Part shown: piece after piece, positions 1 to 58,830 of the stretch
Position numbering within the stretch: position 1 is the stretch's first letter
How the letters are laid out: the number at the start of each line of letters is the position of its first letter
NCBI GenBank assembly: GCA_039931165.1
Contig: JBDTSL010000005.1
Location: forward strand, 1-58,830
Direction of reading: 5' to 3'
Length of the DNA: 58,830 bases
Source: Candidatus Doudnabacteria bacterium
GTDB lineage: Bacteria > Patescibacteriota > Doudnabacteria > UBA920 > O2-02-FULL-48-8
Made by a program: the position numbers and the translations under genes
The notes under the pieces: model-generated
The model's input: the letters and a program-made list of their open reading frames with translations, nothing else
What the model was told of the DNA's origin: nothing
Databases searched by the model: none

Positions 1-166
1 TCGCTTGGGCTTCAACCGGGCCGCAGGCATCGTTGACATTGATGGTAAGATTATAGAAAGTGTCCGCCTGGGTTAACGCGACAAATGATACTGACAGCAC
101 GGCAATCAATGCCAGGCCAACAGTTTTAGCAATTGCTGAATTACTGAGGTTTATTCCGTACTTCAT
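1..166 (-). CDS. Secreted protein, N-terminal fragment (runs off the window start)
   Basis: ATG at 166 preceded by gaaaggaa; translates to MKYGINLSNSAIAKTVGLALIAVLSVSFVALTQADTFYNLTINVNDACGPVEAQA, a signal-peptide-like start with no stop before position 1. Confidence 0.7.
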   Translation of the reverse strand, partial: MKYGINLSNSAIAKTVGLALIAVLSVSFVALTQADTFYNLTINVNDACGPVEAQA

Positions 167-215
167 AAAGTTCCTTTCGATAAATCGATTTAATCTGTTC
201 GTTTACTAACTTAGT

Positions 216-244
216 AGCTTAGCAGTACTTGCGGATTTTGTCAA
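216..244 (-). promoter_or_regulatory. Sigma70 promoter for the leftward secreted-protein gene
   Basis: TTGACA-17 nt-TAAGCT on the minus strand. Confidence 0.55.
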
Positions 245-325
245 TAGGCATCCGTTTATGGCAGGCCAAAAGGGCATCTAAATAAGCCAAAAATAGCCTA
301 TTATAGGGCCTATTATGCTCAACTA

Positions 326-354
326 TTGACAAAATCGTCGATTAAGAGTATAAT
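326..354 (+). promoter_or_regulatory. Perfect-consensus sigma70 promoter
   Basis: TTGACA (326-331)-17 nt-TATAAT (349-354), upstream of CDS 468. Confidence 0.8.
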
Positions 355-467
355 GACTAGTTCTGCTCTGCCTCAGCTGAGTTCAGGGTTAGGAACATCG
401 CAACACCGCACATAATACAGCTGGCCTAACGAAGTCTTAGTCCGGCGCCCCAAGGAGGGGTTTCAAA

Positions 468-1724
468 ATGCGTAAATTAGTATTGTCGGTCGTATTCATG
501 TTGACGTCGGTCGGCATCGCTTCGGCGCAAACGCCCGTTGACAGTTGGAAGACTGCGGCGGAATGCGTAGCGGCGCCCGAGGCGCCCTTCTACAGGCCCT
601 CGGTCGTAACTCCCCGCAGGCTCGGCAAAAACGAGATCATCCGCGGGCACCCGACGGGCGGGTGCTTCGAGATGAAGCTGCCGGACCGGATGAACAAACG
701 CGGGTTCGTTCGGATTGAACAAGGACGGGAATTCGTCTACAACTTCACGACGCGGAAAATTCTCCGCCTCGCTGAATGCAACAACGATGTTTTTGAATTC
801 TCTCCCTTCCTCACCAAAGAGGTCGCTCCTGCTCCCGCAATAAAGGGAGACAAGGGGGACACTGGCAAGCAGGGAGACAAAGGCGATAAGGGCGACAAGG
901 GCGAACCGGGTGCTCCGGCAATCCCAACCACCGTTAGCGACGAAACGTCTCCCGCTACGACCAAGCCAATCGTAGGGGTTGGCATCGGGTACGTGTTCGG
1001 GTCCGTCAATACGGACTTCACCTACCCTGACCCCAAGCGCGGCGATGTGCCCCAAAAGCACAAGTTCGCCGCTCCCGTTCTCACCGTACGAGTGGATCAG
1101 TCGGCTCACAAGGGAGCATTCGGCTCCGTGACTGCCTCCTTCCTCGGTAATACCTCGGACCAGCTGTACCAGGACCTGCAAGGGAACTGGCTCAGCAAGA
1201 AGCGCGATTCGGATACCAGCCGCGACAAACTGCTCCAGATCCGCGGCGGATATAAGCTCGCTGTCGGAGATGTGCTCAGCATCGGAGTCTCGCTTGACTT
1301 CGACCGGACGTGCTTCTGCGAAACATACTTCGCGCAGAACACGACCACCGTCACCGAAAGGTCTTTCCAGACCTATGGGGTTGGGGTCGAAGCTTCTGGT
1401 TCGACCAAGAGCGACGACCACCGGCTCACTGTTCGAGCTGGCGGAACACTAGGACTCGGTGGCTCACGAGACAAATGGACCACCCAGCACTACAACGGCG
1501 ACACCAAAACGCCGGCAATTGACTTCCCCAAGGTCACAGACGAGCAGGAGCAAGCCAAGCTCAATCGTCTCGGTGCCGACGTGGACGTTCAGGCGATCGG
1601 TCGTGTCCACGTTTTCGCAAACGTGTCGTGGTCGCACTACAAGTCAGTGCGTCCGACCTCCCACACAGCCCATGAATCGACGTCATCGATGGCGACAATC
1701 GTGGGTGTCAAGGTGAGCTTCTAG
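468..1724 (+). CDS. Secreted protein with a collagen-like G-X-Y linker and a C-terminal beta-barrel-like domain
   Basis: RBS aaggagggg; signal peptide ending ASA; GDKGDTGKQGDKGDKGDKGEPGAP; about 10 amphipathic strands; ends VGVKVSF. Confidence 0.8.
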   Translation: MRKLVLSVVFMLTSVGIASAQTPVDSWKTAAECVAAPEAPFYRPSVVTPRRLGKNEIIRGHPTGGCFEMKLPDRMNKRGFVRIEQGREFVYNFTTRKILRLAECNNDVFEFSPFLTKEVAPAPAIKGDKGDTGKQGDKGDKGDKGEPGAPAIPTTVSDETSPATTKPIVGVGIGYVFGSVNTDFTYPDPKRGDVPQKHKFAAPVLTVRVDQSAHKGAFGSVTASFLGNTSDQLYQDLQGNWLSKKRDSDTSRDKLLQIRGGYKLAVGDVLSIGVSLDFDRTCFCETYFAQNTTTVTERSFQTYGVGVEASGSTKSDDHRLTVRAGGTLGLGGSRDKWTTQHYNGDTKTPAIDFPKVTDEQEQAKLNRLGADVDVQAIGRVHVFANVSWSHYKSVRPTSHTAHESTSSMATIVGVKVSF

Positions 1725-1744
1725 CTCACCTACGCATACAACAA

Positions 1745-1780
1745 AGGCGGATTCCACTCAGTGGAATCCGCCTATTTTTT
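1745..1780 (+). terminator. Rho-independent terminator
   Basis: aggcggattccac-tca-gtggaatccgcct followed by a T run. Confidence 0.85.
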
Positions 1781-1805
1781 ATGCTTATTATTACTATTTA
1801 TTTCT

Positions 1806-2930
1806 TTACAGCCCTACCTGCACAGCCGATACAACTATCCGGTTGGTCGATGTGCCGATCGGCCAGCAGGTGGAAAGATTCAGCAGGTTGGTTGAGCCGG
1901 ATACGAACTGGGCCTGGTCATCGGGCTTATAAATATTGTTGCCTGTGACCTGATAGCGGTAATTATAGACTTTGCCGTCCACGCTGTAGACGTCGACAAA
2001 TACATCGTCGCCGGGTTTGAGATAATTGATCTTGGCGAAAATGCTCTGCATCGGATCGCGTTTCCAGATATAATCCGAAGAATGCCCGGAAACATAGATC
2101 GTACCGACTTCTCCTGGCAAAGCGGTTCCCGGGTAATGGATCACGCCCTTCGTCAGATCGGCTTCAAACTCAGCCGGGTCCTGGGACCAGATCAAAGGAA
2201 CGGTCAGGTTCAGCCGTGGAATAGACAGGCGGCCTGGTTTGGTGTAATCAATGTTGCCGGAGTTGGGCGCTATAACCAATCTCGAATTGTCAGGCAGGGC
2301 ATTGTAGCTGATCCGGTTATTGATCGTGTTCATATCCAGTTTCGGGATATTTTGCTTTTGCGCTTCCGACATCGGTCCCGAGCCCCACAAATTCAATCCA
2401 TTGATGACTTTCTCGCCGTCGGTCATGCCGCTTCCGGAAGAATCCGCGACCATGGGGTTCGTGTGCAAAATAAACTCGTCCATATTGGACAGCCCGTCTT
2501 TATCCATGTCATTATTCGGGTCAAGCAGTTTTCGATCGGAAACAGCGTAAAAATATCCGCTGATCCATGTGTTGTACGGCTGGAGCTGATCACCCAAAAT
2601 TTGCTGGTCTTGAGGCTTGGCAAAGAATCCCTGGAGCTGGGCGGACATTGAGGAAAAATTAAGCGCTATATAAAAGAAAACAAAAGCGCCGATGAAAATG
2701 GCCGAATAAATAAGAATACTTTTTAGGCTGAAACCGATCTTTTGGATCAGGCCTGGTTTTGCCATGAAATTATTGGCCATATTGGTTCTGCCAGGAATAG
2801 CGTGAATAACAGGCTTATGCTGATCAATCAAAATAGGCAAGTCTTCAGGGACGCCACTAAAATGCGGCGAATCGGACGGATCGCCCAGTTTCAGCAACCT
2901 ATGAATTTCTGATGTATTATCTATTATCAT
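1806..2930 (-). CDS. Sortase-family protein with an N-terminal TM and a TSP3-like Ca-binding insert
   Basis: GHSS, LSTCWP and downstream R (His/Cys/Arg triad); DMDKDGLSNMDE...D repeat; one TM helix. Confidence 0.85.
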   Translation of the reverse strand: MIIDNTSEIHRLLKLGDPSDSPHFSGVPEDLPILIDQHKPVIHAIPGRTNMANNFMAKPGLIQKIGFSLKSILIYSAIFIGAFVFFYIALNFSSMSAQLQGFFAKPQDQQILGDQLQPYNTWISGYFYAVSDRKLLDPNNDMDKDGLSNMDEFILHTNPMVADSSGSGMTDGEKVINGLNLWGSGPMSEAQKQNIPKLDMNTINNRISYNALPDNSRLVIAPNSGNIDYTKPGRLSIPRLNLTVPLIWSQDPAEFEADLTKGVIHYPGTALPGEVGTIYVSGHSSDYIWKRDPMQSIFAKINYLKPGDDVFVDVYSVDGKVYNYRYQVTGNNIYKPDDQAQFVSGSTNLLNLSTCWPIGTSTNRIVVSAVQVGL

Positions 2931-3029
2931 AACTAGCTATCTTAGCACAAAATGGCGCTATTGTCAAGGCCTTTGCCAAGAAAAAACCAGTAGTTTACAC
3001 TAATATAGTAAGGATGGCCTAAACTCTCC

Positions 3030-4205
3030 ATGAAATTAAACTATTATCTGTTTGCTTCGGAGCAAAATAGCTATAAACCCTGGATTTTGACAACCCCGGC
3101 CTTGGTGCTTTTTTGCTTCGTCATCTGGGCCTTGCGCTTGCTTTTGCCCGGTATTTCAATCGCGGCTCCCGGGATAGATCCGCAGGATCTGATGACGAGG
3201 ATCAATGCCGAGAGGACCCAAAGATTTATTCCCGCGCTTATCACCTACAGTAAATTAATTACGGCCGCGACAGGCAAGGCTCAGGACATGATGGCGCGAA
3301 GTTACTTTGCCCACGTCGATCCGGACGGAAATTACGTATGGCCGCGGATCGAGGCTACCGGTTATAAACCTTATCTGACCTTGGGAGAAAATCTGGCAAT
3401 GGATTTTACTTCGGCGTCCGAAATGATGGCCGCGTGGATGAACAGCCCGGGGCACAGGGCGAATATCGAAAATGAAAAATTTGTAGACCAGGGGGTGTCC
3501 ACCATCTCCGGCACGTTTGAGCCGAACCACAATACGATCATCGCCGTCAGCCTTTTCGGCGCGCTTTATAATCCACCGCCGTCTCCGGTTGCCAAAACTT
3601 ACCCGACTCCGGTATATCAAACTCCCAAAATCATCAAACCTAAGCCAACGCCGGCGCTTCCGCCCGCTCCGGCTCCGCCCGAAAAATCAAGTTTAATTAT
3701 TTTCCCGGATATCAAAGTCAACACGACTGTCGTTTCCGGCAAAATATTGGTCAACTTGGATGTGGTCATCGGCGGAAATCCCTCGCTCGTTACATCCCGC
3801 CTCAAAACTCAATCCATAACCTTGGTTGCCGGCAAGCAGCCGGGAGAATTCGTCGGCTCTTTCACCTTTGACCAAACCGAGATCCTGGGCAGCCAGACGG
3901 TTTCGATCGAAGCCCGAGACAAAACCGGAGCCAAACTCGCGCAAGACTTCCGGATACGGATCGATGTTCCGGCTTTATCAGGAGCCGCGCAAGATTCGCT
4001 GGTTCCTATTCCCGTAACCAATGAAGCTGCGATTATCAAGGTGCTGAGGATCATATTCGGGATATTCGGGGCGATCTATGTCATTTTCCTGGTGATTGAC
4101 GCGGTTATCATCCACCGGGCGAAGATCAAAAGGACGGGAATTCATTCCTGGCCCCATCTTTTGGTTTTGTTGCTGATCGCCGCTATCACCCTGCTCGGCA
4201 GGTGA
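3030..4205 (+). CDS. CAP (SCP) domain protein with a Pro-rich linker and C-terminal TM helices
   Basis: INAER...KAQDM...YFAH...GENLA...WMNSPGHRANI. Confidence 0.9.
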   Translation: MKLNYYLFASEQNSYKPWILTTPALVLFCFVIWALRLLLPGISIAAPGIDPQDLMTRINAERTQRFIPALITYSKLITAATGKAQDMMARSYFAHVDPDGNYVWPRIEATGYKPYLTLGENLAMDFTSASEMMAAWMNSPGHRANIENEKFVDQGVSTISGTFEPNHNTIIAVSLFGALYNPPPSPVAKTYPTPVYQTPKIIKPKPTPALPPAPAPPEKSSLIIFPDIKVNTTVVSGKILVNLDVVIGGNPSLVTSRLKTQSITLVAGKQPGEFVGSFTFDQTEILGSQTVSIEARDKTGAKLAQDFRIRIDVPALSGAAQDSLVPIPVTNEAAIIKVLRIIFGIFGAIYVIFLVIDAVIIHRAKIKRTGIHSWPHLLVLLLIAAITLLGR

Positions 4206-4215
4206 TTTCCCTATA

Positions 4216-4337
4216 AGCGAGGATGCTGTACAAAAAAGAAATTGAGGCCGAAGCGGCTTAACCGCCGCGAGGCCGAAACTTAGGCAGAAATTTGCGTCCA
4301 GCAAATTTCTGCCGTCTTTTTTTGCGGCATCCGAGCG
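4216..4337. repeat. Palindromic element, family D (copy 1)
   Basis: Shares ttgaggccgaag and gccgtctttttttgcggYatccgag with 30661-30747; outer inverted repeat; lies between convergent genes. Confidence 0.75.
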
Positions 4338-4339
4338 AC

Positions 4340-5254
4340 CTATATCACTCGTTGGTTGAAATTATGTGTGGCTAATAAGATCGTGATCAGCAGCGCCATC
4401 ATCGCCAGGTATTCAAACACGACCACGCGCGATAGAGTTTTGTCCAGATGATTATGGAGCAGGCCCCAGAACATATTGTAAACCGCCAGCATCACCAGCC
4501 CGGCGGTAAAATATTCATAGTTCCAGAAACTATAGACCCAGAGCGATACGAGGCCCATGGCCAATGCGATGATCACGATCCAGATGAAAATCGAAAAGTT
4601 CAACAGATTGTGCTGGAACAATGCCTGGTAGATCAAAAGAAAGGTCACGGATGAAGCCGCGGTAAATAAAAAGAAAGCGTCATAGCCGAAATGTATGGTG
4701 ACCCCGACAATTGCGGAATAGATCAGAAATGCGGTAAATAATTTTACCACGGACAAGAGTCTGATCCAGTGGTGCAGGACTTCCATCCGCCGGCTGATCT
4801 GCTCTTTCATGAACCAATAGGCCACGGCTAAAGCAATGGTTGAAGACACAACCATAAACTGTTTTATGGTAATGTTGAATGGATTAAGCAAGATCAGCAC
4901 AACTGTTGACCAGTAGATCAATCCCGGCAAGACAAGATAATTTTGATAGTGCCGCAGATACTCCCATCGCCTGATGTGACTAAAGCGTTCTTTGAAAGCT
5001 TCCCAGACCATCTTGGCTCCTTTAAAGTTGACCGAAGCCTCTGCCAGCACTCCCCGCTTCTTCAAATGCAGATCAAATATGAATGTCAGCCAAAAAATAT
5101 GGAACGCGTAAACATAAAATGACAACAAAACGGCAATTTTAAGCTGATAAATGCCAGTGATATAGCTGACAGCTTCGAAACCCAAAAGCGCTCCAAAAGT
5201 GGCTATCGAAGCTGAAAGATATTTTTGGTGTTGTTCGCCGATCAAAGGTCTCAT
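4340..5254 (-). CDS. Polytopic membrane protein (DUF5656-like C-terminus, tentative)
   Basis: 304 aa with many hydrophobic helices; C-terminal half resembles 11595-12302. Confidence 0.7.
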   Translation of the reverse strand: MRPLIGEQHQKYLSASIATFGALLGFEAVSYITGIYQLKIAVLLSFYVYAFHIFWLTFIFDLHLKKRGVLAEASVNFKGAKMVWEAFKERFSHIRRWEYLRHYQNYLVLPGLIYWSTVVLILLNPFNITIKQFMVVSSTIALAVAYWFMKEQISRRMEVLHHWIRLLSVVKLFTAFLIYSAIVGVTIHFGYDAFFLFTAASSVTFLLIYQALFQHNLLNFSIFIWIVIIALAMGLVSLWVYSFWNYEYFTAGLVMLAVYNMFWGLLHNHLDKTLSRVVVFEYLAMMALLITILLATHNFNQRVI

Positions 5255-5259
5255 GATAT

Positions 5260-5336
5260 CGCATTTGCGAGGAGCGTTAGCGACGAAGCAATCTTAGATA
5301 AGATCGCCACACCTGCTTCGTAGGCTCGCGAATTCG
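5260..5336. repeat. REP-like palindrome, family A (copy 1)
   Basis: cgcatttgcgaggagcgttagcgacgaagcaatct...agatcgccac...gctcgcgaattcg. Confidence 0.85.
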
Positions 5337-5340
5337 TTAA

Positions 5341-6102
5341 TTATTTTTCAAATTTTAGCAAATTCTTTTCATTCCGTTTCCCCAAGGCTTTGCGGGCCCA
5401 AAAAACCCCTGACCTGTAGAGACTTTCAAATGTTCCGGCGTCGGACCAGAATCCTTCAAGCCTAGCCCAGCGCATTTTTCCGTCTTCAATATATAGATTG
5501 TTGACATCCGTTATTTCCAGTTGGCCACGGCCGGATGGTTTGATTTTTTTTATGAGCTTGAAAACTTTGTTGTCAAAGATATAAAGCCCGGTCACGGCCA
5601 GGTTGCTTTTTGGCTTCTTGGGTTTTTCCTCAATACCTAAAATCCTGTTCGGATCGGTCTTATCCAACTTCGCTATGCCGAACCGATGAGGATCTTCCAC
5701 TTCCTTAAGAAACACCAGAGCTCCGTCTTTGAAATTTTGTACTTCTTTGCGGATGTTTGCATCAGTGCAATTATCCCCCAAAATAACCGTGACCGGTCCA
5801 TTATCGGCAAAACTTTCCGTAAGCCTCAGCGCGTCCGCGATACCGGCATCCCCAGAATCCTGATAGGCAAACTCCAGATGTTTGATCCCGAATTCCTTGC
5901 CATTTCTCAAAACCCGGATAAAATCTCCGGCATGCGGACCGCCGACCACGACCATGATGTTCGTGATCCCGGCCCGCAGCAGCGTGCGGATAGGATAATA
6001 AATCATCGGTTTATCGTAAACCGGCAATAAATGCTTGTTTGTGGCATGGGTCAAAGGATATAGCCTTGTTCCCAAGCCGCCCGCTAAAATAATGCCTTTC
6101 AT
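5341..6102 (-). CDS. rfbA: Glucose-1-phosphate thymidylyltransferase (short form)
   Basis: ILAGGLGTRLYPLT...KHLLPVYDKPMI; last gene of the rml cluster. Confidence 0.9.
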   Translation of the reverse strand: MKGIILAGGLGTRLYPLTHATNKHLLPVYDKPMIYYPIRTLLRAGITNIMVVVGGPHAGDFIRVLRNGKEFGIKHLEFAYQDSGDAGIADALRLTESFADNGPVTVILGDNCTDANIRKEVQNFKDGALVFLKEVEDPHRFGIAKLDKTDPNRILGIEEKPKKPKSNLAVTGLYIFDNKVFKLIKKIKPSGRGQLEITDVNNLYIEDGKMRWARLEGFWSDAGTFESLYRSGVFWARKALGKRNEKNLLKFEK

Positions 6103-6106
6103 AATT

Positions 6107-6934
6107 CTACCCTAAGTATTCTTTCAATGCTTCGGTCCAAGGCCTCAGCTGGATGAATTTATTGTTATTTAAAACCCCGTACTGGGGCCTGGCGGCTTTG
6201 CGAGGGAATTTGTCCCGTGATATGGCTGTTAATGTTACTTTCACATTCTTGATCTGAAATATTTCGTTCGCCCACTGATACCAGCTCGTCTGGCCGGCGT
6301 TAGTCAGATGATAAATTCCGAATGGTTTTTTTTCTTCAAGCAATGCTCTTGTGGATTGTGCCAGATCCAGGCAATATGTCGGCTGGGCAAATTCATCTTT
6401 GATCGCTTCGATGGCTTTGCCTTCATCAGCCTTCTTCAGCATCATGGCCACAAAGCTGGTTTTTCCATGACTTCCCGGCTTGCCATAAAGCCACGCCGTC
6501 CGGATGATATAAAACTTGTCGGTTTTCCCCTGAACCTCATTTTCACCTAAGATCTTTGATTTGCCGTATATTGAACGCGCGTTCGGCAGATCATCTTCAT
6601 TATATCCCTCTTGGTTCGTTCCATCAAAAACATAATGCGTGCTGAAATGGACAAAAACCGCGCCCACCTCAGATGCTGCTTTAGCCAAATAACCGGGCGC
6701 ATAGCCATTTACGGATTCGGCAAGCTCCCTTTCCTCTTCAGCCTTATCCACCGCGTTATATGCGGCGCAATTAATAACCAAACCGGGCTTCAATTCGGCA
6801 ATTTTTTTACTGACCACTTCTTCGTCGGTGATGTCAAGATCGAATTTGCCCCAGCCGACGACTTCCTGGTCTTTGTAAAGATCAAGGAAAGCCTCCCCCA
6901 AACTTCCTTTGGCTCCCAAAATCAAAATTTTCAT
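6107..6934 (-). CDS. rfbD: dTDP-4-dehydrorhamnose reductase
   Basis: GAKGSLG, NCAAYNAVDKAE, YGKSK. Confidence 0.93.
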   Translation of the reverse strand: MKILILGAKGSLGEAFLDLYKDQEVVGWGKFDLDITDEEVVSKKIAELKPGLVINCAAYNAVDKAEEERELAESVNGYAPGYLAKAASEVGAVFVHFSTHYVFDGTNQEGYNEDDLPNARSIYGKSKILGENEVQGKTDKFYIIRTAWLYGKPGSHGKTSFVAMMLKKADEGKAIEAIKDEFAQPTYCLDLAQSTRALLEEKKPFGIYHLTNAGQTSWYQWANEIFQIKNVKVTLTAISRDKFPRKAARPQYGVLNNNKFIQLRPWTEALKEYLG

Positions 6935-7488
6935 AAAGGTTTAACATCTTTCAGCATAGGGTGTTTCATGTCATTATCTGAAATGATGGCTTTATCCAAA
7001 GCAATGGGCCACTCAACCGACAGATCCGTATCCGCCAGATTCACGAATTTATATTCCGACAACTTTTCCGCGGACCAAAAATCATTTACCAAATAAGAAT
7101 AATAAGTTCCCTCCTCCAAGGTCTGGAAAGAATTTGCGACACCCCGGGGAACAAACGCGGTTTTGTTCTCGTCAATCGTCATTTCAACTTTTTTGCCGAA
7201 ATTGCCGCCCTTCCGCAGATCCACAAACACGGCAAATATCCGGCCGGTAATTATTCCGATATATTTCTCCCACGGTTCCGCGTGAAATCCGCGGGTAACG
7301 CCGACAGCCCTGTTGAAAGAAACGCTGTGCTGGACCGGCACAAAACCATTTGGAAATCCTGCGGCAACCAATTTTTCCCTCTGGTATTTTTCCTGAAACC
7401 AACCCCTAGAGTCTTCTATCATATTGACATCAATCTCCAAAAGTCCGGGAATTGCGGTATTGTTGATTTTAAATTCAGTGGTTTGCAT
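6931..7488 (-). CDS. rfbC: dTDP-4-dehydrorhamnose 3,5-epimerase
   Basis: DSRGWFQE, TRGFHAEPW, GVANSFQTL. Confidence 0.93.
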   Translation of the reverse strand: MQTTEFKINNTAIPGLLEIDVNMIEDSRGWFQEKYQREKLVAAGFPNGFVPVQHSVSFNRAVGVTRGFHAEPWEKYIGIITGRIFAVFVDLRKGGNFGKKVEMTIDENKTAFVPRGVANSFQTLEEGTYYSYLVNDFWSAEKLSEYKFVNLADTDLSVEWPIALDKAIISDNDMKHPMLKDVKPL

Positions 7489-7493
7489 AGGTT

Positions 7494-7556
7494 AGATTGC
7501 TTCGTCGGCTTCGCCTCCTCGCAAATGCGCATCTGCGAGCGAAGCGAAGCAGTCTA
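7494..7556. repeat. REP-like palindrome, family A (copy 2, two half-units)
   Basis: agattgcttcgtcggcttcgcctcctcgcaaatgcg followed by catctgcgagcgaagcgaagcagtcta, between rfbB and rfbC. Confidence 0.8.
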
Positions 7557-7564
7557 TCTAAGAT

Positions 7565-8542
7565 TTATATTGCGTCTGGTAATAATTTTTTCCACCAGGA
7601 TTCGTTTTTTTGATACCAGTCTATCGTATCTTTGATCCCTTTTTCAAAATCGATCTCCGGTTTCCAGCCAAGGTCTTTCTTGATTTTTGAACAATCGAGC
7701 AAATATCTTTTATCATGCTGGAGCCTGTCTGGAACATAAGTTTTTAAATTTTTATCTTCCCCCAGAATATCCAATATTTTATCGGCAATTTCTTCCACGG
7801 ATTTCTCAACTCCACTGCCAATATTATAGGATTCTCCGACCTTGCCTTTCTGCAAAATCAGATCAATTGCCGCGCAATGATCTTGAACATGCAGCCATTC
7901 ACGTTTATTCTGGCTGGTCTTAAACAAAGGCAAAGATTTGTTCTGGAGTGCATTTGTCGCAAACAGTGGGATTATTTTTTCCGGAAACTGGTAGGGGCCA
8001 TAATTGTTGCTGCAATGACTGATCGTAACAGGTAACTTATATGTATGGAAATAAGCCATTACCTCGTGATTTGCCCCGGCCTTAGAAGCGTTATAAGGGG
8101 TTTTGGGCAAGAACGGATCGGTTTCCTTGAATGCCCTGGTTTCGTCTAATTCCAGATCGCCGAATACCTCACATGTTGAAATATGATGAAAACGCTTAAC
8201 TTTAGCTTGCCTGGCCGCTTCCAAAAGAATCTGTGTCCCCAAAACATTAGTACGGACAAAAATTCCAGGATCCTCAATAGCCCGATCATTATGCGATTCC
8301 GCGGCAAAATTTACTACAACATCAACATCCTTCATTAGGTCTTTGGCCAAATTCAAATCACCTATGTCCCCTTTTATGAATTTATAGCGCGGATTTTGTT
8401 CATACAGTTTTACATTTTCCAGGTTGCCGGCATAGGTCAATTTGTCCAAATTTACAATTTCGCAATCAGGATATTTTTCAAAAAGAAAATGGATAAAATT
8501 GGAGCCAATAAACCCAGCCCCGCCGGTGATAAGATATTTCAT
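7565..8542 (-). CDS. rfbB: dTDP-glucose 4,6-dehydratase
   Basis: TGGAGFIGSNF, LDKLTYAGN, FAAESH, YNASK, REWLHVQDH. Confidence 0.93.
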   Translation of the reverse strand: MKYLITGGAGFIGSNFIHFLFEKYPDCEIVNLDKLTYAGNLENVKLYEQNPRYKFIKGDIGDLNLAKDLMKDVDVVVNFAAESHNDRAIEDPGIFVRTNVLGTQILLEAARQAKVKRFHHISTCEVFGDLELDETRAFKETDPFLPKTPYNASKAGANHEVMAYFHTYKLPVTISHCSNNYGPYQFPEKIIPLFATNALQNKSLPLFKTSQNKREWLHVQDHCAAIDLILQKGKVGESYNIGSGVEKSVEEIADKILDILGEDKNLKTYVPDRLQHDKRYLLDCSKIKKDLGWKPEIDFEKGIKDTIDWYQKNESWWKKLLPDAI

Positions 8543-10164
8543 ATTTTTTGCTTACTAAGATCAAAATTTTCCCATACTACGTACGCTTCTCCTGTGCTTT
8601 GAAATTCGGAATATTCGCCCTCGTCGACAAATGGAATTATTATTTGAACTTTTTTTTGCCCGCTACTGACAATATTAGCCATAACAGCCTTGCCAATATA
8701 GTCATAGTTAGAAATTAAATTTTCTTCTGTATTTACCGTAATATATTTAATGCCTTTCTCTTTCGCTTTCTCACCGAGGTATTGGAATAATTGCTCAGTT
8801 GCGCTTTCCCAATGGATCGTGGCCGGTATTTGAATAGCATCTAAGTGCCAGGCCTTTTCACCGGCATCAGTGTCCGTAATCAACAGATAAATATTGCCGA
8901 TGTGTTTTTGCTTGGATTCAAAAACCTTAACATTATAAACCGGGATTAGAGAATCGGCGAACGGCAATGGTTTCCCTTCGGTGCAATCACCGCTGATTTG
9001 TCCTGGATCCCTATCGAGTTCGGCGTTAGGAGTCGGATCCAAGTAAAACTCCTGTTTATTATCTCGGGTTATAAGAATGCGGAATGAAGCTTGTTCAATC
9101 TCTGATAAATATTTATCAAAGTAAGCCGCTACCACATTATAGGCTGTCAAAAATTGCTTAAGTTCGGAAATAAACAAATTTTCCTTGCGGCTCTGGATAT
9201 CCATTTCTTTTTTTCTTTTACTCAGGGCCTTTTTGTCTTCTATTGTCACAGCTTCACTCATTTGGGTTTCGATGTCTTTTTTTTCCTGAAAATGGGGGAA
9301 TTGCCGGCCTGAAATTTTCCCGGCCAATTCAGATGCTTCATCATAGGTTTTACACACGGAAATTTGTTCTCCCAGATGGACAAATCCTTTCTTAACCAGA
9401 AATAAGCCCAGGAAATGAATTTTCAGTTTTTCTTCATTATCAATTTCATGTTCAAAACAATATTGTAAAAATTCAGGTGTTATATGATTATCATGCTCCT
9501 CCTCAGACCATTCCTGAATAGTAGTTTCTCGGTCCCAATTAGTAAATTCTTTTTTTAAAGCGGCTTTATCAGCATACATGGCCTTGGCTCTTTGAATGTC
9601 TTCAAAAAAACTTTTTGATTCTTCAGGGTCATTTGCTTCTTGAATTTCGGACAGTTTATGCGCCAGCCCATCACTTAAGCCCAAATCTCTTTCCACGTCT
9701 CGTAAGTCACCGTCTCTTTTCAAAAAATGATCAGTCTGGGTATCAAACCAATTATTCCACTCGGTTATCTTTTGTTCGAAGAATTCTTGAGATTTCAGAA
9801 AGTCGTAGAATTCATTCGAAAAAGCTAAAATTGGATTATTTTTTCGCAAATTGCCTAAAAACCTTTCGTTGTTATAATTCTTATCAAGTTTACGCGCAAT
9901 ATCCAATTCGTGCCTTAGTTGGGCTTCAGTGGAATCCAGCTCAAGCTTGATTCGTCCAAAAGGGATATTTTCTTTCTTATTTTCTAAATTCGAACCTTGC
10001 TCAATTCTTTTTTCTAATTCGTCAGCTTTAACTATACTTCCTAGTGGATCGCGGGAATAACCCAGTGTAGCGAGTTCTTCGGAAGGAACATTTTTCAGCC
10101 CATATTTATTTACTAAATCCATAAGAGTTTGGGAGCCTGGATCAAATTTTTCTCGTTCTGCCAT
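8539..10164 (-). CDS. AT-rich hypothetical protein, helical N-terminus and possible GNAT-like C-terminus
   Basis: 541-aa ORF; stop overlaps the rfbB start (ATGA); visibly AT-richer than its neighbours. Confidence 0.75.
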   Translation of the reverse strand: MAEREKFDPGSQTLMDLVNKYGLKNVPSEELATLGYSRDPLGSIVKADELEKRIEQGSNLENKKENIPFGRIKLELDSTEAQLRHELDIARKLDKNYNNERFLGNLRKNNPILAFSNEFYDFLKSQEFFEQKITEWNNWFDTQTDHFLKRDGDLRDVERDLGLSDGLAHKLSEIQEANDPEESKSFFEDIQRAKAMYADKAALKKEFTNWDRETTIQEWSEEEHDNHITPEFLQYCFEHEIDNEEKLKIHFLGLFLVKKGFVHLGEQISVCKTYDEASELAGKISGRQFPHFQEKKDIETQMSEAVTIEDKKALSKRKKEMDIQSRKENLFISELKQFLTAYNVVAAYFDKYLSEIEQASFRILITRDNKQEFYLDPTPNAELDRDPGQISGDCTEGKPLPFADSLIPVYNVKVFESKQKHIGNIYLLITDTDAGEKAWHLDAIQIPATIHWESATEQLFQYLGEKAKEKGIKYITVNTEENLISNYDYIGKAVMANIVSSGQKKVQIIIPFVDEGEYSEFQSTGEAYVVWENFDLSKQKI

Positions 10165-10168
10165 AATT

Positions 10169-10576
10169 TTATAAATTATTTTTTATCAAAACCGCGAGCT
10201 CTGCCCGGGTCTTGGGCTCCGAATCATGATGCTGCCAAGGCTTCAAGCCGTCGTTTTTATATCTGGGGATCAGATGAAAGTGCATGTGGAATATGACTTG
10301 ACCCGCTGCCGCTCCGTGGTTGGTGGTCAAATTTATCCCATCTGCGTCCACCGCATTCATCACGGCGGTCGCAATTATTTTGATTTTTGGGATCAGGTCT
10401 CTGAGCGTTTCATCATCTGTGCTCAATAAATCTTCGGAATGAAGCTTTGGAATCACGAGCACGTGCCCGCGGCTGACGGGACGGATATCCATGAAGGCTA
10501 AAGTACGATCATCTTCATAAATGATATCGGCCGGGATTTCTTTATTTACGATTTTACAAAAAATGCAGTCTGTCAT
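10169..10576 (-). CDS. HIT family nucleotide hydrolase
   Basis: CIFCKI...GHVLVIPK...GQVIFHMHFHLIP (H-x-H-x-H). Confidence 0.95.
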   Translation of the reverse strand: MTDCIFCKIVNKEIPADIIYEDDRTLAFMDIRPVSRGHVLVIPKLHSEDLLSTDDETLRDLIPKIKIIATAVMNAVDADGINLTTNHGAAAGQVIFHMHFHLIPRYKNDGLKPWQHHDSEPKTRAELAVLIKNNL

Positions 10577-11310
10577 TTGGGTTTGGAAAAATAATCGTTC
10601 AAAAATATTTTCAAATTCTCGCTGATTATATTTTGATCCTTATCGAGCGTCATTCCCACTACCCGGCCGGTTAAATTCACGATCGGACCGCCGAAGTAAT
10701 CGGCGGATAAAACGGCATCAGTCGAGACCTGCTTGCTCCCGATTTGATTCGCCAGGCTTTGAGTGACAAAAGCGGCTTGGGCTTTATGCTCAAATTTGAT
10801 ATTACTACGGCCGAGATAAATCACTCTGTGTCCGGCCGAAAGACTGCCGGCATCGTCGAATTGGGCGCTCGATAAATTATTCGCTGAAATGATCAATAGC
10901 GCCAGGTTGGTTTTCGGATCAGCCGATTTTAGGGCGGCCGGAAATTTTTGGCTGTCATCGGTGACGGCTGAAACCGAAATTTGCCCGGAAATAATCGAAT
11001 TAGCCGTCAGAATCAGGCCATCGGATGTAACGACGATGCCGTTGCCCAGAAAATTATTTTTAGGCCCATAAATGCCGACCGTAAAATTGCCCGACTGTTT
11101 GATCAAATCGATAAGATTTACCCCTTCGTTCAGCTGAACTTCTTCCCTGCGGTTTATTACGATCGGAGATGAGGAAGATAATTTATTCAACAACGAAAAC
11201 CCTTTAAATGTCGCGACGTAAGGAATGAGGAAACGGCCAAAGACAATGCTGCCTAAGGCTCCCACAAAAAATGAAATTATGATTATCCAGGCTACAGATC
11301 TTTTAGTCAT
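10573..11310 (-). CDS. Membrane-anchored trypsin-like (HtrA-type) protein lacking the catalytic triad
   Basis: GNGIVVTSDGLILTANSII, TNLALL, DYFGGPIVNLTGRVVGM. Confidence 0.8.
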   Translation of the reverse strand: MTKRSVAWIIIISFFVGALGSIVFGRFLIPYVATFKGFSLLNKLSSSSPIVINRREEVQLNEGVNLIDLIKQSGNFTVGIYGPKNNFLGNGIVVTSDGLILTANSIISGQISVSAVTDDSQKFPAALKSADPKTNLALLIISANNLSSAQFDDAGSLSAGHRVIYLGRSNIKFEHKAQAAFVTQSLANQIGSKQVSTDAVLSADYFGGPIVNLTGRVVGMTLDKDQNIISENLKIFLNDYFSKPK

Positions 11311-11593
11311 GTTTATACCCTTCTTTTTTTAACATCATAATTTTTCTTTTGACTCCTCCAGGGGCGGAGTAGCCGTGCATTGCTCCGTCCGAGCCGATCA
11401 CCCGGTGGCACGGAATGTACGGGGCATCCTGATTTCCGGCCAAAGCATTGCCCACAGCCCTGGCTGCGGAAGGATTTCCTATCTTGCTTGCAAGCTGCCC
11501 ATAAGTCCAGACCTGGCCTTTGGGAATTTTCAAAATCGCCTTATAAACCTTCTGCTGAAATGGAGTATATTTGGACCAGTTAATTTTATGCAT
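11303..11593 (-). CDS. O6-methylguanine-DNA methyltransferase family (MGMT) protein
   Basis: IPKGQVWTYGQLA...ARAVGNAL...IPCHRVI with the acceptor Cys. Confidence 0.92.
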   Translation of the reverse strand: MHKINWSKYTPFQQKVYKAILKIPKGQVWTYGQLASKIGNPSAARAVGNALAGNQDAPYIPCHRVIGSDGAMHGYSAPGGVKRKIMMLKKEGYKHD

Positions 11594-11594
11594 A

Positions 11595-12302
11595 TTATCT
11601 GAGCGGCCGCCAGGCGGCGGTGGATAATGTCAAAAGCAAAACTATCGCTACTAAAGTCAGCTGCCAATAAATTTTTTGCCTGGTCAGTCTGCCGAAAAAA
11701 GCCGAAAAAGAAAACAGCCAAAGCAGGTAGAATATGCAGAACAACACTACACTGTCGACAAAAAAGTACGTCGGCCAAAAGATCAATCCCCAGGCCGCTT
11801 CAGAGATCACCAAGGCGTGCATTAAATAAAAATAACGTTTTGCCGGCAAGGAAAACCCGGCGAAACCCTGGACTGAGAGCAAATAGGTCGCCAAAAAAAC
11901 CAAGGGGACAAACCACCAGGCCTTGAGGTTAAAATAAAACTGCGCTGCGAACAGCCCCAAATACAGTCCGAACGCGGACAGCAAAAACATATTCTGCAGA
12001 AAGTGGCTTTCGTGCCCGAGTTTCATTTCCAGGACATAAAACAGCAGGCAGGCGGCGACCAAGAAAACAATGCGAAAATTCGGATCGGCTATGACCGCAA
12101 ACACGCTTGCCACTCCCAACAGATAAATTGTCGGCAACAATAAATGAGGCCAGGTGAAATTCAGCCTTTTGAAATTGATCGCAAATACGGCTAAAATTAG
12201 AACCACTATTGATGCGGTATAAATATATTGATTCCCTTGGCTTCCGAGAAGCACGAAAAAAAGCAGAAAGGCCAAAGTAATTGATGAGATTCTAGTGAAC
12301 AT
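11595..12302 (-). CDS. Polytopic membrane protein (DUF5656-like, tentative)
   Basis: 235 aa with about 8 TM helices; EAAWGLIFWP motif. Confidence 0.7.
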   Translation of the reverse strand: MFTRISSITLAFLLFFVLLGSQGNQYIYTASIVVLILAVFAINFKRLNFTWPHLLLPTIYLLGVASVFAVIADPNFRIVFLVAACLLFYVLEMKLGHESHFLQNMFLLSAFGLYLGLFAAQFYFNLKAWWFVPLVFLATYLLSVQGFAGFSLPAKRYFYLMHALVISEAAWGLIFWPTYFFVDSVVLFCIFYLLWLFSFSAFFGRLTRQKIYWQLTLVAIVLLLTLSTAAWRPLR

Positions 12303-12350
12303 TGCCCACTAAGAATACCAGCTTTTGGCCATTTTATCAATAAGAAAAAA

Positions 12351-12444
12351 CGCATTTGCGAGGAGCCCCGACTTGTCGGGATGACGAAGCAATCTTGTCA
12401 TTGGATAGACTGCCACGCCTCGCTTCGCGAGGCTCGGAGATGCG
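12351..12444. repeat. REP-like palindrome, family A (copy 3)
   Basis: cgcatttgcgaggagc-ccgacttgtcgg-gatgacgaagcaatct...agactgccacgcctcgcttcgcgaggctcggagatgcg. Confidence 0.85.
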
Positions 12445-12449
12445 GTTTT

Positions 12450-13295
12450 TTATGTGACTTGGCTTTGCTTTGCAAAAATTATTGCCCCTGAAATCAGGAA
12501 CAAAACCGCGGCCACCACCTGGTCGACACGGAAGCCCGAGACAAAGAAACTATCCAAACGGATCGCCTCGATAAAAAATCTGCCCAAAGAATACAGGAGC
12601 AAATACGACCAGCCAATAATGCCGCTTTTCGCTTTCCCGGCCAATCTGCTCAGGATCAAAAAAACAGCAATATCAAGCAAGGCCTCGTAAAGAAAAGCCG
12701 GATGAAAAAAATTACTGGACGAATATTCAACCGGGCGGTACTTCGGAGCAATATACAGTTTCCAGGGCAAATTCGTGGGAATGCCGAATGCTTCCTGATT
12801 TACAAAATTCCCGAATCGTCCAACCGCCTGAGCCAAAGGAAGAGACAAGGCAATAAGATCAAAAAGCTGATAAAAACTAAATGCTTTTTTCCGCGAATAA
12901 AAATAGCCGAACACCAGTCCTGATAGAATCCCTCCGTAAATAGAAAGTCCCCCATGCCAGATCTTATAAATCTCGGAAGGGTTATGGGAAAAATACGAAG
13001 AATAATTAAAAATAACGTAATATACACGGGCGCCAATAATACCCGCGATTACTGCCCAAAAGGCGAAATCATCTATATCGGTTTTGCTGATGCCAAACCT
13101 CCAGGAATTCTTCCGCGTCAAAAAATACGCCGCCAGGATGCTTGATGCCATGATCAAGCCATACCAGCGGATCTGAATCGGCCCAGCGCTCAAAATCGGA
13201 TTTAAAATCAGCCGGCCGGTAAACGCCGGGATGAACAAAAAATAAATCAGCACTACTGCCGCCACAATACCGACCATCCAATAAATCTTTTTCAT
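12450..13295 (-). CDS. lgt: Prolipoprotein diacylglyceryl transferase
   Basis: IRWYG, IGARVYYV, HGGLSIYGG, GRFGNFVNQE, HPAFLYE. Confidence 0.95.
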   Translation of the reverse strand: MKKIYWMVGIVAAVVLIYFLFIPAFTGRLILNPILSAGPIQIRWYGLIMASSILAAYFLTRKNSWRFGISKTDIDDFAFWAVIAGIIGARVYYVIFNYSSYFSHNPSEIYKIWHGGLSIYGGILSGLVFGYFYSRKKAFSFYQLFDLIALSLPLAQAVGRFGNFVNQEAFGIPTNLPWKLYIAPKYRPVEYSSSNFFHPAFLYEALLDIAVFLILSRLAGKAKSGIIGWSYLLLYSLGRFFIEAIRLDSFFVSGFRVDQVVAAVLFLISGAIIFAKQSQVT

Positions 13296-13298
13296 ATC

Positions 13299-13877
13299 TT
13301 AAAACAGGCTTGTTTGCCGCGCCATAGGCTTTCGAACAGACGGCTCAATGAATTTAATCTGGATTTCTCTGGTCTCGAAATAGTCCTTATACAGCAACTT
13401 CCCGTAGTTCTGAACATAATCATGCAGATCTTTCGTGATCCGCACGTCATCCAGGCAATATTTTTTCAGCTCTTCGATCTGCCCAAGTTTGTAAAACTTC
13501 AGCGCCTGTAATCCATCTCCTGATTTGCCTTTGCCCAGGGTCATTTGGGCCAGATTATCCAGCTTGACCCTGTGTCCGATAAGTTTTTCTACTTCTTCCA
13601 AAATATCCAAAGCCGGAATTTCCGACAGTTTAAAATTTAAATACGGCTGCAGAACCTGGAAATCAAAATTTTTGATATTGAAGCCGATGATCTGATCGGC
13701 CTCTGACAGCATTTCTCCCAGGCGGTATAGCTCGTCTTCCAAAAAGGTCAGGTATTTATTTTGCAGATAAGAATAAACGCCGACCACGGAAACCTTCAGC
13801 AGATGATTTTTCCCAAATCCCCCGACTTCTTCGAATGATTTTTGAGTTTCTAGATCCAGAACGAATATATTTAACAT
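13299..13877 (-). CDS. RNase H-like / DEDD exonuclease (YprB-like)
   Basis: VLDLETQ...GFNIKNFD...KLDNLA...YCLDDV. Confidence 0.85.
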   Translation of the reverse strand: MLNIFVLDLETQKSFEEVGGFGKNHLLKVSVVGVYSYLQNKYLTFLEDELYRLGEMLSEADQIIGFNIKNFDFQVLQPYLNFKLSEIPALDILEEVEKLIGHRVKLDNLAQMTLGKGKSGDGLQALKFYKLGQIEELKKYCLDDVRITKDLHDYVQNYGKLLYKDYFETREIQIKFIEPSVRKPMARQTSLF

Positions 13878-13962
13878 TTTCCTTCAATAAATTGTTACGT
13901 AAACTATTATAGCATATCGCAATTGGCCATAAAAAAGACTCGCGATTTATAATCGTAAGTCA

Positions 13963-14421
13963 TTAGATGTCATCATCAAGAATTCCTCCCACTTGCGCCG
14001 ACAAGAGAAACAACTCACTTGCATCGTCTGTTTTCTTCGCTATGAACGCATCCAATGCAGCGAGCTGTTCTTCCTCGTATTTAATTTCCGCATCGAAGGT
14101 TTTTGCCAACGGCCCCAATCTTGAGGTAATTTCGTAGAACCGATTCATCACAGCACAAGTGTACTGAAAGTTTTGAAAATTCGACCGCGCGGTGTTGATC
14201 AGAGTATTGACCGGCGCGCAAAACTCTTGTCTGTCGAACTGAGCTTGGCGCGCGGACCTAAGTGCCGATAACTTTGCCGAGACTTGATCTCTTTTGGCCA
14301 GAAGGACTGCGATCTCTTTCTCGAAACTTCCCGCCAGACCTAAAAGCGCAAGTTTGGCCTTGTCAACCATCGACGCGGACACCGGCGGATAACCAAGCTG
14401 ACCTGGTTTTGCCATACACAC
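13963..14421 (-). CDS. Hypothetical coiled-coil protein
   Basis: 152-aa ORF fills the intergenic gap; RBS ggcaggag upstream; no recognisable motif. Confidence 0.6.
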   Translation of the reverse strand: MCMAKPGQLGYPPVSASMVDKAKLALLGLAGSFEKEIAVLLAKRDQVSAKLSALRSARQAQFDRQEFCAPVNTLINTARSNFQNFQYTCAVMNRFYEITSRLGPLAKTFDAEIKYEEEQLAALDAFIAKKTDDASELFLLSAQVGGILDDDI

Positions 14422-14537
14422 TCCTGCCGGCTATTATATAAACTCTCTTATGAATAGGCAAATAAAAAATTGCTTATTTGGTCAATCAAGCAATTTATGT
14501 TATAATTTGGGTGATAATTTTAATATTTTGATTTGAA

Positions 14538-15944
14538 ATGAAAAGAACCCTAATCAAAGACACGGTCGATCAAGTCGGTAAAAATGTTTTGCTCAAAGGC
14601 TGGGTCAATATTCGCCGCGACCATGGCAAGCTGATCTTTTTGGATCTGAGGGATAAAACCGGAATGATTCAGCTGGTAGTCAACCCAAAAGTTTCGGCGG
14701 AAGCTCACAAGACGGCCAGCGAATTGCGCAATGAATTCGTTACCGAAGTCGAGGGCAAGATAAATCCCAGGCAAGAAAAACAATCCAACCCGGATATGGA
14801 AACCGGCAAGATCGAAATCGAAGTGACGAAACTTACCATTATCAGCCGGGCCAAAGCTTTGCCTTTCGAAATAAACGAAGATACGAAAAAAGTCAACGAA
14901 GAGGCCCGGATGAAGTACCGCTATCTCGATCTGCGGAGTGAGCGCATGGCCAAAAATATGCGTTTGCGCCATAAAGCCGCGACTTTGGTCCGGGAATACC
15001 TGAACCAAGAAGGTTTTGTGGAAATCGAAACCCCGATGCTGACGAAAAGCTCGCCGGAAGGAGCCAGGGATTTTTTGGTGCCCTCGCGGCTGCAGCCGGG
15101 AAATTTTTACGCTTTGCCGCAGGCGCCGCAGCAATATAAACAACTGCTGATGATCGCCGGTTTTGAAAAATATTATCAAATGGCCAGGGCTCTGCGCGAC
15201 GAGGACCTGCGCGGCGACCGCCAGCTTGAACACACCCAGATCGATCTGGAGATGTCTTTTGTGAAAGAACGCGATGTTCTGGACCTGGTCGAAGGCTTGA
15301 TGATACATGTGGCCGAATCCTGCGGCAAAAAGATCTGGAAAAAACCTTTTCCGGTGTTCACGCACGAAGAAGCGGTCAAACAATTCGGCGCGGACAAATT
15401 TGATCTGCGTGGTGAAAATAAAGATCCGAACGTAATGGCATTTGCCTGGGTCATGGACTTCCCGCTTCTGGAATGGGACGAGGATGAAAAAAAATTTACG
15501 TTTGCCCACAACCCTTTCTCAGCGCCCAAACCCGAACATGTGGAAAAACTGATGCGCGGCGAAGACCTGGGCAATTTAAGGGCTCAGCAATACGACTTGG
15601 TCTGCAATGGGTTCGAGCTGGCATCGGGCGGAGTGCGCATTTCCGACCCCGCAGTCCAGCGCAAGGTCTTTGAGATCATGGGCTTGTCTGACGAAGTAAC
15701 CGAAGAGCGTTTTGGCCATTTAATTAATGCGTACGAATATGGCGCTCCGCCTCACGCCGGCATGGCGCCCGGATTCGACCGCCTGGTCATGCTTTTGGCA
15801 AACGAAGAAAATATCCGCGAAGTCATCGCTTTCCCAGTGAATTCCTCAGGACAAACCTCGGTCATGGACGCGCCATCACCGGCAACCGACAAACAGCTGA
15901 AAGAATTGCATATTAAACTGGACATCCAAAAGAGAAAGAAATGA
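14538..15944 (+). CDS. aspS: Aspartate-tRNA ligase (short form, no GAD insert)
   Basis: GWVNIRRDHGKLIFLDLRD, FYALPQAPQQYKQLLM, PPHAGMAPGFDRL. Confidence 0.97.
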   Translation: MKRTLIKDTVDQVGKNVLLKGWVNIRRDHGKLIFLDLRDKTGMIQLVVNPKVSAEAHKTASELRNEFVTEVEGKINPRQEKQSNPDMETGKIEIEVTKLTIISRAKALPFEINEDTKKVNEEARMKYRYLDLRSERMAKNMRLRHKAATLVREYLNQEGFVEIETPMLTKSSPEGARDFLVPSRLQPGNFYALPQAPQQYKQLLMIAGFEKYYQMARALRDEDLRGDRQLEHTQIDLEMSFVKERDVLDLVEGLMIHVAESCGKKIWKKPFPVFTHEEAVKQFGADKFDLRGENKDPNVMAFAWVMDFPLLEWDEDEKKFTFAHNPFSAPKPEHVEKLMRGEDLGNLRAQQYDLVCNGFELASGGVRISDPAVQRKVFEIMGLSDEVTEERFGHLINAYEYGAPPHAGMAPGFDRLVMLLANEENIREVIAFPVNSSGQTSVMDAPSPATDKQLKELHIKLDIQKRKK

Positions 15945-16144
15945 TCACACAAAAACAATACGAGTACAGTAAAAATTTAAGGATTGCGCTTCTTACCGCA
16001 AATGCGCTCTTGATCGTGGTTTTGGGTTTCTTGCTTTTTCAGCAGAAAGATATCAACGCGCAAAATATTCTTAGCCTGATTATTCTGCTGGTGAACACTA
16101 TCTACTTAATTTTCAACAAACCGACTCCCCCGCCAACTATCTAA
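15941..16144 (+). CDS. Small two-TM membrane protein
   Basis: 67 aa with two hydrophobic stretches; start overlaps the aspS stop. Confidence 0.65.
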   Translation: MITQKQYEYSKNLRIALLTANALLIVVLGFLLFQQKDINAQNILSLIILLVNTIYLIFNKPTPPPTI

Positions 16145-16148
16145 ACCA

Positions 16149-16613
16149 ATGGCTATCTCAAAACAATTAGAAAAGCTGCTTAAAATCAATAAAGTCAAAT
16201 ATGAAGTTGCGGAACACCGAAAGGTCTTCACGGCTTTTGATTCAGCAGAAACGCAGGATATCAAGCTTTCCGAAGTGGCCAAAGCCGTACTACTTAAAGG
16301 GAAGAAAAATTTATATCTCGCGGTTTTACCCGCCGGCAACAACTGTGACTTCAAGGCCCTGGGGAAACTGGCCGGTGACAAACTATCGATGGCAAAGGAA
16401 AAGGATATCACTACCAAACTTAAGACAAAGATCGGCTTACTCCCGCCGTTTGGATCTTTGTTTGAACTGCCGATGTTCATCGACAAAAAACTCTTAAAAA
16501 ATAAAGAGATCAACCTTCCGGCGGGTTCTTACACCGAATCTGTAATTATGAAAGTCAAGGATTATTTGGCTCTTGAGAAACCAGTAGAAGGCAATTTCGC
16601 AATAAAAAAATAG
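16149..16613 (+). CDS. YbaK/prolyl-tRNA editing domain protein
   Basis: EHRKVFTA...VAKAVLLK...LAVLPA...LLPPFG. Confidence 0.85.
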   Translation: MAISKQLEKLLKINKVKYEVAEHRKVFTAFDSAETQDIKLSEVAKAVLLKGKKNLYLAVLPAGNNCDFKALGKLAGDKLSMAKEKDITTKLKTKIGLLPPFGSLFELPMFIDKKLLKNKEINLPAGSYTESVIMKVKDYLALEKPVEGNFAIKK

Positions 16614-16614
16614 T

Positions 16615-16744
16615 TGTCTTTGCGAGCGACCGATTCGATAAGGTTTAACCTAAGCGGTCGCGAAGCAATCTCTTTTGATCAAGTATATAGATTGCTTCGT
16701 CGGCCACAAAACGAAACCTTATAATCGGCCTCCTCGCAAAGACA
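16615..16744. repeat. REP-like palindrome, family A (copy 4, expanded)
   Basis: tgtctttgcgag...cgaagcaatct...agattgcttcg...ctcgcaaagaca. Confidence 0.85.
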
Positions 16745-16759
16745 AGTTGTTGTTAAACT

Positions 16760-17458
16760 ATGCAAATAAAAACCGAACAATTCGAAGGGCCGCTTGCCCT
16801 GCTGCTGCAGCTTATCGAAGAACAACAGCTGGACGTGTCAACTCTGGCTTTGGCATCTGTCACCGAACAATTTTTACTTCATGTAAAAAACTTACAAGAA
16901 AAAAATCCCATCAATCTGGCGGATTTTTTGGTCATCGCGGCGAAACTGCTGGTCATCAAGTCTAAATCGCTGCTTCCCGACCTGGATCTCGGGATCGAAG
17001 AGGAAGAAGCTGCGTTTGACCTCACTGCCCAGCTCCTGATCTATAAAAAATATAAAGAGGCCGCAAAATACCTGAAAAAACTGGATCAATACCGGAAGCA
17101 ATTGTGGACCAGAGACGGGGAACTCACCGACCGGGTGACATTTTTACCGGACCCGGACATCAATATTTCGGTGCTTGCCCAAAGCCTGCGGCAACTGGAC
17201 ACGGAGCTGAAAGAGATTATCCGCCTGCCGAAGCAAATAATGAAAGAGGTGGTTTCCATCTCCGATAAAATCGCCCATATCCAAAAGCTGATCTCGGAGC
17301 AATTGGAAACTTCCCTGTCCAGCCTGCTGAAAGGCGCCAAAACCAAAACCGAGGTCATTGTGACATTTTTAGCGGTACTGGAACTGACGAAGCAAAGAAT
17401 TTTGGTAGTGGAACAGAGCGAAATTTTCGGAGATGTGATTATTAGAAAAACCAACTAA
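16760..17458 (+). CDS. scpA: Segregation and condensation protein A
   Basis: FEGPLALLLQLI...LADFLVIAAKLLVIKSKSLLP...FLAVLELTK. Confidence 0.95.
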   Translation: MQIKTEQFEGPLALLLQLIEEQQLDVSTLALASVTEQFLLHVKNLQEKNPINLADFLVIAAKLLVIKSKSLLPDLDLGIEEEEAAFDLTAQLLIYKKYKEAAKYLKKLDQYRKQLWTRDGELTDRVTFLPDPDINISVLAQSLRQLDTELKEIIRLPKQIMKEVVSISDKIAHIQKLISEQLETSLSSLLKGAKTKTEVIVTFLAVLELTKQRILVVEQSEIFGDVIIRKTN

Positions 17459-17475
17459 AAACTCAAACCTAACAA

Positions 17476-18012
17476 ATGGACCTGACCAAACTCAAATCTC
17501 AAATTCTTTCCATCCTCTTTGTCGCCTCCAAACCCGTCAGCCTACGTGAACTCCAAGAAGCGCTGGAAGCCGAAGATGAATCGATCAAACAAGCTATTTC
17601 CGAGCTCGTTTCGGCAAATACTTCATCCGGGGTGATTATTTTGGCCCACGATGACAAACTCCAGCTGGCGTCCAATCCTGACAATTCCGGAATTGTTAAA
17701 AAATTCCTACAGTTGGAACTGCGTGAAAAACTCAGCGACGCGGCGCTGGAAACTTTGGCTATAATCCTTTACCGCCAGCCGGCATCGAAAACCGATATCG
17801 AAAACATCCGGGGCGTTAATTCCCAATATACTTTGCGCCAGCTCCTGATCCGGGGTTTGATCGAAAAAATCCAATCTCCCACGGACCGCCGGATGCAGCT
17901 TTATAAGACCACTCTGGAATTTATGCAGAATTTGGGCATCAAAGATATGAGAGATCTGCCTGATTTTGAAGAATTAACCAGATCAATCGATTTGCCCTCT
18001 GCTACAAGCTAA
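17476..18012 (+). CDS. scpB: Segregation and condensation protein B
   Basis: LSDAALETLAIILYRQP...IENIRGVNS...YKTTLEF. Confidence 0.95.
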   Translation: MDLTKLKSQILSILFVASKPVSLRELQEALEAEDESIKQAISELVSANTSSGVIILAHDDKLQLASNPDNSGIVKKFLQLELREKLSDAALETLAIILYRQPASKTDIENIRGVNSQYTLRQLLIRGLIEKIQSPTDRRMQLYKTTLEFMQNLGIKDMRDLPDFEELTRSIDLPSATS

Positions 18013-18187
18013 ACTGCTGTCTAAGCTTAAAGAGATGGATATTTACCACTCTTTCTATAGCAGCATCATGATAAGTCCTGACAATATCCTTGACCCAGAT
18101 CTCAAAATGCTTGTAAGCCCGTTTGCTTTTGACCTGAGAGGCTTTATAGGCGATTTCGTATACAACCAACACATTTTTAATTGACAT
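18002..18187 (-). CDS. Putative small AT-rich protein
   Basis: 61-aa ORF convergent on scpB; TTGACT upstream at about 18268-18273. Confidence 0.4.
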   Translation of the reverse strand: MSIKNVLVVYEIAYKASQVKSKRAYKHFEIWVKDIVRTYHDAAIERVVNIHLFKLRQQFSL

Positions 18188-18286
18188 AAGTTTATCTTTA
18201 TTTCTTAATAATAAATTATTATTAATTTTCTTGTACTAGTTATACGATATACCAGGTAAATAGTTTCAGTCAAATTAAAAAGGGAG

Positions 18287-18361
18287 AGTATAAAGAATCA
18301 AGTATAAAGGGAAACAAACAGGTTTTTTTGACTTAATACTTTATACTAATCCCTTTATACT
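18287..18361. repeat. Double-arm palindrome, family E (copy 1)
   Basis: agtataaag x2 ... ctttatact x2; matches 38336-38435. Confidence 0.75.
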
Positions 18362-18383
18362 GATTTTTTTGTTCTTATGGGTT

Positions 18384-19379
18384 TTACTGGGCAAATAAAT
18401 CTTTTGCGGCATTCCACATACCCCAATCATTGTTCTTTTTGGCCATCCAGTACCACCATTCAACCCCCCACAAATAATGCCTCGAAAGCTGGGTTGCTTT
18501 GGCATATTGAACATTGTCGGCAAAAACTTTGGGATTCATTAAAGATCTTTGGATATCCAAAGAGGTATTAAACGCCCCACCGGTAAACCACGGCTCCATC
18601 TGAAGCTCCACATCCCAGACATCCGAGGTTTTTCTGAATGTCTGCAGGAATCCGGCTTTGATGCGGTAAAAAACAGCCGGAATAGGATATTTGTAATATC
18701 CGCCGTATTTAGGGTCAAAAGAAACCCGGTAAAGAGTAGCGCCCAAAATATCCGCGCCTATTCCTGCGCTTTTAAGCCAGGAACCGCGTTCACCCGAATC
18801 GGTCACTACGATCGGGCGACTATCTATTTGTTTTACTATGTCGATTTCGTCCAAAAGCTGGTCTTCTGAACTGACGGGGCAATCAGGTCCGAAGTTAAAA
18901 AATGGCTCGTTTTCGACCTGCCACTCTTTGATGACATCAAATGTTTTGAAATGCACGGTACTTGCTCTTACGAAATCAAGGAGAGCCTGGTCCTGCTCCT
19001 GACCCGGAAGTTTTTTAACCCAATCCGGTTCGGAACATTCGGGCCATCTCGGCTGCTTGCGCCCCAAGACCAGTAAAACGCCTATGTTGTTTAGTTTCGC
19101 TTGCTCTAACTGCCAGTCAATATTCGAAAAATCATAGCTGCCTCGCGTCCGCTCAAGATCTTTCCAATACGTCATCAGTCGGAGTTTTTTAGGCTTGAGG
19201 TCCGACAGAACCTCCAAAAAAGTTTGCCTGGGATTAAATCCCAATCCCTGCGCTTCCTGATATGAAAAGGTTATTCCCCATTCGACTTTGGCTGAAGGCA
19301 TGTATCGGAAATAAAAAAACAACAAGACGGCGGCCGATAAAATCAAAAAAAATCCAAAATACTTTAAAAATTTTTTCAT
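18384..19379 (-). CDS. Membrane-anchored clan GH-A glycoside hydrolase-like protein
   Basis: N-terminal TM; GRKQPRWPEC, QVENEP, ELQMEPW, LWGVEWWY. Confidence 0.75.
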   Translation of the reverse strand: MKKFLKYFGFFLILSAAVLLFFYFRYMPSAKVEWGITFSYQEAQGLGFNPRQTFLEVLSDLKPKKLRLMTYWKDLERTRGSYDFSNIDWQLEQAKLNNIGVLLVLGRKQPRWPECSEPDWVKKLPGQEQDQALLDFVRASTVHFKTFDVIKEWQVENEPFFNFGPDCPVSSEDQLLDEIDIVKQIDSRPIVVTDSGERGSWLKSAGIGADILGATLYRVSFDPKYGGYYKYPIPAVFYRIKAGFLQTFRKTSDVWDVELQMEPWFTGGAFNTSLDIQRSLMNPKVFADNVQYAKATQLSRHYLWGVEWWYWMAKKNNDWGMWNAAKDLFAQ

Positions 19380-20269
19380 AAAGTCAGCAGGCCCAGGCCC
19401 ACCGCGATGAGTATGATCGCGATCACTTTCAGTGTGATGATTTCAAACGAAATTTTTTCTTTCAGAATCTTCGGGAAATAAACAGAAAGCAAGCTGGTCA
19501 AAATCAAAAGAAACACAAACTGCACTCCCTGCAGGCTATTGACCACGACCACCGAGCCTAATGAGACCGCGTAATTTTGCAGAAACCCGCCGATGGTCCC
19601 GCTGACCCGTGAAGAATAGTAGAGCACAACGTTCTTGACACCGGCTTGTTTCGGGGCATTGAAAATTACATCGCGGTTTTTCTTAAACAGCAGGATCGGC
19701 AGGGCGGCGACAAAAAATCCCATGCGGGTCCAGACCATGCCGGAAATAAAATTGCTGTGATTGAAAATGTATTTGGTCAGAACCGAGGTCAAAGCAAAAA
19801 AAACTGATGACAGAGCCGCGTAAAATAAAACTTTTGCCGACCAGATTCCGTGTTCTTTCCGAAATGAGATCAAAACGGTGCCGGTGACCAAAAAACCAAA
19901 AGCGACAGTGTGCATAATGCTCAATTTTTCGCCCAAAATCAGATAAGCAAAAACAAATGAAAACACCGGGATCAATCCTCCTTGGATCGGCACGACCCTG
20001 GACACGGAGCTTTTGGCGATAGCCGAATAAGAATAATAAATTCCGGCAATGAAAACTATCCCCGCAATCAGAGAAACGCCAAAATCATAGATACTCAAAA
20101 GCCTGGCCCCGAAAGGCACCAGGATCAAAGACAATGGCCCTGTGATTGCGGTGTAGAAAGCGTATGCGATAGGCTCTCTGACGACCTTGGACACCATAAA
20201 CTTATCGGCAATCCCGGTAAAGGCCAATAGAAAATAACCGCCAAGGGCTATAAATATCCAGCTAACCAT
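19376..20269 (-). CDS. EamA/DMT family transporter
   Basis: About 10 TM helices with a two-fold repeat; LILGEKLS, LKEKIS. Confidence 0.8.
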   Translation of the reverse strand: MVSWIFIALGGYFLLAFTGIADKFMVSKVVREPIAYAFYTAITGPLSLILVPFGARLLSIYDFGVSLIAGIVFIAGIYYSYSAIAKSSVSRVVPIQGGLIPVFSFVFAYLILGEKLSIMHTVAFGFLVTGTVLISFRKEHGIWSAKVLFYAALSSVFFALTSVLTKYIFNHSNFISGMVWTRMGFFVAALPILLFKKNRDVIFNAPKQAGVKNVVLYYSSRVSGTIGGFLQNYAVSLGSVVVVNSLQGVQFVFLLILTSLLSVYFPKILKEKISFEIITLKVIAIILIAVGLGLLTL

Positions 20270-21521
20270 CGATTGTCACCTCCTTTATAACTGCGGCGCT
20301 TTTTCTGACCGTTCTTTTCTGCGTCGCATAGTCAATTTCAATCAGGCCAAACCTGGGCCCAAATCCGTAAGTCCATTCATAATTATCCGTAAGGGACCAG
20401 TAGAAATATCCCCGAACATTGACGCCTTCCAAAATCGCTTTTTGGATCCACCTTAATGATTCCCGGATAAATTTTGCCCGTCGGTTGTCGGCTGCGTCAG
20501 CCAGTCCGTTCTCGGTGATATAGATCGGCAGATTATATTTCTTGAGATCGCCAAGCAAGTGATAAATCCCTTCGGGATATAAAAACCAGCCCATATCGGA
20601 ACGGGTTTCCTGCTCGCCCAGAGCCACCTGTTCGCCGGTAAAATTATTGTTCATTTCACGGTATAAATGTTTGAAATCAAATTTCACGAGGTTAAAAAAA
20701 TAGTAGTTGAGGCCGATAAAATCCATCCGTTTGCGCAATTTTCGCAAGAAATAATGATTACTGATCCAATCCGCGAAAAAAACCACAATCCGGTCAAAAA
20801 AATTATCTTTGCGGAAAGGCGCGTAAAAACTGCTATTCTTGGCAATACCGACTTTCGCGTCGGGATATGCCGATTTGATCGAATCAAAAGCCTTATTATG
20901 GGCTTGGATCAAATTCTGCAGAACTCGCCAGTAAATGAGCTTGCTTTTTTTAAACGGCGGGAACTTTGCGGCTGAATATGCCTGCTGGCAATATACCTCG
21001 GGTTCATTTAGCGTGACCCACAGATCTATTTCTCCACCCAAGTTTTGCGCCACAAACCAAGTGAAGCGGGCGAAAGCTTCGATGCCTTGTTCGGTTTCAA
21101 ATCCCCCTTTATCCGATAGCCAAGCCGGCAGTGTCCAGTGCCAAAGAGTGGCCATACGCGTCATCCCGTTTTCTTTCATCGAAACCAAAACTTTCTTGTA
21201 ATGTTCAACCGCTTCAGTGTCCCATAGGCCTTCTACCGGCTCAATTCTGGCCCATTCAATGGAGATCCTGGCCGCGGTCAGTCCTATTCCGGCCCCAAGC
21301 TTAAAGTCCTCTTCGTAGCGGTTATAATGGTCTGCCGCCTCACCAGATTTTGGCAGCTTTCCCAGCTGTTCCTCCCGCCACCAGTCGGAATTGGTATTAT
21401 TGCCTTCGGTCTGGTGAGCCGATGAAGCCGCGCCCAGCAAAAAACCCTTCGGGAAATTTACCCCCTCACCAACTGCTTTGGTGCGGGGGTGTATTTTTGT
21501 TTCCGATTTGTGGGATTCCAT
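20262..21521 (-). CDS. Glycoside hydrolase family 1 (beta-glucosidase-like)
   Basis: FPKGFLLGAASSAHQTEG, TLNEP (acid/base), ITENG (nucleophile), FGPRFGL. Confidence 0.93.
   Translation of the reverse strand: MESHKSETKIHPRTKAVGEGVNFPKGFLLGAASSAHQTEGNNTNSDWWREEQLGKLPKSGEAADHYNRYEEDFKLGAGIGLTAARISIEWARIEPVEGLWDTEAVEHYKKVLVSMKENGMTRMATLWHWTLPAWLSDKGGFETEQGIEAFARFTWFVAQNLGGEIDLWVTLNEPEVYCQQAYSAAKFPPFKKSKLIYWRVLQNLIQAHNKAFDSIKSAYPDAKVGIAKNSSFYAPFRKDNFFDRIVVFFADWISNHYFLRKLRKRMDFIGLNYYFFNLVKFDFKHLYREMNNNFTGEQVALGEQETRSDMGWFLYPEGIYHLLGDLKKYNLPIYITENGLADAADNRRAKFIRESLRWIQKAILEGVNVRGYFYWSLTDNYEWTYGFGPRFGLIEIDYATQKRTVRKSAAVIKEVTIDG
21460..21490. repeat. Minimal TIR element, family B, in frame in the GH1 N-terminus
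   Basis: accccctcacca-actgctt-tggtgcgggggt; same ends as 39909-40017 and 42251-42346. Confidence 0.75.
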
Positions 21522-21603
21522 GACCCCTTAATTATATCTGTTGACCTTAGTATAATCAAATCTCGGCCCAAAACCAGGACGGATTTTTCGGCAATTCACT
21601 TCG

Positions 21604-22104
21604 CTAGAACCCTTGTTCGTCTGCCGAAGGCCCGTAAACTTGCGGCACAGGGATATCTTTCAGGCGCATAAATACCGTCAGCTGGCCGCGGTGATGGACC
21701 AAATGCCTGACAGATGAGCCTATGTTTTCCAGTTTTGAAGAAGTGAAGAGGACCTGGCCGTTCATTTTAAGATAAAAAGTCTGCGCAAGATCAAGATCGG
21801 AAATGTTTATAAGGGCATTTTTCGCGGCTTTCATATTATCATCGAAAAATCTTGCAAGCTTCTCAGTGGAATCCGGCCTCATATGTTTAAATGCGGCGAA
21901 GTCGATCTCGCTTTCGGTGATCGCGGTCAGGATCCATCTTGGGATTTCAGCCACTATGAAAGCAAGGCTGCCCAAACTCATGGATCTGGGATGCGGTTTC
22001 CAATCCCATAATCGTTCCGGAATTCTTTCCAGGCACTTATGCGTCGCAGACGTCTCCGCTTCCAGTTCGTTTAAAAGTTGTGTGACCAATACTGTGCTGT
22101 CCAT
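21604..22104 (-). CDS. DinB family protein
   Basis: WDWKPHPRSMSLG...HLVHHRGQLTVFMRLKDIPVPQVYGPSADE; start moved to the ATG at 22104 (RBS aaggaaggaa). Confidence 0.9.
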   Translation of the reverse strand: MDSTVLVTQLLNELEAETSATHKCLERIPERLWDWKPHPRSMSLGSLAFIVAEIPRWILTAITESEIDFAAFKHMRPDSTEKLARFFDDNMKAAKNALINISDLDLAQTFYLKMNGQVLFTSSKLENIGSSVRHLVHHRGQLTVFMRLKDIPVPQVYGPSADEQGF

Positions 22105-22192
22105 ATTGTTCCTTCCTTCTCTTTCTATAAGGAATAATAGCAAACAACCGTGACATTTTCCACTCTTTGACGAAATGTGCTAAATTATCGGT

Positions 22193-23266
22193 ATGAAAAC
22201 AAAAATTTTAACGTCAATAATTTTACTATCGGTTCCGGTCTTTGCCAGCGCGGCGACTCACCCTGTTGGCACAAATGTAATTAACAACGGCACTGTTTCA
22301 ATGGTTACGGCTGACAGCCACCTGCGCCCTTACACCTCTGCCGGAGCCTTCCTATCTTATGGCTTTAATAGTTGGGCCAAAGTACCATCCGCCAACCCGG
22401 ATGACCTGGCACTTCCGACTGGTGATTTCATCCCTCCCCGCGACGGCAAGGTGATGTGTTCGGACAGAGGCGCGGACAAAGGAACCTGTTATCTGATCAC
22501 CGAAAGCAAGAGAGCTGGTTTTACAAGCAGCGACATATTCACAGGACTTGGATTTAATTTTAAATACGTCCTTACGGGCGATGTTTCCTTTCTCTCCGCG
22601 ACGCAAAATATAGACAACGCGGCACAAGCGCATCGACCCGGAACCCTGGTCAATGATGATGGAACTATTAAACTTGTAGCATCCGGCGGCAGCGTGGGCA
22701 TTCCTTCCATGGATGTTCTGGATTCCTGGGGGTACTCGCTGACAGATGTTGTAGCTGCAAATCCCGCGGACAAAACGATGACGCAGATTGATATTCTCTC
22801 CAACCGAATAGCGGGCCAGCTCGCTTTCACCCCTTCGTCTCCCTCTCCTTCCTCGCCTACACCAATATCCTATCAAACTCCATCCGGAGGGCCTTATCAG
22901 ACGCCGATACCTACCATCATCATCACAAACCCATTTACGGGTGTTCCGCGTTTATTTTTTGTAAGCACTGATCCGCAGATAGGCAAAACTCAATATGACT
23001 TTGCGATTGATTTATCAATCCCTGAAACTGTAGACGACCAGCAGGCTCAGGTTTATAGTTTCAGGTGCGTTACACCCTTAAATCCGGGCGGCATAAGTTT
23101 CCCGACAACCGGCCTTTACGCTTACGATAATCTTACAATATTAGGAAGCATATTCCCCATAGATCTGGGTCAAGGCCGCTACACATGCGAGTTCAGGTTT
23201 AAGCAAGGGACTTTTATATCAAATTCCATTAACTTTAATTTTGACGGGACAAACCTAAGTTTCTGA
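22193..23266 (+). CDS. Secreted protein with three lineage-type repeats, a Pro/Ser linker and an Ig-like C-terminus
   Basis: Signal peptide; HPVGTNVINNGTV / RDGKVM..DKGTCY / HRPGTLVNDDGTI repeats. Confidence 0.8.
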   Translation: MKTKILTSIILLSVPVFASAATHPVGTNVINNGTVSMVTADSHLRPYTSAGAFLSYGFNSWAKVPSANPDDLALPTGDFIPPRDGKVMCSDRGADKGTCYLITESKRAGFTSSDIFTGLGFNFKYVLTGDVSFLSATQNIDNAAQAHRPGTLVNDDGTIKLVASGGSVGIPSMDVLDSWGYSLTDVVAANPADKTMTQIDILSNRIAGQLAFTPSSPSPSSPTPISYQTPSGGPYQTPIPTIIITNPFTGVPRLFFVSTDPQIGKTQYDFAIDLSIPETVDDQQAQVYSFRCVTPLNPGGISFPTTGLYAYDNLTILGSIFPIDLGQGRYTCEFRFKQGTFISNSINFNFDGTNLSF

Positions 23267-23359
23267 TTGACAAACGGCGCAAAATAGGTAATAGTAAAAT
23301 TGTGAATAAGTGATTTCAGTCCATATTAAGGGCTTTTTAAAGCATTTTGAGGCAAATAT

Positions 23360-25417
23360 ATGAAAAAGACTCTATTTATAGCAATCTCATCAATCCTGAT
23401 TTTCCTCCCTAATGCCCGGTCTTCGGCATCAGGCGTTTTATCTTTGAGCCAAAACAATGTCACATTAAGCCCGGGACAAACCACTACCGTAACCGCATAT
23501 CCGCCAGCCGGGCAAATCGCCAACGTGACCTCCATAACCAATTCCACCGGAGTATCTGCCACTGTTGGCAACAACGTTATCACTATCAACGCCCTAAATT
23601 CTGGCGTTTCCGGCATCTCTCAGATAAGTGTCTGCACCTTTGACAGCACATGCGGCACAATTAACGTCACGGTTGCCAGCGGCTTCAACAATAATTGTTA
23701 TAACTGCAATAATTACAACAATTACGGCCAACTGACTTTTAGCCAAAACAATATCAGTCTTGGCGCTAATCAAACTATGACTGTCAGTGTCTTCAATACA
23801 AACTCCGGTTCCATCTACATTTCCAGCAATTCCAATCCCGGGATAGTCAGTGCTTTTGTTTCCGGCAGTGTGATAAATCTCTCAGGGTTAAGTTATGGAT
23901 CGAGCACGGTCACCGTTTGCGGCTCATTCGGCCAGTGCGGATATTTATACGTAACCGTCAGTTCTTCGTCCGGAGGCTTGCTGAGTATAAGTCCGAGCAG
24001 TCTCAATCTCGCAATCAATCAAACCAGCACGGTTTATGTTTCAGGCACAAACAATGGATCGGTTTACATCTCGAACAATACCAATTCGAATATTGTCACC
24101 GCAAACATAATCGGTTCCGCGATTAACCTGACCGGCATTAATTTCGGCAGCGCCACTCTGACTGTTTGTGCTTCAAATTCTCAATGCGCTTCTCTGTATG
24201 TCTCTGTCAATACTGGCAACAATAATTCCGGCCTGCTCTCATTCAGCCAAAATAACATCAATCTAACGATCAGCCAAACGATGTCAGTTAGTGTTTACAA
24301 CACAAATTTCAGTTCCATCTACATTTCCAGTAATTCCAATTCCGGCGTGGTCACGGCGTACGTTTCCGGCAGCAGTATCAATCTCACAGGTATCAACAAC
24401 GGCTCAAGCACCATTACGGTCTGCAGCTCCAACGCCGCTTGCAACTACTTATATGTTACCGTCGGCGGGTACAATAATAACAACGGCCAGATAAGCCTCA
24501 GCCCGAGCTATGTGAACATGAACATCGGGGATTATTCCAACGTCACGGTCTACAGTACCAACGCGACGAATTTGTATATTTCCAGCAATTCCAATCCCTC
24601 CGCCGTGTCGGCCGTTGTTTCCGGCAACCTGATGAGCCTGCATGCCCTGAATTCCGGCAGCTCGGTTATTTCCGTCTGCTCTTATAATTTCGGACAATGC
24701 GCGAATCTAAGCGTCACAGTCGGCGGTTCGGGCTTCAACAATTTCTCAAATATTACTTTTAGCCAAAATTCCGTTGCTCTCAATACAGGCCAGAGCATGA
24801 CGGTTTCGATTTATTCCGGCAATTCATATACAAACGCAAACTCTTATTACATCTCAAGTAACTCCAATTACTCCGCGGCTTTGGCTACCGTGAACGGCAA
24901 CTCTCTGTTTTTAACCGGACAAAATACCGGAACTTCTACGATTAACGTATGTCAGACCGGTAACGGTTGCGGCACGATTACGGTCACGGTCAATTCAACT
25001 TATCCTAACGGCACCGGCGCGGTTTTGGGCTCAAACGTATATAATAACGGAACGCTGATAAACGACAACGGTACAATTTACATCACTTACAAGAATACCA
25101 AAAGCGCGTTTGCCACCGCGACCGCATTTACCGGGATGGGATTCAGCTTCGGCAACACGATCAATGCTTCAACCGTAAATTTAAATTATTCCGGCTACAC
25201 CATCGGCAGTCCGTTTATCGCCCATCCTTGGGGCAGCTGGCTAAAAAATGGCCAAACAGTTTACTTCGCTGACAGCACCGGTTTGATTCCGATTGCCAGT
25301 ATGAATGATTTCACTGCCAATGGCGGCAGTCTGAACATGGTGGTCAATGCCAATAGCTACGACCTCGCAAGGCCAATTCAACCCGTGATGACACCGAGTG
25401 ATCCAAGGTTAAGATAA
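23360..25417 (+). CDS. Secreted Asn/Ser-rich surface protein with six Ig-like repeats and two C-terminal lineage-type repeats
   Basis: Signal peptide; six ~85-aa units each ending VC-x5/6-C-xxxxV(T/S)V. Confidence 0.85.
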   Translation: MKKTLFIAISSILIFLPNARSSASGVLSLSQNNVTLSPGQTTTVTAYPPAGQIANVTSITNSTGVSATVGNNVITINALNSGVSGISQISVCTFDSTCGTINVTVASGFNNNCYNCNNYNNYGQLTFSQNNISLGANQTMTVSVFNTNSGSIYISSNSNPGIVSAFVSGSVINLSGLSYGSSTVTVCGSFGQCGYLYVTVSSSSGGLLSISPSSLNLAINQTSTVYVSGTNNGSVYISNNTNSNIVTANIIGSAINLTGINFGSATLTVCASNSQCASLYVSVNTGNNNSGLLSFSQNNINLTISQTMSVSVYNTNFSSIYISSNSNSGVVTAYVSGSSINLTGINNGSSTITVCSSNAACNYLYVTVGGYNNNNGQISLSPSYVNMNIGDYSNVTVYSTNATNLYISSNSNPSAVSAVVSGNLMSLHALNSGSSVISVCSYNFGQCANLSVTVGGSGFNNFSNITFSQNSVALNTGQSMTVSIYSGNSYTNANSYYISSNSNYSAALATVNGNSLFLTGQNTGTSTINVCQTGNGCGTITVTVNSTYPNGTGAVLGSNVYNNGTLINDNGTIYITYKNTKSAFATATAFTGMGFSFGNTINASTVNLNYSGYTIGSPFIAHPWGSWLKNGQTVYFADSTGLIPIASMNDFTANGGSLNMVVNANSYDLARPIQPVMTPSDPRLR

Positions 25418-25436
25418 ATATAGATAAGAATTTTTT

Positions 25437-25570
25437 TTGGTGACCCCACCGGGAATCGGTTCGCCGCTTAAGCGGCTCAAACCCGGGGCAGCGACGAATG
25501 CTACGAGCGCTCGCATTCGTCGTCGTTCGGCTACGGCATAGGCCTTGCCTCACTTCTGCCCTTCGATTCC
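25437..25570 (-). mobile_element. tRNA-linked structured mini-element (tRNA-Glu copy)
   Basis: 22-bp direct repeat of the tRNA 3' end (25437-25458 = 25594-25615); inverted T-loop copy at 25562-25570; 103-nt core homologous to 48939-49042. Confidence 0.75.
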
Positions 25571-25594
25571 GCTTAGTATGCAATATGTAATTCT

Positions 25595-25669
25595 TGGTGA
25601 CCCCACCGGGAATCGAACCCGGATTCTAGCGTTGAGAACGCTATGTCCTAACCGTTAGACGATAGGGCC
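25595..25669 (-). tRNA. tRNA-Glu (CTC)
   Basis: Cloverleaf; anticodon loop TT-CTC-AA; GGTTCGATTCC; encoded CCA; TTGAAT-17-TATAAT promoter at 25683-25711. Confidence 0.95.
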
Positions 25670-25790
25670 GCGAACAACCCTTATTATACCGATTTTGTTT
25701 GCTTGATTCAATCGTCTTTTTCATATTAGGCTAAACTCAGTTCCCTAGCCTCGCCCAACCCGGTCCGATCCATCTCGCGGAGCGTTGGCG

Positions 25791-27056
25791 TTATTTATTA
25801 AGCCAATTTTCCGACTGCCTGACCAGCAATTTTGAAGCATTTTCCGGGTCAGCCATGATCTCTTTCACGATCTTTTCCATGCGGGTTGCCTGCGACCCTT
25901 TGACCAAAATCGCGTCGTGCTCCTGCAATTGGTCCTGAATCGAGATTCGGGCCAGGTCAGAGTCGCCAAACCACATTACTTTCCCGCCAAATTTACGTTT
26001 GCCCAATTCGTCTCGGATGATTTTTGCGTCATCACCGATCAGGAACACCAGGTCTATCAGGTTTTCCACAATTTTTGCCGCAACTTCCCTGTGTCCGCTC
26101 TCGGTTTTATTTCCCAGTTCAGTCATGCTGCCCAGCGCCAAAATTTTGCGCCCGGAAGCAACCGATTTTAACGCTTCGAGAGCTGCAAAAGTGGAATCCG
26201 GGGCCGCGTTATATGTATCGTCGATGATCAGAGTTTGTTTGATCCCATCAATCACCCTAAGGCGCCCAGCCGGAGGCGAATAAGATTTCAATGCTTCCGA
26301 AGCCGTGGCCAGATCTATGCCGAACCTGACAGCGCAAGCAGCCGCGGCGGCCGCCGCATATACCGGTGGCCTGCCTAGTACTTCCGGCAAAAAAAACGGC
26401 ACGACATTGCCATTGTGGTGGATCTTGAAATTGACCCCCCACTTTTGGCCTACTTGCAGGATATGATAATCCGAAACCAGTATTTGAGCCTTGGGATTGG
26501 ATCCATAACCGACAACCTCGGCTTTGGTCTGAGATCTGTTCTCGAAAATTTTAGGATTATCAAAATTCAGCACGGCCAAGCCTGTTCGGCCCAGTTTTTT
26601 TATCAACGTCAGCTTTTCTTTCGCCAGTTCGTTTTGATTTGAATAAAACTGCAAGTGACTGATGCCGATATCGGTTAAAACCCCGACTTCGATCTTACCG
26701 ATCAAATCGGCCAGGTATCCGATATCTCCAGGGCGGTCGGCGCCCAATTCCACGACCAGAATTTGCGGATAGTCCGCAACGGTCAATTTCACCAAGGCCT
26801 TGATCACTATCAGAAGCCAAAGCAAAGGATTTTTACCTCCCGATTGTTCGTTAATGATCGCCAACGGAACCCCGATCTCAGTGTTGTAATTCCCAATACT
26901 TTGCCTTACCGAATATTTCGCAGACAAAACTTTGGCGATCGCTTCTTTGGTCGATGTCTTGCCGATACTGCCCGTAATCGCAACAACGCGCGGTTTGTAC
27001 CGCGCCAAAGTCATTTTGGCCAAAATATATAATATATTCTTGGTTAATTTACGCAT
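25791..27056 (-). CDS. murF: UDP-MurNAc-tripeptide D-Ala-D-Ala ligase
   Basis: ITGSIGKTSTKE, NYNTEIGVP, IDDTYNA, LGSMTELG, VKGSQ. Confidence 0.92.
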   Translation of the reverse strand: MRKLTKNILYILAKMTLARYKPRVVAITGSIGKTSTKEAIAKVLSAKYSVRQSIGNYNTEIGVPLAIINEQSGGKNPLLWLLIVIKALVKLTVADYPQILVVELGADRPGDIGYLADLIGKIEVGVLTDIGISHLQFYSNQNELAKEKLTLIKKLGRTGLAVLNFDNPKIFENRSQTKAEVVGYGSNPKAQILVSDYHILQVGQKWGVNFKIHHNGNVVPFFLPEVLGRPPVYAAAAAAACAVRFGIDLATASEALKSYSPPAGRLRVIDGIKQTLIIDDTYNAAPDSTFAALEALKSVASGRKILALGSMTELGNKTESGHREVAAKIVENLIDLVFLIGDDAKIIRDELGKRKFGGKVMWFGDSDLARISIQDQLQEHDAILVKGSQATRMEKIVKEIMADPENASKLLVRQSENWLNK

Positions 27057-27057
27057 A

Positions 27058-28803
27058 TCAGCGAGAGGGAGGAATTTGTAAATAATTTAACATAAAACTT
27101 GCGATGTCTCCAAAAGCGGGAGCTGCGGTTGATTCCGCAAACTTAACATCCTTCGGTCCGTCCACGCGCACCAGTATCACAAACTGAGGGTTATCGACAG
27201 GGCCGAAACCGATAAATGAACCGATATTTTTATCAGGATCATAACCGGATTTATCTTTGAACGGCACCTGGGCCGTTCCGGTTTTGCCGGCAATATAATA
27301 GCCCTTTACCCCGGCTTTCTTGCCATGGCCATTTTCCACCACGTCCACCAGCATAGCAGACAATGTCGAAGCCGTCTTGGAATCGATTACATCTGTTCCC
27401 GGTTGCGGGCCGAAAGTATCCTGACTGCCATCCGGATGGACGATTTTATTGACTATGTACGGCTTGACCATTTTCCCGCCGTTGGCGATGGCCGCGTAGG
27501 CCTGGGCCATCTGCAGAGGTGTAACTGTGATGCCCTGGCCAAAGGAGGCTGTGGCAAAAAATATATCTCCTTTTCTGTCCAAATTGGCGATGTCGCCGGG
27601 TGACTGGCCGGGAAGGTCGAAATCAATGATCTTGCCAAATCCGAATTTCTGGACATATTTCTTAAAAGTATCGTTGCCGATCTGCTGTTCGACAAACATG
27701 GCGCCGGTATTTAATGACTCATCCAGGACTGTAATCATATTTTGCGGGCCCAGGAAAAGGTTTGGATCGGAGTTTTTGATGATTTTGTCATCAACCTGCT
27801 CAGAACCCATGTTGTTAAAGGTTGTATCGGGTGTGACCTTCGCTTCGTTCAGCGAAGCTGCCATGGTTATGGCCTTAAATATCGAGCCGGGCTCATAATC
27901 CGCGGATAGTACTTTATTGCTGTACGTGGAAAGATCCGTAACCTTGCCATAGTTATTCGGGTCAAAGTCCGGAGCCGATGCCATGGCCAGCACAGCGCCC
28001 GTTTTGGGATTAAGAACTATCACACTTCCACCGTCCGCTGTGTGGTTTTGGACAGCGTCTTCCAAAACCTGCTGAGCTTTATGCTGGATTTCCGGGTCCA
28101 ACGTCAGGTAAATGTCATCTCCGTCCTTTGCCTGCACCAAATTCCTGTTTGCAAGAGAGATCCAACTCCCTGAAGGGTTCGAATCCGAACCAATGGTTCC
28201 TTTTTCCCCGGCCAAATTTTTTTCATATTTCCCTTCGATCCCGTACTGACCCACTCTCTGATCGCCTTTGTAGCCCAGGAATCCCAATACTTGGCTGGCT
28301 AAATTCTGCTCCGGATAAAACCTGATATCCTGCGCTTCCAGATAAATTCCGGGAATTTTCAGGGCCTTAACCTTCGCCGAGACGTCGTCTGTCAATTGTT
28401 TTTTCAAAGCCACGTAGCTGGGATTGGCAAACCTTGACTGCAGGTCTTTTGACGACATATCAAGCAGTGGAGCCAGCCTGGTGGCCGCCGACTTTTTATC
28501 AGTAATTTCCCTAGGTATGGCAAAAACCATGTTCTTTGTCAGATTGGTTGCGACCAGCAAGGGCTGGGAATTATGAATTTCCGGTGAAAGATAAATTTCA
28601 CCGCGCTGGGGATTTATGGTCGCTTCTAGTCCGTGCTGGTTTTCGGCCATTTGCTTGTACTGGCCGTGCTTCAGTATCTGGAGGTTAAAAAGCCGGATCC
28701 CGATCAAACCAAAAAATACCGCGATCAAAATCAGTAACAAAAAAATTCTTAGGTTGTAAGAATTTGGTTTCTCTGATTCATTTCTAAGGCTTTGTCGGCT
28801 CAT
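27058..28803 (-). CDS. ftsI: Class B penicillin-binding protein (FtsI-like)
   Basis: EPGSIFK (SxxK), SLN, KTGTAQ; position in the dcw cluster. Confidence 0.9.
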   Translation of the reverse strand: MSRQSLRNESEKPNSYNLRIFLLLILIAVFFGLIGIRLFNLQILKHGQYKQMAENQHGLEATINPQRGEIYLSPEIHNSQPLLVATNLTKNMVFAIPREITDKKSAATRLAPLLDMSSKDLQSRFANPSYVALKKQLTDDVSAKVKALKIPGIYLEAQDIRFYPEQNLASQVLGFLGYKGDQRVGQYGIEGKYEKNLAGEKGTIGSDSNPSGSWISLANRNLVQAKDGDDIYLTLDPEIQHKAQQVLEDAVQNHTADGGSVIVLNPKTGAVLAMASAPDFDPNNYGKVTDLSTYSNKVLSADYEPGSIFKAITMAASLNEAKVTPDTTFNNMGSEQVDDKIIKNSDPNLFLGPQNMITVLDESLNTGAMFVEQQIGNDTFKKYVQKFGFGKIIDFDLPGQSPGDIANLDRKGDIFFATASFGQGITVTPLQMAQAYAAIANGGKMVKPYIVNKIVHPDGSQDTFGPQPGTDVIDSKTASTLSAMLVDVVENGHGKKAGVKGYYIAGKTGTAQVPFKDKSGYDPDKNIGSFIGFGPVDNPQFVILVRVDGPKDVKFAESTAAPAFGDIASFMLNYLQIPPSR

Positions 28804-28842
28804 GTTTTTAGGAACATACGGCTCCTTGATTATTCGTTTATG

Positions 28843-29178
28843 TTATTTTAAAGCAAAATCGGAATCTTTGAGGTAAGTGATATTGGTGGACGGGACAAAG
28901 TTCAGCAATCGGGCCTGGGTTTGGATCCTGTTGATCGATTGCAGATCGGAAGCCCGAATTTGGAGGTTTTTTTGATCTTCCTTCACCTGGCGGACCTGCA
29001 ATTCCAAATTCCGGATCTGATAGCCTTTGGTTCCCAAATAATTGACCTCAAACAAATAAATTATGCCGAAAAATACTATCGCAGCCAGAATAGAAATATT
29101 TAATATTTTAGTCGAATCTAAATTGACTATCCTTTTTTTTATCAAACCTCCAGGTAACGCAAGTGTCAAATTACGCAT
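28843..29178 (-). CDS. ftsL: Cell division protein FtsL-like
   Basis: TM followed by a coiled coil; between rsmH and the PBP. Confidence 0.7.
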   Translation of the reverse strand: MRNLTLALPGGLIKKRIVNLDSTKILNISILAAIVFFGIIYLFEVNYLGTKGYQIRNLELQVRQVKEDQKNLQIRASDLQSINRIQTQARLLNFVPSTNITYLKDSDFALK

Positions 29179-29198
29179 TGGCCGCCTTTTTTTATTTT

Positions 29199-29265
29199 GG
29201 AATTTAGAATATAGAATTTAGAATTTGGATTTAACCATATTCCATATTCGACATCCCACATTCTA
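29199..29265. repeat. Short heptamer-like tandem repeats with an inverted counterpart
   Basis: ggaatt-tagaata-tagaatt-tagaatt-tgg ... atattcc-atattcg-acatccc-acattcta. Confidence 0.6.
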
Positions 29266-30198
29266 TCTTAATTTTTCTGCTGCTCTTAATTTTGCCGGTT
29301 TGCTTCGGGGATTGTTCAAAATTTCCTCTTCGGATGCGGTAACCGGTTTGCGTGTCAGGATCCGCAGTTCAGAGACTTTATCGCATATGCAGGTCGGAAA
29401 CTGGGGAGGGCAGACGCAATCTTTCGCCTGGTCGCGGAAAAATTCTTTTACGATCCGGTCTTCAAGCGACTGAAAGGAGATAATCACCAGCCGGCCGCCC
29501 GGGTTAAGCATGTTCAAGGCTTTGGGCAGGAACTGTTTGAGATTTTCAAGCTCATCGTTGACCTCGATCCTGATGGCTTGAAACACCCTTCTCACGCTGT
29601 CGTCGGCTTTATACCTGACCGGAGCCGGGACTGCCTTCCCAATGGCTTCCGCCAGTTGCCCGCTCGTTTCGATCGGCTTGAGTTTGCGCTCTCTGATTAT
29701 ACTTGCGGCGATCCTGCGATAAAATTTTTCTTCGCCATACTGCCGGATCAGCGTTTCCAGCTCTTTCTGATGGTAGCGTCCGACCACCTCGGCAGCGGTC
29801 AGTTTCGCGTCTCTGTCATAACGCATGTCCAGAGGGCTGTCGGTTTGGAAAGAAAACCCGCGGGATTGATCATCCAACTGAATTGACGAGAACCCCAGAT
29901 CGAGCAAAATGCCGTCAGCTGGTCCGAAACGTAAGTCTGTTACGATTTTATCAATATCCTTGTAATTCCCATGAGCCAGTTTGACCCTTTGGCTCAAGCT
30001 TTTTTGGTCAACTTCAATTTGCAAGTTGGCCATAGAGGCTTGGTCCAAATCGATGCCTAAAATTTCGGCTTTCGGGTTTAAGGAGGCGGCAGCGAAGATG
30101 TGTCCCCCGCTTCCTGCCGTTCCGTCAATAAACTTCAGCCCTTTTTCAAGATTCAAATAATAAAGAGCTTCTTTTACAAGTACAGGAATGTGAGGCAT
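29263..30198 (-). CDS. rsmH: 16S rRNA m4C1402 methyltransferase
   Basis: HIPVL, DGTAGSGGH, DLGFSSIQLD, SFQSLEDR, NPRSKPAKLR. Confidence 0.96.
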   Translation of the reverse strand: MPHIPVLVKEALYYLNLEKGLKFIDGTAGSGGHIFAAASLNPKAEILGIDLDQASMANLQIEVDQKSLSQRVKLAHGNYKDIDKIVTDLRFGPADGILLDLGFSSIQLDDQSRGFSFQTDSPLDMRYDRDAKLTAAEVVGRYHQKELETLIRQYGEEKFYRRIAASIIRERKLKPIETSGQLAEAIGKAVPAPVRYKADDSVRRVFQAIRIEVNDELENLKQFLPKALNMLNPGGRLVIISFQSLEDRIVKEFFRDQAKDCVCPPQFPTCICDKVSELRILTRKPVTASEEEILNNPRSKPAKLRAAEKLR

Positions 30199-30630
30199 CT
30201 AAACCCCTAACTCTCCCAACTCTTCGGCAATTCTCGTGCTCTCGCGCTCGGTATTTGCCTTATAGGCCAGCCAAGAAGATTCATCCCATATCTCAAGGCG
30301 GTCATACAATCCGGCCACTACGATTTTCTTGGTCAAATTGGCAAACTTGCGCAAGTATTCCGGGATCATGATTCTCCCCTGCTTATCGAGCTCTATGTCC
30401 CAGGCGCCGGCCAGCATCAGCCTGGAGAAGGCCCTGGAGTTGGCCTTTGCCAGCGGAAGTGACGCGAGCTTGGCGGCAATCACTTCCCATTCTTTCCGCG
30501 GATACAGAAATAAGCTTTGATCCAGTCCCCTGGTGACCACAGCCGCCGTATTCAGAAGGCTTCGAAACTTTGCCGGTACCGCGATTCGCCCTTTTGCATC
30601 CATGCTGATTGTATACTCACCAATAAACAT
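30199..30630 (-). CDS. mraZ: Division/cell wall cluster regulator MraZ
   Basis: MFIGEY..SMDAKGRIAVP...DKQGRIMIP. Confidence 0.96.
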   Translation of the reverse strand: MFIGEYTISMDAKGRIAVPAKFRSLLNTAAVVTRGLDQSLFLYPRKEWEVIAAKLASLPLAKANSRAFSRLMLAGAWDIELDKQGRIMIPEYLRKFANLTKKIVVAGLYDRLEIWDESSWLAYKANTERESTRIAEELGELGV

Positions 30631-30660
30631 CCTTTTTTTTTCTTTCTTTTTCTATGGTTA

Positions 30661-30747
30661 AATTCATTAGCGGGGATAGTGCACAAAGAATTTTGAGGCC
30701 GAAGTCGCATAGCCGTCTTTTTTTGCGGTATCCGAGTGGAATGAATT
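30661..30747. repeat. Palindromic element, family D (copy 2), in the mraZ leader
   Basis: aattcatt...ttgaggccgaag...gccgtctttttttgcggtatccgag...aatgaatt. Confidence 0.75.
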
Positions 30748-30750
30748 TAG

Positions 30751-30934
30751 CCACTTATCCACATCTCCCCACTTTTATCCACAATTCACCACTTATAAGT
30801 CATTATAGTCCACTAATAACCACAAGTCAATGGAACAAATCCAATTAAAAATCCCCGAAACAGGGATAATTCCGCCAGAATTACTGTGAATGGTCAACCT
30901 GTTACAAATTTATTCCACAACCGGCTTATCCACA
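30751..30934 (-). promoter_or_regulatory. GTGG repeat array (MraZ operator-like) with three perfect DnaA boxes
   Basis: CCAC at 30751, 30759, 30769, 30779, 30789, 30810 and 30820; TTATCCACA at 30755, 30775 and 30926. Confidence 0.7.
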
Positions 30935-30947
30935 AAAAAATGACCAT

Positions 30948-30979
30948 AATAAAACCCGGCACAGGGCCGGGGTTTTATT
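30948..30979 (-). terminator. Rho-independent terminator
   Basis: aataaaacccggc-acagg-gccggggttttatt. Confidence 0.7.
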
Positions 30980-31071
30980 TATATAGTTTCGGTATCGCCT
31001 GCGGGCTCTTCGGGCGATGAATCGTCCGCGGTCTTATCTTCATCTTTGTCCTTGTCCTCATCGTCATCCAT
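30979..31071 (-). CDS. 30-aa acidic peptide
   Basis: MDDDEDKDKDEDKTADDSSPEEPAGDTETI; AT-rich leader; stop abuts the terminator. Confidence 0.55.
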   Translation of the reverse strand: MDDDEDKDKDEDKTADDSSPEEPAGDTETI

Positions 31072-31085
31072 GTATTATTTGTTAA

Positions 31086-31322
31086 TTATTTATTTTGAAG
31101 CAAAAATTTTATGATATTAACAAGGCTTTCCCAAATATTCTTCAGGATCGGGACGGAAGCGGGCAGAAGCACGATCAACAGAATAATATAAATGAAATCC
31201 TTGCGGATGACTTTATATATGCCTATCACAATCAGGACGGCTAATGCCAGCGAAACCACTCCGTGGAGATTGGCCGGGAAATAACTTAAAAACTGATTAT
31301 AAATGGATGTAATTTGCGCCAT
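31086..31322 (-). CDS. Small membrane protein
   Basis: 78 aa with two hydrophobic helices. Confidence 0.7.
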   Translation of the reverse strand: MAQITSIYNQFLSYFPANLHGVVSLALAVLIVIGIYKVIRKDFIYIILLIVLLPASVPILKNIWESLVNIIKFLLQNK

Positions 31323-31351
31323 ATTTGTTTTTTTGTTAATTAAAACTTCAT

Positions 31352-31942
31352 TTAAAATTTATGGGCGATTTTAGAAAGGTTTCTATTTTTCAATTTGTCG
31401 ATGACTATCACCGGATTGTTCTCAAGAATATTTTTTACGAACCTGTCGCTCATGACCTTGCGGTATTCAAATTCATGAACGGTAAAAACCGTGTAACTGA
31501 TCTGCTGCTGGGCGAATTTTCCTGCCTGCTTGAGAAATCCCTGCAATTTTTTGGGACTGACCTTGCCCACGAACAAAACATCGGTTTCAACCCTGGGTTT
31601 GCCCACAAACACACCTGTCAAGATCACAAGCCTGCAATCCCCCATCTTGGACGCGGCTTTGGATAATAAGTCTGCCGGGATCTTTTTAACTTTCCGTAAA
31701 AGGTTCAAAAGCTCCGGGTAAAGCGGAAAGTTTCGGTTCATCTGGTAGTACTTGACGCGATTTTTTTGGGTGATGGACAAAAAATCCATCCTGATAAGTT
31801 CCTTCAAAGTTTCCTTAAGAAGCTTATTCGGGCAATCTGAACTGGCCTTGAGCTCGGTCTCAGAAAAGCTGCGCTGAGGGTGCGCCAAAAGCAAGTTTAT
31901 AAGATTCGTCTTTGGTTTAGAGGAAAGCAACTGTGCAAGCAT
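31352..31942 (-). CDS. Winged-HTH plus nucleotidyltransferase-like domain protein
   Basis: N-terminal wHTH (LLSSKPKTNLINLLL...YYQMNRNFPLYPEL); C-terminal LTGVFVG..ETDVLFVG...ISYTVFT. Confidence 0.75.
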   Translation of the reverse strand: MLAQLLSSKPKTNLINLLLAHPQRSFSETELKASSDCPNKLLKETLKELIRMDFLSITQKNRVKYYQMNRNFPLYPELLNLLRKVKKIPADLLSKAASKMGDCRLVILTGVFVGKPRVETDVLFVGKVSPKKLQGFLKQAGKFAQQQISYTVFTVHEFEYRKVMSDRFVKNILENNPVIVIDKLKNRNLSKIAHKF

Positions 31943-31999
31943 GCGAACATTATAGCATATATCGCCAAGCCAGAGAAAATATGCTACAATAACCGGGTT

Positions 32000-33892
32000 A
32001 TGTCGCGATTAGAAACCCAAATAAACCAAATCTATCTAAGTTCTCCGGATAACAAAAAATCCTCATTGATCCTGTACGAGGAAGCGATCAGCAATTCGGC
32101 CCACCTTTTCGTTTTGGCCGAGATCAGGAGCGTGCTCCGCAAATCGGATGCCGCTGACCTGAAAAAAATCTCGGAAATTATTCTCGAATCTTTCCGGTCA
32201 AACAAAAAACTGGCGGCCGAAACTTTGTTTGAAACTTCCCTGGCCCAGGTCAACCAAAACCTGGCTGACCTGGCGCACGCCGGCCATAAGTCCTGGGTCG
32301 GCAAATTTTCATGCCTGATCGCCCTAAAATCCGGAGAGAATATTTATGTCGCGAACAACGGCCAAACCTCGGCCTGGCTTTTGCGCAAATCGGAGCTGAT
32401 GGAGATCCTGAAACCGGAAAAACAGGGTATGCATCCGCTGAAGACTTTTACGAATTTCACGCAAGGCCGGCTTGTGGCAGGCGACGGGGTGATCATCACC
32501 ACTTCCAACATTTTCAATTTTGTTTCGGTAGAGCTGTTTGAAAGGATCCTTACAAACAAAGCTTTGCCGCAAGCGACTGACGAAATCTCAAAACTCCTGC
32601 TGGATCTGGGCAAAGAAGACCTGGGCTTTTCCACTTTCTTCCTGGAATTCAAAAAAAAGCAGGAAATGGAACCTCAATCTCATGCTAATCCCGTTCCCGT
32701 CTACGCGCCCCTTCCGGAAGAAATGGAAGAACCACAAACAAAAAGTACATGGCACATGCCTATAGTGCCTGGTCTTCCGAAATTCCAAATGCCGAAATTT
32801 AGCATGCCGGAAATGATACCCCGCATTAGCTGGAATTTTTTTCAGAACCTTTCAGCTTCCGGAAAATTTTTCTTTATCAGCTTTTCAATTTTTTTACTTC
32901 TTTTTTTGGGAAACCTTGGGGTTTATGGGATCAAACTGCACGGTAAAAATACGAATGATAAAATCGAAGCCCAAGCCCAGCTTTTGGCAAAAGACTTGTC
33001 GGATGCGCAATCTTCCCTGATTTACAAAAATACAACCGATGGACTGCGATATCTCAACCTAGCTGTGGCTGATTTCGATAGTCTTCAAAAACTCAGCGCT
33101 TCTAAAGCCTCTGAGTACCAAAAACAACTCCAGACCCTGAAAGATCAGATCAATAAGGTCAGCGTGGTTTCCGAGCCCAAGGTTCTGACCGAATTAAAGC
33201 ACCAGCCGATTTTCTTCAACCGCTCAAGTATTGGTTTTTTACTTACGAATCAGGATTCCAACACCTTGACGCTGTATGATTCAAACCTGAACGATTATTT
33301 TTTGCTCAACAGCCTTAAAGACAGTGTTACGGGAATCGGCTTTTATCAGCCCGCGGGCGTGGTGGTCTCTTCCGGCAGCTCCATCTATCATATTGACCAA
33401 ACCTTAAAACAGCTCGAACCGATCGTGACCGTGGCCAACGGAAAACTACAAGGAACGGAAGCTTACTCTTCCAATCTTTATAGTTTGAATCTTGCCGCCG
33501 ACCAAGTCGTCAAAATCGGCTTTTCAAAGAACAAATATTCCACCACTCTCATCAACGCCGGCAGTTTGCAAAATATCCGCGATTTTGGCCTGGACAAAGA
33601 TATTTATCTTCTCTACCCGGACAAATTAGTCAAAATCACGGGCGGCAAACAGATAGCGTTTGGCTATCCTAACCTTTCCGAGCCGATCACGAATGCGACC
33701 AAAATTTTCGTCGGGTCCAACCTATACATTTTGGAGTCCAATAAAAAACGCGTAGTCGTCCTCAATAAAAACGGGCAGCTGCTTAATCAGATTTATTTGC
33801 CGAACACCACCTTATTCGACCTGGTCGTAGATGAGGCTGCTCATAGCCTGTACCTGCTGGGTGATAATAAGCTTTATCAAATTACACTATAA
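32000..33892 (+). CDS. PP2C-like domain, TM and extracellular beta-propeller protein
   Basis: Start moved to the ATG at 32000; IYVANNGQTSAWLLR...GDGVIITTS; single TM at FFFISFSIFLLLFLG; propeller-type blades (LYILESNKKRVVVLNKNG). Confidence 0.75.
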   Translation: MSRLETQINQIYLSSPDNKKSSLILYEEAISNSAHLFVLAEIRSVLRKSDAADLKKISEIILESFRSNKKLAAETLFETSLAQVNQNLADLAHAGHKSWVGKFSCLIALKSGENIYVANNGQTSAWLLRKSELMEILKPEKQGMHPLKTFTNFTQGRLVAGDGVIITTSNIFNFVSVELFERILTNKALPQATDEISKLLLDLGKEDLGFSTFFLEFKKKQEMEPQSHANPVPVYAPLPEEMEEPQTKSTWHMPIVPGLPKFQMPKFSMPEMIPRISWNFFQNLSASGKFFFISFSIFLLLFLGNLGVYGIKLHGKNTNDKIEAQAQLLAKDLSDAQSSLIYKNTTDGLRYLNLAVADFDSLQKLSASKASEYQKQLQTLKDQINKVSVVSEPKVLTELKHQPIFFNRSSIGFLLTNQDSNTLTLYDSNLNDYFLLNSLKDSVTGIGFYQPAGVVVSSGSSIYHIDQTLKQLEPIVTVANGKLQGTEAYSSNLYSLNLAADQVVKIGFSKNKYSTTLINAGSLQNIRDFGLDKDIYLLYPDKLVKITGGKQIAFGYPNLSEPITNATKIFVGSNLYILESNKKRVVVLNKNGQLLNQIYLPNTTLFDLVVDEAAHSLYLLGDNKLYQITL

Positions 33893-33921
33893 ACATTCGC
33901 CGAGCTAGAATGTTACGGAAT

Positions 33922-33953
33922 AAAAAAAATCCTGAATAATTCAGGATTTTTTT
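33922..33953. terminator. Bidirectional terminator between convergent genes
   Basis: aaaaaaaatcctgaa-taa-ttcaggattttttt. Confidence 0.8.
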
Positions 33954-33982
33954 GAATCATGTTTATGAAAATTGCTTTGTAC

Positions 33983-34588
33983 TTAACGGTAATCGTTCTT
34001 GCAGGCCCCCAAATATTTATTTATTTCTCCATTGTATATTGCCAGGCAATATAATTGGCCTGTAAAATTATCTCTCAAAGTCACCCAGGAATTGGTTTGG
34101 TTTACGGGCTCCGCAGACTCAACACCTGCTCCGGCTACCAAGCCGGCAGAGACTTTTACCGGCTCAATGGTTTCGGGCACGATGTTATTTAAAGCCTGCT
34201 CTGTCATAAACTTGCCGGGCAAAGATAAATTTAGATCTATATTTTCTGTAGCCAAAGCTTTCGGTTCCTTACTGAAGATCCGGGCAAATTCCTCATAAGT
34301 TGAATGAAAAACATAGTAAAGCGCCTGGTCCGAGTCCGGCTGGGATATTAATGATATATATGCCTGAGAGGACTGGTCGTAAAAAGCCGTAACTCCTTCA
34401 TAGATCTGGCCGAGCGTGTCAAAATAAGCCGCATCGCCTAAGGTTTGCTGCCAGGCAATGCCGAATTGGTGTTTAATATCATTCTGCAGGGAAGCCACTT
34501 CAGGGTCTTTTGAAGGGCTGATAACAAAAAACGCCGTCATCAAAACGAATATGCTTAAACCATAAAAAATTGACGAAACTTTCTGCAT
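33983..34588 (-). CDS. Membrane-anchored hypothetical protein (GVxxFYxQ paralogue 3)
   Basis: N-terminal TM; QIYEGVTAFYDQSS; C-terminal Cys pair. Confidence 0.75.
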   Translation of the reverse strand: MQKVSSIFYGLSIFVLMTAFFVISPSKDPEVASLQNDIKHQFGIAWQQTLGDAAYFDTLGQIYEGVTAFYDQSSQAYISLISQPDSDQALYYVFHSTYEEFARIFSKEPKALATENIDLNLSLPGKFMTEQALNNIVPETIEPVKVSAGLVAGAGVESAEPVNQTNSWVTLRDNFTGQLYCLAIYNGEINKYLGACKNDYR

Positions 34589-34590
34589 GT

Positions 34591-35046
34591 TTATCTGCTG
34601 TTAGGGGTTCCGGCTGCGGGAAAAAACGGCAAGCTATTGGAAACATCGAAAATCGCGGCCAGCTGGCCGCTGGATTGCTGATAAAAATCATATACGCCAT
34701 TGTAAATATACACGAACTCGGACCCAACTCCGGTCCCGTCGAGGTCCAGAAGCTGCATCATTTGAGTGGTGGCCTCTTGGTAAAACATGTTCACGTCTTG
34801 CGCCGTTTCGATCATCGGCTGGAATGCCAAGCTCATGTTCTGGACAGTTACTGAAATTTCTCCGGACATATCCAAAACTCCGACTGCTTTCTGCCAATCG
34901 GCTCGATTGCTTGAGAGAAACAATGCTCCTTCCAGAATCAACACTGCGGCCAAAACAACCGCAAGCTGAAATGTCGGATATTGTTTTTTTCGAAGCTTGG
35001 AAATTCGGTTGATTTTTTTGTTTTTTGAATTTATTTTTCTTGCCAT
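34591..35046 (-). CDS. Membrane-anchored hypothetical protein (paralogue 2)
   Basis: Basic N-terminus, TM; QDVNMFYQEAT and YIYNGVYDFYQQSS. Confidence 0.75.
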   Translation of the reverse strand: MARKINSKNKKINRISKLRKKQYPTFQLAVVLAAVLILEGALFLSSNRADWQKAVGVLDMSGEISVTVQNMSLAFQPMIETAQDVNMFYQEATTQMMQLLDLDGTGVGSEFVYIYNGVYDFYQQSSGQLAAIFDVSNSLPFFPAAGTPNSR

Positions 35047-35627
35047 AATATTTTTTGGGACCAGGTATTAATTATTGATTGTTTGATCGACTGCCACTCT
35101 GGTGGCGCAAAGCTGTAGGGTATGATAGCTTTCGGCGGACCGGCGGAAGTTTGAGGACATTTCTCCGCAGTCTGGGTAGTCTGCATATAGTCCTCGTCGA
35201 TCATGGCACCCGCGACGATCCCCGCTCTTGCCGATTTTCCCGAGCTTTCGAAGCTATACCTATAAGAATTCCGCTTTTCATAACCATAAACAAATTGGTC
35301 AGAATAATCGGCAAGTCCGTTGTAAGCCAGTTTGATGTATTGACCGGGAGCTTCGAAGACGTCAGCCGGCAATACCGCGATCTCGGTGAAAGCGATGTAA
35401 AACTGATTATAAAACTCTTCTTCGCCAGATAAAATCAGTTGTGCTTCTGCCAATGACTCGCCAACCTGTTGGTGGATATCAAGTACGCTCAAAGATCGAA
35501 TAACATTATTTTGCTGAGAAAAATTCAATCCGGAAAATAAAATGGTTGTGATTAAAAATATTCCAATTGTGATAAAAAATACCGCGGACGATTCAAAAAC
35601 ATTTAAATTTTGAAAATCGGTGTTCAT
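35031..35627 (-). CDS. Membrane-anchored hypothetical protein (paralogue 1)
   Basis: TM; LSGEEEFYNQF and LAYNGLADYSDQF. Confidence 0.75.
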   Translation of the reverse strand: MNTDFQNLNVFESSAVFFITIGIFLITTILFSGLNFSQQNNVIRSLSVLDIHQQVGESLAEAQLILSGEEEFYNQFYIAFTEIAVLPADVFEAPGQYIKLAYNGLADYSDQFVYGYEKRNSYRYSFESSGKSARAGIVAGAMIDEDYMQTTQTAEKCPQTSAGPPKAIIPYSFAPPEWQSIKQSIINTWSQKILWQEK

Positions 35628-35630
35628 ATT

Positions 35631-35873
35631 TTACATCAACAAATTTAAATATTTCGAAAGCTGCCTAAGCCGGCTTTTCGATTCCAGATGTTGCTTATTT
35701 AAATATTCAAAAAGGTCAGCTTTCGTGATAAGCCAATCCCTGCCGATCTTGCGTGCCCTGAGTTTTCCTTTGCGTGCCAACAGATTTAAATAATCGGCGC
35801 TATAAGGAGAGTGCTCGGCAGCTTCCTTTAGTGACAATAATTCAAATTTATCTTTTGTTTCTGTTTGAATCAT
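35631..35873 (-). CDS. Excisionase/MerR-like helix-turn-helix protein (HTH_17 type)
   Basis: LLSLKEAAEHSPYSADYLNLLARKGKLRARKIGRDWLIT; start chosen at ATG 35873 (alternative 35933). Confidence 0.85.
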   Translation of the reverse strand: MIQTETKDKFELLSLKEAAEHSPYSADYLNLLARKGKLRARKIGRDWLITKADLFEYLNKQHLESKSRLRQLSKYLNLLM

Positions 35874-36019
35874 TTTGTTTTCTCGTAAAAACAGATTAGG
35901 CCGCCCAAGAATTTTGTTTAGGCAGCCAAACATATTAAATTGTTTTTTATTTTGATTTCAGCACGATTTTGTATTGATTGGCGGCTATAGATCGGCTAAC
36001 CAATACTATATCTGTAAGT

Positions 36020-36048
36020 ATTATAGCAGAAAAAGACGCGGCTGTCAA
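36020..36048 (-). promoter_or_regulatory. Perfect-consensus sigma70 promoter for the HTH operon
   Basis: TTGACA-17 nt-TATAAT on the minus strand with a TG extension. Confidence 0.8.
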
Positions 36049-36147
36049 TAGAAAAGGTTATAAATAATAGGTTTTAGGTTATAGAAAAAACCCTTGGTTT
36101 TTCTTTCAAGGGTTTCACTCTACAACCTATCACTTACAACCTAAAAA

Positions 36148-36522
36148 CTATTTTAAAGTTACTTTTCCGCCAGCTTCTTCTAGCTTTTTCTTGAGCTCTT
36201 CGGCTTCAGTTTTGGAGATATTCTCCTTGATCGGTTTTGGAGCCGCATCCACCAGATCTTTGGCTTCCTTCAAGCCCTTGCCGGTCACTTCCCGGACAAC
36301 CTTGATGACGTTGATCTTGTTCGGGCCTGCTTCGGAAAGTTCAACTGTGAATTCAGTCTTCTCTTCGGCGGCCGCGCCTGCGGCTGCGGATGGACCGGAT
36401 TGCATCATCATAGGTGCCGCGGCAGAAACGCCAAACTTTTCTTCCAGCATTTTAACCAATTCTGAAAGTTCCAGCGCTGTCAATTTTTCTATTTCCGAAA
36501 CTATGTTATCAAAATTTGCCAT
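36148..36522 (-). CDS. rplL: 50S ribosomal protein L7/L12
   Basis: [10 protein letters not shown]...[24 protein letters not shown]. Confidence 0.98.
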
Positions 36523-36546
36523 ATATATTTCCTTTCGTATCGACCT

Positions 36547-37068
36547 TTAGGATTTCTTTTCCTTAATTGCATTTAATACGTTCAACAGATTTCTCGTATT
36601 TCCGGAAAGCACGGTAACCAATCCCTTGGCAGGACCCTGTAAAACCGAAAGCAACTGTCCCAGCAATTGTTCGCGGGTCGGAAGGTTGGCTAAGCGGGTG
36701 ACGATCGTGGCGTCCACTAAAGCAAAATTGAAAATTCCGCCGTCGAGGACCAGCTGTGGATTCTCCTTGGTCATTCCTTTCAGGATTCTGGCTGGCGCGG
36801 TTTCGTCATCATTCGATACAGCCACCGCCAATGGTCCGAAATATTTCAGAGCGTCGGAATTGATATTGAGCGCTGCCAATGCTTTTTTCAGCAAAGTCAC
36901 TTTCACAACTTGAAATTTCACGTTTGCCTGGCGCAAAGCCTTGCGGACTTTGTCGAGCTGCTTCACGGTCATGCCGCGGTATTCGGTGAAGACCACGCCC
37001 TTGGCGCTTTTCAGATCTTCAGTGAGCGAAGCAAGCGAAGCTTCTTTTTCTTTTCTGGTTACGGCCAT
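36547..37068 (-). CDS. rplJ: 50S ribosomal protein L10
   Basis: VVFTEYRGMTV...VVKVTLLK...LANLPTREQLL. Confidence 0.96.
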   Translation of the reverse strand: MAVTRKEKEASLASLTEDLKSAKGVVFTEYRGMTVKQLDKVRKALRQANVKFQVVKVTLLKKALAALNINSDALKYFGPLAVAVSNDDETAPARILKGMTKENPQLVLDGGIFNFALVDATIVTRLANLPTREQLLGQLLSVLQGPAKGLVTVLSGNTRNLLNVLNAIKEKKS

Positions 37069-37082
37069 ATGATAATTTTGTT

Positions 37083-37192
37083 AATAAAAACCCGCTATCC
37101 AAAGACAACGGTTTGTTTCCAGATTCTAACTTCTAGATTCTAGCTTGTTCCTGCTTAGGCAATTAAGGCGTCTGCCACCTAAGGTCTTTGGC
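37083..37192 (-). promoter_or_regulatory. L10 leader-like cis-regulatory RNA
   Basis: ccaaagaccttaggtg...taattgcctaag, then a downstream gtctttgg inside a hairpin plus U run; resembles the L10 leader attenuator. Confidence 0.6.
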
Positions 37193-37249
37193 TTTATTAA
37201 ATTCCTGATCAGTATATTTGAATTACAGGGACTCGTCAAGGCCTTTTCA

Positions 37250-38329
37250 CTACTTTAAATATTTAGCCCTATTCGCATTATGTTCATCCAGTGTCTTGGC
37301 AAAATAGGCTGTACCGTCCGGAGAATTGAGAAAAAAAAGGTAATCCGTGTTTGCCGGGTAAATAGCCGCTTTTATGGCTCCAAGACCGGGGTTGGAAATA
37401 GGTGTTGGAGGCAAACCTTTGACTTGATAAGTATTATATAGAGACTTGATCTTCGTATCGGCGATACTGACGGACCGATCAGATTTTCCAGTGAAGTAGT
37501 TGACCGTGGCATCAGACTCAAGCGGCATATCCAAAGCTAGCCGGTTATAGAACACACTCGCAACAAGATCTCTTTCGCGTTGCATGGCATTTAGATCGTT
37601 TGAGGTCAGATTTTCTTTATTGCGTCCGACTTCCTTTTCTATGATCGATGACAAAATCATGACTTGTTTTAAATCAGTGTGTTTTTTTTGAATGTCGGCC
37701 AGCATTTGGTCCGTAATTTTGTTTTCAAAATTACTCAGCATTTTTTGGATAAGCTGGCTCGCGGTCCCGTCAGCGGCTAGCTTATAGGTGTCGGGAAAAA
37801 GAAAACCCTGGTAGTCGAATTCTTTTCCTTGGGCATTGAATTTGAAATTATATTTATCTTGCTTCAGCAACCGGTCAAACTCCGCGGAATCAGAAATAAT
37901 TTGCCGGCCGGCCAGATAAGACGCGACTTGTTTATTCGTCCAGCCTTCGATGAAAGTAAAATTGCGGGCAGTGGACAAGACCTTTCCTCCTGTCAGGATG
38001 TCGACTATTTCGGGAATGGCCATGTTTGTATTCAGCGCATATTGGCCGGCTTTGATTTTTCCGGAGGCGGAATGGAGCGTCGTATAAACCAAAAAAATTG
38101 TCGGGCTGCCGATAATTTTTTCCTCAGCCAGTTCTTCTGCCACTTGTCTGGTCGGTATGCCTTTTGCGATCGTAAATGCCACCTCGCGGCTTTCGGAACT
38201 GGCCGGCTTGTTCACTTTTGTCAGATAGTAGATAACCGAAACCAACACTGCCACCAACAAGGCGGCTGCGACCAGCAGTAGAATATTCTTGTGTTGTTTA
38301 CGCGGGTGCGGTATTTCGTATTCGTCCAT
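37250..38329 (-). CDS. mltG: Endolytic transglycosylase MltG
   Basis: TFIEGW, QGFLFPDTY, SSIIEKE, PLESDAT, YNTY..KGLPPTPISNPG. Confidence 0.95.
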   Translation of the reverse strand: MDEYEIPHPRKQHKNILLLVAAALLVAVLVSVIYYLTKVNKPASSESREVAFTIAKGIPTRQVAEELAEEKIIGSPTIFLVYTTLHSASGKIKAGQYALNTNMAIPEIVDILTGGKVLSTARNFTFIEGWTNKQVASYLAGRQIISDSAEFDRLLKQDKYNFKFNAQGKEFDYQGFLFPDTYKLAADGTASQLIQKMLSNFENKITDQMLADIQKKHTDLKQVMILSSIIEKEVGRNKENLTSNDLNAMQRERDLVASVFYNRLALDMPLESDATVNYFTGKSDRSVSIADTKIKSLYNTYQVKGLPPTPISNPGLGAIKAAIYPANTDYLFFLNSPDGTAYFAKTLDEHNANRAKYLK

Positions 38330-38335
38330 GGATAC

Positions 38336-38435
38336 AGTATAAAGGAAAAAGCATAAAGTATAAAGGGATATATAAAAAAACAGAACCGCAGATTCCTCTG
38401 CAGTTCTTTATCCTTTATACTAACCCCTTTATACT
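38336..38435. repeat. Double-arm palindrome, family E (copy 2)
   Basis: agtataaag x2 ... internal hairpin ... ctttatact x2. Confidence 0.75.
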
Positions 38436-38439
38436 TTCT

Positions 38440-38952
38440 CTATTGTCTCAAAGAAACTTTATTTTCCTTACTGCCAAAAAATTGAACGATGATAGTGGTA
38501 TTATTGCGGCTGACCACGGCCAGTCCAGCTTCAGAATAAAAAGGAGAAAGAATGTTTGCTCTGTGAGTCGGGCTGTTCATCCAGGAATTTTCGAGTTCAT
38601 AGGGATCGGAATAACCTTCGGCGAGGTTTTCTCCAGCATAGCTGTAATTGTATCCCAAATTCTTAAACCAGTCCCAGGGCTTGACTCCTCCGGGGCTGAC
38701 ATGGGCGAAATAATTTTTACTGATCATATCTTCGGCTTTGGCGTAAGCCGCAAGGTTCAGAGTAGGGTTCAACGACAAATCAGAAAGGCCGTGTTTTTCA
38801 CGGTCCAGATTAACAAGATTCAGGATTTGTCCGGCTTGCATCGGTACAACCGCAAAACTACCCGACAGAAAAAAGCTTATTACGACCAATAATACGCTAA
38901 AACGCGCTTTGGAGATCATTGTATGGATTTTTATTTTTGTTTCGATAGCCAC
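38440..38952 (-). CDS. CAP domain protein
   Basis: AKAEDM..NYFAH..PWDWF...YAGENLA..WMNSPTHRANIL. Confidence 0.92.
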   Translation of the reverse strand: MAIETKIKIHTMISKARFSVLLVVISFFLSGSFAVVPMQAGQILNLVNLDREKHGLSDLSLNPTLNLAAYAKAEDMISKNYFAHVSPGGVKPWDWFKNLGYNYSYAGENLAEGYSDPYELENSWMNSPTHRANILSPFYSEAGLAVVSRNNTTIIVQFFGSKENKVSLRQ

Positions 38953-38963
38953 TTCAGTTTATT

Positions 38964-39004
38964 CTCCCCCTTTGGGGGAGATGTCACGAAGTGACAGAGA
39001 GGGT
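38964..39004 (+). repeat. REP-like double hairpin
   Basis: ctccccc-ttt-gggggag-a-tgtcac-gaa-gtgaca-gagagggt. Confidence 0.6.
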
Positions 39005-39134
39005 AAACACTTTCTTTTCTCAACTTACATATACAGTATAGCAGATTTCGGAAAAAAAAGCAACCCTGTCCGCCTGGTTGGCAAATGGGTTGCCTTATTT
39101 TTCTAAGTGCTAACACTTAATCGTAAAATATTTC

Positions 39135-39821
39135 TTACGATTTGAGATCTTTTTCGATCCTGTTCAAAACCTTGGTCGCATGGTCGCGTCCTCCAAGGCC
39201 AAACGCTAATCCTCCGGCTATAGCCAACATTGCTATAAAGCCAGTGAATAACGTGCTAACGAAAAGCGCTGCTACTTTCAACTGATCCAAGGTTGCCAAA
39301 ATCGTAAAGATCATGACAGCCCATTGGGTCACGGCTCCGAGCATATCCCCGGATGACAATCCCGCAGCAATGACGCTATGCCGCACCAGCTTCGACAAGA
39401 AACTGGCTAACATGGTGCCAACCAACAGAATCGCGGCCGCTGCCACGACGTTAGGAATATACATCAGCACAGAATTCAGAAACTTGGAAACTTCGGTAAG
39501 GCCCAGAATATCCGATGCTCCCAGGAACAGTACCAGCAGCAAGAACCATTTGAAGAGCCAGGCAACCGCGCCCGACACGCTCAATTTCATTCCGGTCCTG
39601 CTTGATAACTCATCCAAACCAAGCTTGTCGCCGAGTTCATCCAGCTTCAAGGCGTGCAGGGCTTGCTTAATAAGGTTGGCGAGGAACACGACCAAAACCA
39701 AACCTACAACTAAAATAACCACTGCCACCAGGAAACCCGGCAAAAAATTTAGCAACTGATCGTAAAGACTTCGAAAAGTATCTACAAGAGCTGTTGAATA
39801 TGTGTTTGTGTAACTAGGCAT
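39135..39821 (-). CDS. Conserved TM-helix repeat membrane protein (MscS-associated/CmpX-like)
   Basis: FLPGFLVAVVIL...YIPNVVAAAAIL...AIAGGLAFGLGGRD. Confidence 0.85.
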   Translation of the reverse strand: MPSYTNTYSTALVDTFRSLYDQLLNFLPGFLVAVVILVVGLVLVVFLANLIKQALHALKLDELGDKLGLDELSSRTGMKLSVSGAVAWLFKWFLLLVLFLGASDILGLTEVSKFLNSVLMYIPNVVAAAAILLVGTMLASFLSKLVRHSVIAAGLSSGDMLGAVTQWAVMIFTILATLDQLKVAALFVSTLFTGFIAMLAIAGGLAFGLGGRDHATKVLNRIEKDLKS

Positions 39822-39908
39822 TATATATTCACCCCCTTTCAGTCCCCTCCAAAAACTCTCGACCTTTAAAATATTATTCCAAGATTTGGAAACAAAGTGA
39901 AAAAATTC

Positions 39909-40017
39909 ACCCCCGCACCAAACGTATCTGTTTGATGTACTGAATTAATTTGATTAACCAATCCAGATTTATGTTTTTTTTAAAAACATAAATCTAAACT
40001 CGTTATGGTGTGGGGGA
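39909..40017. repeat. TIR element, family B
   Basis: acccccgcacca...internal agatttatgttt/aaacataaatct hairpin...tggtgtggggga. Confidence 0.75.
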
Positions 40018-40455
40018 TTATTCGCCCAACGCGGTCACGACAATCTCCCGTTCCCTGGTACCGTCAAGCTCAACCAAAAAAATACTCTGTTTGGGACCCA
40101 ACTGCATTTGCTTGTCCAGAACCGGAATGGTTTCGGAAGATCCCAGCAAAAAAGTTTTGACATGCGCGTGTCCGTTGCTGCGCTCTCCCGGTTCAACTCC
40201 CAAACGGGTCTCAAACAAATCATGCGAGTAATCAATATCTACCGGCACAAGCCGGTAGATCATTTTAATGATATCCTGCATCAAAAGCGGCTCGTTATGA
40301 TTGATCCGGATGGCGGCTGTGGTGTGCGGCGCAAACACTGAGACAATCCCCGAGCTGACCCCTGATGATTCCAAAACCGCTTTGACCTGGGCCGTCACAT
40401 CGATCATCTCGAATTGTTTTTGGGATTTATATTTTAATCGTTCAGTCTTTATCAT
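40018..40455 (-). CDS. yjbQ: YjbQ/UPF0047 family protein
   Basis: PHTTAAIRINH...NGHAHVK...LGPKQSIFLVELDG. Confidence 0.9.
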   Translation of the reverse strand: MIKTERLKYKSQKQFEMIDVTAQVKAVLESSGVSSGIVSVFAPHTTAAIRINHNEPLLMQDIIKMIYRLVPVDIDYSHDLFETRLGVEPGERSNGHAHVKTFLLGSSETIPVLDKQMQLGPKQSIFLVELDGTREREIVVTALGE

Positions 40456-40672
40456 GAGTTTTGTTTCGTTTAGCCCTCACTTGCCAGCACAAAAAAACCA
40501 AGGCCCTAAACGCGGGATTACTTGGCTTTTGACTGTTTGATTTGTTGTTTAGTTTCCATCAAGAATTTACTATATATATATTATAGCAGATTTATGTGTT
40601 ACCGTCAAGCTACTTTCTACGAACAAAAAAACCCGGCCTGATCAGGACCGGATCTTTATGTATTCCTTAAAA

Positions 40673-40957
40673 TTAGAGAATCGAGTCTTTGGCGGCTTTA
40701 GCAACCCGGAACTTAACTACAGTCTTTGCGGCAATCTTAATCGATTCGCCGGTAGCTGGGTTTCGCCCCATGCGGGCTTCACGGTGCTTTTTTAAAAGCT
40801 TTCCCAAACCCGGGATCGTGAATTCGCCGGATTTCTTCACCTCATCATAAGCTAGGCTTACGACGGCATCGAGTATTTCCCCGGCTTCTTTTCGGGTTTT
40901 ACCGAGCTTTTCCGCTAACGCGTTGAGCGTTTCGGACTTGGTCATTCCTTTGGCCAT
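40673..40957 (-). CDS. hup: HU family DNA-binding protein
   Basis: GLGK...ARMGRNPATGESIKI...VKFRVAK; terminator hairpin at about 40625-40653. Confidence 0.95.
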   Translation of the reverse strand: MAKGMTKSETLNALAEKLGKTRKEAGEILDAVVSLAYDEVKKSGEFTIPGLGKLLKKHREARMGRNPATGESIKIAAKTVVKFRVAKAAKDSIL

Positions 40958-41041
40958 ATGTGCGTTTCCTTATGTTATTAACAATACGTAAACCAGTATA
41001 GCAAATCCCCAATATTTACGCCAATTCTGTCAACTGTCAGC

Positions 41042-41656
41042 TTAAAAGCCCAATATTTCTTTGACGATGATGAGGTGCACCTTTCGGCCCATTCTGGTGT
41101 TCTCGCGCAGGAACAATACCACTTTCGAAAGCATGGTATGCGCATTGTGAACTTTCATCAAACGCGCGTCTTCCAACGGTACGACGTACTCTTCCAGGCG
41201 GCGCATCGCTTCAGTCATCGTTGGGACGATCTTCTGGGCGCCAACCACAAAAATTAAATTCGGCGAAGTAAAAACAATATGCGGCAGCTGACTACCGGTA
41301 TTTGAGGCGACAAGAAATTCCCCTGTTTCGGACAAAGCATGGACTGAGCCGAGGTAATAGTCCGAAAGCGCAGTTTGTTTTCGGAGTACGGCCTGCTTTT
41401 CCTGATCCGGTTCGGCGAGGATCTTGGCGTGCAAGTTATTCCATGGCTGTTCGGTGGATTTGAGGTATTCGATAAATCCGATCTGGTCGAGGGTCACAGA
41501 CCCGCCATTCATCACGGAAACTCCGGCTGGGATCAATTGTTTGATTTTCGATAAAGCGTCAGCTCCCGTATTTACCGCTTCAGCCTCTACACCGTGTTCT
41601 TTTAATGCTGCGATCGTTTTATTGATTGCTTCATCCGTGGCGATTTCATCGTACAT
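41042..41656 (-). CDS. LUD (YkgG/LutC-like) domain protein
   Basis: GGSVTL..IG...DYYLGSVHAL...SNTGSQL...VVGAQKIV. Confidence 0.85.
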   Translation of the reverse strand: MYDEIATDEAINKTIAALKEHGVEAEAVNTGADALSKIKQLIPAGVSVMNGGSVTLDQIGFIEYLKSTEQPWNNLHAKILAEPDQEKQAVLRKQTALSDYYLGSVHALSETGEFLVASNTGSQLPHIVFTSPNLIFVVGAQKIVPTMTEAMRRLEEYVVPLEDARLMKVHNAHTMLSKVVLFLRENTRMGRKVHLIIVKEILGF

Positions 41657-41657
41657 A

Positions 41658-41897
41658 TTATTGATTCTCCTTAATTACTTTTCTGATGCTTTCAAGTTTT
41701 TTGGACAAGTGTTGTTCAAACTTTTCGAAGTGGGAAACTTTAGACAAAGCGACCATATCGGTGCCCATCCCGAAAACCAAAAGCTTGTCTCCTTTTTCCA
41801 GTTTCATTAACTCCCTGACTTCCTGAGGAATGACAAGTTGTCCTTTTTCTCCGACTGTCGTGGTCCCATAAAATGGGCAAGGCTCTTTTGCGCACAT
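41658..41897 (-). CDS. AbrB/MazE/SpoVT-type DNA-binding protein
   Basis: FYGTTTVGEKGQLVIPQEVRELMKLEKGDKLLV; start moved to the ATG at 41897 (RBS aaggag). Confidence 0.88.
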   Translation of the reverse strand: MCAKEPCPFYGTTTVGEKGQLVIPQEVRELMKLEKGDKLLVFGMGTDMVALSKVSHFEKFEQHLSKKLESIRKVIKENQ

Positions 41898-42030
41898 ATA
41901 CCTTTTCTCCTTATTCCTAATAGTAGGAAATGTAGGATTAGTATAAATCCTCTGATCTTTGTTGTCAAGCTTCACTTTTCAAACAAAAAACCCGCCTGCC
42001 GTATGACAGGACGGGTTTAATGTCGAGATT

Positions 42031-42228
42031 TTAAGCTCGCTGGACGTTGACCGCGTTTGGTCCCTTTGGCGAATCTTCCATATCGAAAGTGAGCGCGTCA
42101 CCTTCATGGAGTTCGGCAAAAGTCACGCCGACCAAAGATTTACCGTGGAAAAAGAGGTCCTTTTCCTGGCCTTCAACTGTGATGAAGCCGAAACCTTTGT
42201 CAGTGAGTTTTTTGATTGTGCCGTTCAT
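42031..42228 (-). CDS. Cold-shock protein
   Basis: MNGTIKK...KGFGFI...DLFFH...KGPNAVNV; terminator at about 41984-42018. Confidence 0.95.
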   Translation of the reverse strand: MNGTIKKLTDKGFGFITVEGQEKDLFFHGKSLVGVTFAELHEGDALTFDMEDSPKGPNAVNVQRA

Positions 42229-42250
42229 TGACTTGAAAATTAGTGAGTAA

Positions 42251-42346
42251 ACCCCCACACCGTAATAAATTACTAAGATGCCGGGGAAGTTCTACACCCA
42301 CTCACTGATGCTAAATTATCAATAAAATAGCTTCTGGTGTGGGGGT
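42251..42346. repeat. TIR element, family B, in the csp leader
   Basis: acccccacacc...ggtgtgggggt, a perfect 11-bp TIR. Confidence 0.75.
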
Positions 42347-42456
42347 AAATTTGCAAAGTAAGTAGGTTTGCGAAACTCGACTAAATTTCAAACCTGCATT
42401 TGCAAAATAAGCATAGCAAATTCGCCTATATGAGTCAACTGGAGGCCGGCGCCTAA

Positions 42457-44208
42457 TTACCCGGCAAAGCCCCCGGCCTGGATATTCCAAAGTTTTTGAT
42501 AGGTCCCCTGTTTTACCTTCAGAAGCTCCTCGTGTTTACCCTCTTCCCTGACCTTGCCTTTTTCGATGACTATGATCCGGTCCATTTGCATGATGGTCGA
42601 AAGCCTGTGAGCAATGACGATCGTTGTTTTGCCTTTCATCAGATTTTTCAGAGCGTCTTGGATATAACGCTCCGATTCCGAATCAAGAGAGCTCGTCGCT
42701 TCGTCCAAAACCAAGATCGGCGCGTTTTTCAGGATCGCGCGCGCGATGGCGACTCTTTGCCTTTCGCCTCCGGACAATTTCACCCCGCGCTCCCCCACGA
42801 ATGTTTCGTACTGGTCGGGAAGCTTGGTGATGAACTCATGGCAATGCGCAAGTTTGGCGGCTTCAATAATATCTTCCTTCGATGCATTCTGTTTTCCATA
42901 AGCGATATTGTCATATAGCGAGCGATGAAACAAGATCGGTTCCTGCGGCACCAGTGACAGTTGAGCGCGCAGGCTTTCCTGTGTCACCGCGCTGATGTCC
43001 TGCCCGTCAATCAAAATTTTTCCGGCCTGGAGGTCGAAGAACCGGAACAACATTTTGACTATTGTGGTTTTGCCCCCTCCCGACGGGCCGATCAGGGCCA
43101 CGCGTTCGCCGGGGTTGATTGACAGATCAAAATTCTGAAAGACCCTGCGTCTGCTATTGTAGCCGAACGTTACGTCCAGAAAATCGATCTTTCCTGAGAT
43201 AACTTTGAGCCTTTCAGCGTCGGACTTGTCCGTGATCTCGTGCGGCGTCAGAAGGATTGCGGTCATTTCTTCAGCATCGCCCAGCCGTGAATATATCTGC
43301 TTGACCTGCCGGCCCAGATCCCAAAGCCTGCCGAACATTTGAACCATAAATCCCTGCAGAAGGGCGAAATCGCCGATCGTCAAGTTTCCCTCTTTCCAGA
43401 ATCTCAGAGCCAGAAGCAGCAGGCCAAATTCCAAAATCACGAACAGGCCGCCCTGCACCGCTTCATTCACCGAACTTAGATCCCAAGTCCATTTCCGCAT
43501 CCGAAACTGCCTGTCTGTCAGCTGTTTGAATGATTTGAGCTCACGAAGCGCACCGCCAAACAACTTAAGATTGATATTGTTAGTGATTGTGTCGGCCAGC
43601 CTGCCGCCCACTTCTGTATCAAGCTCGGCATTGGCAACGTCATACTTAAGCTTATATTGGGCAAACGCGATGCTGAAAACAATATAAATTGTGCTCCAAA
43701 CAAATACTACAAGCGCAATCAGCCAATTCACAAAATATAAAACTCCGATTATTATGGCGATTTTAAGCACGGTTTGCCCCAAGCTCCAGTAAAGCTGGTC
43801 GACTATATCTTCATATGCCCGTTCATACCTTCCTACTTTTTTTACCAGGCTGCCGGCAAAATTATTGCTGAAAAAATTAAACGAATGATCCTGCAAATAC
43901 GAAAAACAGGTATTAACCAGGTCGGTCATAACTCTCGGCTGAAAATTGTTATTGACAAAAGTCGCGAGGCGCCAGAACGCCCAGGTAAAGCTTCCGGCAA
44001 CCAATATTTTTACAACTATGCCGAATAACTGTCCAAAAGAAGCGGATTGAGAGGCAAGAACATTAAACAACTGTTTATAGAAATATGGGCCGAATACATC
44101 GGCAATGCTTGCGCCAATCAGGCACAGGCTCAATATAAAAATCGCCCACGGATAACGCCTGGAATGCTGCCAAAATATTCGAAATGTCTGCTTGGTTTTG
44201 AAATCCAT
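42457..44208 (-). CDS. ABC exporter, fused permease and ATPase
   Basis: Six-TM domain; GPSGGGKTT, LSGGERQR, LVLDEATS, IAHRLST. Confidence 0.95.
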   Translation of the reverse strand: MDFKTKQTFRIFWQHSRRYPWAIFILSLCLIGASIADVFGPYFYKQLFNVLASQSASFGQLFGIVVKILVAGSFTWAFWRLATFVNNNFQPRVMTDLVNTCFSYLQDHSFNFFSNNFAGSLVKKVGRYERAYEDIVDQLYWSLGQTVLKIAIIIGVLYFVNWLIALVVFVWSTIYIVFSIAFAQYKLKYDVANAELDTEVGGRLADTITNNINLKLFGGALRELKSFKQLTDRQFRMRKWTWDLSSVNEAVQGGLFVILEFGLLLLALRFWKEGNLTIGDFALLQGFMVQMFGRLWDLGRQVKQIYSRLGDAEEMTAILLTPHEITDKSDAERLKVISGKIDFLDVTFGYNSRRRVFQNFDLSINPGERVALIGPSGGGKTTIVKMLFRFFDLQAGKILIDGQDISAVTQESLRAQLSLVPQEPILFHRSLYDNIAYGKQNASKEDIIEAAKLAHCHEFITKLPDQYETFVGERGVKLSGGERQRVAIARAILKNAPILVLDEATSSLDSESERYIQDALKNLMKGKTTIVIAHRLSTIMQMDRIIVIEKGKVREEGKHEELLKVKQGTYQKLWNIQAGGFAG

Positions 44209-44288
44209 AATAAATTAGGGCAGCTATTTAGCCACCTATTATTAGACGCTTTTCATGTTTGTTTGTTTCGATCAAAAACGACTGCTTA

Positions 44289-44362
44289 TGGCAGGGGCGG
44301 TAGGAATCGAACCCACGCAATTCCTTTTGGAGAGGAATGTACTACCATTATACGACGCCCCC
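44289..44362 (-). tRNA. tRNA-Trp (CCA)
   Basis: Anticodon loop CT-CCA-AA; G73 discriminator; encoded CCA; downstream of rpmG. Confidence 0.93.
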
Positions 44363-44394
44363 ACCAAAAGCAGTCGTTCGGGTAAAGAAAAAAA

Positions 44395-44550
44395 TTATTT
44401 CGTTTCTTTATGTTCGGTGTGCTGTTTGCACCATCGGCAGAACTTTTCCATGGCCAACCTGCTTGGCGTGAGTTTTTTATTTTTTCTGGAATGATAATTT
44501 ACCCGGTGGCAAATCGAACATTCCAGGCTGATCAAATTGTCCTGCGACAT
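44395..44550 (-). CDS. rpmG: 50S ribosomal protein L33 (not in the ORF track)
   Basis: MSQDNLISLECSICHRVNYHSRKNKK...KFCRWCKQHTEHKETK, 51 aa, four-Cys zinc form. Confidence 0.95.
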   Translation of the reverse strand: MSQDNLISLECSICHRVNYHSRKNKKLTPSRLAMEKFCRWCKQHTEHKETK

Positions 44551-44616
44551 AAAATAATCCTTTTCTGCTAATTTCTAGCCAATAAGATTCACTAACCTGG
44601 GAACGTTAGACGTTCC

Positions 44617-44692
44617 TGGAGCCCAGGCGCGGAATTGAACCGCGGACCTACTCCTTACCATGGAGTTGCTCTACCAGCTGAGCTACCTGGGC
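44617..44692 (-). tRNA. tRNA-Thr (GGT)
   Basis: GCCCAGGTAGCTCAGCTGGTAGAGC...AT-GGT-AA loop...GGTTCAATTCC...CCA. Confidence 0.95.
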
Positions 44693-44887
44693 GCTAAGTC
44701 TTGGTACTATAGCAGAATTGAAGGAAAAAATCAACCCGGTATATCAACTTCGATAATGGTTTTTGTGTTCGCTTTTGCCTAAATATAAGCCTGTGCTACT
44801 ATTTACCTTAATCTATGGATTGACGATTGACTACAAAAACCATTAAAGGCAAAAAGCATCGAAGTTGTATTACTGGGTCAACTCCGA

Positions 44888-45631
44888 TTATTTCACGATT
44901 GGTAAGCTAAAGTAGAAGCTCGTACCTTTGCCCTCGGTGGATTTGAACCAAAGCTTGCCTCCGGAAGCCTCGATAAATGCCTTGCAAATATATAAGCCCA
45001 GTCCGGTCCCGGTTGTTTCCATGCTTGCCACATTAGAACCGCGGAAAAATTTGGTGAATATATCTTTTTGCTGGTCTTTCGGAATTCCGATTCCCGTGTC
45101 CGATATTGTCCCTAGCATTATGTCCTCCTGAATCTGAAGGTCAATAGTGATCTTGCCGCCCTCAGGAGTATATGAAATCGCGTTTGAGATCAGGTTTAAC
45201 AACACCTGCTTGATCTTGTTGATCTCGGTTCTGACCTGAGGAAGCGGCTCCTGTTCCGTAGTGAACACTATCTGCAGCTTTTTTTGCTTGATTTGCCTCT
45301 CTTTTTCTTTGATCAATCCTCGGATGACAGGGGCCAGATCCGCCGGCTGTAAATAAAGCTTGGATTGGCCTGCCTCGATCCTTGTCACCTCAAGCAGATC
45401 ATTGACCAAGGCGATCATCCGTTCATTCTCGATTTGGAGTTTTTCGATAAAATCTTTCTGTTTCTTGTTCAAATTCCCGGTGTCCGATTTTTGCAGCAAT
45501 TCCAAAAGCCACTTGCTTCCCGACAGCGGCGTGCGCAGCTGGTGAGAAGTTAGGTTCAGGAATTCCAGCTGAATCGCTTCCTTTTTTTTATGAGTTTTCT
45601 TTATTGCTTCGGGCATAAGTGTTTCGGGCAT
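44888..45631 (-). CDS. Soluble histidine kinase (HisKA + HATPase only)
   Basis: SHQLRTPL, NLISNAISY, DTGIGIP, GTGLGL, GKGTSF. Confidence 0.92.
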   Translation of the reverse strand: MPETLMPEAIKKTHKKKEAIQLEFLNLTSHQLRTPLSGSKWLLELLQKSDTGNLNKKQKDFIEKLQIENERMIALVNDLLEVTRIEAGQSKLYLQPADLAPVIRGLIKEKERQIKQKKLQIVFTTEQEPLPQVRTEINKIKQVLLNLISNAISYTPEGGKITIDLQIQEDIMLGTISDTGIGIPKDQQKDIFTKFFRGSNVASMETTGTGLGLYICKAFIEASGGKLWFKSTEGKGTSFYFSLPIVK

Positions 45632-45635
45632 ATTA

Positions 45636-47411
45636 TTATGCCGGGACCGCTATTCTTTTAACTTCTGTCTGCAGAGAGGCACCAGCCGGTAAAATTGGCA
45701 AAGCGCAATAAAACGTCGACCCTTTCCCCAGTTCGGAAAACACTCCTACGCGCCCAAAGTGCGCTTCGGTTATTCCCTTCGTGATCACAAGCCCCAGACC
45801 TGTGCCTTTTTTTTCGGACAACGCCGACTGCTCAAGCTGGGTGAATTTATTGAACAGTTTGTCGATCTGGTCGCTGGGGATACCCATTCCCGTATCGGTA
45901 ACGGCCAAGACCAGCTGGTCGGTATCGAAGATCTGTTCTTTTATTCCCGGCCAGGACATTCCCAGGGATGCGACTTTATTCACCAGGCTATCCCCTTTTT
46001 TTGCCACGAATCCGGATAAAATAATTTTTCCCTCTTTGGTGAATTTTATTGCATTGGATAAAAAATTATTCAAAACTTGCGCAATCTTATTGTCATCGAT
46101 CTGAACCTGTGGCATCCCGTCGGCCAATTTGCTTTCCAAGGTCAAATGATTTTCGGCCGCCAACGAAGCAAAGGACTGGATGCGCATTTTTACCAGGTCA
46201 GCAATATTGGTTTCGCGGCGCAAGATCTGAAATTTCCCGGCCTCAAGCTTGGCCACGTCCAAAAGATCATTGACCAGATCCAGCATGCTGGCGGAATTGG
46301 ACACGATCAGGTCGATAAATTCAGAGTATTTTTTCTTCTCGTTTTTTATCTTTTCTTCTTTCAGAAGATTGGCGATCGAACGGATTCCGGTTAAAGGACT
46401 TCTCAGTTCGTGGACCATCATCGAAGTGAAATCATCCCGCATTTTTTCAACCGCTTTTTCCCGGGTGATGTCGTGGAATGAAACCACGGCGCCGAGAGCT
46501 TCGTTGTCCGCGTTCTTGACGGCACTGATGAGCACGCGGAGCATTTTGTCGCCCAAAGCCAGCTGTTCGTCGATCAGCTTATCGGTCTTGATACTTTCCT
46601 CGATTTTGGTTCTCAAGTCTATTTTTGACGCAAGGCTGTCCAGGACATCAAAAATAGACGGCTGAGGTTTAGAGATCCCGAGAATGGTCGTGGCAGCTGG
46701 ATTGATGACCAACAGCCGATTTAACTTGTCAACCATGAACACCCCGTCGGACATGGATTCAACCATGGAATAGAGCTTGCCTTTTTCCTGATTTAATATG
46801 GTTTCCAGCTTTGAAACCGCCGAAGAAGCCTGGTTCATGATGGTGTATAGCACGGTCATTTCCTCTTCCTTATACAAGCCGCGTTTTGTGGATGAAACGT
46901 TCAAAAGGCCCATGGCGTTATTATTTATGACCACTGGTACGTTGAAAAAAGACTGTACGCCGAGCCTATTGCTTTCATCCGTGATCGTTCCCGAAACGCT
47001 TTCGTCCACGTCCTCAAGCTTGAACTTCTTGCCGGTTAAAACCGAAAGAGCGGTCGTCATACCGGCCTTGGTATCTTCGATAAATTTTTTATTGACGGTT
47101 TCTTCCACAAAACAATGGAAAATAATACGTCCTTCATCTCCCAGCAACAGATAGGAAACTGTGGAATAATCAACCAATTTGCGCAGAGAGCCGGTGATCA
47201 CATCCACGATCTTTTGCACGTTCAGAGAATAGCCGATACGGTCGCTCAGTTCTTTCAAGATCGAAACCTCATACATCCTTCTTTGCATTTCCTTTTCTTT
47301 CGAATTCAGGGTACTGCGGATCCGGCGGCTATCGATCCAAATAAAAATAAAGACAATCACTATATAGATTGCCAACAACAAAAAAATTTGAGTTGTTTCC
47401 AAATGCAGCAT
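45636..47411 (-). CDS. Sensor histidine kinase (TM, GAF-like, PAS, HisKA, HATPase)
   Basis: VHELRSPL, NFLSNAIKF, DTGMGI, GTGLGL, GSTF. Confidence 0.92.
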   Translation of the reverse strand: MLHLETTQIFLLLAIYIVIVFIFIWIDSRRIRSTLNSKEKEMQRRMYEVSILKELSDRIGYSLNVQKIVDVITGSLRKLVDYSTVSYLLLGDEGRIIFHCFVEETVNKKFIEDTKAGMTTALSVLTGKKFKLEDVDESVSGTITDESNRLGVQSFFNVPVVINNNAMGLLNVSSTKRGLYKEEEMTVLYTIMNQASSAVSKLETILNQEKGKLYSMVESMSDGVFMVDKLNRLLVINPAATTILGISKPQPSIFDVLDSLASKIDLRTKIEESIKTDKLIDEQLALGDKMLRVLISAVKNADNEALGAVVSFHDITREKAVEKMRDDFTSMMVHELRSPLTGIRSIANLLKEEKIKNEKKKYSEFIDLIVSNSASMLDLVNDLLDVAKLEAGKFQILRRETNIADLVKMRIQSFASLAAENHLTLESKLADGMPQVQIDDNKIAQVLNNFLSNAIKFTKEGKIILSGFVAKKGDSLVNKVASLGMSWPGIKEQIFDTDQLVLAVTDTGMGIPSDQIDKLFNKFTQLEQSALSEKKGTGLGLVITKGITEAHFGRVGVFSELGKGSTFYCALPILPAGASLQTEVKRIAVPA

Positions 47412-47432
47412 TGATTTTTATTTTTTGCCGGC

Positions 47433-47738
47433 TTAGGCTCTGGCGGCGGAAGACAGCTTCGAAAACCCTAAGCCCAGAAAAATCAATCCGATGACATTAA
47501 AAATATCTTGGATCAAGGCCAGATTGGTCGTGCTTTGAATGATCGAAAAATTAATCAGCACCCTCTCGATCACGGAGATTGTCACGAATAACACGCCAAA
47601 ACCCAGCAAACGGATAGCGACACCGATGATCCCGCCGTAGACTTTGGTGCTGACCCAAAGATTATAAAACACACCTATGACAATCACGGCGATAAATCCC
47701 TGGATAATCAAGCCCGATTGTGAGTTAAAATCATACAT
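47433..47738 (-). CDS. Small three-TM membrane protein
   Basis: 101 aa with three hydrophobic helices; directly upstream of the kinase. Confidence 0.8.
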   Translation of the reverse strand: MYDFNSQSGLIIQGFIAVIVIGVFYNLWVSTKVYGGIIGVAIRLLGFGVLFVTISVIERVLINFSIIQSTTNLALIQDIFNVIGLIFLGLGFSKLSSAARA

Positions 47739-47755
47739 TGAGGTAATATTAATTG

Positions 47756-48028
47756 CTATTTAGTTGAAATATTTATGTCCGGGTATTTGGCGAATACCGG
47801 GGTCAGAATATTTTTTACGATCTGTCCGGAGAGAGCGATGTATTCATTTATCAGGATCTCCAAGACCTGCTGAGGATCCCCTGTAATGCTCTCGACCTTG
47901 CCGTCATCAGAAACTTTCAGACCGGCGGTGTTCCGGGCTTTCAGCAAAACAATATCCGGACCTAAAATCACGGTCTGTTTGGCAATAATATCGTTGATCA
48001 AGTTTTTATAATCAGCTTCGTTGGCCAT
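47756..48028 (-). CDS. Small cytoplasmic hypothetical protein in the signalling cassette
   Basis: Start at ATG 48028 (MANEADYKNLINDIIAKQTVILGP...), 90 aa. Confidence 0.8.
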   Translation of the reverse strand: MANEADYKNLINDIIAKQTVILGPDIVLLKARNTAGLKVSDDGKVESITGDPQQVLEILINEYIALSGQIVKNILTPVFAKYPDINISTK

Positions 48029-48044
48029 ATAAATTAATTTAAGG

Positions 48045-48470
48045 TTAGACAGCGGGCGGCACCACAGGCGCGCTGAGCACGCCCGATTGCTTGCGCTCAA
48101 GCACTGTTTTGATCTTGTTGACCAGTTCTTCCAGATTGTAATTCGCTTTTACCAAATAATCCATGGCTCCCAACGACAGGGCATCCGAAACCTTGTCGTA
48201 GTCGGAAAGATTGGTCAGGATGACCACTGGAATATCCTGTATCGCGGGATTTGCCTTCATTTGTTTAAGCGCCCCGATGCCGTCCAGCTTAGGCATGACC
48301 AGATCAAGCAGGATCAGGTCGGGTTTTTCTGAAGCGGCCTTTTCCACACCCTCGACCCCGTCTTTGGCGCCTACGACCTCAAATCCTTCCTGGCTTAACT
48401 CCTCGGAAAGCGCTGTAAGCAGTATTTCTTCGTCTTCAACCACCAAAATCTTGGTCTTTTTCTCGTCCAT
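48045..48470 (-). CDS. Single-domain response regulator (CheY-like)
   Basis: ILVVEDE, LILLDLVMPKLDG, LTN, DYLVK; start moved to the ATG at 48470. Confidence 0.93.
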   Translation of the reverse strand: MDEKKTKILVVEDEEILLTALSEELSQEGFEVVGAKDGVEGVEKAASEKPDLILLDLVMPKLDGIGALKQMKANPAIQDIPVVILTNLSDYDKVSDALSLGAMDYLVKANYNLEELVNKIKTVLERKQSGVLSAPVVPPAV

Positions 48471-48587
48471 ATGGCTTTGGTTTCTTGTATAGAATAATTG
48501 CACGTTCATTATATCATAAATAGCAAATAAAAGTAAAATTCCAAAAAGGTTGAAAAATCAGTCCATTTCTGATAAAATTTGCGGTAT

Positions 48588-48661
48588 GCCCCCTTAGTTC
48601 AGTGGTAGAACAACAGTTTTGTAAACTGTAGGCGGTAGTTCGATTCTACCCGGGGGCTCCA
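48588..48661 (+). tRNA. tRNA-Thr (TGT)
   Basis: acagt-TT-TGT-AA-actgt arm; GTTCGATTC; encoded CCA; one acceptor-stem mismatch at 7-66. Confidence 0.88.
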
Positions 48662-48679
48662 GTAAGGTTTCAGTAAGTA

Positions 48680-48790
48680 CAAAATCAAATGCCGCGGAGG
48701 GTTAGGCAAGCATTTGATTTTGAGAGGAGCAACGCAGAAACCGTAGCGGCCTTGAATTGACGAAAGGACGCGAAGGTTTCGCAGTTGCGA
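48680..48790 (+). other. Structured spacer between tRNA-Thr and tRNA-Tyr
   Basis: 13-bp stem caaaatcaaatgc/gcatttgattttg plus an irregular hairpin gcaac..gaaacc..gcg..cctt/aagg..cgc..ggtttc..gttgc. Confidence 0.55.
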
Positions 48791-48795
48791 CGAGA

Positions 48796-48882
48796 GGGCA
48801 GGTAGCGAAGTGGTCAAACGCGGCTGACTGTAAATCAGCTGGCCTTGCGCCTTCATAGGTTCGAATCCTATCCTGCCCACCA
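48796..48882 (+). tRNA. tRNA-Tyr (GTA)
   Basis: gctga-CT-GTA-AA-tcagc arm; long variable arm; GGTTCGAATCC; encoded CCA. Confidence 0.95.
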
Positions 48883-48922
48883 GAAAAAAACTTTTGGCTT
48901 TTTGCCAAAGGTTTTTTTCTTT

Positions 48923-49071
48923 AGGATAGGATTCGAACGGGCAGCAGCGAGACGAGGCATCAGCCGAAGTCGAGCGCCGATGAAAGCGAGCGCTCGCAGC
49001 TTTCAGCGCTGCCCCGTACATGAGCGCATCAGCGCGAATCGAGAATCCTATCCTGCCCACCAGAAAAAAAC
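48923..49071 (+). mobile_element. tRNA-linked structured mini-element (tRNA-Tyr copy)
   Basis: 16-nt inverted copy of the T arm (48923-48938); 104-nt core; 29-bp direct repeat 49043-49071 = 48863-48891; terminator hairpins on both sides. Confidence 0.8.
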
Positions 49072-49114
49072 CTTCATCTTCTGATGAAGGTTTTTTTATT
49101 CCACTTACTATTTT

Positions 49115-49966
49115 CTAAATCTTTAGTTTCATCAACTTCACGCGTGCCGGCTTATTCGTCGGGTCCTTGGCCAGAATCTGTTCAAAAACTTCCTCAGCCC
49201 GGACATTGTTATCCAGTCGGACATACGCGTCGGCCAGGAGTGACAGATAATTGATGTTCAGCTTATCCAACGCAAGGGCTGATGTGATCGCCTTCACTGC
49301 TTTATTAAACTCATCCAGTGCTTCAAAACAAAGCGCCAGGTTGATCCACCTCGTCGCGATCTTGCTGTTTATGTTCAGGGCTCTTTCATAAGAAAGCGCA
49401 GCTTTTTGGTATTCGCCTAGCGAATAATAACTCAGACCGAGATTGCTGAAATAAATATCCCTGCCGGCATCAAGCCTGGTCAGGTATTCGTAAATTTCAG
49501 CGGCATCGGAAAAATTTTTATTCTGAAGATATAGCCGGCCCAAAGCCTCGTAAGACTGCAAGTCAACTGGATTTTTCCGGATTGCCTCCAAATACATGTC
49601 CTCGGGGTTCTGAACGACCGGCTTATTGCCCAGGTCAGCGGCTTCGGGCAGCCACTGAGGCTCGGATGCAGAAGATCTGATCCGGATGCGAAAAACGTTT
49701 TTCGCCTTCTCGACTCCCGTGTAAAGTGTTTTGGTCGCGACTGGCGTCAAATCTTTCGCCTCCAGAATAAACCGCCAAAGCCTGTTTGCCACAAATCCCA
49801 ATTTCTGCCTGAAGTAAGGCCAAAGGGTTTCGTAATAATGCGGATTAACCCCAGCGAGTTTAACCTTGATCGAAGGCCGTTGCTGAACCTGTCCGAGCTT
49901 GACCAAAAACATGCCAGCAAGGACCAAAAATGACAGAATAAAAAGTATTGTCGCGAAAAGAATCAT
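49115..49966 (-). CDS. Membrane-anchored TPR protein
   Basis: N-terminal TM; TPR units (YEALGRLY, FSNLGLSYY, WINLALCF). Confidence 0.88.
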   Translation of the reverse strand: MILFATILFILSFLVLAGMFLVKLGQVQQRPSIKVKLAGVNPHYYETLWPYFRQKLGFVANRLWRFILEAKDLTPVATKTLYTGVEKAKNVFRIRIRSSASEPQWLPEAADLGNKPVVQNPEDMYLEAIRKNPVDLQSYEALGRLYLQNKNFSDAAEIYEYLTRLDAGRDIYFSNLGLSYYSLGEYQKAALSYERALNINSKIATRWINLALCFEALDEFNKAVKAITSALALDKLNINYLSLLADAYVRLDNNVRAEEVFEQILAKDPTNKPARVKLMKLKI

Positions 49967-49977
49967 AAAATAGCCGA

Positions 49978-50565
49978 TTATTCCACACCCAAAACAAACC
50001 GGACGAATCTTCGCACCTGAATGTTCTCGCCGAGCTTATTGACTTTTTCCGCCACCAGATCTTTGATCTTCTTCTCGGGTTCCCGCACATAAGGCTGGTC
50101 TAAGAGCACCGTCTGTTCGTAAAATTTTTCGAGTTTTCCGGATAATATCTGTTCCTTCATCGCATCAGGCTTGTCTTTTATCTGCTCCTGATAAACCTGT
50201 TTTTCGTTATCAATGGCGTTTTCAGGGACATCGGTCCTCGATACATACAAAGGCGACGCGGCAGCGATATGCAGGGCTATTTCGGCAGCAAGTTCCTTGA
50301 ACTCTTCATTGCGGGCCACAAAATCGGTTTCGCAATTGAGCTCAAGTATTACTCCTATCTTTCCACCGGCGTGGATATAGGAAGTGATCAGGCCTTCTTT
50401 CGCGGCGCGGTCGGCTTTTTTTGCCAGTTTGGCATGTCCCTTTTTGCGCAAAAAAACCACGGCATCGTGAAATGTTGCCGATTCTTCCAGAGCTTTTTTT
50501 GCATCCAACATGCCCGCCCCGGTGTCATCCCGTAATTTTTTGATATCCTCTGATGTGATCTTCAT
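49978..50565 (-). CDS. tsf: Elongation factor Ts (short form)
   Basis: LRDDTGAGMLDAKKAL, ELNCETDFVAR, LGENIQVRRFVRF. Confidence 0.97.
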   Translation of the reverse strand: MKITSEDIKKLRDDTGAGMLDAKKALEESATFHDAVVFLRKKGHAKLAKKADRAAKEGLITSYIHAGGKIGVILELNCETDFVARNEEFKELAAEIALHIAAASPLYVSRTDVPENAIDNEKQVYQEQIKDKPDAMKEQILSGKLEKFYEQTVLLDQPYVREPEKKIKDLVAEKVNKLGENIQVRRFVRFVLGVE

Positions 50566-50594
50566 AAATTTTACTTTTACTTTTAACTTTTTAC

Positions 50595-51326
50595 TTACTT
50601 AGCTACCGCTGCTCCTTCGGTCGCGGTCACGATTGCGCTGGCCATATTGGCCCGGCCTTCGCTGACGGCTTCAGCCACTGCCGCCGCCATTAACGAAATA
50701 ACCTTAACCGCATCATCGTTCGACGGGATTATATAATCTATCTTTGTCGGATCGGAATTGGTATCGACCAGGCCGATGATCTTGACTTTTGATTGTCTGG
50801 CTTCTTCGACCGGGATATGGTCATACTTCGTATCAAGCACAAAGATCGCTTCCGGCAATTTTTTCATGTCTTTGATCCCCGAAAAAAATGTTTTCATTTT
50901 TTCCACTTCCCGCGCGATCATCAGCTGTTCTTTCTTGGTATACTTCTTGATGTCGCCGTCCGCGATCATTTTCTCGTACTTCTCCATTTTCTTGATCGTG
51001 CGCTGGATCGTTCGGAAATTCGTGAACGTTCCGCCCAGCCAGCGTGTCACGACATACGGCATATCGCAGGATTCGGCCGCTTTGCGCACTTCATCTTTCG
51101 CTTGCCTCTTCGTGCCCACAAATAAAATAATACCGCCCTTGCTTGCGACTTCTCTGGCAAAGTTCAGAGCCTCGGTAAGCTTGGTCCTGGTTTTTTCCAG
51201 ATTCAAAACATGGATGTTGTTGCGCTGGGTGTAAATATAAGGCGCCATTTTCGGATTCCACAAAGAGGTTTTGTGCCCGAAATGGACCCCAGCCTTCAGC
51301 ATTTCCATCAGACTGATGGTTTTCAT
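50595..51326 (-). CDS. rpsB: 30S ribosomal protein S2
   Basis: MLKAGVHFGH, FVGTKRQA, RWLGGTFTNF, DTNSDP. Confidence 0.98.
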   Translation of the reverse strand: MKTISLMEMLKAGVHFGHKTSLWNPKMAPYIYTQRNNIHVLNLEKTRTKLTEALNFAREVASKGGIILFVGTKRQAKDEVRKAAESCDMPYVVTRWLGGTFTNFRTIQRTIKKMEKYEKMIADGDIKKYTKKEQLMIAREVEKMKTFFSGIKDMKKLPEAIFVLDTKYDHIPVEEARQSKVKIIGLVDTNSDPTKIDYIIPSNDDAVKVISLMAAAVAEAVSEGRANMASAIVTATEGAAVAK

Positions 51327-51451
51327 AAAATATTGTATCCTTTATACTTCTGTTCCCGTCGTCTGCTTTGGGATCTTAAGGATTCATTGTCTTGATTCCT
51401 TAAAACAGGCCCCAAACACATCAGAGAACATGTATGATTAATTACCAAAAG

Positions 51452-51528
51452 ATTCTAACATAATCTTGTGATTCAGGCAAGATTCAAGCAAGCTGCCTCT
51501 TGATTTATCTGTGAATCCATGCTACAAT
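51452..51528. promoter_or_regulatory. Divergent promoters for rpsB and rpmE
   Basis: Minus strand TTGCCT-17-TAGAAT (51452-51480); plus strand TTGATT-17-TACAAT (51500-51528). Confidence 0.65.
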
Positions 51529-51537
51529 TTTTTGGCT

Positions 51538-51786
51538 ATGAAAAAAGATATCCACCCAACTTATTTTACCGATGCCAAGGTCGTCTGCGCCTGCGGCAAT
51601 ACTTTTATCACGGGTTCCACCAAAAAGGAACTCCATGTTGAAATTTGCTCGAATTGCCATCCGTTCTATACCGGCAAACAAAATCTGCTCGATGTGGCAG
51701 GCACTATCGATAAGTTCAAAAAACGCGGAGCGAAATCGGTGGAGCTTAAATCGAAAAAGATCACCAAAAAATTAGCCGCAGCCTAG
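51538..51786 (+). CDS. rpmE: 50S ribosomal protein L31
   Basis: MKKDIHP...CACGN...[14 protein letters not shown]; start moved to the ATG at 51538. Confidence 0.97.
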
Positions 51787-51850
51787 CTACCCAAAAACAC
51801 GCCATAAAGATATAATTATCTTAGGCGTATTTTTGTTTCGAATTAAAACT

Positions 51851-52906
51851 ATGGAACTTCAATATAACCACATAAAAAAAGAATACGACCAGATCCAGGA
51901 TTTACTTTCCAAAACCACTGACCCCAAGAAGTTGGCTACTTTAGGGAAAAAACAATCCGAGCTTTTGCCTATGGTGGAAAAAATCAACCATTTGGGAACG
52001 ACCAAGACCCAGATCGCCGAACACGAAAAAATGATAGCCGATAAATCGGAACTGGCTGACATGGCAGCCGCGGAGTTACCTGCTTTGCAGGCAGAGCGCG
52101 ATAAACTGACAGAGGAACTTCGGGTCGCAATGCTGCCCAGAGATCCATATGACGAAAAAAATATCATCGTCGAGATCAGGGCCGGCGCCGGCGGCGATGA
52201 AGCCGGATTGTTTGCCGCCGAGCTTTTTCGTATGTATTCAAAGTATGCCGAGAAGCTCAAATACAAAGTTGCGGTCCTCAGTTCGAGCAAGACATCAATT
52301 GGCGGATTCAAGGAAATTATTTTCGAGATACTCGGCCGCAAGGCATACTCTAAATTGAAATACGAATCCGGAGTCCATCGCGTGCAGAGAGTTCCGGAAA
52401 CAGAAAAGTCCGGCCGAGTGCATACCTCTACCGCGACCGTGGCCGTCATGCCAGAAATAGAAGAGGCTGATTTTAAGATCGATCCTAAGGATATAAAAAT
52501 GGAAGCGACTACCGCCTCGGGTCATGGCGGGCAGTCGGTCAACACAACTTATTCCGCGGTAAGAATGACCCATCTTCCGACAGGCATCATGGTCGTGATG
52601 CAGGATGAACGCTCTCAGGCCCAGAACCGTGAAAAAGCCATGGATGTCCTGAGAGCCCGGGTTTTGGCCTTGGAAGAAGAACGCAAACGCAAAGAATTAA
52701 GCGACAAGCGGAAATCGCAGATCGGCACCGGCGACAGATCTGAAAAGATCCGGACCTATAACTTTCCTCAGGACCGCATCACCGACCACCGCATTAACCA
52801 AAATTTCAGCCAGATCCAAACGATCATGGACGGCGGCCTCGGCCAGATCACGGACGCTATGATCGCCGAAGATCAGAAGCGCCAGCTTGAAGAAATCGCC
52901 AAATGA
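51851..52906 (+). CDS. prfA: Peptide chain release factor 1
   Basis: [15 protein letters not shown] (PxT), GHGGQSVN (GGQ), [10 protein letters not shown]. Confidence 0.96.
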
Positions 52907-53805
52907 CCATCCGAGAACTATTGAACAAGGCAGAAAAAAAACTGCCAAAAAGCACTTCCCCGAATTTAGACGCGGAAGTGCTTTTGTCGCATGTGCTTGA
53001 TAAGCCCAAAACATATTTGCTTGCCAATCCAAACGATCAAATTTCGCCGAAAACCGAAAAGCAATTTTCGACCCTGGTTGCCCGCAGGCAATCCGGCTGG
53101 CCAGTTCCATATATCACTAACCAAAAAGAATTTTACGGGCGCAAATTCTTTGTGGACAAAAATGTCCTCATTCCCCGCCCGGAAACTGAAGAGCTGGTCG
53201 AATTGGCAATAAAAACTTTAAAGAATAAAAAGAATCTGAAAATTTTGGATATAGGCACCGGCTCGGGGAATATTATTATCTCGCTCGCAAGAAATCTGGA
53301 ATCTAATACCATTGCGAGGAGCGAAGCGACGAAGCAATCTAATCCAAGATCGCCACGCGGCCTCCGGCCGCTCGCGATGGTAAATCTATATTTCGCATCA
53401 GACACTTCAAAAGCCGCACTTAAAGTCGCTAAAAAAAACGCCAAACTCCACAAAACATCTATTCTGTTCAAACAGTCGGACATTTTAAAAGGTTGGAAAG
53501 ATCAGAGCTTCGACGTAATAATTGCCAATCTGCCATATTTGGAAAAAGAAACCGACTCAAGCACAAAATTTGAGCCTAAAACCGCTTTGATCGCAAAGAA
53601 AAAAGGCTTAGCGCTTTACGAAGACCTCTTTACCCAAGTCTCCACCCTCTCCCCTCAACCTTCTACCCTCTTTCTCGAAATCGGCCATGACCAGGGCAAA
53701 CAAATAAAAAAACTGGCAGCAAGATTGCTCCCAGCTTTTGAAACCAAAATTTATAAGGATTTATCCAAATTTGACCGGTACGCCATGCTCAAATCCCAAA
53801 CTTAG
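52903..53805 (+). CDS. prmC: Release factor glutamine methyltransferase with an in-frame palindrome insertion
   Basis: [24 protein letters not shown]; follows prfA. Confidence 0.95.
53308..53381 (+). repeat. REP-like palindrome, family A (copy 5), coding and in frame
   Basis: accattgcgag-gagcgaagcgacgaagcaatct...agatcgccacg...ctcgcgatggt; encodes [25 protein letters not shown]. Confidence 0.9.
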
Positions 53806-53806
53806 G

Positions 53807-54517
53807 CTATTTCTTATCTTCTTTCTTCTCGGCTTTTTCAGGGCCAGCTTTCTTTTCGCCTTCCACAACAGCTCCTTCAGCAGCGGCTTCCGGCTTGATC
53901 ACGCCCTCAACTTTGGTCACGTCTTCCACAACCGCTTCCTGCAATGACTTCATTTCTTCTTCGGTTCTAGGGGGCGCCACGGTGACGATCACCTCGTCTT
54001 TTGGATCCAAGACCGTGACTTTATCGCCGGCACTGAGGTTTGCCACGCGAATCACATCTTCAAAAGTATTCAGAGCGGAAATATCTATTTCAAAATGCTG
54101 CGGGATGTCGCCCGGCAAACATTCGACCTCGATCTCGGAAAGGTTCTTGACCAGAGTTCCGCCCAAGGCTTTCACAGCCGGCGCTTCACCCAAGAAATGG
54201 ATCGGCACACGCACTTTCAATTTTTCCTTCATGTTCACCGCGTAAAAATCCACATGAATGACCTGGTCGTTCAGATAGTGGCGCTGGGCTTCCTGGACCA
54301 GAACCGGGTGGGTTTTCCCCTCAATCAGCAAATTGATCAGCGTGCTCTCGCCTGCCTGTTTGAATGCTTTCTGGAAGTCTTTGTCAGACATCTCGATCTC
54401 CTGGGTCTTTACGTCATGGCCATATAAAACTCCCGGCAGTTTTCCTGCATTCCGTAATCCTTTAACCCGTTTGCCCAAAACTTCACGTTTCGTGGCTTGA
54501 ATTGCGATATCTGACAT
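53807..54517 (-). CDS. rplY: 50S ribosomal protein L25 / Ctc
   Basis: LRNAGKLPGVLYG, HVDFYAV, VPIHFLGE, VECLPGDIP. Confidence 0.95.
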   Translation of the reverse strand: MSDIAIQATKREVLGKRVKGLRNAGKLPGVLYGHDVKTQEIEMSDKDFQKAFKQAGESTLINLLIEGKTHPVLVQEAQRHYLNDQVIHVDFYAVNMKEKLKVRVPIHFLGEAPAVKALGGTLVKNLSEIEVECLPGDIPQHFEIDISALNTFEDVIRVANLSAGDKVTVLDPKDEVIVTVAPPRTEEEMKSLQEAVVEDVTKVEGVIKPEAAAEGAVVEGEKKAGPEKAEKKEDKK

Positions 54518-54627
54518 CTTTAATCTATAATCTTATTTTGCTGACACAGAATAACATTATTTAACCATTGCGTCAACAACAAAAAATGCCAGAATTTGGC
54601 ATTACCTTTTTAAAAAGGTGTCGAAAC

Positions 54628-55014
54628 CTATTTCAAAGCCGTGCGGAAATCCCCGTCAAAACCCCGAAGCGATTCATGAATAGCCAAAACCTCATCCGTC
54701 GTGATCGGCTTGGCGTTTTTAAATTTGGAGGTATCCTGGCTGGTCAGGTCGGTAACCATGCCGATTGAGAAGATCTCAGGCCCGTCGATGGCGATACTAA
54801 ACACCACGGAACTTTTGCACTTGTCGCAGTCGGTATGCACCAGAAGCGAATGGCCGCTGAGCGGCTTTTCGTCCCCGGTATCGATGATCTTCGTCTGTTC
54901 GGGGGTATAGCGATGCCCGCAAACCGGGCATTTCAATATATAAGCCAGCCACTGGACGATCTTGTTAAAATCAAATTTAGGCATCTTTGGTAAATTAAAA
55001 TCTTTCCTATCCAC
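54628..55014 (-). CDS. Zinc-ribbon-type hypothetical protein
   Basis: CPVCG ... HTDCDKCKS; C-terminal DEVLAIH. Confidence 0.75.
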   Translation of the reverse strand: MDRKDFNLPKMPKFDFNKIVQWLAYILKCPVCGHRYTPEQTKIIDTGDEKPLSGHSLLVHTDCDKCKSSVVFSIAIDGPEIFSIGMVTDLTSQDTSKFKNAKPITTDEVLAIHESLRGFDGDFRTALK

Positions 55015-55049
55015 ATCCTAATTCTAACACTCCCAAACCAGCAGTCAAC

Positions 55050-56153
55050 CTAGGCGTCGAATTTGAGGGCTTTTTGGCGCGCCACGACGCTTTGCGCCAA
55101 ACCAAGCGCCGCCATGGTCGTGATCAGCGACGATCCGCCATAACTCAAAAGCGGCAATGGAATGCCCGTGACCGGAAGCAGGCCGATATTCATTCCGACA
55201 TTGATCAGGATCTGCGTCAGCAGCATAAAAAAGATCCCGAGAGTCAGGTACATGCCGAAATTGTCCCTTGCGTACTGCATGGCGCGGATGAGGCGAAACA
55301 GCAAAATGCCGAACATTCCCAGGATAAACAGACTGCCGAACAAACCCAGCTCTTCGGCAGTGGACGCGAAAATAAAATCCGTCTGGCGTTCGGGCAGAAA
55401 TTTCAGCTGGGACTGCAGGCCGCGGCCAACTCCCCTGCCTGTGAAGGAGCCGGAGCCGACGGCAATGATCGATTGCAAAACATTATAACCCCTGCCCTGC
55501 GGATCAAGCCCGGGATCCAAAAAAGTATAGATACGGCTTTTCTGAAAATCCCGCAGCACAAAAAACCAGCCGAATGAAGAAACCAAAACCACGGCCAAAA
55601 GCAGGAACGCCACATGCTTCTTGTTCATTTTTGAAAATAAAAGCATGGCAAGCCATGTAAAAAAAATAACCAAGGCGCTTCCCAGATCAGGCTCGATCAA
55701 AACCAATACCGCAGGAATGACAACATAGATCAGCGATAAAATCACATATCGTATGTCTTTCAATTTTTCACCGCTCTGATCAAGGAATTTGGCGGTGATC
55801 AGGACCATGACCAGCTTGGCGAACTCGGCCGGCTGGATGCGGAAAATCCCGAGATCGATCCAGCGCGAGGAGCCGCGGACATTATGTCCCAAAAACCAGA
55901 CCAGCAGCAGGCTTAAAATAATTAAAATATAAAGCACGCCAGTGGTCTTTTTCAGTTTTCTGTAGTCAAAAAACGCCAGCAGAAACAGGATCGCGAAACC
56001 CAATACGGCATAGATCAACTGCCGGCTCAAAAGATTGGTAGGGCTCGCCAGCGTGGTGGAATAGATCATGAGCAAACCTAAAATCAGCAGCAGGGTGCTG
56101 CTGCCGAAAATATACAGGTCAAAATAACGGAAGTTGGCAAGCCAATTCCTCAT
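55050..56153 (-). CDS. rodA: SEDS peptidoglycan polymerase RodA
   Basis: GSSRWI, QPAEFAK, EPDLG, GYNVLQS.IAVGSG, LPERQTDFIF, GIPLPLLSYGGSS. Confidence 0.93.
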   Translation of the reverse strand: MRNWLANFRYFDLYIFGSSTLLLILGLLMIYSTTLASPTNLLSRQLIYAVLGFAILFLLAFFDYRKLKKTTGVLYILIILSLLLVWFLGHNVRGSSRWIDLGIFRIQPAEFAKLVMVLITAKFLDQSGEKLKDIRYVILSLIYVVIPAVLVLIEPDLGSALVIFFTWLAMLLFSKMNKKHVAFLLLAVVLVSSFGWFFVLRDFQKSRIYTFLDPGLDPQGRGYNVLQSIIAVGSGSFTGRGVGRGLQSQLKFLPERQTDFIFASTAEELGLFGSLFILGMFGILLFRLIRAMQYARDNFGMYLTLGIFFMLLTQILINVGMNIGLLPVTGIPLPLLSYGGSSLITTMAALGLAQSVVARQKALKFDA

Positions 56154-56974
56154 GGCACTGGTTGTGTCGAGCTGTTGAAAGGTGTGGCTCCGGCAGGAGT
56201 AGAAAATATGTTCCGGTCAAAAATATTTATCTGGGGATTGATCTCGGCGCGGACAGCGTCCGGCACGGCTACCGGCCACAGGTACTGAAAAGTCCGGGTC
56301 TCCCCTGACAAAACATCATTGATAGAGGTAAAATTCACTGCCACGATCTCATTTTTGGCATTGAAAACCGTGACCGGCAGGTCAATTTCTTTCACGGTCA
56401 ACGCCATGAGATTTTTTAGCCCTGCGGCAATTACCAGACTATCGGGATTAATTTGTAAATCCGTCCGTTCCAGTTCAAGATTGACCGCAACATCGGGCTT
56501 ATGGATAAAGTGGGTATCGGCCAACGCTACCGCGATCTCATCCGGCTTGGTTTGGGAAGTAAATCTGCTAAAGACGATCAACTTTTCGGACGATGGCAGT
56601 ATAAAAGTCGAGCCGTTGACTTTCGTTATGCTCGTTCCGCCCAAAGTTTTGAACTCAACGGTATATTCCAGGCTGGGCACTCCCCATTCAAGATTGATAT
56701 TTTTTATTCTTACATAGCCTGCATATACATTTGGAGACAAAGTAAAAATTTTCTTATCGATAATCTGCAGCGGCAGTTTTACCGCTGCCGTATAAACGAT
56801 CTGCGGGGCCTGGTATCTGGCGGTAATCAGACTGACGAAACCGAACTTAGCCAAATAATAAAATGGTATCAGAACAACCAGAAAAATACCCAGAGCGTAC
56901 CACCACTTTTTGTTCACAGGCGCTACTTTGTCTCCGATATATATGAACACTTCCTGCAGCCGTTCGTTTTGCAT
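56150..56974 (-). CDS. Membrane-anchored beta-rich hypothetical protein coupled to rodA
   Basis: Start probably ATG 56974; one TM followed by two Ig-like halves; stop overlaps the rodA start. Confidence 0.75.
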   Translation of the reverse strand: MQNERLQEVFIYIGDKVAPVNKKWWYALGIFLVVLIPFYYLAKFGFVSLITARYQAPQIVYTAAVKLPLQIIDKKIFTLSPNVYAGYVRIKNINLEWGVPSLEYTVEFKTLGGTSITKVNGSTFILPSSEKLIVFSRFTSQTKPDEIAVALADTHFIHKPDVAVNLELERTDLQINPDSLVIAAGLKNLMALTVKEIDLPVTVFNAKNEIVAVNFTSINDVLSGETRTFQYLWPVAVPDAVRAEINPQINIFDRNIFSTPAGATPFNSSTQPVP

Positions 56975-57117
56975 AGTAACTTTCCTATTAGTCTCTCCTT
57001 CCAGGAGAGTTGCCCCGACCGCCCACACCTGCATTCAATATAAGGCGGGAGAGGCAGAGAGGTTGGTTTCAAGTGAAGGTTAAAAGTATCTAAATTATAC
57101 CACTTTTCTCAGTAAAA

Positions 57118-57153
57118 TAAAAAAGCCGGAGTCCGCGTGTGCAGACTCCGGCT
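57118..57153 (-). terminator. Rho-independent terminator of the cupin gene
   Basis: agccggagtc...gactccggct with an A/T run. Confidence 0.7.
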
Positions 57154-57544
57154 ACTCACCTTCAGGCAACGACCCATGAAAATCGAGTAGCAATTCGCTA
57201 TCTTCCAATGCTATGAATGTCGTAGGAGTACCCGCATCGACAAAGTACTTCCCCCCAGAACCCAGGACATGTGTCATGTCTCCACGGCTCACCTGGATTT
57301 TCCCGCTCAACACAACGACGAGCTCATTTCTTGTGTGAATCACGTTCTCGCCAGGACAGAAACCGGCTTTTGGTTTAAAAATACGGACTTCGCAAGGACA
57401 CCCATCTAAAGCACTCACTATAACACGATCTGAAATCGTGCCGCCGCCAAAGTCTCGCGTGAAATGTTTTTCTCCCGATTGCTTCACGACCAGCGCCATT
57501 TCATCCTCCTTGAATCCAATAAAACCAAATCTTTGGACACTCAA
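57152..57544 (-). CDS. Cupin-domain protein
   Basis: HTRNELVVVLSGKIQV...LGSGGKYFVDAGTP. Confidence 0.75.
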   Translation of the reverse strand: MSVQRFGFIGFKEDEMALVVKQSGEKHFTRDFGGGTISDRVIVSALDGCPCEVRIFKPKAGFCPGENVIHTRNELVVVLSGKIQVSRGDMTHVLGSGGKYFVDAGTPTTFIALEDSELLLDFHGSLPEGE

Positions 57545-57594
57545 GTTTAACCCAAAATTGCCCCTTCGTCAAGGCTTGGTTATAATGCCAACAT

Positions 57595-58830
57595 ATGTCT
57601 AAATTCACTCATCTCCACGTCCATTCGCACTATTCCCTGCTTGACGGCTTATCAAAAATAAGCGAATTAGTGGCGCGGGCAAAACAGATGGGTATGGAAA
57701 GCCTGGCGCTGACTGACCACGGTGTAATGTACGGCGCGATTGAATTTTACAACTCCTGCCTGGAAGCCGGGATCAAACCGATCATCGGAGTGGAAGCATA
57801 CATAGCGCCCAGAAGCCTTGCTGATAAAAGCGGCAAGGTCGATTCTGATTATTTTCATTTGACTCTGCTTGCGGCCAATGATAAAGGATACAAAAATCTT
57901 CTCAAGCTTACGACCATCGCCCACATCGACGGCTACTATTACAAACCACGCATCGATCTTAATGTTCTGAGACAGCACAGCTCCGGACTGATCGCGCTTT
58001 CCGGCTGCCAGCGCGGCGAGCTGGCGCGCGCGGTCATGAATAAATCCGACGCGGAAATAAAAGAAGTACTGAAAAAATATCTGGATATTTTTGGGGCGGA
58101 AAATTTTTATATAGAGATCCAGCGCAATAGTTTACCCGCCGAAGCCTTGGCGAAGGCGGGCCGAGTCCAAGATGCCGCTGAACAGAAACTTAGCCAAAAA
58201 CTCATCGCCTTAGCTAGAGCAAATAATCTAAAAATCGTGGCCACTGCCGACTGCCATTATATTTATCCCAATGACGCGGAAGCCCAGGATGTTTTGCTCT
58301 GCATCGGCACTGCCCGCATAACTTCCGACAGCAACCGAATGGATATGCGAGGTTACGATTTGTCGCTCAAAACCGGAGACGAAATGCTTGAAAGGTTTCA
58401 AGATATTCCGGAATCGGTCAGCAATACCGCCGAGGTCGCAAGCAGGTGCGATCTGAAGATCCTGACCGGGCAGCGATACTTTCCAAAAGTGGAAGTGCCG
58501 GCCGGGAAAACTATCGCCGAATACCTTCGTGAGCTGACATATGAAAAAGCCCTGCCGCTTTACGGTAAAAACGGCCAGATTCCGCCTGAGATACAAGAAC
58601 GCATTGATTATGAACTGAATATCATCATCAAAACCGGGTTTGATACTTACATCCTGATGGTAGCGGATGTGGTTGAAGGCGCGCACAAGCTCGGAGCTAT
58701 CACCAATACCAGAGGCTCTGCTGCCGGCAGTATAGTCGGACGAATTTTGGGCATCACCAACGTTGATCCTCTTTATTATGAACTGCCTTTTGAAAGATTT
58801 TATTTCAGCAATCAGATTGAAAGGATCAGG
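57595..58830 (+). CDS. dnaE: DNA polymerase III alpha subunit, partial (runs off the window end; not in the ORF track)
   Basis: FTHLHVHSHYSLLDG, ALTDHG, GIKPIIGVEAY, YYKPRID, TRGSAAGS, LPFERF. Confidence 0.96.
   Translation, partial: MSKFTHLHVHSHYSLLDGLSKISELVARAKQMGMESLALTDHGVMYGAIEFYNSCLEAGIKPIIGVEAYIAPRSLADKSGKVDSDYFHLTLLAANDKGYKNLLKLTTIAHIDGYYYKPRIDLNVLRQHSSGLIALSGCQRGELARAVMNKSDAEIKEVLKKYLDIFGAENFYIEIQRNSLPAEALAKAGRVQDAAEQKLSQKLIALARANNLKIVATADCHYIYPNDAEAQDVLLCIGTARITSDSNRMDMRGYDLSLKTGDEMLERFQDIPESVSNTAEVASRCDLKILTGQRYFPKVEVPAGKTIAEYLRELTYEKALPLYGKNGQIPPEIQERIDYELNIIIKTGFDTYILMVADVVEGAHKLGAITNTRGSAAGSIVGRILGITNVDPLYYELPFERFYFSNQIERIR
58135..58160 (+). repeat. 26-nt REP-like palindrome in frame in dnaE
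   Basis: cccgccgaagccttggcgaaggcggg encoding PAEALAKAG. Confidence 0.8.

What the first reader, a model, noticed from the sequence alone, without database searches (positions are those of the whole stretch)
468..1724. Collagen-linked, beta-barrel-like secreted protein in a presumed monoderm CPR genome
Seen: signal peptide; a Cys-containing N-terminal domain; about 8 G-X-Y triplets; a P/T linker; then about 10 alternating hydrophobic strands (IVGVGIGY, VLTVRVD, GSVTASF, LQIRGGY, LSIGVSLDF, YGVGVEA, LTVRAGG, LGADVDV, VFANVSW, VGVKVSF) ending in a terminal Phe. Established: a C-terminal aromatic residue on the last strand is the BAM signal of outer-membrane barrels, and CPR are generally reported to lack LPS/BAM pathways. 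The gene is visibly more GC-rich than its neighbours and has its own consensus promoter and terminator. Inference: either a laterally acquired barrel, possibly aimed at a diderm host membrane, or a soluble barrel.
Basis: partly seen in the sequence, partly recalled or inferred. Interest (0 to 1): 0.7.

Follow-up and report, generated by a model that had tools for sequence, protein, structure and literature searches.

The report
Outer-membrane-type barrel protein in a CPR bacterium
A bacterium from a group thought to have only one membrane (Candidatus Doudnabacteria, CPR) carries a conserved, apparently strongly expressed gene for a secreted protein with a fast-evolving head, a short collagen-like stalk and a tail predicted to fold like a Gram-negative outer-membrane barrel, which raises the question of which membrane it sits in and how it gets there.

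Summary
ORF 468..1724 encodes 418 aa: a signal peptide, a 3-Cys head, 8 G-X-Y triplets, a P/T linker and a C-terminal domain. AlphaFold2 models that domain with pLDDT above 90 as ten long antiparallel strands. Its only fold matches are outer-membrane barrels (OmpT/Pla, OpcA, NalP, OmpA). Each strand carries a 9-10 residue alternating hydrophobic stretch at the end near the termini. Turns are short on that side and loops are long on the other, and the protein ends G-x-x-V-x-F.

The contig is Doudnabacteria-like. The gene lies at one conserved locus (rml genes, DUF5656, CAP, sortase, barrel gene, CLIPPER protein) in at least 7 loci. It is therefore inherited, not recently acquired. Its high GC and GC3 are shared by all 7 orthologues and remain unexplained.

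About 20 protein clusters carry the barrel, and no virus does. Heads diverge strongly while the barrel is conserved. The same head occurs in about 115 clusters, mostly fused to collagen plus a C-terminal TM helix.

Best reading: the barrel is the lipid-embedded anchor of a stalked, abundant surface protein. Which membrane holds it is unresolved. I favour the cell's own membrane over a cryptic outer layer or a host membrane. I could not test for BamA in the whole genome.

The parts
326..354 (+). sigma-70-type promoter, TTGACA-17 nt-TATAAT (12/12)
   Evidence: The same TTGACA-17-TAxAAT layout lies about 110-130 nt upstream of the orthologues in L001, L002 and L003.
355..467 (+). long 5' untranslated leader with a 5'-proximal hairpin and a perfect Shine-Dalgarno (AAGGAGG, 452-458)
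   Evidence: Sequence. The fold is not better than shuffles (z=-1.27). The 4-sequence alignment fold is weak. The layout is shared by the orthologues.
468..527 (+). Sec signal peptide, aa 1-20, A-S-A|Q cleavage site; no lipobox
   Evidence: Read from the translation. Homologues carry equivalent N-termini.
528..833 (+). head domain, aa 21-122, with three conserved Cys (33, 66, 104); no fold match among solved structures
   Evidence: The AF2 model of the domain alone has pLDDT 92.8. Foldseek against PDB gives best E=1.3. The domain is found in about 115 representative clusters.
846..917 (+). collagen-like spacer, 8 G-X-Y triplets rich in K-G-D/E
   Evidence: pLDDT is below 50 in the monomer model. 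Several orthologues have a Pro-rich stretch here instead.
918..968 (+). Pro/Thr-rich linker, aa 151-167
   Evidence: translation
969..1721 (+). 10-stranded OMP-type beta-barrel domain, aa 168-418, ending G-V-K-V-S-F
   Evidence: AF2 pLDDT above 90. Foldseek top hits are OmpT/Pla, OpcA, NalP and OmpA. 12 of 19 family members give sub-threshold PF13505 hits.
1745..1780 (+). intrinsic terminator: 13-bp stem (8 G-C pairs), 3-nt loop, T-run. It can also act for the convergent sortase gene.
1806..2930 (-). sortase gene, the conserved neighbour of the barrel gene in all loci examined
   Evidence: Pfam PF04203, E=6e-19. Synteny.

Best explanation
The gene encodes a Sec-exported, three-module envelope protein of a Candidatus Doudnabacteria-type (CPR) bacterium. 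The modules are a fast-diverging cysteine-containing head, an extended collagen or polyproline-type spacer, and a conserved C-terminal 10-stranded beta-barrel of the outer-membrane-protein type.

Shown or predicted: the barrel has the anatomy of a lipid-embedded anchor. It has a hydrophobic belt, short turns on the side of the termini and long polar loops on the other side.

Inferred: the spacer is about 45-70 residues, which I estimate at roughly 13-20 nm if extended. It would hold the head away from the membrane on the short-turn side of the barrel. This is the layout of the many relatives in which the same head and collagen are followed by a single C-terminal transmembrane helix.

Inferred, and the reading I favour: after Sec export the barrel folds without BAM into the cell's own (only) membrane. 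The head and stalk project outward through the wall. The result is an abundant stalked surface protein, S-layer-like or adhesin-like, that contacts the environment or a host.

Shown: the gene is inherited vertically at a fixed cell-envelope locus. It is monocistronic, with consensus expression signals.
For: - Fold: the AF2 model has pLDDT 88.4 overall and above 90 across the barrel. All significant PDB matches are OM barrels. The 10-stranded omptins and OpcA rank highest (E=6e-8 to 5e-5, TM-score up to 0.62 on the target). The viral library returns only phage-encoded OMP barrels.
- Belt and topology: every strand has 4-6 alternating hydrophobic residues over 9-13 positions, next to the short turns at 210-216, 266-270, 312-320 and 377-380. 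The opposite halves are polar.
- Sequence link to OMPs: 12 of 19 members hit PF13505 and 4 of 19 hit PF03797, all below threshold.
- Head-stalk-anchor logic: about 115 clusters carry the head. Those read end in collagen plus a hydrophobic segment. About 20 clusters carry the barrel, behind divergent heads and Pro-rich or collagen spacers.
- Vertical inheritance: the same locus occurs in the window, L001/L004, L002, L003, L006, L008 and the P0003 contig.
- Expression signals.
- CPR envelope and BAM-free insertion: PMC6744442; 10.1101/2021.05.31.446380; PMC13018214 (BamA and SonA fold into liposomes unaided).
Against: - No beta-barrel is known to reside in a bacterial cytoplasmic membrane. Insertion from outside would have to move about 130 polar loop residues across an energised membrane.
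- The structure is a prediction, and I could not inspect coordinates. The belt was inferred from strand parity and not measured on the model.
- High expression is inferred only from signals. GC3 is not shared by the ribosomal genes in the window.
- I could not scan a whole Doudnabacteria genome for BamA, Skp, SurA, LptD or other barrels.
- Eight triplets are short for a stable triple helix, and the collagen is not conserved among orthologues.
- The CxC pair is lost jointly in 5 of 19 members. If it forms a disulfide, the loop side would be extracytoplasmic, which fits an outer layer better.
Confidence: 0.4

Rival explanations
1. Cryptic outer layer. Doudnabacteria keep a lipid-containing or toga-like outer sheath. 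The barrel sits in it in the classical orientation, with termini facing inward. The head plus stalk reach back to the wall or inner membrane as a tether of fixed length. This would be an analogue of OmpM/SlpA (SLH, coiled coil, barrel) or of OmpA.
For: - Canonical OMP topology and a beta-signal-like C-terminus.
- The head-stalk-barrel order equals that of OmpM (10.1101/2022.09.22.508938; PMC10628300).
- The gene sits in a wall-polysaccharide locus with rml genes and glycosyltransferases.
- The jointly lost CxC pair on the loop side would fit an oxidising compartment.
- Strong expression signals suit a major envelope protein.
Against: - Comparative genomics finds no OM markers in CPR: no PilQ or TonB system, and OmpM/SLH lost (PMC6744442; 10.1101/2021.05.31.446380).
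- The locus carries a sortase, and the Patescibacteria type IV secretion system is reported as homologous to the monoderm conjugation machinery (title of PMC12102498).
- Only one barrel gene occurs per locus, and there is no paralogue in 58.8 kb.
- A wall-binding head should be conserved, yet it is the most divergent part, while the supposedly exposed loops are the most conserved.
Confidence: 0.22
2. Host-directed barrel. The protein is released and its barrel inserts into the membrane of a host cell, serving as an attachment point or a lesion for an episymbiotic lifestyle.
For: - CPR are widely regarded as episymbionts (PMC12102498 abstract).
- A small barrel can fold into bilayers unaided (PMC13018214).
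- The head is fast-evolving, as expected for a protein at an interface.
Against: - Nothing attaches the protein to the producer: there is no LPXTG, no lipobox and no TM helix.
- With the barrel in the host, the head would point back toward the producer. That is the reverse of the TM-anchored relatives.
- I know of no system in which a secreted monomeric OMP-type barrel inserts into another cell's membrane from outside.
- The host of Doudnabacteria is unknown.
Confidence: 0.1
3. Not a membrane protein. The barrel is soluble, or assembles into a protein lattice that buries its hydrophobic belt. The conserved polar end would be a binding or catalytic site, as in omptins, PagP or PagL.
For: - The family's most conserved motifs (GDVPQKH, KKRDSDTSRDK, CxCExYxAQN, WTxQxY, DFPKV, STRP..AxE) lie in the long loops and the polar half of the barrel. 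In enzymatic barrels this is where active sites sit.
- The best fold hits are the omptin proteases.
Against: - A continuous belt of alternating V/I/L/F/A on all ten strands is not expected on a soluble monomer.
- There is no Pfam omptin, PagP or PagL match, and no PDB sequence match even at E=10.
- All fold matches are integral membrane barrels.
Confidence: 0.12
4. The gene is a recent import from a diderm bacterium, or the contig is mis-binned and really comes from a diderm organism.
For: The gene is the compositional outlier of the window.
Against: - The window carries the housekeeping genes of one small genome: Mur ligase, PBP, MraW, FtsW, rpsB, tsf, rplJ, RF1 and an aspartyl/asparaginyl-type tRNA synthetase.
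- Neighbouring proteins are 50-78% identical and collinear with Doudnabacteria MAGs.
- The genome-collection scan hit only two loci, both Doudnabacteria. All seven loci with readable flanks share the Doudnabacteria synteny.
- Every orthologue shows the same GC excess, although their sequences have diverged to 29-51% identity.
Confidence: 0.03

Closest known systems
Small monomeric outer-membrane barrels of the OMP_b-brl superfamily (Pfam PF13505; OmpX, OmpA N-domain, Opa), and the 10-stranded OpcA and omptins (OmpT, Pla)
   Same: - Predicted closed antiparallel barrel of 10 long strands.
- Hydrophobic belt with aromatic residues at its edges.
- Short turns on the terminal side and long loops opposite.
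- G-x-x-hydrophobic-x-aromatic last strand.
- These are the best Foldseek matches, and 12 of 19 members give weak PF13505 hits.
   Different: - Sequence similarity is below Pfam's threshold and undetectable against PDB sequences.
- The organism belongs to a lineage regarded as lacking an outer membrane and BAM.
- The loops are the conserved part, not the variable part.
- There is an N-terminal head and a collagen/PPII spacer.
- No omptin catalytic signature was detected.
OmpM / SlpA outer-membrane tethers of diderm Terrabacteria (SLH domain, coiled-coil stalk, C-terminal barrel)
   Same: - Same order of modules: N-terminal globular domain, elongated stalk, C-terminal barrel.
- Both are probably major envelope proteins.
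- CPR fall within Terrabacteria, the clade in which OmpM is the proposed ancestral tether (10.1101/2021.05.31.446380).
   Different: - No SLH domain.
- The stalk is collagen or polyproline, not a coiled coil.
- The barrel has 10 strands and is not a large trimeric porin.
- The head is hypervariable.
Trimeric and classical autotransporter adhesins (type Vc / Va)
   Same: - Signal peptide, then head, stalk and a C-terminal barrel anchor.
- 4 of 19 members give weak hits to the Autotransporter beta-domain, and NalP is among the fold matches.
   Different: - There is no 12-stranded barrel with a lumen-filling helix, and no 4-strand-per-chain YadA anchor.
- A 10-stranded barrel is unlikely to pass a passenger domain (inference).
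Bacterial collagen-like surface proteins (Scl1/Scl2, Lcl, BclA)
   Same: - A G-X-Y run rich in charged K-G-D/E triplets, placed between a globular head and a cell anchor.
- Weak NCBIfam hits to SclA and Lcl.
   Different: - Only 8 triplets.
- No LPXTG anchor.
- The anchor is a beta-barrel.
- The collagen is replaced by Pro-rich spacers in many orthologues.
Stalked S-layer proteins anchored in the cytoplasmic membrane (archaeal type, such as SlaB or tetrabrachion; comparison from my own knowledge)
   Same: - A variable outer domain held on a stalk above a single membrane by a C-terminal anchor.
- A monocistronic gene with strong expression signals.
   Different: - Those anchors are single TM helices, as in the TM-anchored relatives of this head. 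None is a beta-barrel.
- Lattice formation was not tested here.

Membership tests
OMP beta-barrel superfamily (PF13505 OMP_b-brl and relatives) | Closed antiparallel barrel with an even number of strands | tested here: met
   The AF2 model has ten long strands with pLDDT above 90. All significant Foldseek hits are OM barrels. This rests on a prediction only, and I could not inspect coordinates.
OMP beta-barrel superfamily (PF13505 OMP_b-brl and relatives) | Lipid-facing hydrophobic belt about 9-10 residues per strand, with alternating polarity | tested here: met
   Strand-parity hydrophobicity averaged over 19 homologues shows such a belt on each strand. This is a sequence-based proxy, not a measurement on the model surface.
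OMP beta-barrel superfamily (PF13505 OMP_b-brl and relatives) | N- and C-termini and short turns on one side, long loops on the other | tested here: met
   Turns of 2-9 residues at 210-216, 266-270, 312-320 and 377-380. Loops of about 20-35 residues on the opposite side.
OMP beta-barrel superfamily (PF13505 OMP_b-brl and relatives) | C-terminal beta-signal (G-x-x-hydrophobic-x-aromatic) with a terminal aromatic residue | tested here: inconclusive
   The window protein ends G-V-K-V-S-F. In the family 13 of 19 have F or W at that position, but only 4 of 19 end there. Most add G-K, G-R or similar.
OMP beta-barrel superfamily (PF13505 OMP_b-brl and relatives) | Sequence match to the family model above the curated threshold | tested here: not met
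   The window protein has no hit. 12 of 19 relatives hit PF13505 with best E=4.7e-6. The bit scores listed (14.7-24.4) are below the 28.7-bit cut-off.
OMP beta-barrel superfamily (PF13505 OMP_b-brl and relatives) | Residence in an outer membrane and BAM-dependent assembly | not testable with these tools
   No whole-genome scan was possible. No Omp85/POTRA hit appeared among about 43 window proteins scanned. The literature reports no OM markers in CPR (PMC6744442).
Omptin proteases (OmpT/Pla) | 10-stranded barrel protruding above the membrane | tested here: met
   Top Foldseek hits, E=6e-8 to 1e-6, TM-score about 0.5 on the target.
Omptin proteases (OmpT/Pla) | Omptin sequence family and its catalytic Asp/Asp and Asp/His pairs | tested here: not met
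   No Pfam or NCBIfam omptin hit. 10-12% identity in the structural alignments. Catalytic residues were not mapped.
OmpM/SlpA tether | N-terminal SLH domain | tested here: not met
   No SLH hit in the window protein or in 10 relatives. The head has no match in PDB.
OmpM/SlpA tether | Coiled-coil stalk and a large trimeric porin barrel | tested here: not met
   The stalk is G-X-Y or Pro-rich. The barrel has 10 strands.
Autotransporters (type Va/Vc) | 12-stranded barrel with a lumenal linker helix, or a trimeric 4-strand anchor | tested here: not met
   The model has ten strands, and DSSP assigns no helix longer than three residues within the barrel domain. Only 4 of 19 members give weak PF03797 hits.
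Bacterial collagen-like proteins | Uninterrupted G-X-Y repeats able to form a triple helix | tested here: inconclusive
   Eight triplets. The Pfam Collagen hit of 21.8 bits is below the 27.2-bit cut-off. Trimer formation was not modelled.
Sortase substrates | C-terminal LPXTG-type motif, hydrophobic segment and basic tail | tested here: not met
   The protein ends in the barrel strand ...IVGVKVSF, with no such signal, although a sortase gene is adjacent.

The most novel reading that the evidence does not exclude
A whole CPR lineage (Doudnabacteria) keeps one conserved, abundantly expressed outer-membrane-type beta-barrel even though it lacks BAM and an outer membrane. One reading is that the barrel is a living relic of the diderm ancestry of Terrabacteria, reused as an anchor. 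The other is that it is the first natural beta-barrel that assembles without BAM into a bacterial cytoplasmic membrane, possibly as the foot of the so far unidentified CPR S-layer.
Probability: 0.3. Interest if true: 0.9.

Novelty: new variant of a known kind. Interest (0 to 1): 0.72.

Why it matters
Beta-barrel membrane proteins, BamA and OM tethers are used as genomic markers to decide whether an uncultured lineage has one membrane or two. CPR are counted as OM-less in current scenarios of the diderm-to-monoderm transition.

A conserved OMP-type barrel fused to a stalk and head in a CPR lineage would therefore be informative whichever way it resolves:
- If a lipid outer layer exists, the envelope model for part of the CPR is wrong.
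- If it does not, this would be a natural case of BAM-independent barrel assembly into a single membrane.
- Either way it offers a concrete candidate for the major surface or S-layer protein of these cells, and for their contact with hosts.

It is also a compact, expressible protein, so both readings can be tested directly.

Tried and rejected
1. **Recent lateral transfer as the cause of the GC excess.** Rejected. All 7 orthologues have GC 58-64% and GC3 67-83%, against neighbours at 41-53% (one CAP-position gene at 55%) and 41-64%.
2. **Codon bias of highly expressed genes as the cause.** Not supported. GC3 of rplJ, L25 and tsf is average, and only rpsB is mildly raised.
3. **Structured 5' leader.** The single-sequence fold is not better than shuffles (z=-1.27). 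The 4-sequence consensus is weak (-0.5 kcal/mol).
4. **Sequence link to solved structures.** The family profile against PDB sequences gave nothing at E up to 10.
5. **Fold of the head.** It is modelled confidently but has no PDB match, best E=1.3.
6. **Phage origin.** Three IMG/VR scans, with the head, the head alignment and the barrel alignment, found no relative. One further attempt failed for lack of conserved columns.
7. **Known domains in the alternative heads.** None was found in Pfam for 10 relatives.
8. **Paralogues or other barrels in the window.** None by tblastn or by the family HMM. None of the unannotated ORFs showed an obvious barrel-like pattern when read by eye.
9. **Metagenome scan.** It added only two loci, both 42% identical like P0002.
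10. **Exact-sequence look-up of the window protein.** It is not on record.
11. **Burkholderia collagen-like adhesins.** They are lipoproteins and not barrel-anchored.
Full report
**1. The observation**

ORF 468..1724 (+) is intact and encodes 418 aa.
- a Sec signal peptide ending A-S-A|Q (aa 1-20);
- a domain with Cys33, Cys66 and Cys104 (aa 21-122);
- exactly eight G-X-Y triplets (aa 127-150, nt 846-917);
- a Pro/Thr linker;
- ten amphipathic hydrophobic strings;
- a terminal Phe.

Pfam sees only a sub-threshold Collagen match (21.8 bits against 27.2). NCBIfam gives weak hits to the collagen parts of SclA and Lcl.

The gene is the compositional outlier of the window. Its GC is 58.3% against 45.7%. 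It ranks first of 49 genes for GC (z=4.3) and for GC3 (0.706, z=3.1).

The expression signals are close to ideal:
- a perfect TTGACA-17-TATAAT at 326-354;
- an AAGGAGG ribosome-binding site at 452-458, after a leader of about 105 nt;
- a 13-bp hairpin with a T-run at 1745-1780.

The 314-aa antisense ORF at 477..1421 is an ordinary by-product of high GC.

**2. The fold**

I built an alignment from the few full-length relatives, trimmed barrel domains and head-only relatives (A2). With it, AlphaFold2 gave pLDDT 88.4 overall. The head and the C-terminal domain scored above 90. Only the signal peptide and the collagen run scored low.

The C-terminal domain consists of ten long antiparallel strands of 9-23 residues.

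Foldseek against PDB returned 66 matches at E<=0.001, and all of the 50 best listed are integral outer-membrane barrels. The 10-stranded omptins OmpT/Pla rank first (E=6e-8 to 1e-6). OpcA follows (TM-score 0.62 on the target), then NalP, FadL and OmpA. Against viral structures, only phage-encoded OMP barrels matched.

I could not access coordinates. I therefore tested the belt from strand parity, averaged over 19 homologues.
- Every strand has 4-6 alternating hydrophobic residues spanning 9-13 positions.
- This stretch always lies at the end next to the short turns (210-216, 266-270, 312-320, 377-380), which is the side of both termini.
- The other half of each strand and the long loops are polar.

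This is the classical OMP topology. The belt length is what I would expect for a thin bilayer (my estimate).

At the sequence level, 12 of 19 family members hit PF13505 (OMP_b-brl; best E=4.7e-6) and 4 hit the Autotransporter beta-domain, all below threshold. A family profile finds nothing among PDB sequences.

**3. The organism**

The window is an ordinary chromosomal stretch of a small genome. It carries Mur ligase, PBP, MraW, FtsW, Lgt, an aspartyl/asparaginyl-type tRNA synthetase (tRNA-synt_2), ScpA/B, rplJ with its leader, rpsB, tsf, L25, RF1 and five tRNAs.

Its left 10 kb is collinear with a Candidatus Doudnabacteria MAG (MFER01000016). The gene order is barrel gene, sortase, CAP-domain protein, DUF5656, then the dTDP-rhamnose genes. 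Neighbouring proteins are 51-78% identical.

The scan of one genome per species returned only two loci, both labelled Candidatus Doudnabacteria. The literature held here treats CPR as lacking an outer membrane:
- no PilQ or TonB system, and enrichment in sortase (PMC6744442);
- loss of porins and SLH domains in the Chloroflexi-CPR-Dormibacterota clade (10.1101/2021.05.31.446380).

**4. Not a recent import**

An exhaustive HMMER pass over 1.84 billion representatives found the barrel domain in only about 20 clusters. Every one whose context I could read lies in the same locus: rml genes, NTP-transferase, DUF5656, CAP, sortase, barrel gene, a large CLIPPER-repeat protein, a protein of about 211 aa, and an epimerase. 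The one exception is L007, a 1.5-kb contig that holds only the gene itself. This holds even for members only 29-37% identical to the window protein.

There is one copy per locus and no paralogue in the window.

The GC excess is shared by all seven orthologues. Their GC is 58-64% and GC3 is 67-83%. Their neighbours have GC 41-53% (one CAP-position gene reaches 55%) and GC3 41-64%. A mark of transfer would have decayed over such divergence, so the bias is being maintained.

I could not explain the bias. Ribosomal genes in the window do not share it. Two observations hint at a recombination-prone cassette, and I suggest GC-biased gene conversion as one untested explanation. The first is the strong divergence of the head. 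The second is that the monocistronic gene is inverted relative to the sortase in the window and L001, compared with L002, L006 and L008.

**5. Modularity**

The head (aa 23-122) occurs in about 115 representative clusters. In nearly all of those I read, it is followed by collagen-like repeats and then a Gly/Ala-rich hydrophobic segment with a basic tail. That is a single-pass C-terminal membrane anchor.

Modelled alone, the head reaches pLDDT 92.8 but has no match in PDB (best E=1.3).

The barrel-bearing proteins carry heads that look different. By eye they share the same three-Cys skeleton (C...Y-P...C-x-x-M...W-V...C-G/N-N). One member (P0003) has no head at all. Their spacers are either G-X-Y runs or Pro-rich stretches of about 45-70 residues. 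If extended, I estimate these at roughly 13-20 nm.

The generic design is therefore a variable head, an extended spacer and a membrane anchor. The barrel takes the place that a TM helix holds in the relatives.

**6. How it most likely works**

*Shown or predicted:* the protein is exported, the barrel has the anatomy of a lipid-embedded anchor, the gene is conserved at one locus, and it carries strong expression signals.

*Inferred:* the spacer leaves the barrel on the short-turn side, so the head is held away from the membrane on that side.

The conservation pattern is inverted relative to classical OMPs. The long loops and polar half of the barrel carry the family's most conserved motifs (GDVPQKH, KKRDSDTSRDK, CxCExYxAQN, WTxQxY, DFPKV, STRP..AxE). 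The head is the fast-evolving part. This fits a head that faces the outside world and a barrel 'top' that faces a constant partner or compartment.

I therefore favour (confidence about 0.4) anchoring in the cell's own membrane, with head and stalk crossing the wall. Folding would occur without BAM. Unaided folding of BamA and SonA into liposomes provides a precedent (PMC13018214). The consensus promoter, long leader, perfect SD, strong terminator and monocistronic layout recall S-layer and ompA-type genes (comparison from my own knowledge). The same layout recurs upstream of three orthologues.

*Rivals:*
- A cryptic lipid-containing or toga-like outer layer, with the protein acting as an OmpM-like tether (0.22).
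- Insertion into a host membrane (0.10).
- A non-membrane barrel whose conserved polar end is a binding or catalytic site (0.12).
- Mis-binning or recent transfer (0.03).

The jointly lost CxC pair above the belt (absent in 5 of 19 members) would, if it is a disulfide, argue for an extracytoplasmic loop side. That would favour the outer-layer rival.

**7. Comparison with known systems**

It works like an OMP-type barrel anchor. By fold, belt and topology it belongs to the OMP barrel superfamily, but it does not reach any family's sequence threshold.

It is not a member of these families:
- omptins: no sequence match;
- OmpM/SlpA: no SLH domain, no coiled coil, and only 10 strands;
- autotransporters: the wrong barrel type;
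- sortase substrates: no sorting signal.

The head-collagen-barrel architecture and its occurrence in a CPR lineage appear undescribed in the papers I could search.

**8. Verdict**

- The OMP-type barrel in a CPR genome is confirmed, as a prediction.
- Lateral acquisition is not supported, and a soluble barrel is disfavoured.
- Targeting of a host membrane remains possible but unsupported.

Novelty: a new variant of a known kind. Interest: 0.72.

The key untested point is whether Doudnabacteria genomes encode any Omp85-family protein or other barrels.

Noticed in passing
window 468-1724; L001 10001-11278; L002 955-2529; L003 5404-6741; L006 2241-3758; L007 28-1329; L008 8001-9389: Every orthologue of the barrel gene is markedly richer in GC (58-64%) and GC3 (67-83%) than its neighbours, although the proteins have diverged to 29-51% identity. 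The bias is therefore maintained and not inherited from a donor. The cause is unknown. Candidates are GC-biased gene conversion at a recombination hot spot, selection on the mRNA, or exchange within a GC-rich gene pool.
   Followed up: partly
window 468-2930, compared with L002 8-2529, L006 844-3758 and L008 6584-9389: The monocistronic barrel gene is convergent with the sortase gene in the window and L001. It is co-oriented with and downstream of the sortase in L002, L006 and L008. This is a single-gene inversion at an otherwise collinear locus.
   Followed up: partly
barrel domain aa 185-199, 241-255, 282-292, 334-356 and 393-403 (window nt about 1020-1680): The most conserved motifs of the family lie in the long loops and the polar half of the barrel, while the N-terminal head is hyper-divergent. 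This is the opposite of the usual OMP pattern. A CxC pair (Cys282, Cys284) is lost jointly in 5 of 19 members.
   Followed up: partly
proteins P0005, P0007, P0009, P0012, P0036 (head-collagen-TM relatives; alignment A7): Several TM-anchored relatives of the head share a short C-terminal tail, G-P-G-G-N-T-x-P-A-F, after the hydrophobic segment. It might be an unrecognised sorting or processing signal.
   Followed up: no
window 355-467; L001 9889-10000; L002 810-954; L003 5309-5404: All four orthologues examined have a consensus-like -35/-10 promoter about 110-130 nt upstream, a hairpin near the predicted 5' end of the leader, and a strong Shine-Dalgarno. The hairpin is not statistically supported (z=-1.27, with weak covariation).
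   Followed up: partly
window 7565-10164 (-): This is a low-GC patch. The epimerase gene has GC 39.8%. A 541-aa acidic, Lys/Glu-rich protein with no Pfam match has GC 37.8% and GC3 0.34. Both are the lowest values in the window, and the 541-aa gene has no counterpart in the syntenic Doudnabacteria locus L001.
   Followed up: no
window 23360-25417 (+): A 685-aa secreted protein is built of about seven Asn/Ser/Thr-rich repeats of about 85 aa, each with a Cys pair (weak Big_2 and pilus-N hits). It is preceded by another secreted 357-aa protein without family matches. These are probably further surface proteins.
   Followed up: no
window 3030-4205 (+) and 38440-38952 (-): Two CAP/YkwD-family (cysteine-rich secretory protein) genes are present. 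The first carries a Pro-rich spacer and a C-terminal TM segment, and is a conserved neighbour of the sortase in all Doudnabacteria loci.
   Followed up: no
window 477-1421 (-): A 314-aa ORF lies antisense to the barrel gene. It is most likely a stop-codon-poor artefact of the high GC content and not a gene.
   Followed up: no

Follow-up and report, generated by a model that had tools for sequence, protein, structure and literature searches.

Behind the tRNA-Glu and the tRNA-Tyr gene of a 58,830 nt (58.8 kb) stretch of DNA from Candidatus Doudnabacteria (CPR/Patescibacteria), in the following called the window, we find a unit of some 160-180 bp that holds no gene and in both places comprises an inverted copy of a part of the tRNA gene, a structured core and a second copy of the tRNA 3′ end. 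The element has a defined anatomy and a conserved fold, is patchily present among related genomes, accretes in tandem and uses at least two tRNA species. Judging from these sequence features we tentatively favour the reading that it is a non-coding, non-autonomous miniature integrative element which targets tRNA genes and is little more than an attP site, a reading that we rate as nearly, if not quite, probable. No description of such an element was found in the literature searched or in Rfam.

Anatomy of the element

The tRNA-Glu(CTC) gene of the window is intact (25595-25669, minus strand; ARAGORN, and 60.3 bits with the Rfam tRNA model) and is preceded on its 5′ side by a promoter-like TTGAAT-17-TATAAT sequence (25711-25683). 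Its 3′ end, from about tRNA position 56 to position 76 plus one nucleotide, forms the first copy of a direct repeat, cgattcccggtggggtcaccaa (25594-25615, minus strand). The second copy (25437-25458, minus strand) is a displaced tRNA-Glu 3′ end which extends from the T loop to the CCA plus an A and is identical in 22 of 22 positions; judged by shuffles, no such pair is expected by chance. Between the two, all on the minus strand, lie a spacer (25571-25593, read from the sequence; 24 nt when counted from 25594), for which a scan called neither a terminator nor a promoter, the 9-nt inverted T-loop copy ggaatcgaa (25562-25570), which is the reverse complement of TTCGATTCC from the T loop and T stem, and the structured core of 103 nt (25459-25561; 151 bits with our covariance model). 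The core has a GC content of 58% versus 45.7% for the window. The sequence ggaatcgaa is the 5′ strand of a helix, P1, whose partner is the start of repeat copy 2, the first 7 nt of this copy being the 3′ strand. Inside the core helix P2 (25556-25561 with 25486-25491) encloses the nested hairpin P3 (about 25532-25554), and P4 (25492-25522) and P5 (25463-25476) follow. The 9-nt inverted copy is generic T-loop sequence and not specific for this tRNA. A sequence-only reading had proposed the order tRNA, 24-nt spacer, 9-nt inverted copy, 103-nt core and 22-nt repeat, and this order is exact to the base. It had also placed the end of the neighbouring surface-protein genes just past the repeat, and indeed the open reading frame 23360-25417 stops 20 nt beyond the distal repeat.

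The second copy is found 23 kb away on the plus strand. Here the target gene is the intact tRNA-Tyr(GTA) gene (48796-48882; ARAGORN and Rfam). The first repeat copy, GAATCCTATCCTGCCCACCAGAAAAAAA (48863-48890), is followed by a terminator-like hairpin with a T-run between tRNA-Tyr and element (48891-48922; seen in the sequence and by a terminator scan), an inverted copy of 16 nt, AGGATAGGATTCGAAC (48923-48938; read from the sequence, the hairpin being detected as well), and the structured core with P2-P5 (48939-49042; 104 nt counted from GGGCAG; 156.5 bits with the covariance model). Only 4 nt separate the T-run of the terminator from the inverted copy. The direct-repeat search found the second repeat copy at 49043-49070 with all 28 nt identical, none being expected by chance, and a second, different terminator hairpin follows this copy (49071-49099). 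The entire Tyr repeat thus comprises 55 nt with 80% identity, and its pattern is peculiar: 28 nt are identical, the terminator stem is divergent and the T-run is identical again. This pattern speaks for an insert that came with a tRNA end and a terminator of its own, as fragments borne by an attP do, and against a target-site duplication. The sequence AGGATAGGATTCGAAC can pair with tRNA-Tyr from the T loop through the 3′ strand of the T stem into the acceptor stem, of whose 3′ strand it takes in the first 3 nt; it covers seven tRNA-Tyr-specific bases and is the only tRNA-specific inverted copy of the two in the window. Promoter-like sites were called only upstream of the tRNA genes and in none of the spacers.

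Over P2-P4 the cores of the Glu and Tyr copies share 78% identity and show compensatory changes, and a 31-nt degenerate core pattern has exactly two matches in the window, whereas none is expected by chance. The claim that the Tyr site repeats the architecture and the core length of the Glu site on an unrelated target is borne out: the layout is the same and the cores measure 104 and 103 nt.

Fold of the core

Compared with shuffled sequences the fold has a z of -3.9 for the Glu and -5.2 for the Tyr copy. Together with a third copy described below the two allow a consensus, in which the inverted copy has the start of repeat copy 2 as its partner in P1, P2 is invariant (GGGCAG/CUGCCC), P3 is a nested hairpin, P4 a long hairpin and P5 a short one. 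Pairing holds for 97% of the cells of the three-copy alignment, and in 10 of 34 pairs both sides have changed in a compensatory way; 0 of 500 shuffles match this, and slid-alignment controls reach only 29-42% pairing. These statistics come from few sequences, the whole evidence base being three full copies and one homologue at the level of an open reading frame. Unpaired nucleotides are conserved as well. U-G wobbles lie on the tRNA-sense strand; the gap in folding energy between sense and antisense is too small to pick a strand.

In every copy P1 stops right at position 56/57, the boundary of the repeat. Since the inverted copy spans this boundary, it pairs better with the T arm of the tRNA itself than with repeat copy 2. 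In the third copy P1 is weak, with an A-C mismatch, and the minimum free energy (MFE) structure leaves it unformed. When tRNA-Glu and element are folded as a single RNA (25430-25669 in the window; 3378-3600 in L126, the locus of the third copy), the MFE structure joins the distal repeat to the 5′ acceptor strand of the tRNA and the T loop of this tRNA to the inverted copy, which amounts to an alternative tRNA with a T-loop insertion of about 157 nt.

A search of Rfam 15, including self-cleaving ribozymes, tmRNA and tRNA-like RNAs, scored only the tRNAs, all other families staying far below threshold. Known ribozymes, tmRNA, retrons and T-boxes were considered and, in view of the Rfam results and the anatomy, rejected.

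Further copies

Loci of related genomes were reached by way of the MurF and EF-Ts homologues. A third full copy is present behind tRNA-Glu(CTC) in L126, L128 and L129 (Logan SRR26786844, SRR26786849 and SRR26786847), which represent one lineage with a MurF 73-74% identical to that of the window. This copy begins 1 nt past the CCA, has a core of 102 nt and ends in a 21-nt repeat that agrees with its own tRNA in 20 of 21 positions. At a distance of 21 nt beyond it there is a decayed tandem copy, internally deleted and with a degenerate repeat, so that the intact copy adjoins the tRNA and the deleted one is distal. The core start of the remnant, AAGTGAGGCAAG, matches the Glu copy of the window in 12 of 12 and the neighbouring full copy in 10 of 12 positions. 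Neither in the window nor in the L126 lineage is tRNA-Glu separated from the element by a terminator.

A fourth homologue was detected at the protein level by an exhaustive HMMER profile search of JGI/ENA metagenomes for which the open reading frame of the element was the query, namely one family of spurious 88-aa open reading frames (P0241/P0242, encoded on six contigs; E = 6.7e-7; 65% identity over 46 aa with the Tyr copy). The sequence past its core is unlike both the Glu and the Tyr repeat, which suggests a third target tRNA.

The covariance model made from the three copies detected nothing further, whether in the window with its three other tRNA genes or in the about 300 kb of loci from relatives; in this model (R1), which gives its own three copies 142-157 bits, P1 and P5 have their 3′ strands placed one column off. 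The genome collection was searched with the pattern GGGCAG..GCGAGCGCTCG..CTGCCCC, and the matches listed are by chance the antisense of a conserved tRNA-Phe of the Geodermatophilaceae. This tRNA-Phe (L001-L080, e.g., L012 3957-4032) is a coincidental trap for core pattern searches. A P4-loop pattern scan of metagenomes yielded two matches in GC-rich coding DNA, which we attribute to chance. The GAGCGCTC loop is not conserved in the third copy, and both the genome and the metagenome pattern were therefore too strict. Three pattern scans of viral contigs gave either nothing or matches which did not hold up against the covariance model; in the phage and plasmid collections blastn in distant mode was without a match, and the translated element retrieved nothing in a word-indexed protein search.

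Presence and absence at the two tRNA genes

Behind tRNA-Glu the window and the L126 lineage carry the element. The site is empty, without any remnant, in L122 (GCA_037200925.1; MurF 73% identical) and in L124/L125 (68%). Among the relatives compared the site behind tRNA-Tyr is filled in the window only and is empty in L141, L147, L148/L149 and L152. The most telling case is L152, in which the tRNA-Thr/Tyr orientation is inverted as in the window and the flanks are homologous. Precise empty sites thus stand beside filled ones, a presence/absence polymorphism as compared between lineages. The sequence-only reading would have been contradicted by a lack of empty sites among relatives; we looked for them, and they exist at both tRNA genes.

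According to the MurF identities the window lies outside the group which holds both L122 (empty) and L126 (filled), and this implies either two gains at tRNA-Glu or one gain and a precise loss. The least similar pair of cores is the one sharing a target, Glu of the window and Glu of L126 (58-66% identity), while Tyr of the window and Glu of L126 are 69-75% identical. The similarity of the cores does not track the insertion site. The repeats, in turn, match the resident tRNA (22/22, 28/28 and 20/21), and the tRNA-Glu 3′ ends differ between the lineages at three positions. The proposal that the two window copies go back to independent insertions and not to a segmental duplication is supported by the empty sites, by the tandem copy in L126 and by a core similarity that is not tied to the site.

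In L137 and L138 the 13-mer of the left end, GGGATTCGAACGGG, is all that remains of the element (L137 11858-11873; same place in L138). In L137 it is situated about 15 nt past the tRNA-Tyr terminator and abuts the end of a gene for 468 aa. This lone 13-mer is probably a decayed copy.

With respect to tsf-TPR the pair tRNA-Thr(TGT)/tRNA-Tyr has an inverted orientation in the window (48588-49099) and in L152, and it is co-oriented in L137, L141, L144, L147 and L148. A link between this inversion and the element was considered and rejected, as L152 has the inversion without the element. A different element, a GC-rich long palindrome of about 240 nt, lies 3′ of tRNA-Tyr in L147 (5663-5898; GACTTCGCCTT...AAGGCGAAGTC); it lacks a repeat of the tRNA end and does not match the covariance model.

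Gene surroundings

The nearest homologues of the MurF and EF-Ts proteins of the window belong to Candidatus Doudnabacteria; an exact look-up of the MurF sequence retrieved no entry. Housekeeping genes in the window include rmlABCD-type sugar genes, lgt, an asnS/aspS-type synthetase and scpAB, and also mraZ-rsmH-ftsL-ftsI-murF, rplJL, rpsB-tsf, rpmE-prfA-prmC and ftsW. A Pfam domain analysis of the 58.8-kb window revealed no recombinase domain and, specifically, no integrase, no excisionase-integrase pair, no transposase and no reverse transcriptase; none of these four was seen beside the element copy in L126 either.

The stretch 3′ of tRNA-Glu (18384-25417 in the window) is a variable hot spot among the relatives (L122, L124 and a JGI contig): between tRNA-Glu and the GH1/EamA/ScpAB genes the gene content differs from relative to relative. 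In the window two secreted proteins rich in repeats are encoded here (22193-23266 and 23360-25417); their internal repeats measure about 250 and 504 nt.

The tRNA genes of this group are also associated with a second structured family of about 110-135 nt, situated in the 5′ leader and ending with ...GCGACGAG directly at tRNA +1. It has the conserved motifs GAGAGGAGCA, CCGUAGCG and GCGAAG as well as nested helices, and over six copies 10 of 16 pairs are compensatory (window 48662-48795; L141 2533-2644 and 2719-2853; L137 11586-11723; L122 11300-11437; L126 3240-3377). Depending on the genome it precedes tRNA-Tyr, tRNA-Thr(TGT) or tRNA-Glu. Its distribution is patchy, as it is missing before tRNA-Glu of the window, in L152 and in L148, and it has no match in Rfam. 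Finally, the window contains two copies of a GC-rich hairpin repeat (5264-5333 and 53310-53379; TTGCGAGGAGCG..GCGACGAAGCAATCT...AGATCGCCAC...CTCGCGA), one intergenic and the other in frame inside the prmC open reading frame (52903-53805), where it can be read as protein sequence.

Interpretation

It has been shown that islands inserted by tyrosine integrases leave an intact tRNA gene together with a displaced 3′ tRNA gene fragment, and that the crossover subsites used are the anticodon loop, the T loop and the junction of T stem and acceptor stem (PMC4383910). All three full copies of our element have the intact tRNA gene followed by a co-oriented 3′ fragment which extends from the T loop to past the CCA, and in each of them it is at C56/G57 of the T loop that the repeat identity sets in. 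The fragment signature, an identity block starting within the T loop, empty sites and accretion in tandem are all hallmarks of such islands, and we therefore favour a miniature integrative element. Its free form would be a small circle which carries a copy of the target tRNA 3′ end from T-loop position 56/57 through the CCA (in the Tyr case plus the terminator), a short spacer, the inverted copy of the T-loop region and the strand-specifically folded core of 103 nt. A recombinase encoded elsewhere and acting in trans would carry out site-specific recombination at T-loop position 56/57. In this way tRNA(1-56) would be joined to the 3′ fragment borne by the element, the tRNA would remain intact, and the original 3′ fragment of the host would be pushed to the far side, where it would now be seen as repeat copy 2. 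P1, closed by the core, might give a folded single strand that mimics a duplex target in the manner of an integron attC or the CTXphi attP(+) hairpin. Inverted copy, fragment and core probably form together a folded-strand recombination site, and the long tRNA-specific inverted copy of the Tyr site could stem from template-switch correction of a quasipalindrome. We infer, then, recombination as the route of insertion, an enzyme acting in trans and a fold which acts as DNA. Some points count against this reading. The window and the surroundings of the L126 copy are devoid of integrase, transposase and reverse transcriptase domains, P1 is weak in the L126 copy, and neither a circle junction nor a polymorphism between strains was observed. 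A usual attP comprises about 250 bp (PMC4383910), so that the unit of 135-180 bp is smaller than a typical attP, and the DNA circle would be very small. To find one core family on different tRNA 3′ fragments calls for a retargeting step, which we can only hypothesise. Moreover, helices backed by covariation are unusual for a double-stranded attP, and an RNA explains them equally well.

Such an RNA is the main rival, a possibility that we take seriously even though we consider it unlikely: the element could be a structured non-coding RNA in the tRNA 3′ trailer, co-transcribed with the tRNA, with a functional core and only a secondary spread to other tRNA genes. Its terminal tRNA 3′ half would supply the RNA with a CCA end like that of a tRNA, or it would be a competitor of the tRNA's T arm in pairing with the inverted copy, with a role in processing, in stability or as a decoy. 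The covariation is strong and strand specific, with the U-G pairs on the tRNA-sense strand, the unpaired nucleotides are conserved, and the element always has the orientation of the tRNA and in L126 starts 1 nt past its CCA. That in both lineages no terminator separates tRNA-Glu from the element and that repeat copy 2 is the partner of the 5′ acceptor strand of the tRNA in the MFE structure of the whole transcript also fits an RNA, and functional constraint would explain why the repeat stays identical to the resident tRNA. The Tyr element, however, comes after a terminator-like hairpin and T-run with a gap of 4 nt and no promoter in the spacer, which makes a weak case for an RNA gene, and no Rfam family matches. 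It also speaks against an RNA that the element is missing at the same tRNA genes in close relatives and at three of the five tRNA genes of the window and is thus dispensable, and that the decayed tandem copy resembles the turnover of mobile elements. Nor does an RNA role alone account for the origin of new copies with matching repeats.

The inverted copy might be a guide that pairs with the tRNA gene or pre-tRNA up to the insertion point, with the core as the active part, either ribozyme-like or as a module that recruits a recombinase; we regard such a self-targeting structured nucleic acid, in its logic comparable to bridge RNA or to the exon-binding sites of group II introns, as rather improbable. 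A quite improbable scenario is a transposon- or retroelement-like insertion with a long target-site duplication, where inverted copy and core are the element, an RNA or ssDNA is the intermediate, the inverted copy guides to the T loop and the 21-28-nt repeat arises by staggered cleavage or target-primed copying. In line with this, each repeat has the sequence of the local tRNA, the complementarity of the inverted copy to its target spans the insertion point, with P1 ending exactly at the repeat boundary in all copies, and the complementary segment of the Tyr copy is tRNA specific over 16 nt. On the other hand, the identical-divergent-identical pattern of the 55-nt Tyr repeat is unlike a fresh duplication followed by decay, duplications of 21-28 bp far exceed those of bacterial DDE transposons, and the spacer lengths vary (1, 24 and 40 nt). 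Conserved terminal inverted repeats and poly-A are lacking, as are a reverse transcriptase and a transposase in the window, and there is neither a match to an intron family nor an A-run before repeat copy 2. The copies could also be independent deletion remnants of integrase-bearing islands or prophages of which only the attL- and attR-proximal arms are left. The signature of tRNA gene plus fragment, the variable hot spot 3′ of tRNA-Glu and the decay documented by the 13-nt left-end remnant of L137 agree with such an origin. We consider it very improbable, because three copies at two tRNA genes in two lineages share their boundaries and a core of 102-104 nt with a structurally constrained interior; deletions that occurred independently would not arrive at one architecture, and the spread of a single derivative leads back to the favoured reading. 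Replication slippage, lastly, can make short direct repeats beside tRNA genes, and if the tRNA 3′ end had been duplicated locally in tandem, or if the likeness were due to chance, no element would be needed at all. We give this hardly any weight, as it is already contradicted by the same 103-nt core at two unrelated tRNA genes 23 kb apart and in another genome; by chance none is expected.

If the element is indeed a miniature integrative element, it would be among the smallest site-specific integrative elements proposed, and this in the reduced genomes of CPR bacteria (Candidatus Doudnabacteria). Integrases would then have parasites of the size of an attP, as transposases have MITEs, and a tRNA-targeting recombinase would still have to be found in Doudnabacteria. 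One core on different tRNA ends would be a natural experiment on the change of integration specificity. If instead the core acts as RNA, it would be a new structured RNA family on tRNA transcripts, and if the guide reading were true, it would represent a new class of small tRNA-homing elements with reprogrammable specificity. For annotation it matters that displaced tRNA fragments can be miscalled and that the repeats may break assemblies at tRNA loci.

Comparison with known systems

With tRNA gene islands the element shares what has been used as the 'Islander' signature, an intact tRNA gene and a co-oriented 3′ fragment from the T-loop/T-stem subsite, and also the restoration of the gene by a fragment borne by the element, the tandem arrays and the empty sites in relatives (PMC4383910). 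It differs from them in its size of 135-180 bp versus at least 2 kb, in having neither an integrase gene nor any open reading frame between tRNA gene and fragment, and in possessing a folded core supported by covariation, with one core family on different tRNA fragments.

CIMEs, known from the ICESt1/ICESt3 literature, are flanked by att sites, are kilobases long and carry genes. Like these our element has att-type flanking repeats, lacks recombination genes of its own and is presumed to be mobilised in trans, but a conserved structured core and an inverted copy of the target are not found in CIMEs.

The attC sites of integrons, including those of cassettes without an open reading frame, and the attP(+) of CTXphi are recombination sites of folded single strands, with an imperfect hairpin in the case of attC, and in them structure is conserved over sequence. 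If its fold acts as DNA, the element would resemble them by a strand-specific hairpin with a stem that imitates a duplex partner. Units without a protein gene exist there too, and integrated CTXphi has a topology like that of the element, with an inverted copy of the site, a spacer of about 100 nt and a hybrid site. In contrast to attC, where R′′ and R′ read RYYYAAC and GTTRRRY, the corresponding sequences ATCGAAC and GTTCGAT agree in 6 of 7 positions each, and the repeat boundary GTTC|GA is 3 nt away from the G|TT crossover of attC. The target of the element is the T loop of a tRNA and not attI or dif, and no IntI was found.

MITEs and the PATEs derived from IS200/IS605 are, like the element, small, non-coding, GC rich, hairpin forming and dispersed. 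A PATE of the IS200/IS605 type inserts 3′ of a tetra- or pentanucleotide without duplicating the target. The terminal inverted segments of our element, however, are derived from the target and differ from copy to copy (9 versus 16 nt), its repeat measures 21-28 bp compared to 2-10 bp in MITEs and none in IS200/IS605, and it has a specific target, the T loop of a tRNA gene. To sum up, the features compared do not place the element among the MITEs, the attC sites or the IS200/IS605 derivatives, and the lack of an integrase and the small size set it apart from the islands; it is nevertheless the islands which it most resembles in the way it works.

Follow-up and report, generated by a model that had tools for sequence, protein, structure and literature searches.

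A lineage-specific operon of Candidatus Doudnabacteria encoding a stand-alone HTH_17 protein and three related membrane-anchored proteins

The 58,830-nucleotide stretch of Candidatus Doudnabacteria DNA analyzed here (the window) carries what is, judged from its sequence, a real operon, made of a helix-turn-helix (HTH) gene and the genes of three small membrane-anchored proteins, named A, B, and C. The three proteins appear to constitute a family that had not been described until now and is defined here, and which is specific to Doudnabacteria rather than spread across the CPR. A conserved box at the transcription start, found in this analysis, is a candidate autoregulatory operator. The best explanation of these features, which we consider to have about an even chance of being right as a whole, is a lineage-specific housekeeping operon that would encode a hetero-oligomeric envelope platform, under negative autoregulation by the HTH protein.

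Organization and distribution of the operon

The operon is read from the reverse strand, and comprises the following features.

36020 to 36048, reverse strand: sigma-70-type promoter (TTGACA at 36048-36043, 17 nt, TATAAT at 36025-36020; extended -10 TGCTATAAT)
35994 to 36016, reverse strand: conserved box TACAGATATAGTATTGGTTAGCC, candidate HTH operator, at the transcription start, just downstream of the -10
35874 to 35993, reverse strand: rest of the ~140-nt 5' leader, with a 5' hairpin, an A-rich element (~35941-35959), and a second, lineage-variable hairpin (~35899-35927)
35631 to 35873, reverse strand: HTH_17 (excisionase/MerR-like) protein, 80 aa, without transmembrane segment (TM)
35031 to 35627, reverse strand: protein A, 198 aa
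34591 to 35046, reverse strand: protein B, 151 aa
34738 to 34824 and 34639 to 34725, reverse strand: two copies of a helical unit (~29 aa) in protein B (residues 75-103 and 108-136)
33983 to 34588, reverse strand: protein C, 201 aa
34343 to 34429, reverse strand: single copy of the helical unit in protein C (residues 54-82)
33986 to 34108, reverse strand: invariant two-Cys beta domain of protein C (residues 161-201)
33923 to 33953, both strands: bidirectional intrinsic terminator (A-run, hairpin, U-run), common to the operon and to a convergent 670-aa gene

The preliminary description of this DNA had claimed a consensus promoter, tight packing of the three open reading frames (ORFs), and a bidirectional terminator, all of which were borne out. 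The promoter scores 12/12, with a TG preceding the -10; the gaps between HTH and A, A and B, and B and C are 3, -16, and 2 nt, as described. The terminator, overlooked by a simple terminator scan, consists of A7, an 8-bp stem, and U8 (-14.2 kcal/mol, z -4.8). A search of sequencing runs for this sequence matched only three rhizosphere DNA metagenomes, and no RNA-seq run.

Synteny was compared over loci L001-L018, L020-L033, and L100. More than 25 loci carry the trio at the same chromosomal site (rplJ-rplL ... mraZ), within the gene order CAP-YceG-rplJ-rplL-[HTH]-A-B-C-(X)-convergent gene of ~630 aa-...-mraZ. A, B, and C co-occur in the same order at this site in all lineages examined except two reduced ones: orthologues of protein A are present at 14 of the 16 loci of the first set, and A is absent in L001/L002 and L099, which means that not every lineage can have a strict three-part complex. 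L017 holds extra paralogues and a relocated B. The HTH gene is optional, as the promoter and A-B-C persist in six lineages devoid of it, and an obligatory link between HTH gene and trio is therefore not supported. On the B+C tree, the loci devoid of the HTH gene do not group together, which amounts to four changes on a weakly supported topology, and a single loss of the HTH gene is not contradicted by its well-supported branches. As for the conserved co-occurrence put forward earlier, it holds within Doudnabacteria, and there is no such synteny across the CPR.

The HTH protein and the conserved box

The HTH protein matches Pfam PF12728 (HTH_17) with 40.5 bits (cut-off 27; E 3.2e-10; profile positions 1-50 of 51), TIGR01764 ('excise') with 29.5 bits, barely above the cut-off of 28.8, and PHROG excisionase families. 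As its orthologues measure 76-78 aa, the 80-aa start is favored over the 100-aa ORF, and these matches and lengths agree with the 80-aa excisionase-like HTH protein initially described. It is a stand-alone HTH_17 domain followed by a highly conserved C-terminal tail of ~20 aa, with no hydrophobic segment and no coiled-coil or effector domain. Its mean column identity is 75% (11 orthologues), versus 43-53% for A, B, and C, and orthologues with at least 70% identity always adjoin the trio.

Such stand-alone HTH_17-type proteins can be chromosomal transcription regulators and not excisionases, as is the case for BldC of Streptomyces, which binds AATTxxxxC direct repeats head-to-tail (PMC5859096). 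The HTH protein resembles BldC, and Xis/TorI-type proteins, in being a stand-alone domain of ~70-80 aa devoid of effector or coiled-coil dimerization domain. It differs from BldC by its conserved tail, by its dedication to one membrane-protein operon, and by a candidate site composed of dyads at +1 instead of AATTxxxxC repeats upstream. PDB sequence and profile searches retrieved neither BldC nor any solved HTH_17 structure.

The conserved box ACAGATAYAGTATNGGYTAGCC begins exactly 7 nt after the -10. Its sequence elements include GATA and GGTTAGCC, and it contains the dyad elements GATAC-A-GTATC and GGCTAGCC, located at +1. In 505 kb of fetched DNA, the GATA core stands 7 nt after the -10 in 16/16 strict matches, and is found nowhere else there; the box itself occurs once in the window. 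At 39026-39039, a box-like sequence with two mismatches coincides in part with the -10 of a different promoter.

The box is present in 19 of 20 distinct lineages that possess the HTH gene, and in none of the six that do not. The divergent HTH-bearing lineage L099 has neither box nor consensus promoter in the 166 nt upstream. The same promoter is kept in orthologous loci of both kinds, and the lineages devoid of the HTH gene also retain the 5' hairpin and the A-rich element, which suggests decay of the box by drift instead of its removal in a single deletion. The distance from the -10 to the start codon ranges from 75 to 204 nt among lineages. Fixed spacing between box and -10, start-codon spacing varying by ~130 nt, and loss together with the HTH gene form the pattern that a DNA operator predicts. 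The autoregulation suggested earlier thus gains indirect support from the co-occurrence of box and HTH gene, and its supposed location has to be revised: the operator had been placed near 36020-36048, whereas the box spans 36016-35994, downstream of the -10. The HTH protein would bind the box in its own promoter (positions +1 to +23), and damp an otherwise constitutive strong promoter, which would constitute negative autoregulation. Lineages losing the HTH gene would also have let the box decay, and would express the trio constitutively.

Since the box overlaps an arm of the 5' RNA hairpin, it could act at the RNA level. The leader folds with -32.5 kcal/mol (z -3.5), nucleotides 1-11 of the box are unpaired in the predicted leader folds, and loci with and without the HTH gene alike keep the A-rich AAGAAACAAAAAGAAAA-like element. 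Neither leader nor operon matches an Rfam family, and RNAalifold predicted no consensus structure for 11 leaders, the alignment of which was poor.

An unlikely alternative is that the HTH protein is a detached cytoplasmic head, which docks on the tails of A or B and, at the membrane, tethers DNA or binds another protein in a RodZ-like manner, the box being a 5' RNA or initial-transcribed element. Its closest non-orthologous relatives, at 46-54% identity, indeed continue into a TM and a giant ectodomain within the same polypeptide (L039, L040, L044, L045, and L056), others (L035-L038) have a 4-nt overlap with the gene of a large protein that carries its TM at the N-terminus, and in other Patescibacteria, more distant relatives are encoded ahead of giant single-pass surface proteins, or form one polypeptide with them. 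The HTH stop codon, only 3 nt before the A start, the conservation of a C-terminal tail located outside the DNA-binding fold, and the long basic cytoplasmic tail of protein B point in the same direction. Nevertheless, the HTH protein has no TM of its own, six lineages have A, B, and C in unchanged form despite the lack of the HTH gene, and the box stays fixed relative to the -10 despite a ~130-nt shift relative to the HTH start codon, and is lost exactly where the HTH gene is lost. A ToxR-like transmembrane regulator was rejected, as DNA-binding domain and TM are not in one polypeptide, fused forms being restricted to relatives of 46-53% identity. The likeness to ToxR, TcpP, and CadC, and to the HTH_17-linker-TM-ectodomain proteins of Patescibacteria, lies in the genetic coupling of a DNA-binding head to single-pass proteins of putative N-in/C-out orientation. 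Unlike the ToxR/TcpP/CadC class, the HTH protein is separate and soluble, is dispensable in six lineages, has a MerR-like fold instead of an OmpR-type winged helix, and shows no recognizable signal-sensing domain.

The three membrane-anchored proteins

Throughout the 16 orthologue sets, each of the three proteins shows one hydrophobic segment and no more, located at its N-terminus, in agreement with the single N-terminal TM first reported for each protein. Protein A has a short N-terminus, its TM at approximately residues 16-34, ILD-x-H and EEFYNQFY motifs, a G-x-V-x-G-A strand, and a PYSFAPPEW tail. Protein B has a K/R-rich cytoplasmic tail (K/R of 9.4 in the N-tail versus 0.9 after the TM, in orthologues), a TM with an invariant Glu (LILEG), and a C-terminal VAG-type strand, which is degenerate in the window (AAGTPNS). 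In protein C, the N-terminal TM anchor is followed by a three-helix region, a disordered linker with FMTE..NIVP and G-x-VAGA, and the terminal domain, with exactly two Cys in 16/16 orthologues, C181 and C196 in the protein of the window. The AF2 model of B (pLDDT 72) is all-helical, and that of C (pLDDT 64) has helices at residues 29-105 and strands at 167-193, forming a three-strand sheet. The monomer models are helical, with pTM values of 0.28-0.30, and such low values are compatible with a need for partners.

The motif shared by the three proteins is part of the ~29-aa helical unit, found twice in B, once in C, and in degenerate form in A. All five strings listed as motif copies in the preliminary description are present, and the similarity between B and C is above chance; both copies in A are degenerate, the second being poorly conserved among orthologues. 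BLASTP among the three proteins detected only the B-C pair (E 0.009). Profile comparison, by which the proposed paralogy was checked, gave 96.8% (E 2.7e-10) for B and C, 95% (E 3.8e-8) for B and A, and 98.5% for the internal repeat of B. The B-C and B-A similarities persist after TM removal, the TM-free scores being 54 against 11±3, and 36 against 10±2, for column-shuffled nulls. The direct comparison of A and C was not significant, and these two are linked only through B. Among all fetched ORFs, HMM cross-matches are confined to A, B, and C. Paralogy of the three proteins, B bridging A and C, is supported by these comparisons, which demonstrate descent from one ancestor: a TM anchor, an LD-x-S turn, at least one ~29-aa G-V-x-x-F-Y-x-Q...LLD-x-S helix, and a G-x-V-A-G strand. 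An N-terminal TM, the LD-x-S turn, the F-Y-x-Q unit, and the G-x-V-A-G strand, in proteins encoded after rplL, define the family, and all are found here, the strand of B in its degenerate form.

No match to A, B, or C was found in Pfam, NCBIfam, PHROGs, or PADLOC, nor in PDB sequence and profile searches. Foldseek returned no match for protein C in the PDB (best E 0.58) or BFVD, and none for protein B in the PDB, and searching the literature yielded no account of the family. The initial impression that no known family was involved is thus confirmed by four HMM libraries, PDB sequences, and Foldseek. Among 1.84e9 representatives, ~97 related 50%-clusters of protein B were retrieved, those with a name being Doudnabacteria; two odd long matches in the protein B profile search (P0126 and P0130) are unrelated repeat proteins.

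Several assignments to known machineries were rejected. Type IV pilins or pseudopilins were discarded, in the absence of a PF07963 (N_methyl) match at E<=1 and of a class III signal peptide motif. For type IV secretion system (T4SS) components (VirB2 PF18895, VirB5/TrbJ, VirB8), there was no HMM match, and Foldseek found no VirB5- or VirB8-like fold. PilN/PilO and GspL/GspM gave no HMM match either, the AF2 models being helical (B) or helical with a three-strand sheet (C).

Directly after the trio, five related lineages encode a secreted protein, which is anchored by a PF18895 (VirB2-type/T4SS_pilin) hairpin at its C-terminus. Four of them (L008, L013, L014/L033, and L016) show a 14-nt overlap between the start of its gene and the C stop codon, and in L017, a short gap separates the PF18895-anchored gene from the relocated B that precedes it. 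A, B, and C themselves are unrelated to PF18895, the domain of VirB2/TrbC-type proteins of Patescibacteria, and no other T4SS gene is present at the trio locus. A, B, and C could be accessory parts of a VirB2-pilin-based or pilus-like structure, for example, adaptors inserting, oligomerizing, or presenting hairpin-anchored exoproteins, instead of a self-standing platform. This appears quite unlikely, even if the PF18895 protein accompanies the trio in the two most divergent lineages (L016 and L017), and if the G-x-VAG strand and the small beta domain of C could act by strand complementation. Most lineages have no PF18895 gene at the site, the window contains none, and other, unrelated genes, encoding a collagen-like, coiled-coil, or metalloprotease-like protein, also fill the slot. 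Moreover, there is no T4SS, type IV pilus (T4P), or type II secretion system (T2SS) family match, no class III signal peptide, and no VirB5/VirB8/PilN/PilO-like fold.

It is decidedly doubtful that A, B, and C do not assemble at all, and are independent, partly redundant paralogues (e.g., small surface or stress proteins), joined by tandem duplication and conserved order. The dispensability of A in two lineages and the extra paralogues of L017 would fit, and as gene order is conserved throughout the region, the proximity of the three genes says little by itself about an interaction. However, orthologue-specific architectures are kept down to ~30% identity (the basic tail and TM Glu of B, the Cys domain of C, PYSFAPPEW in A), the order is fixed, and reading frames are coupled; such a pattern typifies subunits with separate roles, and not redundant copies.

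Proposed function and significance

That the operon is a mobile-element remnant, made of an excisionase gene and its cargo, is scarcely credible despite the TIGR01764 and PHROG excisionase matches, and was rejected on synteny, as was a functional excisionase or recombination directionality factor: there is no integrase in the flanks and no att-like repeat, every lineage has the unit at the same fixed place between core genes (rplL and the dcw cluster), purifying selection on the HTH gene is strong, and neither PHROGs nor PADLOC gave a match for A, B, or C.

According to the preferred explanation, that of an envelope platform, A, B, and C would be oriented N-in/C-out, and their helical ectodomains would assemble as a hetero-oligomeric stalk or platform on the external side of the membrane, to which protein C would add a disulfide-stapled beta head. 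The platform would serve envelope or surface functions and, in some lineages, probably works with the co-translated secreted protein bearing the VirB2-type hairpin. PilN/PilO of type IV pili and GspL/GspM of the T2SS form hetero-oligomers. Like them, A, B, and C are small paralogues encoded next to each other, in which a short, presumably cytoplasmic N-terminus and a single TM precede a helical region that would lie outside the cytoplasm. They differ by predicted helical repeats and disorder in place of a ferredoxin-like core, and no PilM-, PilB-, or PilC-type genes are adjacent.

A bolder proposal, the chances of which look slim, is that the HTH protein, A, B, C, and the VirB2-hairpin exoprotein, where present, make up an unknown Doudnabacteria-specific surface apparatus, independent of any T4SS. 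The trio would be a platform holding or presenting surface proteins by strand complementation, through the shared G-x-VAG strands and the disulfide-stapled beta head of C, while a BldC-like repressor acting on the transcription start would set the output.

The presumed host-attached lifestyle of CPR bacteria (Patescibacteria) depends on cell-surface machinery, and most of their envelope proteins are unannotated. The operon constitutes a clean phylum-restricted case, in which three differentiated paralogues of an orphan family occupy a fixed position in the core genome, together with a dedicated regulator, the candidate operator of which is precisely placed. Testing the operator prediction requires no culture of the organism, as it can be done in vitro or in E. 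coli. Should the trio not be an assembly platform, it would be one of many lineage-specific membrane-protein clusters; if it is, it would represent a new kind of envelope module, and its family would gain a name.

The operon and its chromosomal setting

The HTH gene and the three genes that follow it (A, B, and C, together the trio) constitute a real, conserved, and undescribed operon, with a strong promoter and four coupled, co-oriented genes.

Features of the operon in the window
36048-36043 and 36025-36020, minus: promoter, TTGACA and TATAAT separated by 17 nt, perfect sigma-70-type, with a TG before the -10
36016-35994, minus: conserved box, TACAGATATAGTATTGGTTAGCC
35631-35873, minus: HTH ORF, 80 aa; Pfam HTH_17 (E 3.2e-10), NCBIfam TIGR01764 'excise' (29.5 bits, cut-off 28.8 bits)
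35031-35627, minus: A, 198 aa
34591-35046, minus: B, 151 aa
33983-34588, minus: C, 201 aa
33923-33953: terminator at the operon end, A-run/hairpin/U-run, -14.2 kcal/mol, z -4.8

The promoter lies 146 nt upstream of the HTH ORF, for which the 80-aa start is preferred over a mechanically listed 100-aa ORF because the orthologues count 76-78 aa. The intergenic gaps (HTH-A, A-B, B-C) are 3, -16, and 2 nt, and the terminator is common to the operon and a convergent 670-aa gene. Every sequence-level detail of the preliminary description, from promoter through HTH, packed ORFs, and gaps to terminator, is correct.

Conservation is restricted to the phylum. A 5.8-billion-protein index yields 24 relatives of C at at least 43% identity, and the B profile retrieves about 97 clusters (50% identity; all 105-168 aa) among 1.84 billion representatives; all named sources are Candidatus Doudnabacteria, or evident mislabels on short contigs. 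Across the window, loci L001-L018 (assemblies and GTDB species representatives), metagenomic loci L020-L033, and L100, the order is constant: CAP - YceG - rplJ - rplL - [HTH] - A - B - C - (variable gene) - convergent ~630-aa - 196 aa - 78 aa - mraZ - rsmH, the neighbours in the window being those of the other loci. A is missing in L001/L002, L017 is reshuffled with an extra paralogue, and only HTH, a B-like gene, and a truncated C remain in the divergent L099.

In every lineage examined, the trio has three further companion genes, with only weak Pfam matches: a convergent ~630-670-aa protein comprising a cytoplasmic domain, one TM, and an external repeat domain (31880-33892, plus), a 196-aa HTH-like protein (31352-31942, minus), and a 78-aa membrane protein (31086-31322, minus).

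The HTH protein and its candidate operator

The HTH protein has a DNA-binding fold, is a member of HTH_17, and is a regulator of a known kind; its likeness to BldC (PMC5859096) is architectural only. Its mean column identity reaches 75%, versus 43-53% in A, B, and C. Its genomic context is not that of a functional excisionase.

Promoter-region alignment reveals a conserved block right after the -10, with the consensus TGCTATAAT-n-a-t-t-n-CAGATAtAGTATnGgTTAGCC. In 505 kb of fetched DNA, the 13-mer GATAYAGTATBGG has 16 copies, all starting exactly 7 nt past this promoter's -10 and none lying elsewhere. The box keeps this spacing while the -10 and the start codon are anywhere between 75 and 204 nt apart, and its first 11 nt are unpaired in predicted leader folds. 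Counting looser variants (L011, L017, L028), the box is found in 19 of 20 distinct HTH-bearing lineages, the sole exception being L099. Six lineages keep A-B-C without HTH (L003, L004/5, L009/12, L015, L016, L100), and none of them has the box. Since these lineages retain the promoter and, between box and first gene, a 5' hairpin plus the A-rich element AAGAAACAAAAAGAAAA, the box was lost by drift, rather than by one deletion also taking HTH. HTH-less loci are scattered on the B+C tree, requiring at least four changes, but with weak support, so that a single loss is formally compatible.

Dyads occur within the box (GATAC-A-GTATC, perfect in L007; TATCGGCTAGCCGAT, near-perfect in L021 and L031). 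Together with the co-occurrence with HTH and the fixed -10 spacing, they point to a candidate HTH operator at the transcription start, which would mediate negative autoregulation. Such autoregulation had been proposed with an operator near 36020-36048; the box supports the idea, but moves the site to 36016-35994. The main alternative is an RNA-level role of the transcript 5' end.

In some lineages, the leader has a further GC-rich hairpin, 40-100 nt long and specific to the lineage, between the A-rich element and the HTH start codon (window 35899-35927, minus, and equivalents in L001, L006, L008, and L013), absent in L007, L010, L018, L021, and L031; these variable hairpins are insertion-like. 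The only other TTGAC-17-TGCTATAAT promoter of the window (40580-40608, minus) is followed by ATATATATAGTAA, which has ATATAGTA in common with the box at a different offset; this may be chance in AT-rich DNA.

Scanning metagenomes with the HTH profile returns 80 loci. At 70% identity or above, A-B-C comes next in every case with sufficient downstream DNA. At 46-54%, the HTH is either the N-terminal domain of giant HTH-linker-TM-ectodomain proteins or overlaps by 4 nt a gene for a large N-terminal-TM protein; more distant relatives are ordinary small HTH genes. An HTH acting at the membrane as a detached, RodZ-like head, rather than at the box, is thus a conceivable reading, albeit an unlikely one.

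Several architectural variants were also encountered. Two tandem HTH_17 domains followed by a linker occur in the patescibacterial metagenomic loci L039 and L042, with a TM and a giant ectodomain added in L039; with the single-HTH fusions L040, L044, L045, and L056, the HTH-TM-fibre architecture is recurrent. Between HTH and the next operon gene, two related lineages, L028 (3714-4265) and L099 (4082-4504; PF05635 match), carry a gene encoding a four-helix protein of the 23S-rRNA-intervening-sequence type; it resembles a selfish cassette that has entered the operon. In L014, the complete HTH gene is immediately preceded by a truncated 5' copy of itself (2603-2752; same in L033), in which the first 25 codons give way to unrelated GC-rich sequence; this is a partial duplication, or an insertion footprint, in the leader.

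Paralogy and topology of the trio

BLASTP matches only B with C (E 0.009 over 13 residues). Family alignments built from orthologues of syntenic loci (A1 + A6 for B, A2 for C, A3 for A) reveal paralogy by profile-profile comparison: B~C reaches 96.8% probability (E 2.7e-10, 93 colinear columns) and B~A 95.0% (E 3.8e-8, 76 columns), while A~C is not significant (6%). With TM segments removed, B-C scores 54.4 versus 11.1+-2.8 for column-shuffled targets and B-A 35.9 versus 10.2+-2.1, A-C being no higher than the null. B is internally duplicated as a ~29-aa FY unit (98.5%, score 60.8 versus 8.8+-1.8; consensus f-x-x-f-x-x-G-V-N-x-F-Y-x-x-A-S-x-Q-M-x-x-L-L-D-x-S), both copies of which match the single unit of C. 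G-V-x-x-F-Y-x-Q thus forms the core of a real, repeated helical module. The preliminary description had placed this motif in all three proteins: B (two copies) and C (one) show it clearly, but in A it is degenerate, and the similarity supposed among the three holds for B with each of the others, linking A to C only through B.

All paralogues share a single N-terminal TM, a subsequent 'f-L-D-f-S/H' turn, and a 'G-x-V-A-G-A/V-S' strand. L017 has a fourth paralogue (3082-3918, 278 aa) with a TM, ~5 'f-F-D-x-S/T' turns, a single FY unit, a strand reading GQVAGEE, and a tail that is acidic and Pro-rich; its multiple turns show that the LD-x-S turn is a repeat unit in its own right. The HMMs of A, B, and C, run on all ORFs of all fetched loci, cross-match one another only.

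Exactly one hydrophobic segment lies near the N-terminus of A, B, and C, as first described, and of all their orthologues. The K/R-rich tail of B (on average, 9.4 basic residues precede the TM and 0.9 follow it) argues for N-in/C-out, and its TM has an invariant Glu (LILEG); A, with neutral charge bias, presumably has the same topology by its homology with B. C has exactly two Cys in 16/16 orthologues, both in a near-invariant C-terminal domain (PVN..W-V-T-x-x-D-N-x-T-G-Q-x-Y-C-L-A-I-Y-N-G-E-V-N-K-Y-L-G-x-C), a pattern that fits an extracytoplasmic disulfide.

AlphaFold2 models B (98-sequence alignment; pLDDT 72, pTM 0.30) as a TM (25-45), helices 48-57, 61-100, and 109-133, and a floppy tail, and C (pLDDT 64, pTM 0.28) as a TM, three helices (29-105), disorder (106-165), and a three-stranded sheet (167-193). 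Models confident in secondary but not in tertiary structure would be expected of helical hetero-bundle subunits, but are not proof. Foldseek against PDB gives no match for C (best E 0.58) and zero hits for B; Foldseek against BFVD was likewise negative, as were searches of PDB by sequence and by profile. The trio belongs to no described family and is an orphan membrane-protein family.

A possible envelope platform

The function of the trio can only be inferred, and the mechanism as a whole has about an even chance of being right. HTH would repress its own promoter via the candidate operator at +1; A, B, and C, N-in/C-out in the membrane, would associate via FY helices and VAG strands to form a hetero-oligomeric platform in the envelope. 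This platform, with the disulfide-stapled domain of C as distal head, would support envelope or surface proteins.

The variable slot after C bears on this last step. In L008, L013, L014/L033, and L016, it holds a secreted protein of 547-976 aa starting 14 nt ahead of the stop codon of C, and in L017 a 1000-aa one, a short gap after the relocated B. All five end in a C-terminal double-TM hairpin above the Pfam cut-off for T4SS_pilin (PF18895), and the two most divergent lineages are among those that have them. Other occupants of the slot are a collagen-like secreted protein in L006, a 550-aa coiled-coil protein in L010 and L031, and different genes in L009; the slot is empty in the window, L001, L007, L011, and L018, and the hairpin HMM found nothing in the window. 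The association is suggestive of a surface-display role, the link not being obligatory. That the trio is an accessory of a VirB2-hairpin surface structure is distinctly improbable, and that A, B, and C are paralogues that do not interact, slightly more so. A mobile-element remnant can be dismissed almost outright: the cluster keeps a fixed place in the chromosome, with no integrase nearby and zero PHROG or PADLOC matches for A, B, and C.

The nearest analogies to A, B, and C are ToxR-like systems and the paralogous bitopic platform proteins of the PilN/PilO type, although every testable feature of membership in either is lacking. For CPR biology, such an operon is no great surprise; it provides a candidate regulator-operator pair that is unusually clean and directly testable, and a defined candidate for an envelope module.

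Follow-up and report, generated by a model that had tools for sequence, protein, structure and literature searches.

Two tRNA genes in the window, by which we mean the whole 58.8-kb stretch of DNA analysed here, are followed by a structured module whose flanks carry an inverted and a direct copy of part of the gene ahead of it. The two modules belong to a sequence family of Candidatus Doudnabacteria that is absent from Rfam 15, and we found no description of it in the literature searched. In Candidatus Doudnabacteria the element is probably the counterpart of the tRNA-linked repeat (TLR) or RtT RNA of E. coli, that is, a read-through trailer RNA with a 3' end that mimics the end of a tRNA, spread by duplicative insertion.

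Anatomy of the two copies in the window

The first copy follows tRNA-Tyr(GUA) (48796-48882, plus strand), which forms a unit with tRNA-Thr(UGU) as the first gene (48588-48661, plus strand); both were called with ARAGORN. In a promoter scan, the only plus-strand promoter-like site near the locus lies upstream of tRNA-Thr (TTGAAA-17-TAAAAT, TG-extended; 48550-48578), and there is none within the element. The locus is flanked by genes for a response regulator and a TPR protein; homologues of the latter are named Candidatus Doudnabacteria, which assigns the window to the CPR/Patescibacteria. One Logan short-read contig with the tRNA-Tyr locus stops within the element.

The sequence-only reading of this locus had laid out, behind the tRNA, a terminator, a 16-nt inverted copy of the T arm, a core region of 104 nt, a 29-nt direct copy of the tRNA end and a second terminator. 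Each of these parts is in place, all on the plus strand. Terminator T1 (48884-48918), recognised from its sequence and repeats, consists of an A tract, an 8-bp stem (cttttggc/gccaaagg) and a T tract, and is a diverged duplicate of terminator T2 (49064-49097), for which a repeat search found perfect 15-nt arms. The inverted copy (IR), aggataggattcgaac, occupies 48923-48938 and is complementary at 16 of 16 positions to tRNA-Tyr 48859-48874 (G53 to U68), a segment that covers the T loop, the 3' strand of the T stem and 3 nt of the acceptor strand. It adjoins a Y-shaped core of 78 nt (48939-49016), for which folding, alignment and a covariance model give a closing stem, GGGCAG/CUGCCC, and two hairpins, P2 and P3. 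A small GC hairpin, P4 (GAGCGC-AUCA-GCGC; 49022-49035), visible in the fold and the alignment, and a linker, GAAUCGA, bring the core region to its 104 nt, ending at 49042. The direct copy (DR), gaatcctatcctgcccaccagaaaaaaac (49043-49071), is identical over 29 nt to the first copy at the tRNA-Tyr 3' end (48863-48891; repeat search), which comprises tRNA-Tyr positions 57-76 and 9 nt of trailer. By analogy with E. coli rttR, the CCA at 49060-49062 is the predicted 3' end of a released RNA.

About 160 nt of non-coding sequence separate the two direct repeats. Chance is excluded as a source of this arrangement: in a span of 250 nt, a perfect inverted repeat of 16 nt together with a direct repeat of 29 nt has a negligible expectation. 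Similarity between the direct copies extends beyond the 29 identical nucleotides that begin at 49043, to 80% over 55 nt with the terminator included, so that the duplication originally took in the terminator. Because the repeat continues into the terminator, the duplication would have been a DNA-level event; a retro-copy of the mature tRNA as the source of DR is disfavoured by the same continuation, seen in the window and at E. coli lysQ. IR also pairs with the start of DR (49043-49054, 12 bp), but its complementarity to the upstream tRNA takes in positions 53-68 and that to the direct copy only 57-68.

The second copy follows tRNA-Glu(CUC) (25595-25669, minus strand, ARAGORN), upstream of which the promoter scan placed a promoter-like site (25711-25683, minus strand). 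Sequence comparison identifies, on the same strand, an inverted copy of the tRNA-Glu T loop, ggaatcgaa (25570-25562), and a direct copy, cgattcccggtggggtcacca (25458-25438), equal to the last 21 nt of tRNA-Glu. Between them lie a 78-nt core of subfamily B (25561-25484), supported by sequence, fold and covariance model, and a hairpin P4 (25478-25463), read from the sequence, 5' of the direct copy. The order is that seen behind tRNA-Tyr but without T1. At both loci promoter-like sites stand solely upstream of the tRNAs, and the element lies upstream of T2. The outer helix between IR and DR measures 12 bp in the Tyr copy and 7 bp in the Glu copy, leaving single-stranded tails of 8 and 14 nt, and the fold z-scores are -5.0 and -2.2, respectively.

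The two cores had been proposed to be homologous, and this is borne out: they are 78% identical in an ungapped alignment, and a covariance model (R1) built from 17 family members scores 143 bits on the Tyr copy and 110 bits on the Glu copy. The next-best score of R1 in the 58.8-kb window is 11 bits, and the model finds no third copy there. The two compensatory changes that had been pointed out in the inner stem are present (U-A vs C-G and A-U vs U-A), as is covariation of the terminal hairpin (GCGC/GCGC vs CCGC/GCGG). That no recombinase is encoded in the window holds at the level of Pfam, since none of the 38 larger ORFs matches a recombinase, transposase or reverse transcriptase, but 10 of the 38 have no Pfam match at all.

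A family behind tRNA and tmRNA genes

A degenerate pattern that fitted all four cores then known, run on metagenome contigs, returned 35 loci; 25 are true members and 10 are GC-rich coding false positives. The metagenome members were later confirmed by covariance model, and syntenic loci supplied two further copies. Every family locus that can be placed taxonomically belongs to Candidatus Doudnabacteria, including contig Ga0155206_111, which carries both an Asn-linked and a tmRNA-linked copy and is assigned by its ArgS. A pattern scan of genome contigs gave no family member among the matches listed (at least 119 loci), and two pattern scans of viral contigs gave nothing relevant. The three-block pattern used on genome contigs instead matched the reverse complement of tRNA-Phe in at least 108 or so Geodermatophilaceae genomes. 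With the 4227 models of Rfam 15 at gathering thresholds, only tRNAs and the L10 leader were matched in the window; permissive Rfam scans of the element gave terminator-type noise and weak RtT and chrB-a matches only. A self-cleaving ribozyme or other catalogued RNA was set aside, there being no Rfam match.

The expectation that the family reaches different tRNAs was well founded. Its hosts are of 11 kinds, namely the genes for tRNA-Tyr, Glu, Pro(CGG), Val(CAC), Asp, Lys(CUU), Ala(GGC), Asn, Gly(GCC) and Trp, ten tRNA kinds, and tmRNA; one non-tRNA site is occupied in addition (L144). The modules are non-coding, measure about 105-180 nt, have no promoter of their own and sit in the 3' trailer of the tRNA or tmRNA. 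This same-strand downstream placement applies to both window copies and to all members with a callable upstream tRNA or tmRNA; L144 is the exception, and in one copy (L156/L157) the upstream gene could not be called. The same 78-nt core, uniform in length and boundaries, recurs across all 11 kinds of host gene, and no tandem arrays of modules were seen.

In nearly all copies the flanks derive from the host gene, as the sequence-only reading had claimed for the two in the window. IR, 6-16 nt long and only 6-10 nt in many copies, is the reverse complement of the host T loop and the 3' strand of the T stem, and it adjoins the core in most copies (exceptions, L143 and L160). An intact DR equals the last 19-21 nt of the host, or 26 nt for tmRNA. 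Some copies, L149, L159 and L160 among them, have an extra hairpin that breaks the direct copy, and L125 and L142 are truncated remnants. Two loci depart from the rule that members adjoin a tRNA and carry its sequence. L144 has the standard layout at its non-tRNA site, where direct copies have diverged to 26/32 and IR matches the upstream copy at 14/14 positions and the downstream copy less well. At L159 the flanks match a tRNA-Asn allele found in L149, not the diverged tRNA-Asn next to them. The flanks are thus historical copies, not continuously re-tailored ones. The earlier idea of re-tailoring to each tRNA stands insofar as the flanks are copied from the host, but they are not kept tailored over time.

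The consensus structure was derived with RNAalifold from an alignment of 17 distinct copies (A2), to which the outer IR/DR helix was added by hand before pairs were counted. It comprises the closing stem, an irregular hairpin P2, a long hairpin P3 and the small hairpin P4. In this structure 95.2% of the paired cells can pair, versus 33-41% in controls whose 3' partners were slid by 1-3 columns; two-sided changes occur at 15 pairs (3-6 in the slid controls), and the covariation score is 0.338 (controls, 0.04-0.08). The covariation noticed between the two window copies extends to the family. Linked double changes in P2 separate two subfamilies, with GCGAGAC...GUCGAGCG in one and GUGAGGC...GCCGAACG in the other. 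Such covariation fits folded single-stranded DNA equally well as RNA. Read on the tRNA strand, the core helices have more G-U than A-C pairs (7 to 3), a weak hint that this strand is the one that folds. The closing stem GGGCAG/CUGCCC is also the acceptor stem of tRNA-Tyr, which we treat as a coincidence or a hint of origin only. We rejected the core as a degenerate tRNA, since the stem is common to most copies at other tRNAs; a tRNA covariance model finds no match in the core.

We compared the syntenic locus (S2 / EF-Ts / TPR / tRNA-Thr / tRNA-Tyr / response regulator) in relatives. The tRNA-Tyr site is filled in the window, in L127 with a full element, in L139 with a short one that has the closing stem and P2 without P3, and in L172. 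It is empty in L130, L134 and L135, where the tRNA and terminator stand alone. The closest relative, L125 (79% TPR identity), has a remnant, gggattcgaacgggttgaa, and then an unrelated gene. The tRNA-Trp site is filled in L160: beyond its DR comes taagcagtcgtttttt..., which in the window stands immediately behind tRNA-Trp, so that the window has an empty Trp site where L160 has a filled one. The filled tRNA-Tyr sites hold cores of different subfamilies, A in the window and L172 and B in L127 and L139, and the nearest cores to that of the window Tyr copy are L156 (89%) and a tmRNA-linked copy (84%). Core similarity does not track tRNA identity, and a core is sometimes closer to one at another tRNA than to those at its own. 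This mismatch and the filled and empty sites together argue for repeated gain, replacement or gene conversion of modules rather than simple vertical descent. Presence and absence alone do not amount to proof of insertion, as precise loss by recombination between the direct copies would also give empty sites.

Two loci raised other possibilities that we rejected. At L151 the 5' part of a tRNA-Pro is joined to the module, which could suggest a T-loop intron or a split tRNA; against L140 the difference is a 52-nt deletion between TGGG microhomologies, and the L151 tRNA-Pro is most likely a dead gene. At L125 the gene that replaces the module encodes 468 aa and was considered as an autonomous long version, a kind that the sequence-only reading had suggested looking for. 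It has no recombinase match, and its sole Pfam match is a weak one to pseudopilin.

Comparison with the tRNA-linked repeats of E. coli

Knowledge of TLRs in E. coli goes back to 1978 (Egan and Landy 1978; Bosl and Kersten 1991; Rudd 1999; all as cited in PMC8144298). [quoted passage not shown] They were without known function according to a 2021 study, an earlier claim of a role for RtT in the stringent response having been retracted (PMC8144298). Three TLRs, RrA, RrB and RrF, lie between terminators T1 and T2 of rrnA, rrnB and rrnD; they too are read through and processed, and they bind Hfq and CsrA via GGA motifs (PMC8144298).

In our own inspection of the E. coli sequences, each RtT unit of tyrT-tyrV-rttR begins with GGGGAAGGAU, the reverse complement of tRNA-Tyr positions 59-68, continues with a GC-rich multi-branched interior and ends with AAUCCUUCCCCCACCACCA, the last 19 nt of tRNA-Tyr. 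The annotated rttR RNA is 171 nt long, and its 3' end falls exactly at the CCA of its direct copy. The consensus structure of RF00391 closes with the helix between IR and DR, as in the Candidatus Doudnabacteria element. This model gives 47-137 bits for the Tyr and Lys TLRs of E. coli, with 47-60 bits for the five in the lysT operon, which have tRNA-Lys flanks. At lysQ, the tRNA-Lys T arm recurs in reverse complement as gattcgaacctgc, and the terminator falls within a direct repeat of 54 bp, so that this TLR lies between two terminator copies like the window Tyr copy. In the rrnB TLR ggatttgaac, the reverse complement of a T-loop sequence, stands ahead of the GC hairpins, and TLRs in E. coli also follow 5S rRNA, which has no T arm. 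The tyrU-glyT spacer, which we had taken to be RtT-like, was dropped from the comparison, there being no tRNA-end copy in its sequence.

The Candidatus Doudnabacteria modules resemble the TLRs in many respects. Both occupy the tRNA strand of tRNA operons, in the 3' trailer or a spacer. Each ends in 18-21 nt that repeat the 3' end of the gene ahead, from T-loop position 57-59 on, and a 5' segment complementary to the 3' strand of the T stem and the start of the acceptor pairs with this copy, closing a GC-rich multi-branched fold. The 5' segment of both Tyr copies reaches tRNA position 68 and leaves an 8-nt tail, ...ACCA. The motif UCGAG immediately precedes the direct copy, several copies of the module occur at different tRNAs, each flanked by host-matching sequence, and placement between duplicated terminators is possible (lysQ, rrnB T1/T2). 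In RrA, RrB and RrF the succession of gene, T1, structured module, copy of the gene 3' end and T2 is that of the window tRNA-Tyr locus, except that the host gene is 5S rRNA. The two groups differ in core sequence and fold, which in Candidatus Doudnabacteria is Y-shaped, closed by GGGCAG/CUGCCC and joined by P4, and in phylogenetic setting (a CPR bacterium versus Enterobacterales). Only the Candidatus Doudnabacteria family occupies tmRNA and a non-tRNA site, and no tandem arrays were seen in it.

Measured against the definition of a TLR, the window copies lie at the 3' side of stable RNA genes, share 29 nt (Tyr) and 21 nt (Glu) with the host 3' end where 18-19 bp are required, and occupy several stable-RNA loci of one genome (two in the window). 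They also follow the structural plan of RF00391, with an outer helix, enclosed hairpins and a ...CCA tail. The sequence-only reading had left room for a match to a catalogued motif, and half of such a match was found: the architecture is that of the E. coli TLR/RtT (RF00391, PMC8144298), but the sequence of the Tyr element gives a permissive RF00391 match of only 13 bits (E = 5, cut-off 45). In that match model positions 1-130 align with 48910-49062, and the alignment stops exactly at the CCA of the Tyr direct copy; RF00391 does not match the Glu copy. Conversely, R1 scores 5-6 bits on E. coli TLRs, yet at the correct coordinates, and local alignments to them are marginal against shuffled controls (p 0.015-0.2), a shared 13-mer, AGACGAAGTCGAG, included. 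Homology to E. coli TLRs is not demonstrable, as the reciprocal covariance-model and shuffled local-alignment tests were all marginal. Since the TLR features readable from sequence are all present and sequence homology is not shown, we file the element, on its sequence, as a new family of the TLR kind outside RF00391.

Expression, origin and alternative explanations

The E. coli TLRs suggest how the module is most likely expressed. RNA polymerase would read through the tRNA, and through T1 where it is present, and the transcript would fold into a multi-branched structure, closed by a helix in which the inverted T-arm copy pairs with the first part of the direct tRNA copy. The direct copy, ending in ...ACCA, would give the RNA tRNA-like 3' processing signals, which would lead to release of a discrete, exonuclease-resistant RNA (about 48890-49062 for the Tyr copy) protected by the closing helix. 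We infer an RNA product of the window copies from this analogy. T1 looks competent as a terminator, and read-through may be low; the extra hairpin in DR of L149, L159 and L160 would be unexpected if an intact tRNA-like 3' end were essential. 3'ETS-leuZ (as cited in PMC8144298) is likewise a stable RNA that normal tRNA processing frees from the 3' external spacer of its operon, as may happen in Candidatus Doudnabacteria, but it lacks both the direct copy of the tRNA 3' end and the inverted one and forms no repeat family.

We propose that the modules entered their sites at the T loop by duplicative insertion, with copying of the tRNA 3' end and terminator, and that unequal exchange, gene conversion or template switching may then have spread them. 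The near-universal, partly palindromic T-loop sequence GTTCGAAUC could aid this spread by offering homology in both orientations. Because of this two-way homology, and because IR best matches the upstream copy, template switching or gene conversion is plausible, if speculative, as a route for spread and for the matching of flanks. We rejected a MITE, as the inverted segment is host-derived and differs at each site, and the duplication measures 19-55 nt versus the 2-10 bp expected.

A direct repeat of a tRNA 3' end that starts in the T loop is the usual footprint of tRNA-targeting tyrosine integrases, which also use tmRNA as a target. The element could thus be a non-autonomous one that moves as folded single-stranded DNA, like integron attC cassettes or CTX phage, with IR and DR forming a double-stranded T-arm mimic on which a tyrosine recombinase encoded elsewhere acts, and with the core as a variable terminal structure. 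We consider this unlikely. Two terminal direct copies with one inverted copy just inside one end are the product of integration of a hairpin by single-strand exchange, integrases classically target the T loops of tRNA and of tmRNA, the latter a host in this family, orthologous sites are filled or empty, and the covariation would be the same for single-stranded DNA. The IR end, ...GAAC, and the T-loop start, GTTC, loosely resemble R''/R' boxes; of the attC core sites RYYYAAC / GTTRRRY, only the AAC/GTT triplets fit by eye, and no integrase was found. Like attL/attR pairs, the Candidatus Doudnabacteria repeats start in the T loop, include tmRNA as a target and are present or absent at orthologous sites, but they enclose about 160 nt with neither integrase nor cargo, an inverted copy and a covarying core. 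With a length of 55 nt here and 54 bp at E. coli lysQ, terminator included, the repeat does not resemble a short crossover core, and the element always lies downstream of the gene on the transcribed strand. E. coli TLRs that follow 5S rRNA do so without a T arm, and the perfect IR match to the upstream copy at L144, with a poorer one downstream, also speaks against such movement, as do the scanned window ORFs and the L125 468-aa gene, none of which matches a recombinase. The sequence-only reading had favoured a non-autonomous family with the enzyme supplied in trans; the element indeed contains no enzyme, but nothing points to a trans-acting enzyme, a tyrosine integrase or a single-stranded DNA intermediate.

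Alternatively, the trailer could tune tRNA folding, maturation or decay in cis, as a processing or attenuation device in which IR has two alternative partners, the T arm of the pre-tRNA ahead of it (16 bp) and the downstream copy as a decoy (12 bp). The element and tRNA share one transcription unit, IR is complementary to more of the upstream tRNA (53-68) than of DR (57-68), and the IR of L144 is the perfect complement of its upstream copy. Such a switch seems improbable to us, as it would have no need of a covarying Y-shaped core and P4, most transcripts would stop before IR where T1 exists, IR is merely 6-10 nt long in many copies, and orthologous tRNAs fare well without the element.

That the modules are inert attL/attR scars of decayed genomic islands or prophages in tRNA genes is disfavoured and in our view very improbable: the T-loop-starting repeats are what integrases usually leave and truncated remnants occur (L125, L142), but the 78-nt core is uniform at 11 kinds of host gene, compensatory changes are strong, direct copies are perfectly conserved and no coding remnants lie between the repeats. 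We likewise rejected duplication of an att site by an island or prophage at the tRNA-Tyr locus, where the Pfam search gave no recombinase between or beside the repeats and the neighbours are the response regulator and the TPR protein.

On the preferred reading, as a counterpart of the TLR/RtT RNAs, these modules extend an architecture that is unexplained in E. coli to a distant CPR lineage with a minimal genome. The strong covariation, at least 11 host kinds, and filled and empty sites in a CPR bacterium indicate that the design of tRNA-end copy, inverted T-arm copy and core is under selection and is not an accident of one lineage. For annotation, such repeats break assemblies and can be mistaken for integration scars. 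The Candidatus Doudnabacteria family has enough sequence diversity for comparative structure work, and with it the origin of host-matched flanks becomes testable. It is possible, though we hold it doubtful, that TLRs are a widespread ancient class of structured modules that colonise the 3' ends of stable RNA genes, spread by a copying process that duplicates the target 3' end and writes an inverted copy, perhaps through template switching at the palindromic T-loop sequence or an unrecognised enzyme. If this were true, the Candidatus Doudnabacteria family would be the first tractable comparative set for both the mechanism and the function of the RNA.

The tRNA-Thr/tRNA-Tyr block and its spacer

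The block formed by tRNA-Thr, tRNA-Tyr and the element (48588-49097) is flanked in the window by the TPR gene and the response-regulator gene, and its orientation is opposite to theirs. This block is an inversion polymorphism. The inverted orientation is found in the window and in one syntenic relative (L130); in the other five relatives (L125, L127, L134, L135 and L139) the block is co-directional with the TPR gene. The exact TPR gene of the window is present in only one other assembly, a 2141-nt Logan contig from SRR26386588 (L124). That contig breaks within the element, at the end of the terminator T1, which is consistent with the assembly having failed where the tRNA end and the terminator are duplicated.

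The two tRNA genes of the window are separated by a structured spacer of 134 nt (48662-48795). Positions 48680-48722 form a hairpin with a perfect 13-bp stem, and the spacer also has a second GC-rich fold. The 3' end of tRNA-Thr is not copied in this spacer, which is therefore not a tRNA-linked repeat (TLR). Spacers close to this length (~130 nt) occur in L125 and L130, and the L125 spacer has sequence motifs in common with that of the window. The gap between the tRNA genes is just 7 nt in L127 and 1 nt in L139, leaving no structured spacer, and a different hairpin of 43 nt replaces the window-type spacer in L134 and L135.

Look-alikes and other features

In L126, a relative whose tRNA-Tyr differs in sequence, another GC-rich structured stretch of ~190 nt lies behind that gene (4202-4390). 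It is closed by the stem gacttcgcc/ggcgaagtc, and over its length we find neither a copy of the tRNA end nor similarity to the element family. The P2 region of the element (window 48953-48995; CGAGGCAUCAGCCGAAG-UCG) bears a weak resemblance, probably due to chance, to a portion of the chrB-a motif in Rfam (15 bits, E = 1.3).

Elsewhere in the window, an ordinary ribosomal protein L10 leader lies upstream of rplJ-rplL (37076-37209, minus strand; RF00557, 49.7 bits). A Doudnabacteria locus, L174, encodes an isoleucyl-tRNA synthetase of 1124 aa (5359-8733) with a histidine-phosphatase or phosphoglycerate-mutase-like domain inserted at residues ~490-650 (NCBIfam, E 1e-20 to 1e-26).

Unusual family members, with and without a tRNA gene

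At metagenome locus L151 (~400-560, minus strand), a tRNA-Pro(CGG) lacks its T arm and 3' end; its 5' two-thirds are joined directly to the inverted copy, core and direct copy of a family member, so that it looks as if 100 nt had been inserted into the T loop of a tRNA. Comparison with L140 shows that a 52-nt deletion between TGGG microhomologies explains this fusion. ARAGORN makes no call on the remnant, which is probably a dead gene.

Asn-linked and Trp-linked copies differ in another way: their direct copy of the tRNA 3' end is split by an extra hairpin of 23-53 nt, which lies between the 3' strand of the T stem and the acceptor strand (L149 ~6950-7020, minus strand; L159 ~290-340; L160 ~1625-1665). 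The insert in L149 holds a stretch resembling the D arm of tRNA-Asn (ccgtagctca..agagcg).

Two copies lack a recognized tRNA gene. One, present in both L156 (1-180) and L157 (1800-1985), is preceded by a structured, GC-rich region whose last bases read ...acaccgcca and in which ARAGORN calls no tRNA. The direct copy of this family member, gaatcccactctctccgcca, resembles a tRNA 3' end for which no intact gene lies nearby. The other occupies an AT-rich intergenic, non-tRNA site (L144, 9591-9760, minus strand) and follows the same logic as at tRNA sites, with a duplication of ~32 nt (copies identical at 26/32 positions) and a 14-nt inverted copy that matches the upstream copy perfectly.
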